DNA of 64,000 bases from Heptranchias perlo (Eukaryota). Each line of letters begins with the position of its first letter. Position 1 is the first letter of the stretch. Below the pieces are notes generated by a model. That model ran no database searches and was not told where the DNA came from. It saw only the letters and a list, made by a program, of their open reading frames with translations. Below are positions 1 to 64,000 of this stretch, one piece after another. The DNA lies in assembly GCF_035084215.1 (NCBI RefSeq), contig NC_090356.1, positions 16,988,001 through 17,052,000 on the forward strand, written 5' to 3'. Position numbers and translations under genes: made by a program.

Positions 1-1457
1 TCATGGTGGAATCGAATGCCATCCTCTGTGACACGATCAGGGAAGGCTTCTCATCCATGTAGAATGAGTGGCAGCTCCAGGAACATTTTCATCTGCTCCC
101 CTAATACAGAGACTGGTTACTGCCACCAACATGGACGCAATGACGACAGGGCATCAGCTCTTGGGGGATCGTTTGAAGAGAAGATGGTGAGTGACTTCCA
201 AGAACCATCGCTCAGGGTTTGCAAGATCTCACTGCAACCTTAGATAGTCCTCATGTTGCCTGGGGAGTCTTTACACCTGCAGATAATGTCCCTTCATGAA
301 GCGGTCCTCCTCCTCCAAATCATGGAACAGTATGGGCGTTGATATAGTGAGTCCTATACTCCCAACCTTCTTAGGCATCACTTGTACTGCAGCAGGATTG
401 GGGCACTGTAAACGTGAGTGTAGCACAGCAAAACTAAGACTTGAACAAAAAGGCAGCACTATGCAGATATACCAAAGTATTCCCAGCCCAAAAAATGAAA
501 CTTTAAATGCAATAGCACAGCCTCCCTTTAAGAAGCTTGACTAGACAGGTCTTACCTGCTGAGCAGTTAAGTGCCCAGTTTTAATGGGTAAGGACAACAC
601 TGGTAATGAAGCCTGCACATGCTGGTAGCACAGCCTCATTTTCAAGCCCCCAAATGCACATTATAAAATCGGACCTGCTAAGTAACAGATGCACAAAATT
701 CTGTTCCCGATTTCCCCACCTGCTTCCGCCAATGGCGAGGCCTCGAGCTGCGAGCATGGCCTCACAACATTTCTTGGGTGTTGCTCTGTTACAGTAAGAT
801 GAGTCATTGTACATTATGCTGAATAATGCACGATAGCTGCCAGGAATGCTTAGAAAAATTCTTATGACAAAGAGGACTAATAGCACAGATAATGGAAAAT
901 GTACTTCTGCTTTCACTCAATTTGTCTCGGATGTAGGTTAGTTGCACTATTAATCTAAAGGTGCTCCGTAAATCCCATCAAAGATCCAACCCCTACTGTA
1001 GAAGCATTATACCCGCTCTGCCTCACACTCTCTAGACATTTGTTTGTCAGTATAATCATGCTGGAGCCTTGCAGATTAGTTATAATGGCAGTTAAACACT
1101 GATCAAATATATTTTGAGGCAGTCTTTGTACTGCTGCTTGGGATGGAAACCAGATTAAAACTGCCCTTTTACCCAATACTTGTTATTGCAGTGAGATGAG
1201 AGATCTTCCCACCGTTCTGTTTAGGGTGGGTTCGAGCCAGACCCCTTGTGCTACTCTAACGAAAGGTTTCATCAACTATTTGTATAGAATAAAGAAATAT
1301 TGGAATATTTAACTGGGTAAGCATGTTCCATTACATATAAATTAAAAAATCAAGGAACAGATAGAAGTTCTAATTGGTCAGCAATTCTTTAAAAAGTTTG
1401 AAATTCCATGCTACTTTTTGTCAGCATTGGAGAATGATATAAAAGCTGAACTCAAAC

Positions 1458-1563
1458 CTTGTGCCAGGGTCAGCAACAAGTAAATCATCCTGCAGAAGCT
1501 TCAGTGCCATCTCAGTATTTCCTTTCCAAAGCAGACTTGTTGACCTGAGTCGTCTGGGTAACC
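1458..1563 (-). CDS. LACTBL1: LACTBL1 coding exon 5 (gene continues left of window)
   Basis: tttgcag acceptor and AG|GTTTGA donor; translates (G)LPRRLRSTSLLWKGNTEMALKLLQDDLLVADPGT(R); phase matches the preceding exon; typical serine beta-lactamase-like segment. Confidence 0.9.
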
Positions 1564-1769
1564 CTGCAAATTATTTCATACAACGTTTAAATATTTCTCC
1601 AACCAAAGCCAACAACCGCGAGTCCTTGGGAATGATCTCAAACTGAAAGCCATCAAAACCTTACGGTACACTAAAGCATGATTGGGAAGTTGGAGAATGT
1701 GAAAAGGCGACGGGTCAAAGAAACTAATTTTATTTAAAAAAACTTGATTTCTTCACATTGATTAAATAT

Positions 1770-2054
1770 TATGGGGCCGAATTTACTTGGCTGTTTCACT
1801 GTCTCCCGCTGGATACATCGGGTCATCTTGGAACAGTGGCCTTGGTCATAGGCTTTTATTGAGGGTTGTTTGTGAATTGCCATCTTTCTGGGGTTGTGTC
1901 AGCTTTTTTGAAGCTATTTGTTGGCTTTTCTGAAGTTTGTGGGTTGGCATGTATGCAGACGAGGGTTACAAAATTTAATGTTTTGTGACACTATCTAAAT
2001 TCTTTGTTTAGTATTTAGTTCACTGAGAGAGCATACAGCAAATTTGGGCCCATA
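1770..2054. mobile_element. Probable non-autonomous DNA element (MITE, Harbinger-like termini)
   Basis: Imperfect TIRs tatggggccgaatttac / gcaaatttgggcccata, with a non-coding interior. Confidence 0.45.
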
Positions 2055-2305
2055 GGTCAGCGGGCTTCACAGGACGGAAGATATTCTGGGAATTCCTGAT
2101 ATATGCTCCTGGCTTGTAAAATTCCACACAATCTACTCATAATCACCTCAGGTGTGCACATCCTCTTTCTTTGGCTTACTCCATGCTAATTGTATTTCTT
2201 GACATAACATTGTTACTTTCTAAAATTATTAACTAGACAATATTTACTGCGTCAGTTCAATCTATGTTTTGTTCAAGAATATATTGTATAAAATACTTTC
2301 CTCAC

Positions 2306-2553
2306 CTGACAGCTGACTGGCCATTCTTTTCAATGTCACGGATGATACTTTGGCAGCGGATTTCCCTCTTCCAAGAAATACCAGGCTATCTGCTTCATAT
2401 GTACGTTCTAATTCTTTTGAGTTTCCCAGTGGGTTTTTAACTGTAAAGTTTTTGACATATTTTGTTAGTGGGTCATCCAGTGATGTAATTTTTCCTTCCT
2501 GCCACAGTTTGTACAGCATTATAGTAGGGAATATCTTGGAAATGCTTGCAATC
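2306..2553 (-). CDS. LACTBL1: LACTBL1 coding exon 4 with SxxK catalytic motif
   Basis: gtttcag acceptor and G|GTGAG donor; IASISKIFPTIMLYKLWQEGKITSLDDPL...VTLKRMASQLSG; SISK is the SxxK motif of the beta-lactamase/PBP fold. Confidence 0.93.
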
Positions 2554-3664
2554 CTGAAACAAGAGGAAATTGATTAAGACTTTCACTGAATTCAACACCA
2601 CAAAACTTTTCACATTTACTGGTTTTGAGAAGGAATCTCATCGTAAGTACATATTTTGAAAATGAAAGTGTGCAAAAGAACTCGAATTAACTTTTGTTTT
2701 TTTCATCTTTTTCTTCCGATGAGGAGGACAAGGATTCGCTCCTAATTTGGACTTTAGACAAGCAAACATCTCTAGCAATGCATCAGAAATGGCATCTGCG
2801 TCCATAGGCACAAGAGCTACTGCATCTGGATACCCAGATGTGTAGTCTATCATGGTTAATATGTACTGTTCCCTAAATGACTCTTGGCAAGCAAGGAACC
2901 CGTGAGATCACACTGTACTGACTCCATAGCCTTTGCCTGACTCCAAGTCACCACTCAAGCTTTCTCTTCTATAACCAAATTAGCCACAACATGCCCATCA
3001 TTCAAATCAGTACCCAGCAGAATTACAACTGGGACAGGTGTAGATGCTCCTACATTCATTCCCAATCACGAATGGTATTCTGATTAGTCCTTGGCCAACT
3101 GACCCAATGAGACCACAAGCATGAGCCAGCCTACTCTCTAGATGTTAGTCATCCTTCCTAACTGGAATCTGGCCCAACACCTAGACCAGCAATTGTTCAT
3201 ACTGTGCCATATTACACAACAGCTGGAGTACCTGAGATCTTACCCCATGGGTTCTTACTCAGGTGCACCTCCTGGATTTTGGGGCAACCAACTGTCTCCT
3301 ATCCAGTTGCTGGGACCCCAATACTTTTGATGTGGCATAATGGTCTGTTCATTCACCTAATTGCTTCAGAGTCTTATGCTCCTGGTCAAGCAATCATATC
3401 CATAGACTTTCTGGAATCACTTCCAGAAATTGATCCCTTAACATTACTTGCCTAAGACTATCATGATCAGTTACATATTCTTATTCTAGTCACATTTCCA
3501 AATATCTTCAAGCCCAGAAATTCCCTTACAAGTGGAAATTGTACTAAAGATGTTGTGGATTTTGTTGTCAGCTTCTACCATTGGCTTGTCCTGTTGGACG
3601 TACTCCCTTCTTCCCAAATACAGCAAAGTATAGAATGGGATTATAGAACAGTTAAATTAAGGTG

Positions 3665-4063
3665 TCAGCACTCACGCCTGTAAGTCAGATCGTGACTTCA
3701 AACCCCATTCCAGAGACTTGAGCACATAATCCAAACTAGCACTCCGGTGCAGTACTGAGGGAGTACTGTACTGCCAGAGGCCATGTCTGCCCTCCCAGTG
3801 GATGTAAAAGGTGCCACGGCCCTATTCAAAAATGAACAGGGGAGATCTCCCAGTGTCCTGGCCAATATTTATCCCTCAACCAACACCTAAAAAATCCCAG
3901 ATGATCTGGTCATTTATCTTACTGCTGTTTGAGGACTTGGTGTGCGCAAATTGGCTGCTACGTTTACATTACAACAGTGACCTACACTTCAAAAGTACTT
4001 CATTGACTTTTGGATGGCCTGAGGTTGTGAAAAGTGCTATTGTATGTAAATGAAAGTTCTTTC
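3665..4063 (+). mobile_element. DeuSINE (SacSINE1/AmnSINE1-like)
   Basis: Deu-domain-like ggatgtaaaag...gtgtcctggccaatatttatccctcaaccaacac...tctggtcatt...gtgcgcaaattggctgc and an L2-like tail; family assignment from recall of the consensus. Confidence 0.7.
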
Positions 4064-4162
4064 TTTCTTTTAACATGATGTGGAGATGCCGGTGATGGAC
4101 TGGGGTTGACAATTGTAAACAATTTAACAACACCAAGTTATAGTCCAACAATTTTATTTGAA

Positions 4163-4203
4163 ATTCACAAGCTTTCGGAGGCTTCCTCCTTCCTCAGGTG
4201 AAT
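4163..4203 (-). ncRNA. Minimal type I hammerhead ribozyme motif (PLE-associated)
   Basis: AUUCAC-CUGAGGA-A-GGAGG(AAG)CCUCC-GAAA-GCUU-GUGAAU: core boxes CUGANGA and GAAA, 6-bp stem I, 5-bp stem II, palindromic AGCU in place of stem III. Confidence 0.8.
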
Positions 4204-5661
4204 GTTGTGGAAATGAAATCCTCGAACCCTTTGCATTTATAAATCACAGAACAATACCTGGTGATTACAGATAGTCTTTCCAACTGCCCGTTGCCAAGGC
4301 AATCACTGTGTGCAGACAGAGAGGTGTTACCTACAAGTCCACCGAATATACAATCCACCAAAAAAAAACAGAGAGAGAGAGAGGCAGAAACATGGAAAAG
4401 ACAGCAAATGACCCGTTATATTAAAAACAGATAACATTTGTTCGCTGGTGGGGTTACGTGTAGCGTGACATGAACCCAAGATCCCGGTTGAGGCCGTCCT
4501 CATGGGTGCGGAACTTGGCTATCAATTTCTGCTCGACGATTTTGCGTTGTCGTGTGTCTCGAAGGCCGCCTTGGAGTATGCTTACCCGAAGGTCGGTGGC
4601 TGAATGTCCTTGACTGCTGAAGTGTTCCCCGACTGGGAGGGAACCCTCCTGTCTGGTGATTGTTGCGCGGTGTCCGTTCATCCGTTGTCGCAGTGTCTGC
4701 ATGGTCTCGCCAATGTACCATGCTCTGGGGCATCCTTTCCTGCAACGTATGAGGTAGACAACGTTGGCCGAGTCACAGGAGTATGAACCATGCACCTGGT
4801 GGGTGGTGTCCTCTCGTGTGATGGTGGTATCTGTGTCGATGATCTGGCATGTCTTGCAAAGGTTACCGTGGCAGGGTTGTGTGGTGTCGTGGACGCTGTT
4901 CTCCTGAAAGCTGTGTAATTTGCTGCGAACGATGGTCTGTTTGAGGTTGGGTGGCTGTTTAAAGGCGAGTAGTGGAGGTGTAAGAATGGGATATGACGCT
5001 CGACTCATCGATCGACAGTTCCGACGGGCCACAGAGAAAAATCGCATAGACCACCGCATCGAAGACTAACACGGGACGCAACCAACAGAGTACCCTTCGT
5101 CGTCCAGTACTTCCCCGGAGCGGAGAAACTACGCCATGTTCTCCGCAGCCTTTAACATGTCATCAATGACGACGAACACCTCGCTATGGCCATCCCCACA
5201 CCTCCACTACTCGCCTTTAAACAGCCACCCAACCAGTCGGGGAACACTTCAGCAGTCAAGGACATTCAGCCACCGACCTTCGGGTAAGCATACTCCAAGG
5301 CGGCCTTCGAGACACACGACAACGCAAAATCGTCGAGCAGAAATTGATAGCCAAGTTCCGCACCCATGAGGACGGCCTCAACCGGGATCTTGGGTTCACG
5401 TCACGCTACACGCAACCCCACCAGCGAACAAATGTTATCTGTTTTTAATATAATGGGTCATTTGTTGTCTTTTCTATGTTTCTGCCTCTCTCTCTGTTTT
5501 TTTTTGGTGGTTTGTATATTCGGTGGACTTGTAGGTAACACCTCTCTGTCTGCACACTGTGATTGCCTTGGCAACGGGCAGTTGGAAAGACTATCTGTAA
5601 TCACCAGGTATTGTTCTGTGATTTATAAATGCGAAGGGTTCGAGGATTTCATTTCCACAAC

Positions 5662-5702
5662 ATTCACCTGAGGAAGGAGGAAGCCTCTGAAAGCTTGTGA
5701 AT
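5662..5702 (+). ncRNA. Minimal type I hammerhead ribozyme motif (PLE-associated)
   Basis: Same motif; the stem II closing pair is G-U (CCUCU). Confidence 0.75.
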
Positions 5703-6419
5703 TTCAAATAAAATTGTTGGACTATAACTTGGTGTTGTAAAATTGTTTACAATTTTCTTTTAACAGTCACTGCACTTCAAAGTAATTGATTATATGTGAA
5801 ATGTTTTGAGGTGCTTTTGAGAAATATGGAGGTTTTACAGCTCCAAGTCCTTATTCCTTTCAAATCGATGCAAGTTCAGCAGTTATACTATGGCTTCAGT
5901 TAACCATTTTATCTTCAACTGTAACATCAAGAATTACCCCACAGTAATTTTTTAGAATGATTAATACAATTGTTGCAAACATTTTCAGATTTTTCATCTT
6001 CATTTACCAGCAGTAAATTACCACGCAGGAAACAATGATACTGTACTTAGTGTAATAAGTGTTATGTGAATGGCAATTACAGCACCTCAGGGAATAATAT
6101 TGCTAATTTCTACATGAGTCACAGTGCATAATAGTCTGAGAATGCACCTAGAGGAGAAAACAGGTCCTGGCCACAGAGGGAGCGGTAAAAGGAACCCAAA
6201 GTAGAAAAAAAAAGAAGGGAAAAGCAAAGTTTCACCACATGACATGTCTTCACAAATTACTTACCACAGATATCAACAGCAATACATGGATGCAGATTGG
6301 TAATTGCCTAAAGAAAAGGAAGCAGAGGGTATTTGTAAGGGGAGGGGGGGGGGGGGTCGAAATGGAAGGAGATATTGAGTGAGATTCCCCAGGGACTTTT
6401 GCTATGATTTTCTCTCTCT

Positions 6420-7190
6420 CATATACTGAAATGACCTGGATGTGATGTTTCACTTCAAGCTAATTACATTCATAGATGACACCAAGCTAGGGTGCATTGT
6501 GGACTCAAAGGAGGCAGCTAAAATCCAAGATCTTAAACAGAGCTCCACAGGGTACGAACTTCAGCCGATCAATGGCAAATTAAGTTCAATACATTTCGAT
6601 ATAAAAACGGAAAGTACGTGGACTCCTTGGGTGGAAAAGAACCTGCCATGGGAAATTTGAAGCAAAGGTGGAATGTGGCAGGGGGTCAAGGCTGGGGGGG
6701 GTGAGGGGGGGGAGGTGCGGGGGGATTATCAATCACTGCCTCCAAGCGATGTGAGGAAAGACAAACAAAACAGAACCGAATACAATGACTTGATGAGATA
6801 AAGGCTGTTTTGCCTCGAAAAGAAATGGCGCCAAGGGGACAATATAGTGAGGCTGTACTTGAGTCCTGGTCAGAACACTGTATATCAGATAATTGACCAA
6901 ACAGAGACAGTGAACCCAGGACAATACTTTCAGCTTCGACAAGGCGGTAGGATAAGGGGGCACAGGTTCAGGATTCTGAAAGGCATGTTTAGCATAAATG
7001 TCAAGAAGTATTTCTTTGCATAGTGAGTGATCAACAGCTGCAAGGGACTGTCACGAAGGATGGTTTAGACTATCTCATTGTCTTCATTTAAGAAACAGCT
7101 GGTGTTACAGAGGGAAGATGGTAGGGTTCTTGGAGATCAATGGGCTGAAGGGCCTCCTTCATCCAAAACTATCTAGTGATTTGTGAAATA
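6420..7190 (+). mobile_element. Degenerate CR1 LINE 3' fragment
   Basis: FIDDTKL (FADDTKL-like) RT motif, then an RGHRFRI..F-like C-terminus and a CR1-type 3' UTR. Confidence 0.6.
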
Positions 7191-7350
7191 ACAAAACCTT
7201 TTGTAAATAAATGAAATGTTACACTTATGGCGCAGCTGCAGGTAAAAGTGCCTTAAATAAGCAATATAGAATTCTTCACTGAATCATGTGTCATGGAAAG
7301 TAAGATTGGTCTTAAGGTGTCAGATGGCACAGCTGGATGTGTAAAGTTAC

Positions 7351-7508
7351 CTGTAAGCAGTATATTCATTTGGTGGAGGTGAAAACTCGTCTGATGCATT
7401 TCTTTTCCCAAAGTTTCCAGTCCACAACACAGTATCATTATATATTATAATAGCTGAAATGGATGGCAGACTCATTGCATGTATTTGATGACGTAAAAGA
7501 AAGTCAAC
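7351..7508 (-). CDS. LACTBL1: LACTBL1 coding exon 3
   Basis: ctcttttttcag acceptor and AG|GTAACT donor; VDFLLRHQIHAMSLPSISAIIIYNDTVLWTGNFGKRNASDEFSPPPNEYTAYR; phases 0 and 2 fit neighbouring exons. Confidence 0.92.
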
Positions 7509-8959
7509 CTGAAAAAAGAGAGTCAATATTGCCTAACTTATATTCAAAGACAAAGAGAAATATAATTTTGGTAATAACATGTTATGAAAAATGTAATAAA
7601 TCATGAGCGAACGGGGTAGATTTTGACTTTGTGCGATGGTGTAAAACGGGTGATAGTGGGTCGGCAGCCCATTTCGCATCTCTTCCAATTTTTATTTCCA
7701 TTGAAGTCAAAGCGTAAATATAAGCAAGTTCTCAGCCAAGTGTTTACCTTTCATTATTTTAAAGGCTTATATCATAACTCCCCTTAGACTTCTTTCCTCC
7801 TGGTCACCTTTCTCTGAATTCTTTCTAATAAATCCTTTTACAGATAGGATGACCAAAACTACATGTCATGCCCAGAAATCATCTCAGTATTGATCTGTAC
7901 AAGGTCAGTATAACTTGTTCTGACTCTCCAGGTGTAACTCTGCACCCGATTTACCTTAGTGATTGCTTCACACTGACTAAATGCTTCAAGTGATGAGTCA
8001 CAAACATTCCCCAATCCTTTTATTTATCAGCCTTTGCCAGTACAGACTTTTTCATATTATCTCAATCACAAAGTTCCATTAACCTAACTAAAAACAGGAC
8101 CCTTTCATATTCTACTTATATTTGCTTTTATCTGTATTATCCAGATTAAAGTCCATTTGCTGTATCTCAACCATCTACATAATAAATCTTGTGTTTTATT
8201 TGTTATCTACTCACATAGCTTCATGTCATTGGCAAATTTAACAGCATTATTACAGTTCCCTTTCATTCACAAATATTAATCCCAATCTTGTGCTCCCAAC
8301 AAAATCTGTGCCATGGCAACGCTAGCACACAGCACACTGTGCTGACTGCATGTAATTTTGTGGGTTAAAGTCATTTGAATAATTGGAATAAGCTCTTTGC
8401 AGCAGCAACTAACCTAATGAACAGGCAGTAAATCTGGCTAGCAACTCAAATTTAATGGGAGGTGCCCACTTAAAGACTTAATAGGCAGCCAAATATTGTA
8501 TTAGTCTTTATAAAGCTACAAAATGGGTTTGAAATATTCCTCAGCCTTGCCAAGGTTGTATGACAAGGGGTTGGCGGGGTGGGGGGGGGGAAACAGGGGA
8601 AGAAATACCAGGCTAAAATGAAGGGAAGGAAGCCCAATATGTAGGTATGAAATGAAGTCTATGGGCAAGTGATGAACGTGGCCTCCTGTTTTAAGGCTGG
8701 CAAAATGGAGGTGCTGCTGCTTGTAGTGGGGGTGGGAAGGGTTACCCTGTTTGGAAATGCAGGGCAGCCACCCCATAGGACAGCAGTGCAACATAGTCTG
8801 GCAGTAGGCAGTGGCCAGATGTAACAGTAGGTATAATACATGGCTGCTGTCTACAATGCTCTTCATTCTTGGGAACTCCGTTACCCAGGGAAAGTTCTGT
8901 GCCCTGTTCTTCTGGTGCATCCTTTCCGCAGGGAAAGTGATGTTGCCCCTTGCAAACAA

Positions 8960-9560
8960 GATCTCTGTCACTTATTGGATACATTTGTTGTGTCTGATAA
9001 ATGTAATGGAGCCCTTTGTGGAAATGGTAGAGTGTACTGATGAAGGAAATGCAGTTGATGTGTATATAGATTTTCGAAAGGCGTTTTATAAGATGCTCCA
9101 TAAGAGCGCTTTTGATAAAATTAAGACAGACAGTATGAAGAGGAATGTGACACCATGGATGGGAATTTTAAGGGACAGTAAATAGAGAGTAGTGGTTAAT
9201 GAATGCTTTATGGACTGGAGGGCGGTGAACAGCGATGTCCCCCAAACATCAATATTGGCACAGTTGCTCTTCTCACTGTGTAAACAAATGGTCTAGGCTT
9301 GGGTATAGGATATCAAAATTTACAGAAGACACAAAAACAAAAGGCATGGTTGACTGAGAAGAGGATTTTATGTGACTTTTGGAAGACATAAATGGGTACG
9401 TTGACTGGGCAGATAGATGTTGGATTAAATTTAATGTGGAAAAATGTGAGTTAATATACTTTGGGTGGAATATTAAGAAGAAATGTACACTTAACGGTAA
9501 AACTTTGAAAGTAGAGGAGCAGATAGACTTAGGAATTTCATATACAAACTTCATTGAACA
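8960..9560 (+). mobile_element. Degenerate CR1 LINE RT fragment
   Basis: DEGNAVDVYIDFRKAF and WADRCWIKFNVEKCELIYFG motifs. Confidence 0.7.
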
Positions 9561-9574
9561 GTGCCTTCTATAGG

Positions 9575-9885
9575 GACGATGGCATAGTGGTCATGATTCT
9601 GGACTAGCAATCCCATTGTAGCAAATTGTTAAATTGAATTCAATAAATTTTGTAATTTGTGAGTTAACACCAGAAAGAAAATGATCATGAAAGCTGCTGG
9701 ATTGTTGTGAAAGCCCAACCTGATTCATTTCCTTCAGGGTAGGGAACCTGCACACCCACCTTTCCCCGGTCTGGCCTACATTATGTGGTTGAATCTTGAT
9801 GCCCTCAGGGCAACTAGGGATGAGCCAGAAATGCTGCCTTGCTGGTGTGGCCCACATCCTAAGAACAAATAAATAAAAAAATAAA
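9575..9885 (+). mobile_element. tRNA-derived SINE with LINE-derived tail
   Basis: A-box-like tggcatagtgg at the 5' end; 3' end gggcaactagggatg...gcccacatcc..aataaataaaaaa is shared with the LINE at 44511-44820. Confidence 0.55.
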
Positions 9886-10398
9886 GTCCGCCCACTAGCT
9901 CCAATTGCAGAACAGTAGGGCGTGCTGAGTCACATCAGTAACAGTGGCCCCCACATTCACTGCAATACTGTAGTTCTAATCCAAGCCACACATAAATCTA
10001 CAAAGTAATTGACAAGATGCCAATTGCCAAAGCAACAGGTCCTACTGTCTTTTTTTATAATTCTGAGGTTTTGCGTAAGAAAAAAAAATTCATAAGCTCA
10101 AGTCACCTCTTACCACGTTTAACAAATCCCCATCTAATTAAAATTGAATTTTTAGTTTTCCATTGGAAAATGTCAGATTTGGTTCTGTTATTGTACTCAT
10201 ATTTTTCATTCTATTTTTATTTTTGCTTCTTCCTGGCAATTCCTTCAATTTCGTGTTATTCTGCCAAAAAAAAACTAGCACCCTTCCAAAGCTGAGCAGT
10301 TAGAGCAAAATAGTAAGTTGACCAGAATCTTGCCCTTAATTCTAGATTTTCCAATTTCTTTTAATGCCAGCCGCACTATTTTTTAAAAATTTACTGAC

Positions 10399-10508
10399 CT
10401 TTTCTAGGGCTTCTTTTAGAATCGGCATGGGATGCACCAGTGGCACAGGTATGGGATGCCTGGGGCACATTTGGACTGGTTTGGGCTCTTCAGACAAAGT
10501 AAATTCAC
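10399..10508 (-). CDS. LACTBL1: LACTBL1 coding exon 2
   Basis: tttcag acceptor and AAG|GTCAGT donor; EFTLSEEPKPVQMCPRHPIPVPLVHPMPILKEALEK, matching the MCPRHPxPVPL motif recalled for LACTBL1. Confidence 0.9.
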
Positions 10509-11895
10509 CTGAAATAAACAGAAAAATAACAGAGCTAAGAAGATTTAATTTTAGACAAAATTCATAATAATCTTTTCCTTTGGAGGACTCACATTCCCAG
10601 AAAATACCATTGTTAACTGAGCAGTGAACATAATATTTCATTCATTTAAGTATTGAGCTGGAGGACGGAGCAGTGGTGGAGGACAGATCACAAGCGAAGA
10701 GGAGCAAATGAAGGTAGCATCAAGGAAGACACCCAGCAGTTACCCAGGCTTTCTGTCTGAGACAACTGTGGGCAGGAAATTGTTGGGATGTCCAAACAGG
10801 CAAAATCAAACCCACAGGTCCTTTTATCGGGCCATAAAGCCCTGTTGGTTCCTTTCATTTTGCATGCTTGTGTACAAAGCTATTTTTACTTCTGCCCAGC
10901 CTCATCTCTTTAAATGTCCCAGATCTGAAGGAGTTGAAAAGGCGGTGGGTTTAGCCTTTATGCACCTATCGGGAATTAGCCTTTACCTATAGCCCAAACT
11001 ATCTTGTTATTTATAGTTAAGTAGCAAAACTTGTGGCATTTGGTTGGAGCTTTCGAATTTCTCTGCAGTACACACTGAGGAGCTCGGAGAGTCAAAACTG
11101 AGGTGCTACAGAGTGACAAGTTTACATAGGCAATTTCCATTATAAATTTGGATATAGGAATTTATAATGGAAAAAAATTGACACAAGAAGTGTGACAAAA
11201 GCATGACAACAGGAAGTAAGATTTTCCTGGACAGGAAATGCACGCAGACATAAGGCCTAAAAATTTTCATGAGCATTCTCTCAATCTCCTGCCGTAACTT
11301 CGACAGAAGATTGGAGGAAACCCTGGAGAAACAGAATAAACAGCTGATTACATAGATTCTATAAGGTTTCCGCCAGAGTTACAGAGGAAGATCTGGAGAA
11401 TTTAAATTCTCCCCCAAGATTTTTAATAAGATATATATAGATAGGTAGGTAGATGGGCCCCAAAATCCCTGGGCCTGACAGTTTGATACTGGAGCTTTCA
11501 CCAGTGGGGAAGGAATTTGGGGTGGGACCGTGTCCCACCAATTCTCCGCCCCTTTTTCCTCGATAAGCAAAAAATGTCAGAATCATGCCTCCTTTCCATC
11601 CTGACATCACTCCCAACCCGAATACTATTCAGCCCCAACTCCCACTGACCCCGCCTCATTCAAATTCTCTTCGGCCCTACATCCGGCTATGGTCTCTCTG
11701 TCTCATTCTTGCCCCGCAAAAGAATTATGACAAGTAGTTGGGAAGGTGGACAATGGAGCTCCACTATAATAGTGCACCATCAAACAGGATGCAGCTTCTG
11801 TAACAAAATTCGATTATTAACTGTACGCTTATAACGGCACTAATGACGATACTAAACCTCAGCTCCAAGTAAATGACAAACCTCCTTTCACTTAC

Positions 11896-12001
11896 TCGTG
11901 CCTTTCTTTGGAAGTTTGTACTGCCACACAAAGCAGCAGGTCATGGTGATAGAGACGATTACGAAGAAAGCCATTCCAAGATATGGCCATTTCAAATCCA
12001 T
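11896..12001 (-). CDS. LACTBL1: LACTBL1 first coding exon, N-terminal signal-anchor/TM helix
   Basis: MDLKWPYLGMAFFVIVSITMTCCFVWQYKLPKKGT followed by A|GTAAGT; probable acceptor ttcttgttttgcag at 12041 implies an upstream non-coding exon; the start codon choice (12001 vs in-frame 12094) is inferred. Confidence 0.85.
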
Positions 12002-14009
12002 AATGAGGGCTTTCCTCACACCTTGCCCATCAGCGCATTGCTGCAAAACAAGAACACAGATTATACACATGTGTCCTATTGTGTCCTCCATCACTAACTA
12101 CTACATTAAGATGATGAAATTCCTATTATTTCTAAATTCTAAAGAAAACTCCTATAGGATCTGGATGTGCACTTGCTTTCCAGAACTCCTTGCTACTGAC
12201 GAGTTCAAAAAGTCACAGCAGTCTTTAGCTTCACTTAATACGCAGAACAAGCTGGTTGAAACTGCAGAGGCTGGCTGAGATTGCTGTGTAGCAGAAATAA
12301 AGAATCCACAGTTTAGCAAGGGTCAATATGTTATATGCCATTGACATGCTATTGAATCAGTGTATGATCAATAACAGTCAAGTCAGCCTCTCTTTGATTT
12401 GGACAAGTGTACACATATTTGGCACATTGCACAGCTGCGTACAATTCTTATGCAAATGAAGAATTCCCACAAAACCAATGAACAGGAGGCTGAAGCTCGG
12501 CTGTGTCCAGTAATAATATTGATTCATATAGGCCAACCCACAAACTCGGAAAAGCTGACGAACAGCTTCAAAACAATTTGCACACCCCAAAAAGCTGACA
12601 ACTCAAAAAACAATGTACAGATGAAAAACATCCCTGAATAAAGGCCACTATTTCAAGGTGACTGAAAAAGTTAAATCCCTTTTTATTACATTGGATTTCA
12701 CGACTTTTATTAGTGTTTTCACATTCCACAATTCAAATTGTTTTTCTGTGAAAACAAATTCAATGACCTCACGCATGACATAGGAAAATAAGTAGTTACA
12801 ATGGGAGTGCAGTGGGATCATGAACTTGTCATGACTTGAGCTGCAGCTATACTCAATTATCTATATTATAGGGAAAACTGAAGTACATAAAAGTGTAATT
12901 TTTGCAGGAGTGGACTTAGAAGGTGCAAATTTTATTTCCTGGGGGTTCTGAGAGCATGCCCTCAGAAGTTTCATTTTTGGCACATTTTTGATGCATTTTA
13001 CTGCATTTGGAAGTGTACTGTGAACCCAGGCCCATTGCATTGAATCACAAGCATTTTTGCCATTGTCAATGATTGCCTGCATTCAGTATTGATGAATAGC
13101 TGTTTGATCTAATATAATGAGAACTACTGCTTTAGTTTGAGGATAGCTGGGGATGGGGGTAATCCCAAGCCACTTTGATAAAGATCAAAGAAAAGACTCC
13201 AGCCTGGGGTACTGGGTTTGAGACCTGTCAGAAGGGGACAGGATCATTGATTGGCTGGAGTTCTCTTTGATGAGTAATGCAGTGGTCAGAGATCTCCTAT
13301 TACAGAATTATTTTAGTCAGTCTCAGCTTGTCTTTGAGTCTTGCGGCCAACAGCTACAAAGCTACATGTTTTATAAAATTCTGTGCCGTTAGAAAGAGAA
13401 TTAGTTTAGATAGAGGCTATGGTAAGTACATTTCTGTTTAAGGTCTATGTTTAGAGAGAAAGTGTGTGTTGTCTTCATTATTTAATTTATTAAGGAGGGT
13501 AGAGAAATATAAATTTTATTGTGTTATACTATTTATTTACTGTTCACTCATCTGTCTCATGAAAATAAAACCACCTGTTCAAAGACCCAGTTTGGTAATA
13601 GCATGTATCCTATCTGCTTTCGAAGAGAGAAGAATCATTTGGTGGCATGTGATACTTTGTACATCAGCTATTAGAATGTAAGAGATCTCTGATACGATCC
13701 TTGGGTCTCAATGTCGTTGACATAGATATTGGGCAGGAAACCGTACACTCCTTTATCTACTGTGAAAACGCAATCTATTAAGGTGGCTGGTGAGGTGAAT
13801 TGAGGGATCTGATATACTGCAAAGTTCTGTAATGCCTTTGTTTGGTTAGTTCGACTTATATGAGCACATAACTGCTTGTTGTGAGGACATTATTGCACCA
13901 GTGATAAAGGGTCCCCTCTTCTGAGTCACAATGACAAGACCTACCTTCCAGCAAGTAGCCTGATTTAGCTGTCCTATGCTGCGTGTAACAGCATCTGTGG
14001 AGAACGTAT

Positions 14010-14680
14010 GAACAATAACAGACAGGAAAAGATACTCTTTTCCATCCATCCTGTCCCACACAACTGCGATGCCTTGTGCATCACAATATATACACTCCCT
14101 ACCCCACCCAAAAACCATGTGATCTCCCGGGAGAGGCAAGAAAACAGATAAAAACCCGGGCCGACTTGGGGGAAAGAAAATCTAAGAAATTCCTCTCCGA
14201 CCTCCTTAGGCGATCGAAACTAGTCCAGAAGATCGCTCAGACCCTGATTAATGTCATGCAGCTCCTACCTTTTGTACGAGGTGATCTCGGCCCCAGCCAG
14301 AAACAGGTCCAGCTCTCGCTTGAAGGAATTCAGTGAATCGCTGTCCACCACAAGAGCTGGTGGCCTGTTCCAGAGATCCACTATTCTCTGGGAAAAGAAC
14401 CACCTCCTGACATCTAACCTGGTTTTGGCCTTATATAACTTGAGATGGTGACCCTTGGTCCTCCTTAACCTATTTAGTTGGAAAAAACTATTCCCTCCAT
14501 CATCATATAAACCTTGTTCAAATCACCCCTAAGTTTATGCTGTAGGTGGTATAGAGTCCCAGTTCTTTTAGCCTATCTTGATTGCCAAGATGCTTCAAAC
14601 TGGGAATTAATCTTGTGGCCCTCCTCTGCATCCTTCTCAAAGCCTCACTATCACCCACCATCTTCCATTCAATTAACTTC
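14010..14680 (-). mobile_element. CR1-like LINE 3' fragment
   Basis: Reverse strand carries KGHHLKL..RLDVRRWFFSQRIVDLWNRPPALVV, a CR1 C-terminal signature, plus 3' UTR. Confidence 0.6.
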
Positions 14681-16129
14681 AGCTGAACACTGCTAGATGG
14701 ATGCTAAGAACAGATTTCATCAAACCTAGTTCCAAATATAGTAAAGTGCACTGCAAGACAATACACTAGACCAAGCACCACCATTAAATTTCCATCTGCT
14801 TATGTTAACCAGCTGCAGTAGCAGATACAACATCAATTAGCAGTAATACTTTTCTTGCGACCTAGATATTATTTTTATTATTGAGAAGCCAAGATGCAGA
14901 GTGAAGGCCCACTGCGCAGGTCACTGAGTAAAGGCAATATGAGGTAAGTCAGGAAGCAGTTTTAAAATGTATTACAAACATTAGCACTATAAATAAACCT
15001 ATTATATACATTGGATAAAAACTAAGCATCCACTCACATCTGCCACCATATGGCTCATGTACAGGTCAGTGGCTTACACATGTGTTGTAAAATGGGTAGG
15101 ATTTATTTCTCTCCTCCACCCCAACTGCACAGGAGCTGATACCGGACAGCAGGACAAGCTGTGCTTTTAATTCATGAATCATGTGAATATCATGTGCGCA
15201 GCACCAAAGAATTTGCCTTAACGTTCATCAGCTGTTCACCCAACCTATAACCTGCTGTTATTTTGTAAGTTCCATAACTCACTGTTTAATCGCATATTAT
15301 TAGCTTTGTAATTACATTTCTCATCAAAGTATTACCATATTTTTAATGCTCAGATGCAAATGACTGAAGTTTCTGACATGGCAAACAGCTGAATTTTTAG
15401 AGTATTAACTTGCTATAAGAAAATAACTTTTATTTTTCAAATTTTCCCTGTCATTATCAACAGGAAACTCACCCAAAGTCGTGTTTTACTCGTCGGTGAC
15501 ATAAGGCGAATGTACCTTCAATAAGATGTAGTAGAATCCACCTCGAGGTTCAGATCACAGGCTATTTGTAATGAAAGGTTGTAAGTGCATTTGGCTCTGG
15601 CAGATTCAGATCATGGCGAATTACCAAAGAGCTCTGCTCTCAACTCAATTTCTCCTTTCCTGACGTCATAATCCCTGGGTTTATGTCTTTAACCTGCAAG
15701 TGGGAAGCAAAGTTTCTAATCATCCCATTTAATTTACTTCTGCCTGAGTAGATATCACTCAAGAGAAAAAAAACTCTGTAATATACTGGTTTACTATTAT
15801 TATATTAATGTTTCATTTATTATAATACTTTTCAGTGTTTTGTGAAATCATGCATTTTGCCTGTGGCTCCCCAATTAATACTAGAAACGAATAGATAATC
15901 CTAGTGTCTTCCTAACTATACATGCGACACAAATCTGTCTGCACAGTGCAAGAACATCACATTTTGAACATCATAATGCTGCAAAATTTCAATTTCTTTT
16001 AAGAGTTATCGTTTACAGAACATGCAAGTTTTAGAATTTTATAAGATACCAGGGGTAGTGGGACTTCAAAAAGGAGAAGGGGCAGGAGGACTTTTGGAAA
16101 AGTGGTGACAGTGAAACAAGCATCAGAGC

Positions 16130-16322
16130 AAGATTTAAAACACTCAGACACCAGAGTGTACCTTAAAAAACACAAGAGTGGGGATAAAATATTGACATAA
16201 AAGCAGAGCACAGTTTGGAAAAAAACACCAGAGTGAGATTTAAAAAACAGATACCAGAATGGGATTTAAAGAACAAATAACAGAGTGGGATTTAAAGAAG
16301 ATTTAAAGAACAAACACCAGAT
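16130..16322. repeat. Degenerate ~25-30-bp tandem repeat
   Basis: Recurring units of (a)caccagagtg(g)gatttaaagaac. Confidence 0.55.
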
Positions 16323-19300
16323 GGGTATTGGTGCGAGGGTCCATCTTCCTGCTCCTCCTTTGTTCGAGCCACGATATCTTGGGAGCCTCCTGCATAAAGA
16401 GGAAAGGAAGATGTGTTAGCATGGTGTATGTGTCAAAAGGGGTCACACACAGTAGCATGGCCAGTAGGGTGCCTGTTAATTAGTGACTGATCTTAAGGGG
16501 TGACGAAAACCTCCCCTTAAGGCCGTGGCTGCTGAGTTAATTGAAATTTTCAAGACTCAGGTCGATATATTTTTGTTGCGTAATGGTTTCAAGCGATATA
16601 GAACAAAGGCGGGTAAATGGAGTTGCGGCACAGATTAGCCATGATCTAATTGATTGGCGGAACAGGCTCGAGGGCCGAATGGCCTACCCCTGTTCCTATG
16701 TGAAAAGAAGCCAAAGACAAGACTTACTTTATGGGCTGGCAACAGGCCACCAAGCTGTCTCATACCCATTCCCTTCATGGTCTCCAAACTAATAATTATG
16801 AGGGTCTGCTTCTCATAGTATATAAGGCGTCGCAGGATGGTTCGGCCACCAGTGCGGGCTCTCTGCTCCTGAGGTGCACAGCCTTCACCTTTGAAAACAT
16901 AACAGAAGGATTATTTCAGCAATAGGTCAAAAAAGGAACAACCCAATGAGCAGTGTGAATACAAACTGGTGTGAAATAATGAGCAGATAATGTGCAAATA
17001 GTTCTAGAAGCCATATAGTGAGTTGATGCAAAAACATGCTGGAGTTGTGTGAGTCAAAGAAAGTCTTTCCTTTTGAAAGCCTCTAAGTTGAAGATGTAGC
17101 TTCAGAGATGGTATTTAGGAGGTCTAATAGGTTAGAGATGAGGCCAATGCTTTGCAGAGGGCATTGCAGATATGCCTGTATACTCGGGGCTAAGCATTTG
17201 ATGCATGCTTAGTACAGCCAACCCCTTTGCTTTGAGTGGGAACCTTTTAGGCTTCCCTGACTTGATGCTCTTCCTCTGTCCAGAGAGTCTTTTCCTCATT
17301 TGTGTGGCACAGAGCATAGCCTTCACATGACTGATCACCTCCTGCCATGTGTGCTCTACACTGACTCTAATTGGAGGCTTTCTCTATGCCCCAAAAAATA
17401 TGCCACTTTCCTCAGGGCCATCTCCTCCCATAAAACCTACGCTCTATCCTCTGTCAAGACTGCAGTTCCAGGGGGCCCCTCCAGCTATGTTGTGCAGTAT
17501 CACTTAGCCTCCGCCCAAAAACAGCTTTAAGAACTGCAGCAGCCCTTTAAGAGTTACTACCTTCCCAATTCCACGTGCCCCCCCCCCCCCCCGCCACCCC
17601 CCATCCAACTCAGGCTGACACAGATGACCAGACCCTGCATAATCCAGTAGGATTGAGAAGCCTCATTAATAAGCGGGTGCACCCAGAAGTGTTGGTCACT
17701 TGGAGCCAAAATCAGGAAATTGGCCCTACCGAATCAATGCAAAAAACTATGAAGCCAATTGCAATTCAACAGTTTGGAGCAGCCCAATCCAAGAGAAAAA
17801 AAAATTGCTTAAATACAAGTTCAACACTCCCTTCTTTTGTAAACTATGCCTCTAGATTCAAAATGAAGGATTCTGTTTGCCTCTTTTATAATCATGACAG
17901 AACCAATCAATAAAGGCCAAACAGAACCCCAGTCAGACAGTAACTACAAACGCAGTAAAATATATATATTAATTATGAGGACATGGTCCTGTAAGGAAAA
18001 TCATTCTATTTTGGTAAAAAGATTTTAGCTGATGTGAAAATAGGTGGTAAGGCAAAGTAATGCTATCAAATTTAGAAAGATTTAGATCCACTAGGTGCAT
18101 CTCAATGTGGATAAGTATAACCTTTGTGTCTTCATAAGCAGATATGGGGGGGCATTTTCCTTAAGGGCTGTATCACCACCAGCGAGATGATGGTGGGTTG
18201 GGAAGGATATCCACCTGCCAGTTTGACCCCGCCATGACCCTGCCCTATTTTCGGGGTGCAATCCCAGCCATATCTTCACTCTTCAGAGGGTGGCTGCCAG
18301 TGCTAGGGATCAAAAAGTCATGGTGCTGCAGCACCATTTCATTGCAACAGCTGAAATGGCAAAACCTATTTAAAGGAGAAGTCTCCTGAATGTACTGGCA
18401 TTCAATTTTGAATTGCTAAATGAACCTAGCAGCCATGCAACAGGCATTTGGTGGGGTTGAGATTGGGAGAGGTAACCATCTTCCATTGCCATAGTTCCTC
18501 CCCCCACTCTTTTGTTGCACCTTCCCCTCTATCAACAGTATAGAGGAAGGGATTGAGGGAGTCCTTATGCCTGCCCCTCACCATCATTTACATGCTGTGG
18601 GGCAGGCAGTCAACATTGATGCCAGTGAGATGAGGGAAAAGGAAGTATTGTCAGCAGGGATTCAAAGTTAGGCCTTCCTACTCCATTTTCCTCTGAACCC
18701 TATGGGACTGTCTGGGAACAGGCACATTCCAGGAGCAAAATCCAGCATCATGTCTCCTATGAACCAAAACATGTACCTTTATGCAAGCCATAGGTCAAAT
18801 AGTGTGTCACAGGATTAATAACTAACTCCTAATTCTGGTTTATAATGCAGTGGAGATCCCATGGGATACATACCATGCTCTCCTGATTTCTCAATAGGCG
18901 AAAAATATCACATTGACTGACTAAAATATATAGGCATAACCAATAATCATATTTATTTACAAATAGAATATATAGAAGCAGCAAAGGACAGCTATTTAAA
19001 GTAGAATATTAAAAACAGTAAAAACGTAGAATCTGACAAGGGGTTAAAATACTCTTTATGGAACATAGTTTTTGCACAGATCAATAAGTGACAGAACTCT
19101 TAGATTGTCTTTCATTACAGTAAGTTGTACTTGGATGATGTGAACTTCCAATCCAGTTATACTGGGACTAATAATGTGGTCTCTGAGCAGTAGCACCAGG
19201 TTTTTAAGAAGGTGAAGAGTAAAATATTGCCACTGGTTGGTAAATTGTTATTTAACTGTAAAGAGGGAATAAACTCAATGTTTACTAGAAGAATGAAGAG

Positions 19301-21284
19301 GGAAATTTTAAGAATTACTTCAGACAGAAGGTTATTAGAACATGGGATATTTTGCCATAAATGGCAATTGAGGCAAAGTTTATGAGGTCAAAATACCAAT
19401 TGGCCTGGTCCACCGGTGAGAAGTGTGTTGGAGCAGGTCCTGGATTTGCTGATCCCCAAAGCTGGATACACTGCCCGAAATGGCGGAGATGTGGTCATTA
19501 GTATAGTTGGGGTAGGCCACCAACGCCTGCAAGCGAGTATCGGCGGTGCGCACCATGATGGAGCCCCAGAAAATTAGAGCAGCACCATGCTGTTCCAAAA
19601 GTGGAAGACCTGAGAAGTACCCAACGGTGAAAGGTAATTTTTATTCCCTTTGGCTCCTAATGGAGCCAGCGGCACTTCTGATCAAGGTAATTGATCTCTT
19701 CTAGAATTAATTACCTCTTCCTGCTGGGGAAGAAAGTTCCAGATTTCCACTACCCTTGGTGTGAAGAAGTGCTTCCTGCCATCACCCCTGAATGGCCTAG
19801 TTCTAATTTCAAGGTTATCCCCCCGACAAGAGGAAATGATTTCTTTATATCTTTCCTATCAACTTGGTTGTGTTTCGGACTGTCCAGGGTGGCTCTTTCA
19901 TTGATATATTATGTACTGCAGCAGCATCACAGCTTGCAGTTTGAGGATGCTGTTCGCTAATTCAAGGGTTCGTTCATCTACCTTTTGATGGGATTTCCTC
20001 CTCCAGGCACTCAACTGCCCGAAGCCGCTGGCACTTTATGGAGGTGGCCAGGTTAGCTAAAAGCCACATGGTACTCAGTGTTGACCAGTCACAGGTAATA
20101 CCAGCTACTGTCATTACATATCAGGTTTTAACACCTGAACACACACCAGTAACCATGGCACAGGTATTTGTTGGAGAGAATTGACAACAAAAATTCAACA
20201 AATTTTTATTAAACGTTATGTATGAATTTCCAACAATTGCAATAATCCCAGCAATAAGAGATTAACAAAATTCAATATTTTTTGTTACTAACACCATCAC
20301 TGCTAGTGGCAATACTAAGATACTTTGTGATATTATCTTGAATTGCACAAGGTACAATTAGGCACAGGAACCAATGTGAATTGCAACATGCTTTGTAGAG
20401 TTGTGATGACAAAAATTCCAGTTCAGATATGCAACAACTACATGTCTCTGGCTCGAGTATTTTTTCTATTGGTAACTTGTCTTTCCAGTGACATGATTGA
20501 AACAGAGAACTGAATTGCAGTTGATGAGAACACTGGCTTGGGATATTGGCATTAGAAACTTGAGGGATATTTTTACTTCAGACCCACGTGGAGCCTGTTC
20601 AAAGAGGTTGCATTTGTGTTATTTGGGACCAATTAGTAATCCTTTATTTGGGTTCTGGAGGTACTGTCTATGATTCCAATTTGCCACAACAGCCTAACAA
20701 CATTTTTGAGCTTTAATTAGTTAGGGATGTCTGCCATTAAGAGAAAGTTAACTTAGAAAAATGTACCATCCCTAGCAAGAAAAATCTCTATCTAACAAAG
20801 CAATCACTTTCCACTGACTGCCTTTGGTTTATTTCATTCTATATCAATGAAATCAATTGGATTAATCCTGTACATTTACAAAAGGTTACCATCCTTGTAC
20901 TGCATCCATAAAAATACAGCATCTCTCAAAATATTTCCATGGGATATCCTTGTAAATTATACAAATCACCTGCCCAGTCTTGCCTACTCCAGGAAATTCA
21001 ACATAAATTTTTATGAACAATTAAAAAATAAGAATTTGGAAATCGTAAACCAGTTCTTAAATCCGGTTCCTTACCAACATGCTCAATGTTTGCTTTGGGC
21101 CTACGACTAATATTGATGATTTTTGGTTGCTGATGTACTAATCCTGGTAACATCAACCTCCTGATCCAAGCTTATCTCTAACCACATCTGCTTGTGAAAA
21201 CTGCAATAAATGGCAATATTCTCTCTCAGGCATGCAGAAAAAAGAAATAGCAGGCCATATTAGGTCATGGATTTTAACTATTAA

Positions 21285-21622
21285 TGTGGCTCAGTGGTAC
21301 CACGCTCATCTAAAAGTCAGAGATGGTGGAATCAACTCCCATTCCAGGGATATAATCTAGGATGACACTGCAGTGCAATACTGAGAGATTTCCTTATTGT
21401 TGGAGGTGTCCTCTGGGTGAGATGTTTAACCAACGCCCCTGTTCAGGTTGGTGTAAAAGATCCCATGATGCTATTTGAAGGAGTTCTTCTAGTATCGCTT
21501 GATCAACACTACCATTGATTTCACTGTTTGTGGGACCTTGCTCTGTGCAAATTGGTTGCCATGTTTGCATAAAAAAGTGGCTGCCATGAGGACATGAAAG
21601 GTGCTATATAAACATGTTCTTT
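21285..21622 (+). mobile_element. DeuSINE (SacSINE1-like), degenerate
   Basis: gtggctcagtgg tRNA-like head, gtgtaaaagatcccatg and gtgggaccttgctctgtgcaaattgg core, aaggtgctatataaa tail. Confidence 0.65.
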
Positions 21623-22309
21623 CATTACATACTTTAATAAATATTGTACCAAGCTAAGAACTTTGCTGTGGCTTGCTCTTTATAAATAAGGTTCAAAGAT
21701 TACTATATTCAGCTTCCTATTGTGATTCCATTTCTTGCTTGACCTTTGGCTGATTATCATACTGTCCTCTCCTATGCATAGAACCACACACAGCTACTGA
21801 ACACCACATAAAGCATGTACATAATCACACACACTGTCCTGACATCTCACACATCAGCATGTAGCCTCACAAAGTACCCTACACCCCCACACAATACAAG
21901 TGTGGTGTTGGAGTAGCTATGATGAATAGTGGATTTGACACTCCACATTATAGGTACAATACAAGTAGAATGTTAGCACCATTCAGCGACTTTAATATGA
22001 TAATGTATTTTTACCATACAATCCCTATAAAATAGCACCTACTGTGAGACGCCATTGAATGAAATTGTCAACACCCTTAACATTGAAAGCTTCTATTACA
22101 GTGCCACCTACAGGCATAATAGGCACTATAATGGTTTCCAAGAGGAACAAGCTTCACATGAAAATTTGATGAAATATGTGCCCAATTAATTTTTATGTAT
22201 TTAAAGGGGCCATTGTCATTGCAGAAAAGTTTATGAAAGTTAGGGTATACTTACTTTTACTGTTTTTCCCCTTTGAGCCCCCTCTCCCATGCCCAAACCA
22301 AGACCCAGT

Positions 22310-22570
22310 TGCTAACTGCACCGCCCAGTGTGGTGCTTTGAACCATGCAGACCAGGAAGGTCTCAGTTGCAGTTCCCAGTTTGTGCTATCAGTTGATTCC
22401 AGTAGCGTGAGAGTAGGGGTGCTACAAGTGGCTTCAGTGTCACTGGGTTAAGGAGAAGGCAAAAATCAGCCAGGACACATGCTCCTGGTCACCTTCCAGT
22501 GACTTCTGCTGGAAAGTGCACATGTGTGAAAGTCAAATAAAGGACAGGATTGGGATCAGCTCCCACCCTC
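22310..22570 (+). mobile_element. LF-SINE-like element
   Basis: aaaatcagccagg..gctcctggtcaccttccagtgacttctgctggaaagtg..aggacaggattggg resembles the recalled LF-SINE core. Confidence 0.5.
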
Positions 22571-22654
22571 CCATGTGCCTGACCCTATTTACAATGCCCC
22601 GATGGCATTCTTGCCATTACAGGAATCAGTAAATGAGCAAAACGAAGAGTGAAG

Positions 22655-22962
22655 AACTTGCATTTCTATAGGACCTTTCATGACCTCAGGATATCCCAAA
22701 GCACTTTACAGCCAATGAATTGATTTCCAATTACAGTCACTGTTGTAATGTAGGCAAACAGTAGCCAATTTGCACACAGAAAGGTCCAACAAACAGCAAT
22801 GAGATAAATGACCAAATAATTTCTCTTAATAATGTGCAATTAATGATTAATATTGGCCAAGACACCAGGAGAACGTCCCTGCTCTTCAAATAGTGGCATG
22901 GGATCTTTTACATCCGCCTGAAAGTGCAGCCAGGGCCTTGGTTTAACGTCTCATCCAAAAGA
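22655..22962 (-). mobile_element. DeuSINE (SacSINE1-like), 5' truncated
   Basis: Reverse complement of the Deu core and tail (gccaatttgcacac, ggcatgggatcttttacatcc, ggtttaacgtctcatccaaaag). Confidence 0.7.
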
Positions 22963-23254
22963 ACTAATAAGGATGAAGAATCTGCAATGCAAGAAAAAAA
23001 ATGGCACAGGAATGGGTCCAGTGGCAATGGAAAGTATGAGAGGGCAGCAAGTAAGTGTGTACAAATGTGGCAATCAAGTACCTGTGAGGGAAGCAATGAA
23101 AAGCACATGCGAGACATCAGCAAATCTAAGGAATACGAGTGTGGCAATCAAGAGCATGTGAGAAGGCTGAGATTGAAAGCATTTGAGAGTACATGGGCAG
23201 CAAAGTTGATGGAGTTTACCGTGTATCTAACTGCTGTACCTGACCTGAAGATAG

Positions 23255-23682
23255 ATTTGCATTTATATAGGGTTTTTCATGACCGTAGGACGTCCCAAAG
23301 CTTTTTACAGCCGATGAAGTACGTTTGAAGTGTGGTCAGTGTTATAATATAGGAAACGTGACAGCCAATTTGCACACAGCAAGGTCCCACAAACAGTAAT
23401 GCGATATTGACCAGATATTCTATTTTTTTAGTGATGTTGGTTGAGGGACACCTTTGCTCTTCTTCGAAATAGTACTATGAGATCTTTTACATCCACCTAA
23501 GAGGGCTGAGGCAGCCTCGGTTTAATGTTTCATCTGAAAGACAACACCTCCAACAGGGCTGCACTCCCTCAGTACTGCATTGGAGTGTCAGCCTAGATTT
23601 TGTGCTCAAATCTCTGGAGTGAGACTTGAACTCACAACCTTCTGATGCAGAGGCAAGACTGCTACCACTGAACCATGGCTAA
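23255..23682 (-). mobile_element. DeuSINE (SacSINE1-like), near full length
   Basis: Tail, Deu core and tRNA-like head (gacttgaactcacaaccttctga..gctaccactga) on the minus strand. Confidence 0.75.
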
Positions 23683-24199
23683 GCACACAAGCTTAGCTTG
23701 GAGCTTGATGGGGCAGTGTAGTGCGAGCTTTACTCTACAATAACCTACAGTACTTGACCAGTGTCAGTGTAGGTGAGAATTACTGCTGACATTTTGCTCC
23801 CCCCGAGACGGTGTTCTCCCTAGAAACAGGAAACCAAGATCAAGGAGACGGCAAAGGAAACGGCTCATTTATAGTCACTCCAGAAACACAGCATGACTAC
23901 AAGGCGAAACAGGTGAGTAACTGGAACAACAGAAACAGCAACAAGCTTGAAGGGACATGCAGATCAAGCTTTACTCGGCACCTAATCTGTGCTGTACCTG
24001 ACCTGGGACAATATAAAAGTAGATGAAAATTACTTGTGAATTACTAACTTGGCATACAGATGTCTCTCTGAAGAAGGGACTGAGACACAACCATGTACAG
24101 CAATCTTCCTTAGGGACAGACTGAGAAACCTGCACAGATACAACTGAGAAACAAAATTCACTAAACAGTTAAAAAAACAATCTTTCACTATTTTGATTG

Positions 24200-24785
24200 C
24201 CTTTTAGATCCTCTCAACCTTCTGTATTCCAGGGAAAAAGTCCAAATTTTTCAGATACCATCATACCTAAAATCGCAGTACTGAACATTCACAGTACTGT
24301 TTCCGTGGCTCAAATATCCTTGCTTAAGAATAGTGATTGTGACCTAAATATTTTTACAAATTTAACATAAAAAGCTAAATGGGATTTTGGGTTTTATGAC
24401 CTTTTCTACTTGTACTCCCAACCTTAAAAAGCCTCTGTTCCTCCACTCTCAAAGATCTTAGCAGTTAGGGTATATTTCTTTATTTTTACTGTTTTTCCCC
24501 TTCCAAAATGTTCTACTATATATTTCTCTGTACTGAATTATTGAATCTGCCCACACTAACTTGACATATCTTCTCCTGCAATCTCACTCATTCTTCCTCA
24601 CAATTTGCCATATTCCTAATTTGGTTTCATCAGCAAACTTCAAATTCATTCTTCTTGTGCCCATGTTCAAATTATTTATGTAAATAGCAAACAAAAGAGC
24701 TCGCAGCACAGATCCCAGGGGAACACCACTACCCACATTCCACCAATTCAAATATCATTCAACTATCCCTACTCTCTGCTTCCTG
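24200..24785 (-). mobile_element. Degenerate CR1 LINE RT fragment
   Basis: Reverse strand reads SGVPLGSVL..LF..YINNL..KFADETKL. Confidence 0.6.
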
Positions 24786-24889
24786 TCACTACCATCATCA
24801 TAACCTCAAAAAGGGTAATGATGATATGAGGAGGGGAAAGATTGGAGGAAAATCTGGTACAAATAGGATCAGCTACATTTCTAGTTTCA

Positions 24890-26715
24890 TGTGTGATAAA
24901 GAATTTATTAATTTTAAAAACTGAAACACAGATCAAAACATATTGTATTGAAGTCAACTTTTTTTTTAAAAGTTCAAAATAGGTCTTTCCGGGAAAAATT
25001 CATTAATGGTTTCCAGATTATATCATTTACGTTGAGGTTTGTGATTTTACTCATACTTTAATAAATAGGAAAAAAAACAAATTCTTTAATTTTAATAATC
25101 TTGTGGATGATGTGGAGAGGCCTTACAAAGCAATAACTTTTATGCTAGTCAGTTTAATGAATTTGCATTGTTTTTCCACTGTTCAGTTTTCAATAATTCC
25201 AAAATACAAAGTCACCAACAATTTCTCAATTCCAATGCAGCTTTCAAGAAACACACTTTCTAAAGGCTAGACAAATATTTTGTACATTATAAAGTAGAAC
25301 TGTAGAAACTTAATGAACCACAAACATTTCCCTACTCAATACTTTCAGAATAAAATTGTGGACTTTACGCTTATGTTTAACAGCAGTCTCTTCATGGAAA
25401 ATAAGTAACAACATATTCTGGAAGATCTTTAGTTTTTTTTCAATGACGTTAAAGACAGGCGATGATATTACTAATATATCCTGTAAATTTTATTGGTAGT
25501 CAATTTACAAAGCAGTCATTGCTATTACGCACAACATGCTCATTTCAGATTTACAGCTGAGTGGGACAGGTATAACTGTATTCAGGGAATTACTTTAATA
25601 TGGCAAAATGGGACTATATGTTCTTCAGTCAAGTGAAAATCTAATCTAACTATATTGCTTGTTAGAAATGACATTTAACAGTATTCCAAATATCCTATTT
25701 TAACATTGAATGCCACCCATAAAACAAGGATGATGCATTGCAAAGATCTTCCTGTTAAATTAACAGTTTGCAATTGTGTTAACTGCGAAGCCCATCAAAA
25801 TTTTATACAGGTTGTTTTTTTTGGAAAAATGTATTGCAAAATTCTAAAGATATTGTGTAAGAGGAAAGACAAACATAACCATCTTCCAGAAATAACTGAT
25901 TAAGCAGCAAATTATTATCCATTAAAGTATTGTTTCCAGCGATACAAGTGGTGCATTTTGAGCATCTTTTCTTTTTGGAGATCAATTACAAAAAAACTCA
26001 TTTATAAATTATGGTTTCTGTAACTGTTTTGCCAAAGGGTTACCCATAAAACCTATTGAGGAAAAGCCTGTAATTAGTTTGTAGGAATGTGCACAAGGTC
26101 TTGATCTCTCATACGGTCACTTATTTTACACTGGACAACCAATGTGACAGTCTCACTTTTCCCAATTTTGCTAAAATAAAAAGTATTTTTTTTTTAAAAG
26201 TTATTTTAAGTCCACACCCAGTTTTATCCTGCTTTAGCATTTAATTTTTGTTTTTTATTTTTATTCCAGAAATGCTTCCAATATATTTGAAATACAATAG
26301 TAATATAAATACATTAAAAAGTCATTTTGTTGGGGTATAGATTTTTAATCATTCTGAAGTAAACAATTAAAATCTGAAAATGCTGCTGCAAAACACACCC
26401 CTTTTAGAAATAGCAATAGTTTCAGATTCACCGTAATTAAGAGGCATAATATTGGCCACCCACTGTAAAATATGCATGACCAGCACAGTAAATCTGAACC
26501 TTCTGCCTATTCTTGAACTATTTGTTAGCTCCGTTGATCCATACATCTGTGAAAGAAAACCATAGGCTCTAGTTGGTCACTTTTTGTACATATACAAATG
26601 TAATTTTAATTACATCACTCCAGCGCACTGTCTTACTCTTCCCCTTCTGCACCGTTTCCCCAAAAGGAGTCCGATTTGTTTGCAAGGTTGCAATGATTTG
26701 GTCTCTCCAGCAGTT
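24890..26715 (-). other. UBE2J2: Probable long AT-rich UBE2J2 3' UTR with several AATAAA signals
   Basis: AT-rich stretch after the stop codon with no recognisable repeats; minus-strand AATAAA near 26254-26265, 25489-25494 and 24904-24909; the true 3' end is inferred. Confidence 0.5.
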
Positions 26716-26994
26716 TTATTCTTGTGCTATGCTTCGTAACACATACTTCACTGTGTAGGCAAAGGCTGCAAAACCAACAATGACGAACAAGTTTGCTAAA
26801 GCTCCCCCTAGGAGTCCATGGTTTCGGTTGGCCTGTTGAAGGCCTTGGTGGTTGGCAGCCGGTAGCATTGCATGGCCATTAAGAAGCGGCATACCATTCT
26901 GGTGCACTTCACCATCAGGGATAACATCCGGTAGAGGCAGGGCCTGAGCTCTGTTACTTAGTTCTTCTTGAGCTCGTTGCTTTTCTTTTATTTC
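26716..26994 (-). CDS. UBE2J2: UBE2J2 last coding exon (C-terminal tail anchor)
   Basis: ctag acceptor; EIKEKQRAQEELVNRAQALPLPDVIPDG...GLLGGALANLFVIVGFAAFAYTVKYVLRSIAQE*; C-terminus matches that recalled for vertebrate UBE2J2. Confidence 0.97.
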   Translation of the reverse strand, partial: EIKEKQRAQEELSNRAQALPLPDVIPDGEVHQNGMPLLNGHAMLPAANHQGLQQANRNHGLLGGALANLFVIVGFAAFAYTVKYVLRSIAQE

Positions 26995-28079
26995 CTAGAG
27001 GCATAAGAGAATAAAACTAATGTAATTAAATCTATTTAATTTGGAACCTCCTAATTTCTTCTTCTTTCCCTTATATTCTGTTCTTTCAATCCCAAACTCT
27101 CAAATGTATCATGAATCTTCAACCCAGAAAAATATTGCCACAGAACGCAAGTGCTAACTTTTGGTTGCAAGATATGCAAAAACAAACTGAACTCTGCTTT
27201 TAACATAAAACTCCTGCTCAAGAGCATTTGAAGATTTCAATGTTGCTGACTGCCCTCAACCCTTAAGGACATCTTAATTTCCTCATACTTGGAATCACCT
27301 TTAACCACTTTTGTACTGTCACCTGCATAGATTACATTCCAAGAGTGCAGCATTCATGAGTTACCTCCTGGCATTTACATTACTAAATCTGACTCCTTTA
27401 TCCTGGTGGCAGAATCATAGCCTGCAGAAAAACAGGTCTACGATTCTGCCACTGAGGTAAGGACAACACATTTAGTAACGTAGACATTAGGAGCCAGCTC
27501 ACCAATGCCAACCTTATAAGGGTCAGTAGAAAACTGGATAAAGCTGCTCACCCTCCCCAATGATACCCTTCGTATAATTATGTGACCAGAACTTCCCCCT
27601 GGAACTCGATGCAGGACTAACCAACATCATATACAGCAACATAATTTCTTATGACGTGTGCTCTATCCTTCTATTAAAGCGACCCTGTCGTTTATTTGCC
27701 TTTATTTACTGAAGCCAAGCATTGTGATGATGATTCCATAGATTCATCTACGATGATCTCCAGATCTCTTTCCTGATCAACATGGTCTATTAAATAGCTA
27801 CTCTCTCTTCTGATTTTTACTTCCATTCTAAAAATTCTTTTGTACCCATTCACAGTAAATGAAACATGCTCCTACTTGCCCAGTCAACTAAAGGATCTAA
27901 ATAATAATGAATCTGGCTTCATTGTTTCCGCTGTCTATTTTGATATCTACAGACACAAGATTTTGCTTACAATACAATTGGCCAGATCATTTTCATACAT
28001 TAGAAAATAAAATAGCAAGTGCCCAAGATTGACAATACATTCAATATGTTGTTAATCCTGAATGTTTATGAACACTTAC

Positions 28080-28160
28080 CTCCACTAAATCTGGGAAGAG
28101 CTCACAAAATACTTTATCCTTTAGATTAAAAGCACTGCTTTGGGCAGCAAGTTGTCTTTT
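28080..28160 (-). CDS. UBE2J2: UBE2J2 coding exon 5
   Basis: 81 nt, cag acceptor and GTAAGT donor; KRQLAAQSSAFNLKDKVFCELFPDLVE. Confidence 0.95.
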
Positions 28161-29619
28161 CTGCCAAGAGGTAAAGATTCAAAATATTAGCATTACTTTT
28201 GGTTCATTCAAGGACCAGTACAAACTTCCACAAGACTCATTTTTATGAATTATTTTGCCAATTAAAAGAAAACACTTCAACATTTATTATTAAAACAGAT
28301 TCACAAGTAACCTTTCAAAGATTGCAGTAAAATCTTTACATCAAAAGTTAATTTTTCTTCTGGAATGTACTATTAAGCACAAGCTATTATCTATTAAATA
28401 TTAAAAATGATGTGCGGTCTCAAGATTCTAATGGTATTGCCCCAGTGGATGGCAGTGCAAGCAAAAACAAACCATGACCAATTGATTACAACAGGGTTGA
28501 ACCTAATGTCATGTGATGGCCCCTCACCCAAATGAAAAGTCAAACAGAAGTCAGAACAATCAATCTCTTGAATAAAAACTGTCCCCCCACACCGAGCCAA
28601 ATTTTAGCCTTCAACCCCACCCCTCCCATTGGACAAGTTTTCTCCCCTTCAACCACCTACCCAATGTCCATGTTTTCAGCCCACAACCCCCACTCAGCAA
28701 AATTTTGGCTCTCATTTCCCTCCAAACATTGAGCAAAATTTTGACCCTCAAACCCCCCCCCCCAACAAATTGATCCAGATTTCAGCCTCCAATATCCCAC
28801 CACCACGGGGCGCATATTAAGCCCTTACTTCCGGCAGCTATCTGTTTTCAGCCTGCACCCCCCCTCCCCGTGACCCTCAAATCCCATTGCCCCCACTAAG
28901 CAAGATCTTGGCCCATAACACCGTCCTCTGCCACTGTCTTCTCCCTCCTCCTTACCCTCTTCCCTTCCGACATGCCTCCTCCTCATCCCCTCTAACCCTT
29001 TTTGACCTGAAAAGTTCAATTTGGTCTTGACTACCTATGTGCACCTAATGTTTATATAATATTCAACATTAGGTTTTTGGGGATATTTTAGAACATGTAA
29101 TGGAAGCTGGTTTCTCAAATAAACAAAGCACCAAGTACATCAAGGTTTAAAAAAAAGAGGCAAGTAGGGAGGGAGCGTTGCACATGGCAGCTGAACTGCA
29201 TCCAAAGAATTAGGAGGACAATACTTGTAGTAAGTAATTCAACATTTCTCCTCATTCAAACTCCATAAACAAATGTGTCATGCTGAAGTAGTACAGAAAA
29301 AGAGCTGGAAAGCTGAGTAAGAGGGCAGTTTGGAGCATATTACAACAATTAGACTTTTAACTCAAATTATTAAAACCAAGAGGATACTCTGGTGAAAAAG
29401 TGAATGTTTTGTAAAAGTATGGAAATTTCACCATACAGCAGCCTTGCAGAAAGTGCATGGAGACATTTTCATATATTGACCCTAAACGTGCCACAGCATG
29501 AGTAGAACAAGCTTTTTCTATTCCTGGTGAATCACAACTAGCGAATAGACAAAGATACAGTTTAGTGCCCAGTTTCAAGGGCATTAGCTTACCCTACTTA
29601 CTTAAAAGAAACTAAAGGT

Positions 29620-31300
29620 GCTCTTACATTACTGCGATGACATCAATTCCCAGCGCTCAGGTCTCCTGCAGTCAATGACAGTCAAGTATAAACTTACTTG
29701 CCTCTACATGACCAATGGCTAGAGGTCTACCTTTTAGCTGGTCCCCTAATCTCCCACCATGATGCCATGATGCCATGATGCAAAGGGGAACTACGTATCT
29801 GCCCTACACAGAAGTCAGAATTAGCTAATTTGGTAAACACAGGGCAGCAGCGCATGTATGTCACTCTCCTGAGACACAGACCCCAACTAAAGATAAAACT
29901 GCTATAAGATGTTGAGAAGCCTAGGTTCAAATTGGTTTGACACATACGTAGAAAACATGATTCAGACCCCAGGTAGGCATTACTGGCTCAGGAATTTTAT
30001 GTCCCTGATAGCTTTCAGGTAACTAGATACCAGTGAATGTTCACCAACTAAATGCACTACCAGAGGTGGGTAAAATGCTGCAATGGCTGTTACATAAACT
30101 TTTAACAAGCCAGGTGATAGACAATGAGTTTATAAATACTACCAATAAGTGTGGATGGAGTTACTGTAATGGCTTGGTCGGCTTGAATCTTGTGACTAAT
30201 CATGGGCAGCAAAGGAAAAACTAGCACAGCAGAAGGGAATTTCTCCACGCAATAAATATCTTGATGCCTGCATTCGCTTATTTTGAAAACTTGCAATAGA
30301 TAACTCCAAGTTTCAAAGATAACCTGGGGTGTCTCCAGATAAATGGTGCACTTGTACGGTTGGACCATAGTCCTGTACAGGTTATCAGCTATGACATTGA
30401 GCCCTCAAGGCTTTGTGCAAGAAGATGGTTGTATGCTAATAATTAGTGCCACCTTTGCATGATGTTGAGACATGTCCAACACAAACCACTCAAGTAGTGC
30501 TGTCTGCCCAGACCAGTGTCCTTTTACATGCACATTTGGATAAACGTTTCTTGAATGTGGTACATTAGTCCAAGCATTAGTTACCATGGAAGAGCTTGTA
30601 GCTACAATCTATTCAGTATATTGGTCTCAAGACTATCAAGGTATTTGCTAGCTTCTATTTATTCAATATCCTTACACAATAGTGTGTGTAGAGTGGTTTG
30701 GGGACTACTTCATATACAATGGCACATATGCTTTCCCAAACAGTTTTTAGTGTATGTCTACATTGGCGGCCAGACAACAAAAATTAGTTGATAAATCCAC
30801 TAAGCCCAGGAGTGGAGTCCTCACTTGTGATAAAGCTTCTTGAACAGAAAGACACACACTTGGGAGCAGATCTAAACATCAACTAAAATGCAACAAGATC
30901 CAAGAACCTAGGGAACGGGACATTTCCCCATGCTGTCCAACTAAAAACTTATATCTTTCCTCAAAAATTTCTGATTCATAACTGCCATCTGCTTTTACTA
31001 ACATAACTGGACCTTGGCTTAGTGCACTCAATCAATGCTGGTACCTGGTGACAATAGGATACTTTAATGATGCTGTTTGAACAGTTGAAACACTGACCAC
31101 TGCCTTGCTAAAGACTTGATCTGCATCAGTACCAACAGCAGCAAAAAAGATCTTGCAAAGCTGTGGAAAGAGAGTCAAAACTTTAAATTTAAGAAACTTC
31201 ACAAGGAAGGATACTGTGTCATCAACAGGCACTTATGGGAATAGCATTCTGAAAACTCACTGTTCCAGCAAGCGAGAAAGAAATATATTCAAACTCTACC
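29620..31300 (-). mobile_element. Highly decayed DIRS-like (tyrosine-recombinase) retrotransposon
   Basis: Ordered relic motifs on the minus strand: RNase H-like KGHWS and GLNVIADNLYR (cf. NvlADaLSR), then VFPLLPMISHKIQADQA (cf. AFPP..l.KI..dqa), then a YR-like segment near 29650-29710; many stops. Confidence 0.5.
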
Positions 31301-32669
31301 AATGGTTCAGTATCAACTAGCACTAGAGTACAGCTAGTGAGACTGATAGTCAGCCAATGTTCTTGAAACAAGAGTTTATCAATTTCAACACTTGTTACCG
31401 TAATTCAGTGCTTGAATTGGAGCAGGTTATCCAACTCCGAGGGGACCTCCAATGCCTCCTCCCTGGCTTTGAGTTGATACAGAACACAACTCAACTTTGG
31501 AGCATTCTTGGGACCCATTTTTCTGTATGATTTGGAGGTCTACTTCTTTGACAAGCTAATGACAGAAGCATCTCTGAATCTATTAAATGAAATCATCCAA
31601 GCTAGCAGGATCTCTTTCCAGCACATTCAATGATCACAATATGCCTTGCTGCAAAACTTGAAACATGTTGCACACATATACAGATCATGTGCTGTTGGCA
31701 GACAACATTTTTGGAAAGGCTATGTGGCAAGATGAACTGATTTTAAAAGCAAGCATCGACATCAACTGAAGCAAAACAAAGCACAACTAATGAACTTAAA
31801 TATGGATATAAAATATTCTGAAACCAGAAAATTGAAAAATGTTAACCTTTACAATTAAACTGCAAAAAGTAAAGGCTACTAAAATGACCAAATGTGTTAA
31901 GATACAAACACTGAAGATTAGCTTGTTTTCCCAGTGTACTGATAATAGAACAAACTGCTCCCAGTGACAAAGAATTTACATTTTCAAAATGAGGCCCTAA
32001 ATACAGAAGTAAAACATGGCAATGTGGTCAACACAACTCCTGTATGGTACCAAACTCAAAATAGCACCTAGGGTACCTCCCCCCACTTACATATCAGCCC
32101 AGTAAATTGAGACTGATTAATAAGGAAGAATCAAAATTAATACAAAACAAGATATCAAATGATTTTAGAAGCATTACCACACCTTTTAACAAAGTTCCTT
32201 GAGCATAAAAAAAATGACAAAGATTACACAGACCTGGAAAATAAGGAGTGAAAGAGACGTCGTTATTTACCCTTCTTCGCTCCGTACAAAAAAGGTTTCA
32301 AGGGGCACTAACTTTAGTGTTTTCAAATCAGAAAATAGTACGGTAGAGTTCCAGAAGTGCCCGTTAGCTAAACTCACTCACAGTGAGTTGTCAGTTTTTG
32401 CCCAAATCACCAAAAAAAGGCACTCCAATTGAACTGCACCTCCCACTGGCTGGGGAGAGTTATGATCAATACAGACAAAGAGAAATTAGACAGACAACCT
32501 AACTTCCTGATTTAGGAGAATGGGAGACTATAAGAAAAGAAAAGTGAAGTGGAAGAGGATAAAAATACAATTTGAAGGGCACGCTACATCATTCAGTTCA
32601 AACCTCAAAAAACCCACAACATGATGATAATGAAAGCCTTGTCTTTAGTAATGAATGGAAAGAACTCAC

Positions 32670-32808
32670 TGTATATTCTGAAGTTTCAATACTGCCCAAT
32701 GTAGGCCCTTTCTCTACCATGAAGCTAAGGAGACCCGTCAGGATTGTAGAGACAGACCAGGCTGGGTTCCAGGTATCTGGATGGAAATCAGTGATTGAAA
32801 GACATAAC
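32670..32808 (-). CDS. UBE2J2: UBE2J2 coding exon 4 with catalytic Cys
   Basis: 139 nt, cag acceptor and GTGAGT donor; (R)LCLSITDFHPDTWNPAWSVSTILTGLLSFMVEKGPTLGSIETSEYT. Confidence 0.97.
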
Positions 32809-35800
32809 CTGCAAGGAAAAGGTCTTTACTAAAATTATGGTTCTTTATTCGATGAGGTTTATGCAACTCCTCAAATCACTTAGCTCACAGATATCCCACA
32901 TCAATGAACTGGTAAATAGCATTCTCACTCCTTTTAGGCAATTTATCAAAAATGTATTTTCCTTTGGGACTCTCGATCTCTACAATTTAAAAAGGTATTA
33001 TTTTTAAGGCAATACTTAAAGTGACTGGATGTCAGCCTATGATATCTCACATAGTGAGATCCTGATCTCAAGCAGGGCTTCAAAGAGGCAGTGATGCAAC
33101 TCTGGACAGGGGGGCAAGAGAACATCCCTTCAGCAACTCCTAGTGACCAGTTACGGAGCAAAGTTCTGGAAGGTCAACTATAAAGCTCTTAGATTGAGGA
33201 AAGGTGTACTGGATTTTGAGGAGGAAAAGAATGGAAGATATAGGAACTAAAACTATGGAAAATAAATAATGTAACATTATAATGGATGGAACTTTTAGAA
33301 ATTCCTTGTGCCACAACAGAAATTCTTCATTTAAGACTTCCAGTAGGTCAGCTCAAAATAAACACATTAAAGATTCTTACACTGTACAAAGGCACTTGGA
33401 TAGGAGTTTTAATTAAACGATTTTAAGCAACGTGTAGGTTTTGGTAAATTTCATGTTGGTGTTGTTTCTGGGAGCTCAGGAGAAAATACTTAAATTCACG
33501 CATGCTTTGCAAAATAGGTAGAACTCCAGATTATAAATTTACGGTGCATCTCTCGCATACAATCACTACTTACACATATAACAGTTATACAGATGACTGT
33601 CCAAAGACATACAGTATATGTGCCATCTCAGCTTATTAGTTATTGTTTTACAATATTTTTGCAAAAGTTCAGTGGCTGGAAACGAATTACCAAATTGCTG
33701 ACGAAAGGCATCAACAATCACATTATAAATTACCATTTCTGTAACAAGCTATTTACAAGAGATGTTCCAAAAATAGCAAGAGAAATTGTGTCTGAATGGA
33801 TATGGGTACAAGAGGAAAATGGGAAACAATGGAATTTCAATATATCAAAGTTTAAGTGGCTGGCAAAAAGACTTTAAAATATTAAGATTCCACTGGACAT
33901 GCAAATGTGGATCAAGGAATTTTATGAATAACCAGTGGATCTGCAAAATAAACCACCTAATGAGCCTTGTAATTTTTTTTGTTGGAAAATGGCATTATAA
34001 CTGTAAAAAACACAAAGTATACCAATCAGAGTTCACAGCAGAAAGTCTGCCACTATTTGGTTATGTTTTTGTTTTAAAAAAGAGCAGCATACAACATGCT
34101 ACTCACAACAGGTAACATTCTTACATTAGCACATGAATAATAATTTCTGTTTGCATCGATCAAAAATGAAAGCAACTTATAATCTTGATTAAAGCAATTA
34201 CAAAATGTGTAAACATTTGCTCACTAATTATGATGTTCAAATTTTTAAGCAAACTCAGTATGTTGAAAAAGTCAAACTGATACAACACAGTTGGGTGTAA
34301 AAACCTTTCCTCTTTGCAAATCTATTTCAAAATGATAAATGGATCAAAACTTTAATAATGCGTATAAGTTGGAACTCACACCGGTGAGGAAAAACTTGTG
34401 TCAACTCAGATATTCAGTGCATTCCACAGGCCCCAGCTCATCAATTGTGGAAAAGCATAACAAATTCTATAGCTTGTTTCACTTCTCTACTTTCTTCTTC
34501 CTATTTCCAATATATTTTCTCCCCTACTTTTAGCTGCCTCTCCCCTAATCCACACACCTATCACCAGCCAAAGTGAAGCAATGAACCCAAGCCCAGGCCT
34601 GGCATTTCTGCCACTGGGAGGTGATCTACACAACAGCACCTTGGGATGACTTTCCCTCCCATGTCCTCTCCAGCTGGAAGGAAACAGCTTTATTTACACT
34701 CTGCACCTCTCAATAACTTAACTGAGATTAGGAATGGCCTATGTTAGGACTCAACTGGGGTTCAATCACAGATCGGAAAGCCACCTGGTTTCAAATAATA
34801 AAGGATTTTTAAAATGTTCTTTATGGGATTTTAGCTAGCCAGCTGATGACTACTTTAAATTGGGTTACTGCTTGTTGGGATCAGCTTGTCTATAAGCATA
34901 ATTAATTCACATTGCTGGCTGGAAAATCACTTGAGACAAATGAGTCACCTCTGGCTAGATAAACTGACTAATGAATGGTAGACAAAGGTGCTAGAAACAG
35001 TTAATATTGTTCAACCGGCTGTGAGAAGCAGACAGCTAATCGTTTACAAGATTGCTGGCTGACTGAGGAAAAAACTATCACTCCCTGTAGGAGACTTGAT
35101 TTGTTTCATGAGGTACACATTATTAGGAAAACCCATCAGACAAACTGCGTGGCTTTAAAACCTACTTGTGATTTGACATCCATGTTTGACTGTGAAAGAC
35201 AATTGATCTTTGGTTTAATTCAGACTTCCAAATAAAGAGATGGCTTATTTCAGGTCCCAAATCAAGGTTTGTTTAATGAATTTCTGCTTTGCCAAACATT
35301 GACAAGCCGGGGCTAGTGGAACATTGTATATTTCGTTACAGATGTGTGTTCTAACTTATGAGCATTATTAACGTTGTGAAACATTTAACAATTTGAAATA
35401 TACTTGCAGTACTAGAGCGAAGTTATTTTACTGTGATCTAGTAAAATCTGCTGTTTGCTCTTGCTCCGTCTGGCTTGATTTTACTTCTTCATAAACCTGA
35501 TTTATAGTTTATAGCCCAGGAAATATGGTCCACCAGAGATTTATTTGTCAGTCTGAACGATCAGGAGAATATAAGGCATCTTGCAGTATTTCCAGTCAGC
35601 CTATCAGCAGCAAAAGGAGTTTTTCGTCACCACGAACATGCTATATTATCAGATACTTCCGACGTAAGGAAACGTCTGTTCATTTGAAGTGAGGGCTTGC
35701 TTATGGGAGTGGCTTTTTGTGTTGAGGGTGGGGATAGAGCGCCAGGAAAATGCCTGAATTGTAACACTGTGTGGCTGATGATGAGTGAAAACAATTTTTT

Positions 35801-36197
35801 TTTGCAAGGCTTCTTCATGCTCATTGCGAGCCATGGCAAAAAGTGTTATATAACCTTCTAGTCATTCAAAAGAATGTTAAAAAATTTGCATATATTTCTA
35901 GCATCATTGGTTAGGGACAGTTAAGCAGTTTAGCCGACGGAGCTTTTGAACTTGTACCAATTTGAAACCATTATTTGAATTGTCGCACACAATTTTGAAG
36001 GGTTTGAGGACAGGTATGTGTCAGAAATTGGAAACATTAGATTCCTTTTGGCATAAACACAGCAAATGTAAATGCTATAATCAGTGTGAATAACCTGTGA
36101 AGTCTGTAGGAAGGGAAGAACTGATGACAGCAGATCCTTATGCTTTGTACTTTCACGTGACTAATGAAAACCTTACATCAAAAACAAAACCTCTTAC

Positions 36198-36300
36198 CGG
36201 GTATTGCATTTGAATCTTCCATTTGGTGTAATCATATAAATACTAGGGGGTTTGAAGGGGAATTCTCTGGGGAAAACTAACTTCCCATGATAAAGACCAC
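36198..36300 (-). CDS. UBE2J2: UBE2J2 coding exon 3
   Basis: 103 nt, tag acceptor and GTAAG donor; [33 protein letters not shown](R). Confidence 0.97.
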
Positions 36301-38092
36301 CTAGAAAACAAGAGCACTATCAGAATATGTATATATTTCACTTTTATATATTTAGCAAACATTTAAAACATACCATTCTTTATTGCACAAAGCCTTTGAT
36401 CATGTGAAAAATGGACCAGTAACAGTTTTAACTTAAGCGACAGCAAATTGCACAATAAGCAAACGACTGGCAGAGTCAACACTGCAATACTTTCACATTT
36501 TGAACACTGTTGTTTATTTCTTATTATAGAATTAGTTTCTCATTATAGAATTAGTTTAGAAATTCGAGTAAATAGTTCAGAAAATGTTTGCAAATGTAAA
36601 TCTTGGTTTATATTGTGGCAGCTTTTGAAAATAACTTTTTTTTTAAAAAAGCTGTGAAGCAAATCTCATGTTTCCTCTCTCATCAACCCCATTCTTCTCC
36701 CCATCCCAAATATTCAATGGAGAAACCAAACTATATTCTAAATATTCTTTCCTTTTGAACATTCATTAAGGTTAACATCCTCAATCTATATCAGCAGCAA
36801 ACTAATTACCACTCGTGCTCTCTTTAAATTTATCCACAAGCATAGCTTTTTCACTGGTATCCACCTGCAAGCAGGCATGTAGTTCCACATGAACTCTTGA
36901 ATATTAGAAGCACTTTCTTCACAATTGAATATGCTATAAAAAGAATACATTATGAAGACTTGAGATAAAAATTACATCACATTCATAGCATGGACCACGA
37001 TCAGGACCAACTCTTTATTTGGTCAGTCCACCGATAGATATATATATCTATCTATCTTATCCTATGGATCTACCTTGCCTCCAGTAATATCAATTAATAG
37101 TGACAGTGTTAAGTCGCTCCTGCAGTTAGTCTACAAATAATAAATTCCCCAGAAAGGTTTAATTTCAAATCAGACATCACTCAAAATGTAAATTCTATAT
37201 CGTATGTCTATTTTTTTTTGTGATGAAGCCTCATGTCCCAGTTTTCTGATTGGTTCACTGCTCCTACTGTGAAAAATAACCAGACATTAACAAAAAAAAT
37301 TAGCTGCCTTTCAGTCTCTACGACAGGTCCCGGCTTACAGCCCAGCAAAGATAAATAAAGGGTAATTCAAATTCCTAACTTACCTCCGCAGCTGCCCTTA
37401 CTGCTCTCTCGCTGGCAGCCCCTCCACCTTCCCAACCTGCGACTCTCCCCTCAGGGCATTCACCCTCCCCACGTTTCACATTTTGAGACAGGCTTTTGCT
37501 CTTGCCTGCCACTTGCTTCCTGTCCGCTTCCACCTTGTGCTCCCACTCACTGTCTAACCTCTGCTCCTTAACTTGGGAGAAGCCAATCAGCTCACATTAC
37601 CTCATCTATATCCAGCAGGATGGCAACGTAACTTTGCCATTAAACTTTCAACTGAAGTCAAGATTTTGAACTTATGAAACTCCTTTTTAACAATGAATCC
37701 ATTCACTATTGGAAATTAAAATGCATTGTTACCTTGAGAATGTTCTTCGTCTATATCTTAATGTGCAGTAAAATGTTATTGATGGAAAATTGCACATCAC
37801 ACAACTTGTACATTGCATTTGATATTCAGAGGATGAATGATTAAATGACAATACTTAAACTTTGACGCAGTACCATTAAGAAATATAAATTTAAATTCTG
37901 CCATTACTGCCCAACTGTGGAATGTCAAAACTGCACGTCAGTCAGAAAGGTATATATTTAACATGTTGTGCAGCAACCAATTTATTATGGAACGATAAAC
38001 ACGACTAAAGAATGTGATAAATCAGGGAGAATGACATTAATACACTAGCCATCAATTATCAAATCAGAATTTACAGGAATGCTAATACATAC

Positions 38093-38133
38093 CCTCGTAA
38101 GGTGTTTTCTCAGGACCTCGTACCACGTAATGC
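38093..38133 (-). CDS. UBE2J2: UBE2J2 coding exon 2 (41 nt)
   Basis: tag acceptor and GTATGT donor; (W)HYVVRGPEKTPYE(G); phases fit both neighbours. Confidence 0.94.
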
Positions 38134-38764
38134 CTAGCAAGAGAAGGTAAATGTTAAGGAAACCAACATTTTCCATTTTCTGCTTCCTGAATAAGGCTGT
38201 TCTGTGCTTAAATTTTGCAAGGAAATGGTCATTTGCAATCTAGTAATATAATAATTTTGCTGTACTCTGGTCCAATGCCATGGTGTTTGGGAAGCCTTTA
38301 TAACTTTGAAATACTGTCATTTTTCAACCATTGACTAACATTTTTATACCCTAACATAAAATTACAAGAAATCGATAGTGATGGTGGGGAATAAAATCAC
38401 ACAAGAGCAAAACTTCTTAAGGAGCATTGTTATAGTAATTTTACCCCAGTGGATTGGGGGCGGGGGGAATACAGCAAGCAATTATTGTTTAGATCTACTA
38501 AGAAACTGGCATTTTTCCTGAAAATTGAAGGACTTGGCTGCAAGTCGTAGAACTTTGCCAGATATGACATGGGATGCTGTCAGTTATTTTACACAAAATC
38601 AAGGGTCACAAATTACTGTCACCGTTTTATAGTTGTGACTTTTTCCAACATTTTTTTCCCTCTTGTAATTGTCTGTTTCTGGAAACTGCGGTCAAACCAA
38701 TGTCATTTACAAACTGAAAGGTGTAGCTTTTACATTTTGCCGCAGTGAGTTAGTGAGCCTTGGT

Positions 38765-39046
38765 CGGTGTTGTCCAATATGTTAGCCACTAGCCACATGT
38801 GGCTAATTGCATTTTTATCAGTAAATAAAAAGTGAGTAACAGACTCCATTGTTGGGCATGTGATCTCAATACTCATATTTGCACAGCATGTACACTTTAA
38901 TCTTGTTTGTTGAGTAAATATACACATGAAGCACATTTACCTGTAATGTGAGTACGTCACTTTCTACTAGAATTTGTGCACGTGGCTAATCCTGTGTCGA
39001 TGTATTCATGCTTGTGCCAGTCAGCCATTTCTATTGGACAACACTG
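38765..39046. mobile_element. hAT-Charlie non-autonomous element (MITE), 282 bp
   Basis: 15-bp TIR cggtgttgtccaata / tattggacaacactg; 8-bp TSD GCCTTGGT / GCCTAGGT. Confidence 0.8.
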
Positions 39047-39849
39047 GCCTAGGTAAAGCAATTGACCTCAAACTAAACAAATTGCTTATAGTGACGCAGG
39101 ATCCTCACTGTTCCTTCTGTCGATCCGCAAGGCAGAAAACATTCACAATACTAGACTGCTTTGTACACGCTGATGTAACATACTGATTAATGATTAAAAT
39201 GATTCACAGAAATAGAAACATGGGCGAAATACTGTACAGTACAATTGGAAATTTATATTGCATACAACTGGGCGAATTGTTTAAAAGATTTGGTTGTTCT
39301 TCCAGCTGCTCCTGAAAGACAGTCGCTGGTATAAATACATAAGCACTGTTTAAGGAGCTTTGTGTACATCTAAATGTACAATAGCACATGGCCATAACAA
39401 ATGATCACTGACCTAATACTTTTACACTGGATCCCTTTTAATGTAGAAGCAGTATCTTTGCAGATGGCTAAGTAGGCAGAATGTTAATATCCTTTGCATC
39501 TGGTTAAAAATGGGATTGTGGCATGGGAGTTGTCTCTCATCATTGGGACTTTTTCATTTCCATTAGCTCATCATAACACACATTAGCCTGCCCCTCACAT
39601 CCGCATGAATTCACAAAATATTCATGTGGAAAATCCCGCAGAATCCCAATGGGGTTAAGCACATTGTCTGATTCCAAACAGTGATTCCAGTAGACATTCT
39701 AGTTCACAATAATTAGAAGTGTGCAGTTTACCCCTCATTCTTAGGCCAAAGATCTGTAGGAGGCTGGGTAGGTGTCATTCCGATAAATGAGGGTAAATTT
39801 TGTAATCTAGCAGCCCAAAACTGGGCACCCATGAGGCACTGTGGTTTAT

Positions 39850-40480
39850 CAACAGCAACAACTACTTTCATTTATATAGCGCCATTAACAAACTTAAATG
39901 TCCCAAGGCACTTCACAGGAGCAATTATCAAACAAAACTTGACACCGAGCCACATAAGGAGATATTAGGATACGTGACCAAAAGCTTGGTCAAAGAGGTA
40001 GGTTTTAAAGGAGCATCTTAAAGGAGGCGAGGGAGGTAGAGAGGCAGCGAGCTTTCGGCAGAGAATTTCAGAGCTTAGGACCTAGGCAGCTGAAGGCATG
40101 GCCGCCAATGGTGGAACAATTAAAATCAGGGATGCGCAAGAGGCCAGAATTGGAGGAGCGCAGAGATCTCGGAAGGTTGTAGGAGGCTACAGAGATAGGG
40201 AGGGGCAAGGCAGCGAAGGGATTTGAAAACAAGGATGAGAATTTTAAAATTGAGGCGTTCCCAGACCAGGAGGCAACATAGGTCAGAGAGCACAAGGGTG
40301 ATGGGTGAACTGGACTTGGTGCAAGTTAGGATACGGGCACCAGAGTTTTGGATGAGCTCAAGTTTATGGAGGGTGGAAGATGGGAGGCCGGCCAGGAGAG
40401 CACTGGAATAGTCAAGTCTAAAGGTAACAACGGCATGGATGAGGGTTACAGCAGCAGATGAGCTGAGGCACAGAACTGTA
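39850..40480 (-). mobile_element. L2-clade LINE 3' fragment
   Basis: Reverse strand gives PRSLRSSNSGLL..STIGGHAFSCLGPKL and a tail ggcgctatataaatgaaag..gttg. Confidence 0.75.
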
Positions 40481-41385
40481 TATCACCACAATCCGTGACC
40501 TCATGACTCACCGCATCCCTTACTCCTCCATCATCACCAAGCCGAGACACAAACCTGGTTGAATGAAGAGCGAAGAAGGGCAAGCCAGGAGTGGCGTCAG
40601 GCAGAACAAAAAACATTTTTAAAAAACTAGGCCAACAGCTTTATTTTGAACCTCATATTTAAATGTGAGAAAGGGGCAGATGTTAGGTTTTTGAAAAGGC
40701 ATTTTGTGCAATTTGATCAGTTCAGGATCTATTTTTGTTTGATAGAATTTCAGCACTTCTCAGTTACAGTTCTGATCTATTGCAGCCAAAAGGATTGTTT
40801 TTTTTAAGCTATATGATTGGTTCGGTTTATTTTTCCTTAGTGGTTGATTTTGCTCAGTGCTCATGGTTACAGAGCTCTGATTTTTCACTACTTTGTATAA
40901 AATTGGAGCAAAGCAAGTGAAAGTGTGTCACAGAAATCCACATATAGACAGTGTGTTGGCATCAGCATGACAGAAACTGCACTAGATGTACCATTTTCAT
41001 GAAGTATCAAAAGGGAATTGACTTGGGTGCAAACTTAAAGAAACCACAAAAGGAGTTAAATTAGCTAAGGATGAAGTTGAAAAAGACCCAAAAAGCTCAT
41101 TAGATTCGGCACTCAGTATGTCTAGCCAATGCAGAGCAGCAATTTAAATATCTGAGGTTCAAAATAAAGCTGTTGGCCTAGATTTTTTTTTTAATGTTTT
41201 TTGTTCTGCCTGACACCACTCCTGGCTTGCCCTTCTTCGCTCTTCATTCAACCAGGTTTGTGTCTCGGCTTGGTGATGATGGAGGAGTAAGGGATGCGGT
41301 GAGTCATGAGGTTACAGATTGTGGTGGTATACGGTTCTGTGCCTCAGCTCATCTGCTGCTGTAACCCTCATCCATGCTGTTGACT
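40424..41385. repeat. Long inverted repeat: ~240-bp arms (40424-40664 and 41142-41385) with ~480-bp spacer
   Basis: The arms read as near-exact reverse complements with only scattered mismatches. Confidence 0.9.
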
Positions 41386-41932
41386 TCCTCAAGTCTAGAG
41401 GTAGCATCAGCAAACTGTATAGTACTGAAGTCAGACCGCACCTCAAGTACTGTGCCCTGTTCTGGTGCCCAAAGACACAAGGGAGGCAATAAGAGGAGAG
41501 CTACATGGCTGATCCCTGGTGTTAGAAATGACTGGAGAAACTTGTGCTTTCCAGCTTTGAAAGGAGGTTATCTTGGAGACTCACAAGATAGTAACCGGTA
41601 TGAAAAGGTAAACCTGGAAAAATATTTTAAATTACATTGTAACAGTTGGACTTGGAGCCCACGTTCAAATTAGTAAATGGAAAATTTAGTATTGGAATTA
41701 CTTCACATAAGTGTTCAATACATGGAATAGACTCCCAGATAGAATAGTGGAGGCAAAAACCTAGGAATGAATTACGAACCAATTGGATGCTGCAACGGGC
41801 AGGGATTTCAGGGTCATTCTGGACGGATGAACTAAAATTGGTTGAATGGGCTTCCTTATCTGTAATCACTGTGATTGAGATTATATACACACACAATTGT
41901 TTAAGTAATCTTTTGAAGCTAAATATACTTAC

Positions 41933-42063
41933 CATTCAAGAATATTAGATGGGAGAGGTTCTGCGCAGATATAAGGCACTGGATCTTTCTTTATTCGAAG
42001 ATAGTCCTGTTTCAGTCGCTGCGTTGCTGTTGTTGGAGCTCGCTTGTTACTGTTGTTGCTCAT
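41933..42063 (-). CDS. UBE2J2: UBE2J2 first coding exon
   Basis: ATG directly follows the acceptor ttccttag; MSNNSNKRAPTTATQRLKQDYLRIKKDPVPYICAEPLPSNILE(W); the six exons total 774 nt = 257 aa + stop. Confidence 0.97.
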
Positions 42064-43099
42064 CTAAGGAAGTAACATTTTCTTTTCTCATCAAGCAGTT
42101 TAAAAGGTGTTGGGATGTACTCTTACTGCCAAAATCAATTGGCCAGTCTTTTAGAGTAAATGGGTATATAAAAATATATGATGAAAAGTAGGACCAAAAA
42201 TTAAAATCAAATCATGAGAACTAGCCAGAAATACTGTAAAAAAATTAAAAATTAAACAAGACATGCAGTTGCAAAACTGATGGAAAAACTGGTGAGAAAT
42301 GGTTAAAAGATTAACACAAAATCTAAGGGCTATTCACCTACTACCACGTTTGAATAACGGATAAGCAGAACTAATAGCGCATTCATACCCAAGAATATAA
42401 CATACATCAGCAATGATAAAATTCAGTCAACTAAACCTCACTTTGAACATTCCCAATATATGTGTCTCTACTAAACTGACTGCGAAATCATTCCCAAGAC
42501 TTATCAACACCCCAGCTCACAGTGCTGCTTGTACTGCGCAGAAACTTCTACAGCAGCTGATTCCACTTTAAACTCTGCACTTGCAGTGACTTTAAAGTTG
42601 CTTTTTGAGACTATTTAGCAGCTGATTCTCTACAGTGATTGCAAAACTACATTAGCCATTCACCTTGCCAGCAGCAAGATACTTTGTGTTACTATCGGCC
42701 ACACCAGCTGTACATCTCCACATCATGACCAGCTGTAAGCACCTCTTGGCAGTATGCATTGCCCGCAGCAGCAGCACAGGTCTCAATTATACTAATGACT
42801 GCAGTTGTGACAAAAATGTACTTTTTTGTCTGTGCTTAATTTTTTAAACATATCTTGTATTGTTAGAATCAGCACATGAGGGATTAAAACAGGATTGCAC
42901 AGGCTGTTTCTCTAAGGAATATACACAAGGTCAGTTCCAAACAAGGTGACTGTGATAGTCTTCATAAGAATTGATCAGACTGAAGACAACAGTAAGTTCC
43001 ATATGTCAATTAGCTACAGTTCAAAAATTAATTGGATGTGAAACACAGATTTCTTGAGGACATGATAAAGTGCTATATAAATGGCATTAAATAAATTAA

Positions 43100-44510
43100 A
43101 GTTCCTTCTTTCTAGTATCTGCACGAGTAATCTGGTGATTACTATCGTTGAGGTCCTGTTCTTTAAGCTAACTCCCAATTCTTGAAAATCCCTTTTGCGG
43201 AACCTCAATTCTATTCCTTCCTACGTTACTGGTTCCAATGTGAACCACACCTTTTTGCTGTTTCTCTTCGCTATCCAAATTCTTGTGCACGAGCGCAGTT
43301 ATATCCTTACCCTGGCAGCCAGGTTGCAATACACAATCAGGATTTTTGGTTGTGACTATTAAAGCACCCACGTATTCCCCAGACATGGAATGACCCTATT
43401 ACTACTGCATCTCGCACTTTACTCTCCCCAGTGCCACAGCATTGCTCATAGTTGCCACTGTCACCTTTTTATCCCTGCAATGCCTCTCGTTTCTTCTTCC
43501 TATCCCGATGGATGGTTAGCCACTTCCTTTCCAGTGCTTACACAGTGACAAATCAGGAACGTGCACTTGACGAACCCTTCAGCCTCCCAAATGTTGCAAG
43601 TGCCCTCAGCTGCTCCTTAAACTCAGAGACTTCGAGTTCAAGTGTAAGCAGTTGGAGACACTTCCCACATGTGATCATTTCCTTGTGGTTGGTTGGAGTT
43701 TCATTACCAGCAGCCAATAAATGGAAGTTCCACATAAAAGGTTATTAGTTAAGCTCAAAGCTGTGAGGATTCAGGGTACGAAACTGGCTGACGGGTAGAA
43801 AGCAACAGGTAATTGTTAAGAGGAGTTATGTCAAGGTGGGGGAAGAGAGGGAAACATTGAGCAGGGTGCCCCAGAGATCAATGTTGGGACCACTACCGTT
43901 TCTGATTAACAGCAATGAATGGAATTTAGAAACTCCATGTAAATTGGTCAAATTAGGCAGGAAAGTGGATTTAGTTGAGGGAGCTTATAAATTATAGAAT
44001 GGGATGGACAAAATATGTAGGTAAGCAGAACAATGGTAGATAAAATTTAATGTGGAAAAGTGGAAAGTACTGCATCTAGGAAGGAGAAATGGGTGACACA
44101 CATACTCAGTGAATGGTGTTGAAATTGCCACGGATAAAGTAGGGAATTCCATAGTTAGAGGAAATAGAATGGTACTTTTGCAGTCGCAACTGAGGGTCCT
44201 GAATGGTATGTTGCCACCCAGGTGCCAAGAAAAGGGACATCACTGAGCATGTCCAAAAGATTTTGGAACGGGAAGAAGAACATCCAGAAGTCACGGCTCA
44301 GGTTGGAACCAAGGACATTGGAAGAAGTAGAACTGGGGTCCTGCAAAGGGGGTTTCAGCAATTAGGAAATAGGGTAAATACCAGGACCTCCAGGGTAGTA
44401 ATCTCAGGCTCACAACCAGAGACACGTTCAGATTTTGGAGACATTTGGGACCAGTTCTGGGGCATGCGTGGCCTGTACAGGAAGGATAGGCTCCACCTGA
44501 ACACAGCTTT
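43100..44510. mobile_element. Mosaic of CR1 fragments including ORF1 (zinc finger/coiled coil and SGNH esterase) pieces
   Basis: TCGKCLQLLTLELEVSEF (minus), VVHIGTSNVG (minus), CCHPGAK..VGTKDIG..VVISG..LYRKDRLHLN (plus), and an RT fragment at 43740-44130. Confidence 0.65.
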
Positions 44511-44822
44511 TTTTTTTATTCGTTCATGGAATGTGGGCGTCGCTGGCGAGGCTGGCATTTATTGCCCATCCCTAATTGCCCTTGAGAAGGTGGTGGTGAG
44601 CCGCCTTCTTGAACCGCTGCAGTCCGTGTGGTGAAGATTCTCCCACAGTGCTGTTAGGAAGGGTGTTCCAGGATTTTGACCCAGCGACGATGAAGGAACG
44701 GCGATATATTTCCAAGTCGGGATGGTATGTGACTTGGAGGGGAACGTGCAGGTGGTGTTGTTCCCATGTGCCTGCTGTTCTTGTCTTTCTAGGTGGTAGA
44801 GGTCACGGGTTTGGGAGGTGGG
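44511..44822 (-). mobile_element. Young LINE 3' end with poly(A), nested in a CR1 ORF1 relic
   Basis: Poly-T on the plus strand; CpG-retaining sequence; the host esterase-like sequence resumes after 44830. Confidence 0.7.
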
Positions 44823-45109
44823 GGCTGGGGGCAATGCCTTCCCTAAGGGAGTAACCAGTTCTGTGGGAAGGGTTTAAACTAATATTGCAAGGGGAAAGGA
44901 ACAAAAAGACAAAGAGCAGAGATTAAAGCAAAAGTTGCAAGGGGTGCAGTAGAGAGAGAAAGAGAGAGAAATAAAGAACAGGTCAGAGGAAAGAAGAATT
45001 AAAAGGATCTTTAAAAATGTTGGCTAAAGAGACAGGTTTGAATTGTATGTATGTAAAAGAAAAAGTATTTGAATAAAACTGGTGAGCTGGAGGCACAAAG
45101 TGCTATGGG

Positions 45110-47600
45110 GACCATGACATAATGGAACCATGTAAGTATTCAGCCCATTGTGCCTGTATCGACTCTTTGCTACAGCAATCCAAAACCGCCCCGCACTCTC
45201 CCCAAAGCCCAGTATCTTGCTCTGCTTCAAATATTTATCCACTTTTCCTTTAAAAAGGTGCAATTATTTCTACCTCAATCACTCCCCGTGGCAAAACATT
45301 CCATGCGGGTAAAGAAAAAGAACTTATATTTGCATGGGGCCTTTCACATCCACAGGGCATCCCAAAGTGCTTCAAAGTCAATGAATTACTTTTGAAGTAT
45401 TGTCACTTATTTTGTAGGAAATGTCAGCCTAGATTTTGACCTCAGGTCCTTTGAGTGGGGCTTGAACCCATGACCTCCTGACTCAGGCATGAGTGCTACC
45501 ACTAAGCCAGGTTGACATTTAAAATTTCTCCAAACTCTGCTCCTCACTGACAGTTCAAATTGATGACTCCCCAACCAGAAGGAAGTCTTTCCTTATTCAC
45601 CCTAGCAAAACCATTCATAATTTTTAAAACAACTCTTAAATCTCCTCTTGGCCTTCTCTGATTAAATGGAAGTGGTCCCAATATCTGACGCCTCTCCTCA
45701 TAACTATAGTTTTCCATCCCTGGTGTTATCCTGGTAACTCTACATTGTATGCTTTCTATGGCTTTAATATCCTTTCCATAATGGCAGGCCCAAAACTGTA
45801 CACAAGGCTAACTGTAGTCAAACCACTGTCTTGTACAACTTTATTACTTCTTCAACCTTGTACTCTACATTTCCTTTTATAAAACCAAAAATGCTACTGG
45901 CCTTTTTTTTAAAAAAAGTGTTATCTACCTGCAGTCACATTTTCAGGTAATTATATATTTGAACCCCTAGGTCTCCCTGTTCATCCACACCCTTCAGCAT
46001 CTTTCCATTAAGTGTATATTTTCATTCCTTCTTTTAACTCTCAAAATATACCTCGCATTTATCTGCATTAAAATTATATCTGCTACAAGTCTGTGTATTC
46101 CGCTAACCTGCCTGTGTCCTCCTCCTGAAACCTTTTATAATCCTCCTCACTGTTTGTAAACCTGCTACTTTGGGTCACCACCAAATTTCAATATTTTCCC
46201 TATACGCAAGTCCCAATCATCTATATATAGACAGGGAACAAAAAGGCACCCAGCACCGGACCCCTGGCGTACACCACTTCCAACCCTTCTCCAATCCAAG
46301 CAATACCCTTAACACTAACCCTTTGTTTATTGTCTGTCATCTTCTCTTATACCATACTCCTGAAACCTGAGAAACCTGATCAAATGTCTTCTGAAAATCC
46401 AGACACTGCATCTACTACATTCCCTATATCAATCCAATCGATCAGGTCTTCAGAAAACTATTAAATTTGTCAAACATGACTTGCTTTAACAAATCCGTGC
46501 TGGCTGCTCTTGATTAACCCATACATTTCTAAACACTCACTAATTTTATTTTGAATTATGGATTCTAAAGAGTTTGCCCACAACCAACGTTAGACTAACT
46601 GGTCTATAATTACCTGGTTTATCCTCCTCTCCCTTCTTGAACAGAGGTGTTATATTGGCTACCCTTCAGTCCACCGGCACAATTTGCATATCTAAGGAAG
46701 ATCGAAAAATTGTGGTCAGAACCTCTGCTATCGCCTCTCCGACTCCTCCATCAGCCTTGGCGGCATGCTATCAGTGCCCAGTGACTTGTCCACATTGAGG
46801 TCTGCCAACTTCTTCAGAAGCAATTCCTTTTCTGCGGTTATCTTAAGATTTGTTCCACATCCTCCTCTGGTACATCGACAATCTCATTTCTACTTTGTAA
46901 AAACTGACACCAAATATTTAACAGCTCTGCCATACTTTCAATCTTCAAAACTGGATTTCCCTCTTCATCCTTGAGTGCTGCTGTCCTTTCACTAACTGTT
47001 CTTTTACTTTTAAACATGCTTATAACAGCCCTCATTATTTTGCTGTTACCTGCTAGTCTTTTTCATATTCCTTCTCAGCCCTTCTAATCTCTCCTTTCTC
47101 TTCCCCTTTCTATATTCCTTATCGTTTTCTTTAATAGTTAGCCCTAATTTTATCACGTACTTACCTTTTAAGTTTCAGTTTATTTTTAATTTAGTTATCC
47201 ACTGAACTCCACTCTTTGATGTATTTGTCTTATAAGAATCGGTCTGTCTCTTATTTGAAGATTTCCCAAGACATCCTGTTCGCTAACTTTTCTAGCCACT
47301 TAATTTGAAACAGATCCCATTTTACATCACCGAACTTTGCCTTTTTCAACCCAGCAACTTTATCTCTGGCTTCATTGTCCTTTTTCTGTTTTACACTTCA
47401 TCCAATGTTGTGATTATTTCCCAATTACTCTCCTACCTTACTTCATTTCCCACAATTAAATTAAACAATGCTTCTATCCTTGTTGGACGAGAAACATCCT
47501 GATCTAGGAAGTGGTCTTGGATACATACTAAAAAGTATTCCCCACTTTGACCACATGCATTACTTTTATGCCAGTCTATCTGGGACACTTAAAATCACTC
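45110..47600 (-). mobile_element. Old CR1 LINE (EN-RT-3' UTR), interrupted by a SINE at ~45320-45520
   Basis: Reverse-strand relics of NYRPVSLT, QHGFVK, DFQKTFD, SGVRQG and GDLRVVLKIM. Confidence 0.7.
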
Positions 47601-48785
47601 AACAGCATTAACAGAGCTGCGGCTTAAGCTAAGGCAGGACAGGAAGCTAAACATTCCTGGTTAGAAAATATTTAGGAGGGTTACAGTAGGAAAGAGAGAA
47701 GGGACAGCAATATTAATTAAGGATTCCATTACAGTATTAGAGCATAAGGATAATGAAAAACCTGAATCTATTTGGTTACTTAAGGAATATGAAGGGAATT
47801 CTTACACTATTGAGAGTTTATTATATTCTGCCGAATGCAATAGAGCAGGAGATACTTAGACAAATTAGAGAAAAAAGCAGAAATAACAGGGCCATAATAA
47901 TAAGTGACTTTAATTATTTAAAGACAGAGTGAGGTAAAAGTAATGAAAAGGGCAAAATAAGAGAGGGGTTTCTACATTGTATCCAGGACTGCTTTCGAGA
48001 TCAGTTATTTTTTAGTCCAACAATGAAGGTGACTGTGCTGGATCCAGTTCTAGGAAATTACATGGAGCCAGTCAGTAACGTAAGGGTAGCAGTCATCTGG
48101 AAACAGCTACCAGAATTTAATAAAAGTGGACAAAAAAAAACTGAAAAGGAAAGAGTCAAAGATAATGGTACTTGACTGGAAAAATTCTAATTTCAATTAG
48201 ATAAAAACCACAGATAAATTGGAAAGTTAACAGATAAGACTTTGTACAAAGAATACGAAATTTTCAAATGGGAGACAATTAAGACATATTCCCACAAGAA
48301 GTAAAGGTGGTGCAACAAAAACTGGTAGTTCCTTGGATGAGGAAAGAAATTCAAATTAAAAATGCATATGACAACAAATCTGGGGCTAACATGAAAGAAA
48401 ATCCAGAATATAGAGGGGAGGCAAAAAAGATTAGAAAGGCAAAGAGAAGATATGAAGAAATTCTGGCAGGGAACATAAAAGGAAATGGCAATTGATTTTG
48501 CAAAAACAGATAAGTAAAATAAGAGTCAAAGAAAGCATCTTATTGAGCACGAAGGATTGGTGGAGATACAAAATAAGTAGTTTATTGGTTTGCACATAGC
48601 AGTGTGACAGTGGGAATTAAAGGGTCCAAGTGGAGAAGCTGGAACAATCATACAGGATAACTACCGATAAGGAAGCAGCACTGAAAAAAAATTGGGGTAA
48701 CTCAAAAACAAGGAAACGGCACCAGTCCTGATAGCATGCATCTTAGAATGCTGAGGGAAGTTAGAGACTCTGACCACAATATCTC

Positions 48786-49527
48786 CAGGTGCATGGTTCA
48801 TACTCCTGTGACTCGGCCAACGTTGTCTACCTCATACGTTGCAGGAAAGGATGCCCCAGAGCATGGTACATTGGCGAGACCATGCAGACACTGCGACAAC
48901 GGATGAACGGACACCGCGCAACAATCGCTAGACAGGAGGGTTCCCTCCCAGTCGGGGAACACTTCAGCAGTCAGGGACATTCAGCCACCGACCTTCGGGT
49001 AAGCGTACTCCAAGGCGGCCTTCGAGACACACGACAACGCAAAATCGTCGAGCAGAAATTGATAGCCAAGTTCCGCACCCACGAGGACGGCCTCAACCGG
49101 GATCTTGGGTTCATGTCACGCTACACGTAAGCCCACCAGCGAACAAAAGCTATCTGTTTTTAATATAACGGGTCATTTGCTGGCTTTCTCTGCCTTCCGG
49201 ATGTTTCTGCACCTCTCTCTCTGTTTTTTTTTCCTGTTTGTTTGTTTTTTTTGTTGAATGTATATTCGGGGGTTCTGTAGGTAACACCTCTCTGTCTGAA
49301 CACGGTGATTGCCTTGGCAACGGGCAGTTGCAAAGACTGTCTGTAATCACCATGTATTGTTCTGTGATTTATAAATGCGTAGGCTTCGAGGAGTTCCTGA
49401 CATTTACCTGAGGAAGGAGGAAGCCTCCGAAAGCTTGTAAATTTCAAATAAAATTGCTGGACTATAACTTGGTGTTGTAAAATTGTTTACAATTGTCAAC
49501 CCCAGTCCATCACTGGCATCTCCACAT
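48786..49527 (+). mobile_element. 5'-truncated Penelope-like element with 11-bp TSD, nested in an old CR1
   Basis: GIY-YIG ORF 48789-49130 nearly identical to the copy at 4454-4800; CACAATATCTC at 48775-48785 and 49528-49538; the CR1 sequence resumes on both sides. Confidence 0.92.
49402..49442 (+). ncRNA. Minimal type I hammerhead ribozyme motif (PLE-associated)
   Basis: AUUUAC-CUGAGGA-A-GGAGG(AAG)CCUCC-GAAA-GCUU-GUAAAU; stem I covaries relative to the other copies. Confidence 0.8.
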
Positions 49528-50619
49528 CACAATATCTCAAACATCGTTCGATATGGAAGTTGTGCCACAGGACTGGAGGGTTGCACATGTAACACTTAAG
49601 TCAAAAACGAAGAAAGAGATAAATTAGATAACTATAGATCAGTCAGCTTAACATTGGTAGTGAGTAAGCTTAAAATTAATATTCATCAAGAAAAACAGTT
49701 AAGGACAGCAGTATGGATTTGTAAACGGCAAGTCATGTCTGACAAATTTAATAAGGTTATATGAAGAAATAATAGTGTACTGATAAAGGAAATGCAGAGT
49801 ATGGTTTATGCATGTTTTTCAGGCAGGAGGGATGTAAACAGTGGTGTGCCTCCAAGGTCAATGTTGGGGCCACTGCTCTTCTCTCAAAAAATTATCTGGA
49901 CTCAGTGCAGGGGCCACAATACCAATATTTACAGTCAACTCAAACAGGGAGCATAGTTAACTGTAGAGAGGACTGTAAGCAATTTCAGAAGGAAATAGAT
50001 AGGTTAGTAGATTGAGGAGATAGATGGTGGTTGAAATTTAATGCAGAGAACGTGAGGTAATACAATTTGGAGGGAAGATAATGGACCCATGCACTAAATG
50101 GTAAAGAGACTAAGGGGTTCAGATACACAAATCTTTAAAAGTAGGTGGACAACTTGATAAGCGTATAAGAAGGGCATATGGGATCCTAGGTTTTATAAAG
50201 AGGCATAGAGTACAAAAGTTTTCAGCCACTGTCACCCGACATGTGCGTTTATCTAAAATTTTAACTCAATCTAAGTGGACAAACTAAAAGTGATTTTGTG
50301 CAATTGCTTGCTGAGAGGGAGTTAGCTGTTTTCCTTTATCACCACTGCAGCATGAGGTGCCTTTATGAGGAAGAGTGAAATGCACATCCTTACATTTGAG
50401 AAAACTGCATGACTGTGAACCAGCAATCTCAGATAGAAGCATCACACTATTATTTACAAGATAATGCTGGAGACAGTTTTGTCTGGGTAAACAGACCAGG
50501 TTGTTTAATTTGGTAATCAATCAGATGAGTTAGGGGTGTTAAAACTGTCACCGAGCTCTAGCAACCTGCATTACTTGCAATTATTTACTTACTCTGTACA
50601 CCAACCTTTAAACATTTAT

Positions 50620-51500
50620 TTATTCTCTTTTAAGATGTTAAATATCTCATGATCATCCCTAAGCCACCTTTTCTTCAATGAATGCAGCACCTTGTTTTTC
50701 TCATATCTCAGACACAACTTATGAACTTAGTTGCCCTTCTTTGTACTTCCTCCTTGTCTGTGGTATGGTGCCCAGAAATGCACACTTAACATGGAGGAGA
50801 ACCAGTGCTGTGTGCAAATTTCCATTTCCTGGACTTGTGCCCTCTCTCTCTTTATACATCCTACAACGCTACTTGCCCTCATCACCACTGCAGCGCATTG
50901 CACTGATGGTTTAACAAGGTCTTCCCCTAAAATCCCAAGCTCGCTCTCCTGCCTGCCCAGCCCCTCCCTCAACACCCACAAGTTTGGTATTTACATATTG
51001 GCCTAACATACATTGTGTTTCTGAATCCACGTTATGTACACCAGAAACATAGGAGCCCCAGCACCAATCCCTGAGGCACTCCATTCAGTGCTCCAGCCCA
51101 ACATCACTCCCTTAACTAGTAGCTGCTGCTTCCAATAACTTATCTACACCTAAGTTACCCTAGGATTTCAGTGTTTTAAGCTGGTGTAGCAATCGTTAAT
51201 GTGGGACTTTATCAAAGGCTATCAATCAGTCTAGGAACACTATGTCAAAGAGCTTTCCAACACCCACTTGGGACATCACTTGCTCAAAACGATCATGGGG
51301 GTTGGGATGTCAGGATTTGCCCCTTCAGGGCTGGCTGCCACTTACAGGGTTATTGTGTATAAATTGCAGAAGTTCGTTCCCAGTCAACACTCCCATAATG
51401 TCGCCAGCTGCTGATGTAAGGCTAATGGGTCTGTGATTGCCCGGGTTTGTTTTGTCCCTTCCTTGAAAATAAGTGCCAGGTTGCCTTGTTTCCAATCCAG
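50620..51500 (-). mobile_element. Degenerate CR1 RT fragment
   Basis: KTNPGNHRPISLTS, KALDIV and GVPQGLVL relics on the minus strand. Confidence 0.55.
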
Positions 51501-51559
51501 TGGGAGCTCCCCGAGTCTCTGATCTCCCATCAGCACATTCCTCGTCTCTCAGCACCTTC

Positions 51560-52040
51560 CAGGACCGAACCCTCAGCGCCCAGAGGCCGGGGCCCCAAAG
51601 CCTGACCCGGACTCCTTCCCCGAGAGTCCCGCCCTCCCAGGTCCTTTCACAGCGTCTCCCGCGGCTTAGCGGGGCCGCCGGCCAAGGCCGCTAAGAAGCG
51701 CGGCTGGAGCCAGTGCCCGGCCGGCTGCAACCCAAGGGCCTGAGCCCCGCGCCCCGGGCGCTGCTCCGCGGTCACCGAGCGAGTCCCGGGGAGGTCGCGG
51801 CATTTACCTCGACATGAAACCCGTCCAACGCCTTCCGAACGGGACCCCGGATCCTGGATGAGCAGCTGAACCACGTTCCCACCGGGATTTCCCCACCGCT
51901 CTCTCCCCGAGTGAATGAACCGAGACCCGGTACGGCGGCGAAGCAAAGCGGCGCTAATATGGCGGCCGCGGGCCGAGCTGGTGCAGCGCTCAAATACTTC
52001 CGGCTCGGCGCTCACCGGCTCCCTCTGGCGGCAGCTCCCA
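51560..52040 (-). promoter_or_regulatory. UBE2J2: CpG island: UBE2J2 promoter and non-coding exon 1 (donor GAG|GTAAAT at 51807)
   Basis: Sharp GC/CpG-rich island upstream of the first coding exon; YY1-like AATATGGCGGC (~51956-51966) and ETS/GABP-type ACTTCCGG (~51996-52003). Confidence 0.75.
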
Positions 52041-52099
52041 GCTTATCACCAGCAGCTCAGTCACTCCCCAGATGACGGCAACTGTACCAGGCGCCTCTC

Positions 52100-52560
52100 A
52101 ATCTGGCCAGCTGTACCTCCCATCTACAGTTCTCATCCTTGTGTTCTCCATGGCCTCGCCCCTCCCTATCTCTGTAACCTCCTCCAGATCCTACAACATC
52201 TCTGCGTTCCTTCAATTCTGGCCTCTTGTGCATCCCCTTCGCCAATGTGGGTCGGCGAGCACAGGGTCGATGGGGGAATGGGACGCTGCGAGCTAGAATT
52301 TCCTTCACCCCCACCATTGGCGGCCGTGCCTTCAGCTCTCTCGGCCCTTAGCTCTGGAATTCCCTTCCTAAACCTCTCCACCTCTCTCTCTTTTAAGACT
52401 CTCCTTAAAACCTACCTCTTTGACCAAGCATTTGGTCACCTGTCCTAATATCTCCTTATGTGGCTCGGTGTCAAATTTTGCCCGATAATGCTCTGGTGAA
52501 GCGCCTTGGGACATTTTACTACATTAAAGGCGCTGTATAAATGCAAGTTTTTGTTGTTGA
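52100..52560 (+). mobile_element. L2-clade LINE 3' end
   Basis: LHGLAPPYLCNLLQ...FKTLLKTYLFDQAFG and tail aaggcgctgtataaatgcaag..gttg; same family as 39850-40480. Confidence 0.75.
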
Positions 52561-53699
52561 TTCGGGAATTCTCCAGTTACTTCCTTATGCTGAATGCAAG
52601 AATCAGCTTCCATAGGTAAGCCCTTGCTTCCAATGAACTGAAGGGTAACCATATGCACAAAGTATCTAATAATGTAGCATACAATAAACTTTTTGTGCTC
52701 TCGATATGCTCACTGAATGTAGTAGGAGATACCTCATGCTCTCCAGATCTCTGATAGATGGACAAATAACACTGACCACAACTCTCAAGTTATTCACCTG
52801 GGCCCTTAATCAGGGAGAATCCACCGGGGGAGCAGGTGGAGATTGGCCAAGGATGTGTAGCATAGACAGAGGCCTGTGCTGTCTTCATATTTTATTAGAA
52901 AGTTGATCTTTTAAAAAAATGTGCTTAAACCTTTTATAATCTGTGACCGATTGCAGCTTTTTGCTCATTTAAATTTTAAAGGCCCTTCTACTACCTGCAG
53001 TAACGCATTGCACCAGGGACAGAGGCATCCTTGCCTCCAGCGTTGCACTGATGCAAATGATGGAAAAACCATCTGACATTTGTATAGCATTTCAATTCAC
53101 CTGCCCATATTCTGGGCACTTTAGATGAAACTCGGTAAGCAAATTGAGCACTGCACCTTGACAATAAATTAAGCAGCAAGTCCAGAGGTTTTGGTGTATG
53201 TACTCGAACGTGTGCAAACATCACATTGTGTACTCAGAAGCTACATCTGCCAAAACACTGTTCCCTCCTGTTTATAATGAAAAGCATAACAGAACAGGTA
53301 CTGTGGAGGGGAATTAAATGGATACAACAGGGAACAGAATACAAGCAACAGGGAGCAGTGCCAGCTCCTAATTCAGAAATGAGATGGTTTAGGGGCTGGA
53401 AGAGCAGTCCCAATCAAGGTAAGTCTTTTGTGTTGCATTTCCAATGCAAAAGTGCACTGACTGCCCTGGAATTTGCACTCTAGCTTGTTGCACTAATTAT
53501 GCATAGCTGCCAATGCAGCTTTTTCCATGTGCAGTGAACCAACCCAATGATGTAAGTGGAATTTCTGGTCAAGTTCAAATCAATGGGAATATGCACTTAA
53601 AGGTAAGTGCCTGCATATGCTGACAAATATTTATTTTGGCATTATCAAGGTTCAAAATCAGTGTCACATGTGAACTTTGGCCAAGGTGAGGATGAGAAA

Positions 53700-53930
53700 G
53701 GGGAAGAAGTGACATAGATAAACTGAAAGGAAACCTACTGTGGAGGCACAAACTGATTCAGTGGGCAAATTAATGAGCATTTCAGAGACAGCTAAACGAA
53801 CATGCAGTGAGCGAGGGGAGGGTTACCCAATTTGGCACCAGAGCAGCAGCAGGCTCAACGTCATGCACACATTGCCTGCAGAACCTGGGACCAGATGTCA
53901 GAACCCAAAGGAATCTGACACGTAAACATT
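53700..53930 (+). mobile_element. Harbinger Myb/SANT-like ORF relic
   Basis: Frameshifted W...RLN....RTWDQ pattern resembling trihelix Myb/SANT domains of PIF/Harbinger ORF2. Confidence 0.35.
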
Positions 53931-54419
53931 ATCCAACAATACCATGGACAGCCCAAATGTTGCTTGCTACGTCTCACCAATGCCAAGCCCTCACCCAACC
54001 TTACATTTGTTCTCTGCATCTCATGACAACCTGTACCTCAGGATGTCACACCTTCAATCTGCAATGTGGAATCAGGAACTTCACCACTCACATCTCATGT
54101 CACTTTAGAACAACCTAGCTGTATGCTGCACAGCCACTTACTAACACCCAGGATGATGTACAGGTTGTGCATGTCATTCATTGTACATGTGCTTCTTCAA
54201 CTTCCAACCTCAAGACAACTTTGCAACTACGATAACCAGATGCCACCTTCAGCCAAAAAAGCAGCCTCCAAGTCTCCTGTGATATGCCTAAGGCCCCGAG
54301 GGATCAGTAAATCAGCTTATTTTGAGCAAGGATGGGTCCATCACACCTACCTCAGGTACAGGCAGCTGTTTCGCTGTTGAATCGTCTGGAAATCCTCCCT
54401 GTCCTCCAGATCTCAGAGG

Positions 54420-54800
54420 GAAAGAGGATTTCCAAACAGGTGCACATCCCATGGCGGGGGGAAGACAGAAAGAGCGAGTGAAGAGAAAGGAACGAGAAGA
54501 GTGCAGAAGAAAGTGAGGAAAAAAGGTGGACAGAAGAGGGGAGAAAGAGGCAGAGGAGGAGGGACAAAAGGGACAAGGCAGGAGGACAATGGAATAAAAA
54601 GGGCCAAGGGAGAGAAAGGGACACGGATGGGGAGCGACAGAGAACAGCAACAGCAGGCAGACACAGAGGAGCGCATGCACACGAGCGCAAGGGGTGGGAC
54701 TCTGGGTGGACAGAAGACGCACATGACCATGAAGGGAGATAGAGAGCAAGTATCCCCACCAGTGGTGGGAGTGTTTGAAGGAAGAGGAAAGAGTATGAGA
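54420..54800. repeat. Purine-rich low-complexity tract
   Basis: GA-rich; produces overlapping spurious ORFs on both strands. Confidence 0.6.
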
Positions 54801-54989
54801 TGTTTTAGAATGTACAACACTTTTAGCCATCTGACAGGATTCCTGTTTTCAATCTCTGCAAATTCCAGTAATTAAGTTAGCACCATCATGGATAATTGTT
54901 AGAGCTATGCTGAGTTATCTCTGTTCAGCAGAAAGTGAACTACTTGAGATTGCAAGGATCATGGCTCCCTCACAGAAACTATTGCCAAG

Positions 54990-55500
54990 CTCTTTCCATA
55001 TTGTAAAAAAGATATAGAGGCACTGGAGAAGGTGCAAAAAAGATTTATAAGGATGATACCAGAACTGAGAGGTTATAAGTATCAGGAAAGATTGAACAGA
55101 CTAGGGCCCTTATCTCTGGAAAGAGAGAAGGCTGAGGGGTGACCTGATAGAGGTCTTTAAAATTATGGAAGGGTTTGATAGGGTAGACGTAGAGAAGATG
55201 TTTCCACTTGTGGGGGATGCCAAAAGTAGGAGCCATAAATATAAGATAGTCACTAATAAATCCAATAGAGAATTCAGATGAAACTTCTTTACCCAGAGTG
55301 ATTAGAATGTGGAACTCACTACCACAAGGAGTAGCTGAGGCATATAGAATAGATGCATTTAAGGGGAAGCTGGATAAGTATGAGGGAGAAAGGAATAGGT
55401 TATGCTGATAGGGTTAGAAGAGGGGTGGGAGGAAGCTCGTGTGGAACAGCAACTCCGGCATAGACCTGGCCCTGTTTCTGTGCTGTACATTCTATGTAAT
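54990..55500 (+). mobile_element. CR1 LINE 3' end
   Basis: KDIEALEKVQKRFIRMIP..RRLRGDLIEVFKIM..FFTQ..WNSLP and tail ctgtgctgtacattctatg. Confidence 0.8.
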
Positions 55501-56310
55501 TTGAACAAGTTTGAAAAGCCCCAACTATAATGGTGCACCATCACCACAAACATCGTCACATTGCTGAAGTGTTTTAGCTGACGAACAATTGCATTGTGCG
55601 ACAGATATCATGGTCTATCTAACACAATGTGGTTTTCCAAAGGACATATCATACATGGGAAAATACTTAGTGAGGTACGAGTGATAGTTTTGGTCCATTA
55701 AGCTGTAAACAGTAGTGAGGACTTGGGCACGGATACCTGTAATTTTACAAACCGGCTTCGCATTAAATCCCTACTCTACTGTACTATGGTTGCTATGCTG
55801 CCCTTTGCAGGAAACTATAATTCCCTTTTGTGCTATTTTTGTGATAGAGTGGAACCGATTATGGTTCCTTTTAAATGTGATGAAATATATTCATCAATTC
55901 TTCTACAGTACAAGAAAATCAATCACATGCTCAACCCCATTTACTGAGAATGGACCAGGTTCCTAGGGGGACACCAAATATACACACTTCTCCAGCCAGT
56001 GATGCTCCTCCCTAACCTCCTCTCCGCTGCTCAGTACTAGATTTTGCAAGTTATTGCATTTCACTACAAAAACTTTATTGAAGAATTTCACACACAATAT
56101 CTTTCATAGGAGTCAAGCATGCACAATAACGAAAAAGTCTTGTCAAATAAAATGTCAGGGACATAATCCACACAGAGCAGTGCCAAAATCTTTTCATGAA
56201 CTGACTTGAAAAAAAAGGTTTGTTGTAAACCTTTTGTTAAAATGGCAGCGAAGTCAGTCAGTTACAAGACAGATGAGAATTATTTACAGCAATTATTTAT
56301 GTTCGTTCCT

Positions 56311-56484
56311 TTAGTCGTAATGCACGATGCGTGAAAATACTCCAGTGGGTTCTCTGCCATCACCCAGTGCATCCAGCACGCCTTCTTCTCTCCTTCGCTT
56401 TGCTAGCGCTGCCAGGGACTTGAATGTCTTTGGTTCGTAAATAGCCAAATCTGCAAGAACCTTCCTGTTTAGCACCACTTGACT
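56311..56484 (-). CDS. MRPL20: MRPL20 exon 4 (last coding exon)
   Basis: tag acceptor; [57 protein letters not shown]; minus-strand AATAAA at 56074-56079. Confidence 0.97.
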
Positions 56485-56671
56485 CTATCAAATACAAACA
56501 AGCATTTTTAATAAACAAAAAGCATAATACAATTTCCAAAACTAATTTTTACTTTCGTCTCAGGGCGTAAATGTTGTTAAAATGGAGATTCATATGCCCT
56601 CCAGTCAAAGAAAAAATGGAAGATATTAGTTAATATATAAACATGTTGAGTGGGTTGTAACATTCGACATC

Positions 56672-56744
56672 GTTCATCTGAGGAAGGAGGAAGCCTCCGA
56701 AAGCTTGCTGGACTATAACTTGGTGTTGTAAAATTGTTTACAAT
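56672..56744 (+). mobile_element. Short solo remnant of the same Penelope 3' end/pLTR
   Basis: ctgaggaaggaggaagcctccgaaagcttg...ctggactataacttggtgttgtaaaattgtttacaat, with a 19-nt deletion relative to the 49.4-kb copy. Confidence 0.8.
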
Positions 56745-57469
56745 CTATCGAAACAGGCATAGAAAACTTCTACGTCAAGCATGGTCAAAGCCCAACTCCC
56801 ACCCTGCTCGTAATCTAGCCAAGCTGCCAATGGCGCTTGGAGTCCCAGAGCTCGCCCAACTGAAGATTTCTATGAGCTTCACATTACCTGGAGATGGCTT
56901 GCTGCATTTTGGGCCTCCACGGGACTTTATGTGGGCTATGTCATAGGCAACTTAATATATCTATATTCACCTACATTAACTCATCTGTAGCCTCCCTCCT
57001 CCCCACAAGCCACACAGCATATCCCACCCAACAGGGCTGTTAGCCCATCTGCTCAATATTCCATTGATTTTTTTTTTATATGCTTTTATATTGCTGCATT
57101 AATTTTATTTTTCTTTGATTTGTGTCTACCCTTTTTTGTTATAATTTGTGCTGTATTAGATCTTCTGACTTTTATTGCTTTAGCAATAGGCCATCTATAA
57201 CCTGCCTGAGAGGGAGCTGAAATAATTCATCTGTGGACCAGATCTTAATCTTGATTTCAAAACGGAGACTGGGAATTTCTCATACGCACATCCTCTACGG
57301 CACCAGGTTTTATAAATCTGTAACATTGATGGCGCCCAGTGCGACCTTGGTTATTACAGAAATAAACAAGACTAAACAAAATAAGCGATGGTTCCCTGAT
57401 CTGTAGTTTAAAGTTTTCATTTTCCTACATCCTGTTGATTCTAGGTGACAGGAAGATGAACTACTAGGA

Positions 57470-57895
57470 ACAGACATTGTATTTACATAGTGCCTATACA
57501 TCCTGAAGCACTTCACAGACCAAATAATTACTTCTTTTTTTGAAGTGCAGTCTCTGTTATGTACGCAACCATTGCAGTCAATTTGCAAAAAGGAAGGTCC
57601 CAAAACAGCAAATTAGATAAACGACCAGTTATCTGTTTTAGCAGGGTTGTATGAAGGGTGGATGTTGGCTAGGACACTGGGAGAACTCTCATGTTCTTCT
57701 TCAGATAGTGTCATGGGATCTTTTATGTCTGCCAGTACAGGCAGATGGGGCCTCAGTTTAACATCTCATCTGTAAGACAGCACCTCTGACACTCCCTCAA
57801 TCAAGTGTTAGCCTAAATTACGTGCTCAAGTTCTGAATTGGGACTTGAATCCACCACCTTCTGCCTCGGAGGAGAGCGCTGACAACTAAGCCAAA
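57470..57895 (-). mobile_element. DeuSINE (SacSINE1-like)
   Basis: Reverse-complement tail, Deu core and tRNA-like head. Confidence 0.65.
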
Positions 57896-58022
57896 CTTAA
57901 CGCACGGGCCGAGAGAAACTCTCACAACATAGTGAACTCTAAAATAGTTTGCTCTTTGGACAGTAATTTAATTTGACAAAGGCAGTCAAGTCCATTGAAA
58001 TATTTATACATTGCACCCTCAC

Positions 58023-58100
58023 CTTAACCAGGTTACTGATCAGCATGGGATACTTCATTCCATGCTCACGGGAGGCGGCTGCTATCCTGCTTATCCAGAG
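58023..58100 (-). CDS. MRPL20: MRPL20 exon 3
   Basis: 78 nt, cag acceptor and GTGAGG donor; [26 protein letters not shown]. Confidence 0.96.
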
Positions 58101-58135
58101 CTGAAACAAAACAAAACATTCTTCATGTTTTTCAC

Positions 58136-58858
58136 AGAATCATAGAAAGGTTACAGCACGGAAAGAGGCCATTCGGCCCATTGAGTCCGTGCCGGCTCTA
58201 TGCGAGAGCAATCCAGCTAGTCCCGCTCCCCCGCCCTATCCCCATAGCCCTGCAAATTTTTTTCCTTTCAAGTATTTGTCCAGTTCCCTTTTGAAGGCCA
58301 TGATTGAATCTGCCTCCACCAACCCCTCGGGCAGTGCATTCCAGATCCTAACCACTCGCTGTGTAAAAAAGTTTTTCCTCATGTCACCTTTGGTTCTTTT
58401 GCCAATCACCTTAAATCTATGTTTTCTGGTTCTTGACCCTTCCGCAAATGGGAACAGTTTCTCTCTATCTAGATCCTTCATGATTTTGAATACCTCTATC
58501 AAATCTCGTCGCAACCGTCTCTGTTCCAAGGAGAACAACCCCAGCTTCTCCAGTCTATCCACGTAACTAAAATCCCTCATCCCTGGAATCATTCTAGTAA
58601 ATCTCTTCTGCACCCTCTCTAAGGCCTTCACATCTTTTCTAAAGTGCGGTGCCCAGAACTGGACACAATACTCCAGTTGTGGCCAAACCAGTGTTTTATA
58701 AAGGTTCATCGCGACTTCCATACTTTTGTACTCTATGCCTCTATTTATAAAGCCCTGGATCTCGTATGCTTTTTTAACCGCTTTCTCAACCTGCCCTGCC
58801 ACCTTCAACGATTTGTGCACAAATACCCCCAGATCTCTCCGTTCCTGTACCCCTTTTC
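58136..58858 (-). mobile_element. Young 5'-truncated CR1 LINE in MRPL20 intron 2
   Basis: Uninterrupted ORF2 C-terminus (ERRDLGV..LEYCVQFWAP..RRDLIEVFKIM..FFTQRVVRIWNALP) and a ttctatgattct tail ending ~35 nt from the exon 3 acceptor. Confidence 0.9.
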
Positions 58859-60020
58859 TTTCAACCATGACCTTTATTATAATCACAGGCTGTTTAGGGC
58901 AAGTAGATTTCTATGGAAGGATGTGTGTTGAATCACCTCCCTCATCTGTACTTGTCTTTATGATTTAAGATGCAGTGTATCCTTAATGTGGGGTTGGGTT
59001 CATACAGGGTCGGTATTTTGTGGTTCAGGTTGGTAAACACCAAAGTAAACAAGTTAGAATTGGACAGTTACATACAGAATTTACTACATATTTATGCAGA
59101 ATAAAGCGATTAATGAGGCCACCTTGTGTCACAGATTGAGGAGATACACAAAACTTGCTTGAACACTCTCGGAAGATGTAGAGTAGATTATACATATACC
59201 AGGGTAATTAAGGCACAATAATGAATGGCGGAGTCATTCCAGGACTGTCTCCACATCTTCTGACAGTGGTTACTGAAAGAAGACACTTTATCTTCTTAGC
59301 CATTAAGTAGTGGCACAGCTGACTGCCACCACCAGGACACAAAATCACCTGCACTCTCGAAACAGACAGAATAACCAGAAACTCTGTTTAACAGCTACTT
59401 GGTTAGGAAAAATGTCAACCGTGGAGCACTAATTTCAATCAGTCGACTGTTTTTGTATTGGTTATTTTATGAACAGTATTTCAGTAGTGTGTATAGTTCC
59501 AGGGAACATATACAACACTAACCTGAAGGACTAACTACATGAGCACCAACCCTATATTTTTGGCCACATTTCATCTTAAAATCACAAAGAAAATACATGT
59601 GCACAAAATCTCATTTTCATTAAGATGCCCCATTTTACTGTTTAAACATTTTGTTTTCTGCAGTTGCTTAACAATCCCTGGCTATCCTGACTGGCTATCC
59701 CTCTCTAGAACAACCACCATTGTTGGATTACAATGGTTAGCCCATGCCATTCTACAGCCTATTGCTGGTTTTCCTACCCAGTCTACACTGCACCATAACC
59801 CTTGGCTATTATTGGATATCCTGCTCTGTTGCACCACTCCATAAACCTACAGCCCCCACAATCACTGGGTGTGCTGCTCGGTCTACCTCCCTCACTCCAC
59901 GACCTTGACAATCGTTAGACCTCCTTTTCAGCTCGACTGCTGGATATCCTACCCGACTCGCACCATTTTATAAGCTTGCAGTTACCGCTCAATATCCTGC
60001 CTAACTCACATTACTCTATA

Positions 60021-60305
60021 ACCCCCAGCTATTGCTGTGTATCCTGCCTGCTCTGTGCCACTCTCACCCCCAGCTATTGCTGTGTATCCTGCCTGCTCTG
60101 TGCCACTCTCACCCCCAGCTATTGCTGTGTATCCTGCCTGCTCTGTGCCACTCTCACCCCCAGCTATTGCTGTGTATCCTGCCTGCTCTGTGCCACTCTC
60201 ACCCCCAGCTATTGCTGTGTATCCTGCCTGCTCTGTGCCACTCTCACCCCCAGCTATTGCTGTGTATCCTGCCTGGTCTGTGCCACTCTATAACCCCCAG
60301 CTATT
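60021..60305. repeat. 45-bp minisatellite, ~6.3 near-perfect copies
   Basis: Unit acccccagctattgctgtgtatcctgcctgctctgtgccactctc starting at 60021, 60066, 60111, 60156, 60201 and 60246. Confidence 0.95.
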
Positions 60306-60393
60306 ACTAGATATCCTGTCTAGGTCGCGTCGCTTTATAACCCCAGCTACTGTTGGGATATCCTGTTCGGTCGGGGTGTTGTTCCTTTTTTAC

Positions 60394-60504
60394 CGTCCTC
60401 ATGTTGCGCTTCTTGGTTTTCTTGGCTTTGGTGGAGTAGAGGAACGCTCTCCGCACGGACCGCACCGCCAGGCTGTAGCATCGGTTCTTCCTCCCTCGAA
60501 AATG
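60394..60504 (-). CDS. MRPL20: MRPL20 exon 2
   Basis: 111 nt, cag acceptor and GTAAAA donor; [37 protein letters not shown] (bL20 family). Confidence 0.96.
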
Positions 60505-60707
60505 CTGCGAAAACGAGAAAGAATCAAATGAGAATTAACCTGCTCACAGGGAGCGGCCCAACCGAGCCCGGGGATCCGACTGCGGACAGGCCTGGAGTTC
60601 ATCCGCTCCCATTAACTAAACGCGGATTCTCCTCACTCCACCCCACAATACTAGGCTCCGGCCAGTGAAGGTCACGCCGGCCTTAAGTCTCAACCCCCAC
60701 CTCTCAC

Positions 60708-60794
60708 CCGTGCGTGTTGCAGTATTTCCCGGACCCGCCAGTAGCGGTCGGGTCCGCGGCTCCGGATCCAGTGGGACAGCGAGAGGAAAACCAT
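60708..60794 (-). CDS. MRPL20: MRPL20 first coding exon
   Basis: MVFLSLSHWIRSRGPDRYWRVREILQHAR then GTGAGA donor; the four exons total 450 nt = 149 aa + stop. Confidence 0.96.
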
Positions 60795-61090
60795 CAGCGT
60801 AGAATTGCGCTCCGATCCCCGCCGCGTGTGTCGGAGGCCCGGCCCGCCTCCGGGCGATATTCGATACTGGGGGCGTGTTACAGGCTCGGCCCTTGGGGGG
60901 GGGGGGGGGGGGGGTTCTTTCCGAGTATATCACAAGCCCAGTCCGGGATGCTACGTGTTACCAGCGGCGTGAGAAGCAGGCGATGCCCGCTACCCAGGCT
61001 GTCCTCTATCCCTACTCTGGAGCGCCAAGTCCCAGGTGACGCATGCGCACTGCACTCTCCCGAGGTGGGCGGGGCCTGGACTGTATCAAT
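60795..61090 (-). promoter_or_regulatory. MRPL20: CpG-island promoter of MRPL20 with NRF1-like site and GC box
   Basis: CpG-rich; ACGCATGCGCA at ~61039-61049 (NRF1-like) and GGGCGGGG at 61067-61074; typical of nuclear-encoded mitochondrial genes. Confidence 0.7.
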
Positions 61091-62419
61091 GTATCAAATT
61101 AAGGGTGTATGAGGGTTCGAAATGGAATTTGGAACGTGGTGTATTTTTTTGGGAATTCCTGCCTGTTTATTGCTACAGTTTAAGCGACGGGCGAGAGTTT
61201 TACAACGAGATTCCACATTGAATATTTTTTTAGCGCACAGGTAGCTATTTGAACTTTTTTTTAGTGTACAGGCAGGTGTCTTAAAAGTAGACAGTCAGGT
61301 CTATCTCTCGCACATACAATTAGGCGGAAAGTCAGCCAGGTACAGTTAAAACTTTTTATTTAGCATGGAGGTGGTTTCGTTAAGGCCAGACCAGCACTAT
61401 CAGCTACAACTATCAAGCAAGCATTCTGTTTATGTAAAAATCATTGATGTATATAATCAAATCTACATTCACTGGACCCTTTACACTATCTAAAGCACAC
61501 AAATCAGGCTTTGATTTCCTATTTTAACTTTTCCTTTCAGTTTTAAACAATATTCTGCCTTAAAGTTTCTACTAAGTTTCCTTTACGATTAGCGGTATAG
61601 AAGTGCTTTACTTTTCCAATTATATTTCAACTGCAAAGGTACAGTCAAGGTGAGAAAGTTTCTTAGTTTAACAAAATCTGAGCATTTACTTTAGTAGTGC
61701 AAGAACAATAGTGAAAACGATTCAAATTCTAGGGACCTCTGGTGGGGCTCAACTGGCAAGGCCAAACATGCGAATAAATCTTATCTCTCGTATATTAACA
61801 CAGTCGAACCCAAGAAAGAGTTTCACACTTTATTCAGTAGGTCATTAACCAGTGTAACAGTAAGAATTTAGTGCTTCATTCTCTGGAGGAGTTCCAGTTG
61901 TAAACCCTGAAACAGCCATATGACCTAGAAAATATACAAAAATTGGAATTTTGCTTCCCAATTTACATTTAAAAACAGCCTGCCACAAAAAAATGGGCTG
62001 TCCAATCAAAAAACACATGCATAGTAACCACAGTATTATCTCCATATTATTGTATCACCTCTGATTACTCTACGTAGTGTAAATTGTCTGTTTCCGATGC
62101 TAAAGCTGTAAGACCAGAGTGTGTCAGGTTTATGCTCATTACTTTGTTCACAAGTGAACTTCATGGGATGATTTTTCTTATATTAATTTATACAGGCAAC
62201 TTCTGGGCTCCTGTTTGTCACTGGGGGTGGGGGGGGGAGGGAAAATCATATGAGCAGCCCTTTAAAAACTGCTATTAGCCTTTAAAAGGCTGCAATTATA
62301 TTAAATAGATATTTCAGCCTTTCCATAGGCTGTTTGGTGCAAAAAGTGGCTGGCACAACTCTGTCTAACACAATAAATGTGGAGTAGGAAATTGAGTCTG
62401 AAGGCATGTGATGGAGTAA

Positions 62420-62635
62420 CACAGCTTTTGAGTTCCCCATTTGATGGCTGGCACAGTGGAGGTGGATGCGATAAGGATTGCTTTGTTTGCCACTCCAGGA
62501 CTCTCTTTCCAGAGGATACCAGGGCAGCAAAACTGACAGGAGGTGGCTCCAAGCTCAATGCTGTTAGCACCCACCAGAACTAAGAAAAAACATGGAAGAA
62601 GATGGCATACCATAACAAAGTGGTCAAGGTAAGAA
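62420..62635 (+). mobile_element. Harbinger Myb/SANT exon relic
   Basis: Decayed LFP....KLNAVS...KKM..VVK ending in a GTCAAG|GTAAG donor. Confidence 0.4.
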
Positions 62636-63114
62636 TACCTGGCAGTCAAATTTACTAGGTTCATGGCCCACCTAGGCAAGCCACAAAGTGTTGCCGGGCA
62701 GTCCGTTGAACATTTACTGCTAGCCTATACCACACAAACGTTTAGCTTTTTTATTGTTGGCCATGCATATCCATTGGGCACATATTACAGAATAACTAAT
62801 TTAAAATCAGAAGCCTTGGCACACTAAACACCTTGAAAGGATTTCACATATCAAAATGCTGGAAAACAACTGCGCTTCATGATACATGATTGCTTAATAA
62901 CACTCATGACGGGCTGAAGCTTCAGCACATGTCTGTCACTGTCCATATGCTCCTTCAACTTACAACATGTCAAGACCACGTTTCTGCTTGTAAAAACACC
63001 ACCTAATACAAAGGTGGTGAATCGGAGGAGGGTCATCCCAAAGCTGTCAATTTGCACACACCAAGGTCCCACAGAGAAGGTGAAACTGCAAGTCTCCCTC
63101 AAGCTATGGGTTAT

Positions 63115-63337
63115 AAACATAGAAAATAGGAACAAGAGTAGGCCATTCGGCCCTTCGGGCCTCCTCCGTCATTCAAAATGATCATGGCTGATCGTCTAAC
63201 TCAGTACCCTGTTCCCGCTTTTTCCCCATATCCCTTTAGCATTAAGAAATATATCTATCCCCTTCTTGAATATATTTAATGACTTAGCCTCCACTGCCTT
63301 CTGTGGTAGGGAATTCCACAGGTTCACCACCCTCTGA
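63115..63337 (-). mobile_element. CR1 LINE 3' terminus
   Basis: Reverse strand QRVVNLWNSLPQKAVEA; tail acatagaaaataggaacaagagtaggcc on the plus strand. Confidence 0.8.
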
Positions 63338-64000
63338 GAAATTATATAATTATAAGCTTAGTGATTTTTCTGTTGTGGGAGGGCTGGAGCAGCAGCCTTC
63401 CAGCATTACCAGTGAGGCAGGGCAAGACAGAAACTCAATGCACCCTCTCTAACCAAGCATCAGCACATCTCCACATAGCTCAGAGGATGTTGCTAATGAG
63501 TTTGAGGAAGTAGCACTGGGTGAGTCGTGGGGCACAGCTGAGGAGAAGCAAGTGGTGGGAGCAGAAGAGGTGCAGGAACTTGCAGGTTGCCATCAAGGAA
63601 GTTAGGAAATGCAATAGTACAGTGACACTGGGTAACCATGGAGTGCTCCTGTTGCTAGTTAGTGGGTAAGGATCATTGAGCTATGGAAGTTTACAACACA
63701 GGAGGAGGTTGTTTGGTCCATTGTGACTGTGCCAAGTCTCTCCTTGTTCAATCCAAAACTAATCCCATTGCCCTGCTTCTTGAGATGAGCTTGTCAGCCA
63801 TTTCCTCTCTGCCACAATGGCAGCAGGTTGCTTTGGAGTGGGATTTCCACTGCCTCTTTCTTTTTGTATTTCTGACCCCAGCCCACGTTCTAGGGTTGGG
63901 GTATTTAGGATGAGATATGGTGTTGTCCAAGGTAAATGTGATATAAGGTCCAGTGGTGTTCAAGGTATGTTGCTGTACATGGTATAGTATTATACAAGAT

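What the first reader, a model, noticed from the sequence alone, without database searches (positions are those of the whole stretch)
49402..49442. Hammerhead ribozyme in a young Penelope family, with a compensatory stem I change between copies
Seen: all four PLE 3' ends (4163-4203 minus, 5662-5702, 49402-49442, 56678-56706) carry CUGAGGA-A-GGAGG(AAG)CCUCC/U-GAAA-GCUU. Stem I is AUUCAC/GUGAAU in the 4-6 kb copies but AUUUAC/GUAAAU here, a paired C-G to U-A swap, while the flanking UTR has diverged. Established: PLE pseudo-LTRs carry minimal type I hammerheads whose palindromic tetranucleotide replaces helix III and which cleave as dimers. Inference: the structure is under selection in this lineage. 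The predicted cleavage triplet is an atypical CUU, and there is an extra A between A9 and G10.1. A TATAAA lies ~35 nt upstream and an AATAAA ~5 nt downstream.
Basis: partly seen in the sequence, partly recalled or inferred. Interest (0 to 1): 0.7.

Follow-up and report, generated by a model that had tools for sequence, protein, structure and literature searches.

The report
Penelope retroelement minimal hammerhead ribozyme
The motif is one of about 80,000 copies of a tiny, predicted self-cutting RNA carried at the end of a young Penelope-type jumping gene; this kind is already described, its paired bases do change together between subfamilies, and the genomic copies were likely made from RNA that it had not cut.

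Summary
The motif is real: a minimal type I hammerhead in the pseudo-LTR of a young, very abundant Neptune-type Penelope-like element (80,517 intact-core copies; tandem units with intact 902-aa ORFs). The stem I swap is a fixed subfamily difference. Genome-wide the pair is C-G 11,974, U·G 2,578, U-A 2,090, mismatched C·A 63, and four pairs show two-sided changes across 20 haplotypes, so selection on the fold is supported. The window alone does not show this: the two 4–6 kb copies are arms of one insertion and the 56.7 kb copy lacks stem I. The 'atypical' features are ordinary: Cervera and De la Peña 2014 list the extra nucleotide as conserved, and U17 is in 24 of their 56 examples, two with the same GCUU. 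Only 164 of 44,100 copies differ or break at the CUU site; 5' ends instead cluster about 30 nt after the TATA box, so copies likely come from uncut transcripts. Cleavage itself is untested. The scan noted the same on other DNA, including this genome. New member of a known kind; interest 0.27.

The parts
48786..49527 (+). 5'-truncated Penelope-like insertion (endonuclease remnant, 3' UTR / pseudo-LTR, hammerhead, tail)
   Evidence: bounded by an 11-bp target duplication
48775..48785 (.). left target-site duplication (11 bp)
49528..49538 (.). right target-site duplication (11 bp)
48786..49130 (+). C-terminal part of the GIY-YIG endonuclease coding region
   Evidence: 340 of 345 bases match the 4 kb arm, whose translation shows the GIY-YIG-type and cysteine motifs
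49370..49377 (+). TATA box TATAAATG; TATA-like sequence kept in old and young subfamilies
   Evidence: promoter role inferred
49398..49402 (+). inferred transcription start zone (TATA +28 to +32)
   Evidence: 5' ends of short copies cluster here; no RNA data
49402..49407 (+). stem I 5' arm AUUUAC; 49405 is the swapped base
49408..49415 (+). C3-U4-G5-A6-G7-G8-A9 plus the extra A
49416..49428 (+). stem II (5 bp, 3-nt loop), G10.1-C11.1 closing pair
49429..49436 (+). G12-A13-A14-A15.1, palindrome AGCU (49432-49435), U17; predicted cut between 49436 and 49437
   Evidence: cleavage predicted only
49437..49442 (+). stem I 3' arm GUAAAU; 49439 is the swapped base
49447..49452 (+). AATAAA in the A/U-rich linker; role unclear
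49459..49527 (+). conserved tail stem-loop with two preferred 3' ends (about 49492-49494 and 49527-49532), likely the two reverse-transcription start sites
   Evidence: 62,115 exact copies of the 32-nt anchor; bimodal 3' ends; compare PMC11167929
4076..5753 (.). one head-to-head inverted insertion holding both the 4163-4203(-) and 5662-5702(+) hammerheads
   Evidence: 12-bp target duplication at 4064-4075 and 5754-5765; arms 97% alike
4163..4203 (-). hammerhead, C-G form of stem I
5662..5702 (+). hammerhead, C-G form, with C11.1>T
56663..56744 (+). short stub: core kept, stem I 3' arm and linker deleted; predicted unable to fold as a hammerhead

Best explanation
This is a minimal type I hammerhead motif in the pseudo-LTR of a young, high-copy Neptune-type Penelope-like retrotransposon, kept with its pairing and core intact across subfamilies, and it is likely a slow, dimer- or protein-assisted self-cleaver whose uncut RNA is what gets copied into the genome. 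Shown: the motif, its copy number, subfamily-level paired changes, an unchanged core, intact tandem units, two preferred 3' ends, and where copies begin. Inferred: transcription starts about 30 nt after the TATA box, 6-15 nt before C3, so the ribozyme is the first structure of the RNA. The element's reverse transcriptase starts inside the RNA at the tail stem-loop about 55 or 90 nt past the cut site. Starting in the 5' pseudo-LTR it runs through the uncut ribozyme to the RNA's front end and leaves 100-140-bp stubs; starting in the 3' pseudo-LTR it gives longer, 5'-truncated copies such as 48786-49527. Two such cDNAs joined head to head give the inverted insertions. Cutting at CUU would sever the element body from its priming site, so cleavage most likely acts on another pool of RNA or at a later step (trimming tandem read-through transcripts to unit length 92 nt before the AUG, or limiting template), not in making the insertion template.
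For: Copies: 18,378 exact cores; 80,517 with core fixed and N7 plus nine stem-loop positions free. Swapped pair genome-wide: C-G 11,974, U.G 2,578, U-A 2,090, C.A 63. A tree from upstream sequence only (81 rows) puts the window's 49 kb copy in a 45-row clade (100/99) in which all rows carry the U. 20 hand-picked natural haplotypes: 93.2% of cells paired, 4 pairs with two-sided change; the inner four pairs of both stems are never broken; slid controls 24-47%. G5 differs in 456 and U17 in 194 copies against 80,517, scattered over all backgrounds, while free N7 is G 63, C 36, T 1 in the first 100 rows listed (my count). Shared changes on a 78-row tree: 0 at 15 core-type sites, 2 at N7, 0.85 per site in the UTR. 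MFE of the monomer is stems I plus II, pair probabilities 0.58-1.0. Intact 902-aa ORFs in 3,081-bp tandems, RVT_1 E=2.5e-10, CX4CxxC linker. Cut site: 164 of 44,100 copies have a non-T at 17; 25 of 30 inspected are truncations, so about 0.3-0.45% begin there, against about 0.2-0.3% at +3. 43 of 92 tail-anchored copies end 0-25 nt before C3. Median end is 9 nt before C3 in short-spacer and 15 nt in long-spacer subfamilies (n=61, 55; P=8e-5) but 30 and 31 nt from the TATA T. Youngest subfamily: 6,805 copies reach -8, 5,317 reach -12, 4,613 reach -19, about 6% lost per base at TATA +28 to +31. PMC11167929 reports internal priming at two sites, a protein-assisted hammerhead, and unprocessed RNA as the main substrate in vitro.
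Against: No cleavage was measured and no raw RNA reads were available. Copy counts are not events: the C-G to U-A swap is one event, and related sequences can beat the shuffle control (pair-level measures were not significant, 38 and 39 of 500). The zero in the core is inflated because many rows were fetched by core patterns (private changes 0.36 per site against 1.49 in the UTR). The tail is about as conserved (0.24 shared changes per site), so constraint here is not unique to the ribozyme. The outer two pairs of stem I are often broken (8 of 20 and 3 of 20). Folding z-scores are weak (-0.07 to -1.4), and the double-hammerhead dimer (-18.3 kcal/mol) is not favoured over two monomers (-19.2) or a stem II-swapped dimer (-27.1). 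The 5'-end peak is broad: about 2% per base is still lost 7 nt upstream of it, the TATA-relative medians differ slightly (P=0.02), and 51 of 116 ends fall outside +28 to +32. The 92 copies are the first matches on contig C1 and include paired arms and local duplicates. Cut RNA may simply decay or fail to integrate, so the test does not measure how much RNA is cut.
Confidence: 0.8

Rival explanations
1. The ribozyme cuts efficiently and the unit-length RNA is religated (circle or partner swap in a dimer); religated RNA is the template for long and tandem copies, so no cut footprint is left.
For: Proposed in PMC4209133. Perfect tandems exist. The U.G subfamily is a chimera whose switch lies between -3 and +2 around the core, an interval that contains the cut site.
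Against: Stubs ending at TATA +30 need a linear, uncut RNA. The switch interval spans 33 identical bases, and the foreign segment seems bounded upstream as well (three sites at -288 to -258 follow the other parent), which fits conversion or a double template switch equally. PMC11167929 found no RNA-seq reads starting or ending at the cut in anole.
Confidence: 0.1
2. The fold is selected as a binding or pausing structure for the element's protein at the RNA's 5' end and is catalytically idle; short copies end near it because reverse transcriptase stalls or switches there, not because the RNA starts there.
For: Low in vitro activity of min-HHRs; catalytic mutants insert normally in vitro; a second cluster of ends at the stem I 5' edge, 5-8 nt before C3; breadth of the peak.
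Against: Catalytic positions are fixed while N7 varies. The modal end moves with the TATA box, not with the stem.
Confidence: 0.08
3. Neutral history: one chance double change in a master copy, multiplied by amplification, with no selection on RNA structure.
For: The window shows only one event; the motif is no more conserved than the ORF end or tail there; counts reflect descent.
Against: Across subfamilies the inner pairs of both stems take several pair types and are never broken in 20 haplotypes; spacer next to the motif has 2.0 shared changes per site and the core none; mismatch class is 63 of 16,705.
Confidence: 0.02

Closest known systems
Minimal hammerheads (min-HHR) in pLTRs of metazoan Penelope-like elements, Cervera and De la Peña 2014 (PMC4209133; read main text parts 1-2 of 4 and supplement file 2 parts 1-2 of 3)
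   Same: Type I, CUGANGA plus one extra base, G10.1-C11.1, palindrome instead of helix III, short stem I, U17 common, thousands of solo copies, opposite-strand pairs, covariation within a genome. The painted-turtle row has the same GAAA-GCUU.
   Different: This family is not among their rows. Copy number (80,517) is about ten times their highest (about 9,000 in Xenopus). They did not map 5' ends of copies or order the changes on a subfamily tree in the parts I read.
Poseidon element of Anolis carolinensis (PAc), Frangieh et al. 2024 (PMC11167929; read parts 1-2 of 4)
   Same: pLTR hammerhead, internal RT start at two sites 30-40 nt apart giving the tail, unprocessed RNA as template.
   Different: PAc is Penelope/Poseidon clade, its ORF starts inside the ribozyme and RT starts within the ORF; here the AUG is 92 nt past the cut and both start sites are upstream of it. 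Their evidence is in vitro and RNA-seq; mine is genomic copy ends.
Neptune clade of EN+ PLEs (Craig et al. 2021, PMC8557442, passages; Arkhipova et al. 2013, PMC3846280, passages)
   Same: RT plus C-terminal GIY-YIG, CX2-5CxxC linker, partial tandems, inverted 5'-truncated partner, 30-40-bp tail on one end; TATA plus initiator-like sequence noted in a rotifer pLTR.
   Different: Clade assigned by motif only; Nematis also has the linker and no RT tree was built.
Non-LTR retrozymes of animals (bioRxiv 10.64898/2026.07.22.740005; abstract and Results part 1 of 2)
   Same: Short hammerhead-bearing repeats related to PLE pLTRs.
   Different: The stubs here are dispersed single or inverted ends of a coding element, not tandem monomers of a non-autonomous family.

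Membership tests
PLE minimal type I hammerhead | Core C3 U4 G5 A6 N7 G8 A9 ... G12 A13 A14 A15.1 ... U16.1 H17 | tested here: met
   G5 differs in 456 and U17 in 194 copies against 80,517
PLE minimal type I hammerhead | Stem II closed by G10.1-C11.1, with one extra base after A9 | tested here: met
   20 of 20 haplotypes; feature listed in PMC4209133
PLE minimal type I hammerhead | Open-ended stem I of 3-6 bp supported by paired changes | tested here: met
   inner 4 bp always paired, outer 2 bp loose
PLE minimal type I hammerhead | Palindromic 15.1-16.1 segment instead of helix III | tested here: met
   AGCU invariant in 20 of 20
PLE minimal type I hammerhead | Location in the pLTR of an RT-endonuclease element | tested here: met
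   240-280 bp after the endonuclease coding end and 92 nt before the ATG in tandems
PLE minimal type I hammerhead | Self-cleavage at NUH, as dimer or with protein | not testable with these tools
   no assay; folding energies do not favour the double hammerhead; no end pile-up at CUU in genomic copies
Canonical type I hammerhead (Rfam Hammerhead_1 type) | Helix III with loop and loop I-loop II tertiary contact; Rfam match | tested here: not met
   no Rfam hammerhead hit at E<=10; no helix III
Neptune-clade PLE | RT followed by C-terminal GIY-YIG endonuclease with two Cys inside the motif | tested here: met
   RVT_1 hit; motifs read from translations; Pfam gave no GIY-YIG hit
Neptune-clade PLE | CX2-5CxxC linker between RT and EN | tested here: met
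   CX4CxxC; definition (shared with Nematis)
Neptune-clade PLE | RT phylogeny groups with Neptune references | not tested
   no reference sequences at hand
Non-LTR retrozyme | Non-coding tandem monomers forming their own family | tested here: not met
   copies are ends of a coding element; tandems seen are 3,081-bp coding units

The most novel reading that the evidence does not exclude
The youngest and most active lineage descends from a chimeric master whose two halves of stem I come from different subfamilies, joined inside the ribozyme core; the ribozyme's own cut-and-rejoin reaction at CUU (in a mixed dimer or a circularised tandem transcript) made that join, which would be a genomic fossil of ribozyme ligation in a Penelope element.
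Probability: 0.06. Interest if true: 0.65.

Novelty: new member of a known kind. Interest (0 to 1): 0.27.

Why it matters
The ribozyme type, its extra A, U17 and within-genome covariation are in print since 2014, so the finding as written adds one more family. The residual value is for the open question of what PLE hammerheads do. Tens of thousands of young copies act as a record of RNA ends: they start near TATA +30 and almost never at the cut site, matching in a vertebrate genome what was shown in vitro for the anole element. Intact, identical tandem units and an ordered series of natural stem variants give a ready test set for cleavage assays. I found no paper mapping genomic 5' ends against the cut site, but the key dimer paper (Lünse et al. 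2017) was not held, and other reports of this scan reached the same reading.

Tried and rejected
Rfam scan: no hammerhead family hit. A cluster of 3 of 92 copies starting 2 nt past the cut looked like a cleavage footprint; genome-wide it is 212 copies, 13 of 30 inspected truncated, so rejected. U.G as the ancestral intermediate between C-G and U-A: rejected, it is nested inside the U-A clade and chimeric. An apparent shared G5 change came from rows fetched for that variant; 19 such rows were dropped and it vanished. Cap-derived extra G at stub 5' junctions: not seen (G 7, C 7, T 6, A 5 in non-inverted copies). Sequencing runs: no RNA holder listed on record and only contigs were served, which cannot show ends, strand or level; they show relatives of the motif in runs labelled as other organisms, with N7 and stem I variants, and were not used as evidence of expression. 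Dimer folding gave no support for the double hammerhead. Pfam scan of 10 other window ORFs gave only weak, unrelated hits. No target duplication found for the 56.7 kb stub. Lünse et al. 2017 was not held; I know it only through the review PMC6765202 (passages). Supplement file 1 of PMC4209133 could not be searched, and its figures came as text only. NUH rule taken from PMC3884650 (passages); relative rates for CUU were not found.

Full report
Observation. At 49402-49442 the RNA reads stem I AUUUAC, CUGAGGA, an extra A, a 5-bp stem II with an AAG loop, GAAA, GCUU and GUAAAU; the predicted cut lies between 49436 and 49437. Stems I and II are the predicted minimum-energy fold, although folding z-scores are weak (-0.07 to -1.4). 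The window carries less than it seems. The copies at 4163-4203 and 5662-5702 are the two arms of one head-to-head insertion with a 12-bp target duplication, and the 56.7 kb copy has lost its 3' stem I arm. Between the two usable insertions the motif (39 of 41) is no better kept than the ORF end or tail.

The element. The 49 kb copy is a 742-bp 5'-truncated insertion with an 11-bp target duplication. In the 3.25-Gb genome the exact core occurs 18,378 times, the tail anchor 62,115 times, and the core with N7 and nine stem-loop bases free 80,517 times. [quoted passage not shown] By the definitions in PMC8557442 (passages) this is a Neptune-type element; no RT tree was built. The window's copies have end branches of 0.8-1.4%, so they are young but not the youngest.

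Is the swap real? Whole-genome counts for the third pair of stem I are C-G 11,974, U.G 2,578, U-A 2,090 and C.A 63. Of the first 30 U-A copies, 9 have the window's exact 3' arm and 21 a further U.G at the next pair. A tree of 81 long copies built only from sequence upstream of the motif places the 49 kb copy in a 45-row clade (100/99) fixed for U; sampled C.A copies are scattered singletons. So the swap is one fixed change in a master lineage. The U.G class is not its intermediate: it nests inside the U-A clade, its diagnostic sites from -239 to -3 follow that clade, and those after the core and in the ORF start follow another. It is a chimera, and its descendants include the youngest copies.

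Selection on the fold. In 20 natural haplotypes that I picked, one per variant (not all seen in three or more loci), 93.2% of cells pair. Four pairs change on both sides, the inner four pairs of both stems are never broken, and the outer stem I pairs often are. Cell-level shuffles were exceeded (0 of 500), pair-level ones were not (38 and 39 of 500), and relatedness inflates both. G5 differs in 456 and U17 in 194 copies against 80,517, spread over all backgrounds, while N7 is G 63, C 36, T 1 in the first 100 rows. On a 78-row tree (19 rows fetched for rare variants dropped) there are no shared changes at 15 core-type sites, 2 at N7, 0.85 per site in the UTR and 2.0 in the TATA spacer. That zero is partly built in, since many rows were found by core patterns, and the tail is also conserved (0.24). 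Together this supports selection on a hammerhead fold in amplifying lineages; it does not show catalysis.

The 'atypical' features. PMC4209133 (main text parts 1-2 of 4) names the base between 9 and 10.1 as conserved, reports covariation within genomes, opposite-strand pairs and low dimer activity. In its Fig. S3 text I count U17 in 24 of 56 rows and a CUU triplet in 3, with GAAA-GCUU in the turtle and Philodina rows. NUH allows U (PMC3884650, passages).

Where copies begin. If cut RNA were copied, insertions would start at the G after CUU. Of 44,100 copies carrying the 34 bases after the cut, 164 have a non-T before it; 25 of 30 inspected are truncations, about 0.3-0.45% after allowing for chance matches. 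Two bases further on the figure is 212, 13 of 30 truncated. There is no pile-up. Among 92 tail-anchored copies from the start of contig C1, 43 end 0-25 nt before C3, 6 at 26-60, 28 run further, 7 end in the core, 4 near the cut and 4 after it. The position tracks the TATA box: medians are 9 and 15 nt before C3 in short- and long-spacer subfamilies (P=8e-5), but 30 and 31 nt from the TATA T (P=0.02); 65 of 116 fall at +28 to +32. In the youngest subfamily, counts fall from 6,805 to 5,317 over TATA +28 to +31 and to 4,613 over the 7 bases before: about 6% and 2% per base. The peak is real but broad. 3' ends fall at two sites about 36 nt apart.

Mechanism. Shown: anatomy, counts, pair changes, copy ends. 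Inferred: the TATA box starts transcription just before the ribozyme; RT primes internally at the tail stem-loop and copies uncut RNA, giving stubs from the 5' pLTR and longer copies from the 3' pLTR. This matches PMC11167929 (parts 1-2 of 4), where the anole element primes at two internal sites, its hammerhead cuts only with protein present, and unprocessed RNA is the main substrate. A pLTR promoter is known for Drosophila Penelope, there TATA-less (PMC2377424, passages), and a TATA with an initiator-like sequence was noted in a rotifer pLTR (PMC3846280, passages). Cutting would separate the body from its priming site, so I place its likely role in trimming tandem transcripts or limiting template. 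Cut RNA might also decay or be religated, which this test cannot see. Nearest-neighbour energies do not favour the double hammerhead.

Verdict. A new member of a kind described in 2014. My reading was fixed before I consulted earlier notes, several of which say the same for other DNA and for another piece of this genome; they are not independent support. Interest 0.27.

Noticed in passing
L002, L189, L143, L150 and relatives (U.G class, 2,578 exact-core copies): Chimeric master: about 240 nt of UTR, TATA and the stem I 5' arm from the U-A clade, the 3' arm, tail and ORF start from another clade; switch between -3 and +2 around the core. Its descendants are the youngest copies.
   Followed up: partly
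window 49459-49527; L254-L290: The tail hairpin also changes in pairs between old and young subfamilies (an A-U pair against G-C next to its loop), and 3' ends fall at two sites about 36 nt apart.
   Followed up: partly
L005/L006, L008/L009, L014/L015, L151, L155: Many insertions are 150-300-bp head-to-head pairs of stubs; in L155 the arms join at the ribozyme's own AAGCTT palindrome.
   Followed up: no
L171, L152, L159, L169 (G000:C1, 2.4-4.5 Mb): Tandem 3,081-bp units; intact 902-aa ORFs in L171 (two identical) and L152, so the family may still be active.
   Followed up: partly
window 5690; The commonest private damage is CpG decay at C11.1-G12 (C>T in 10 and G>A in 4 of 229 parsed copies), which would weaken or kill the core after insertion.
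   Followed up: partly
window 49128-49130 and 4454-4456(-): The window copies stop the ORF about 11 codons earlier than the intact young units, which read on past that point.
   Followed up: no
window 39853-40114 / 52311-52559, 40428-41382, 22658-23541, 60021-60365, 27382-27476: Other repeats in the window: inverted and dispersed repeats, a short tandem repeat near 60 kb, and a 95-bp palindromic element with a below-threshold Rfam microRNA hit.
   Followed up: no
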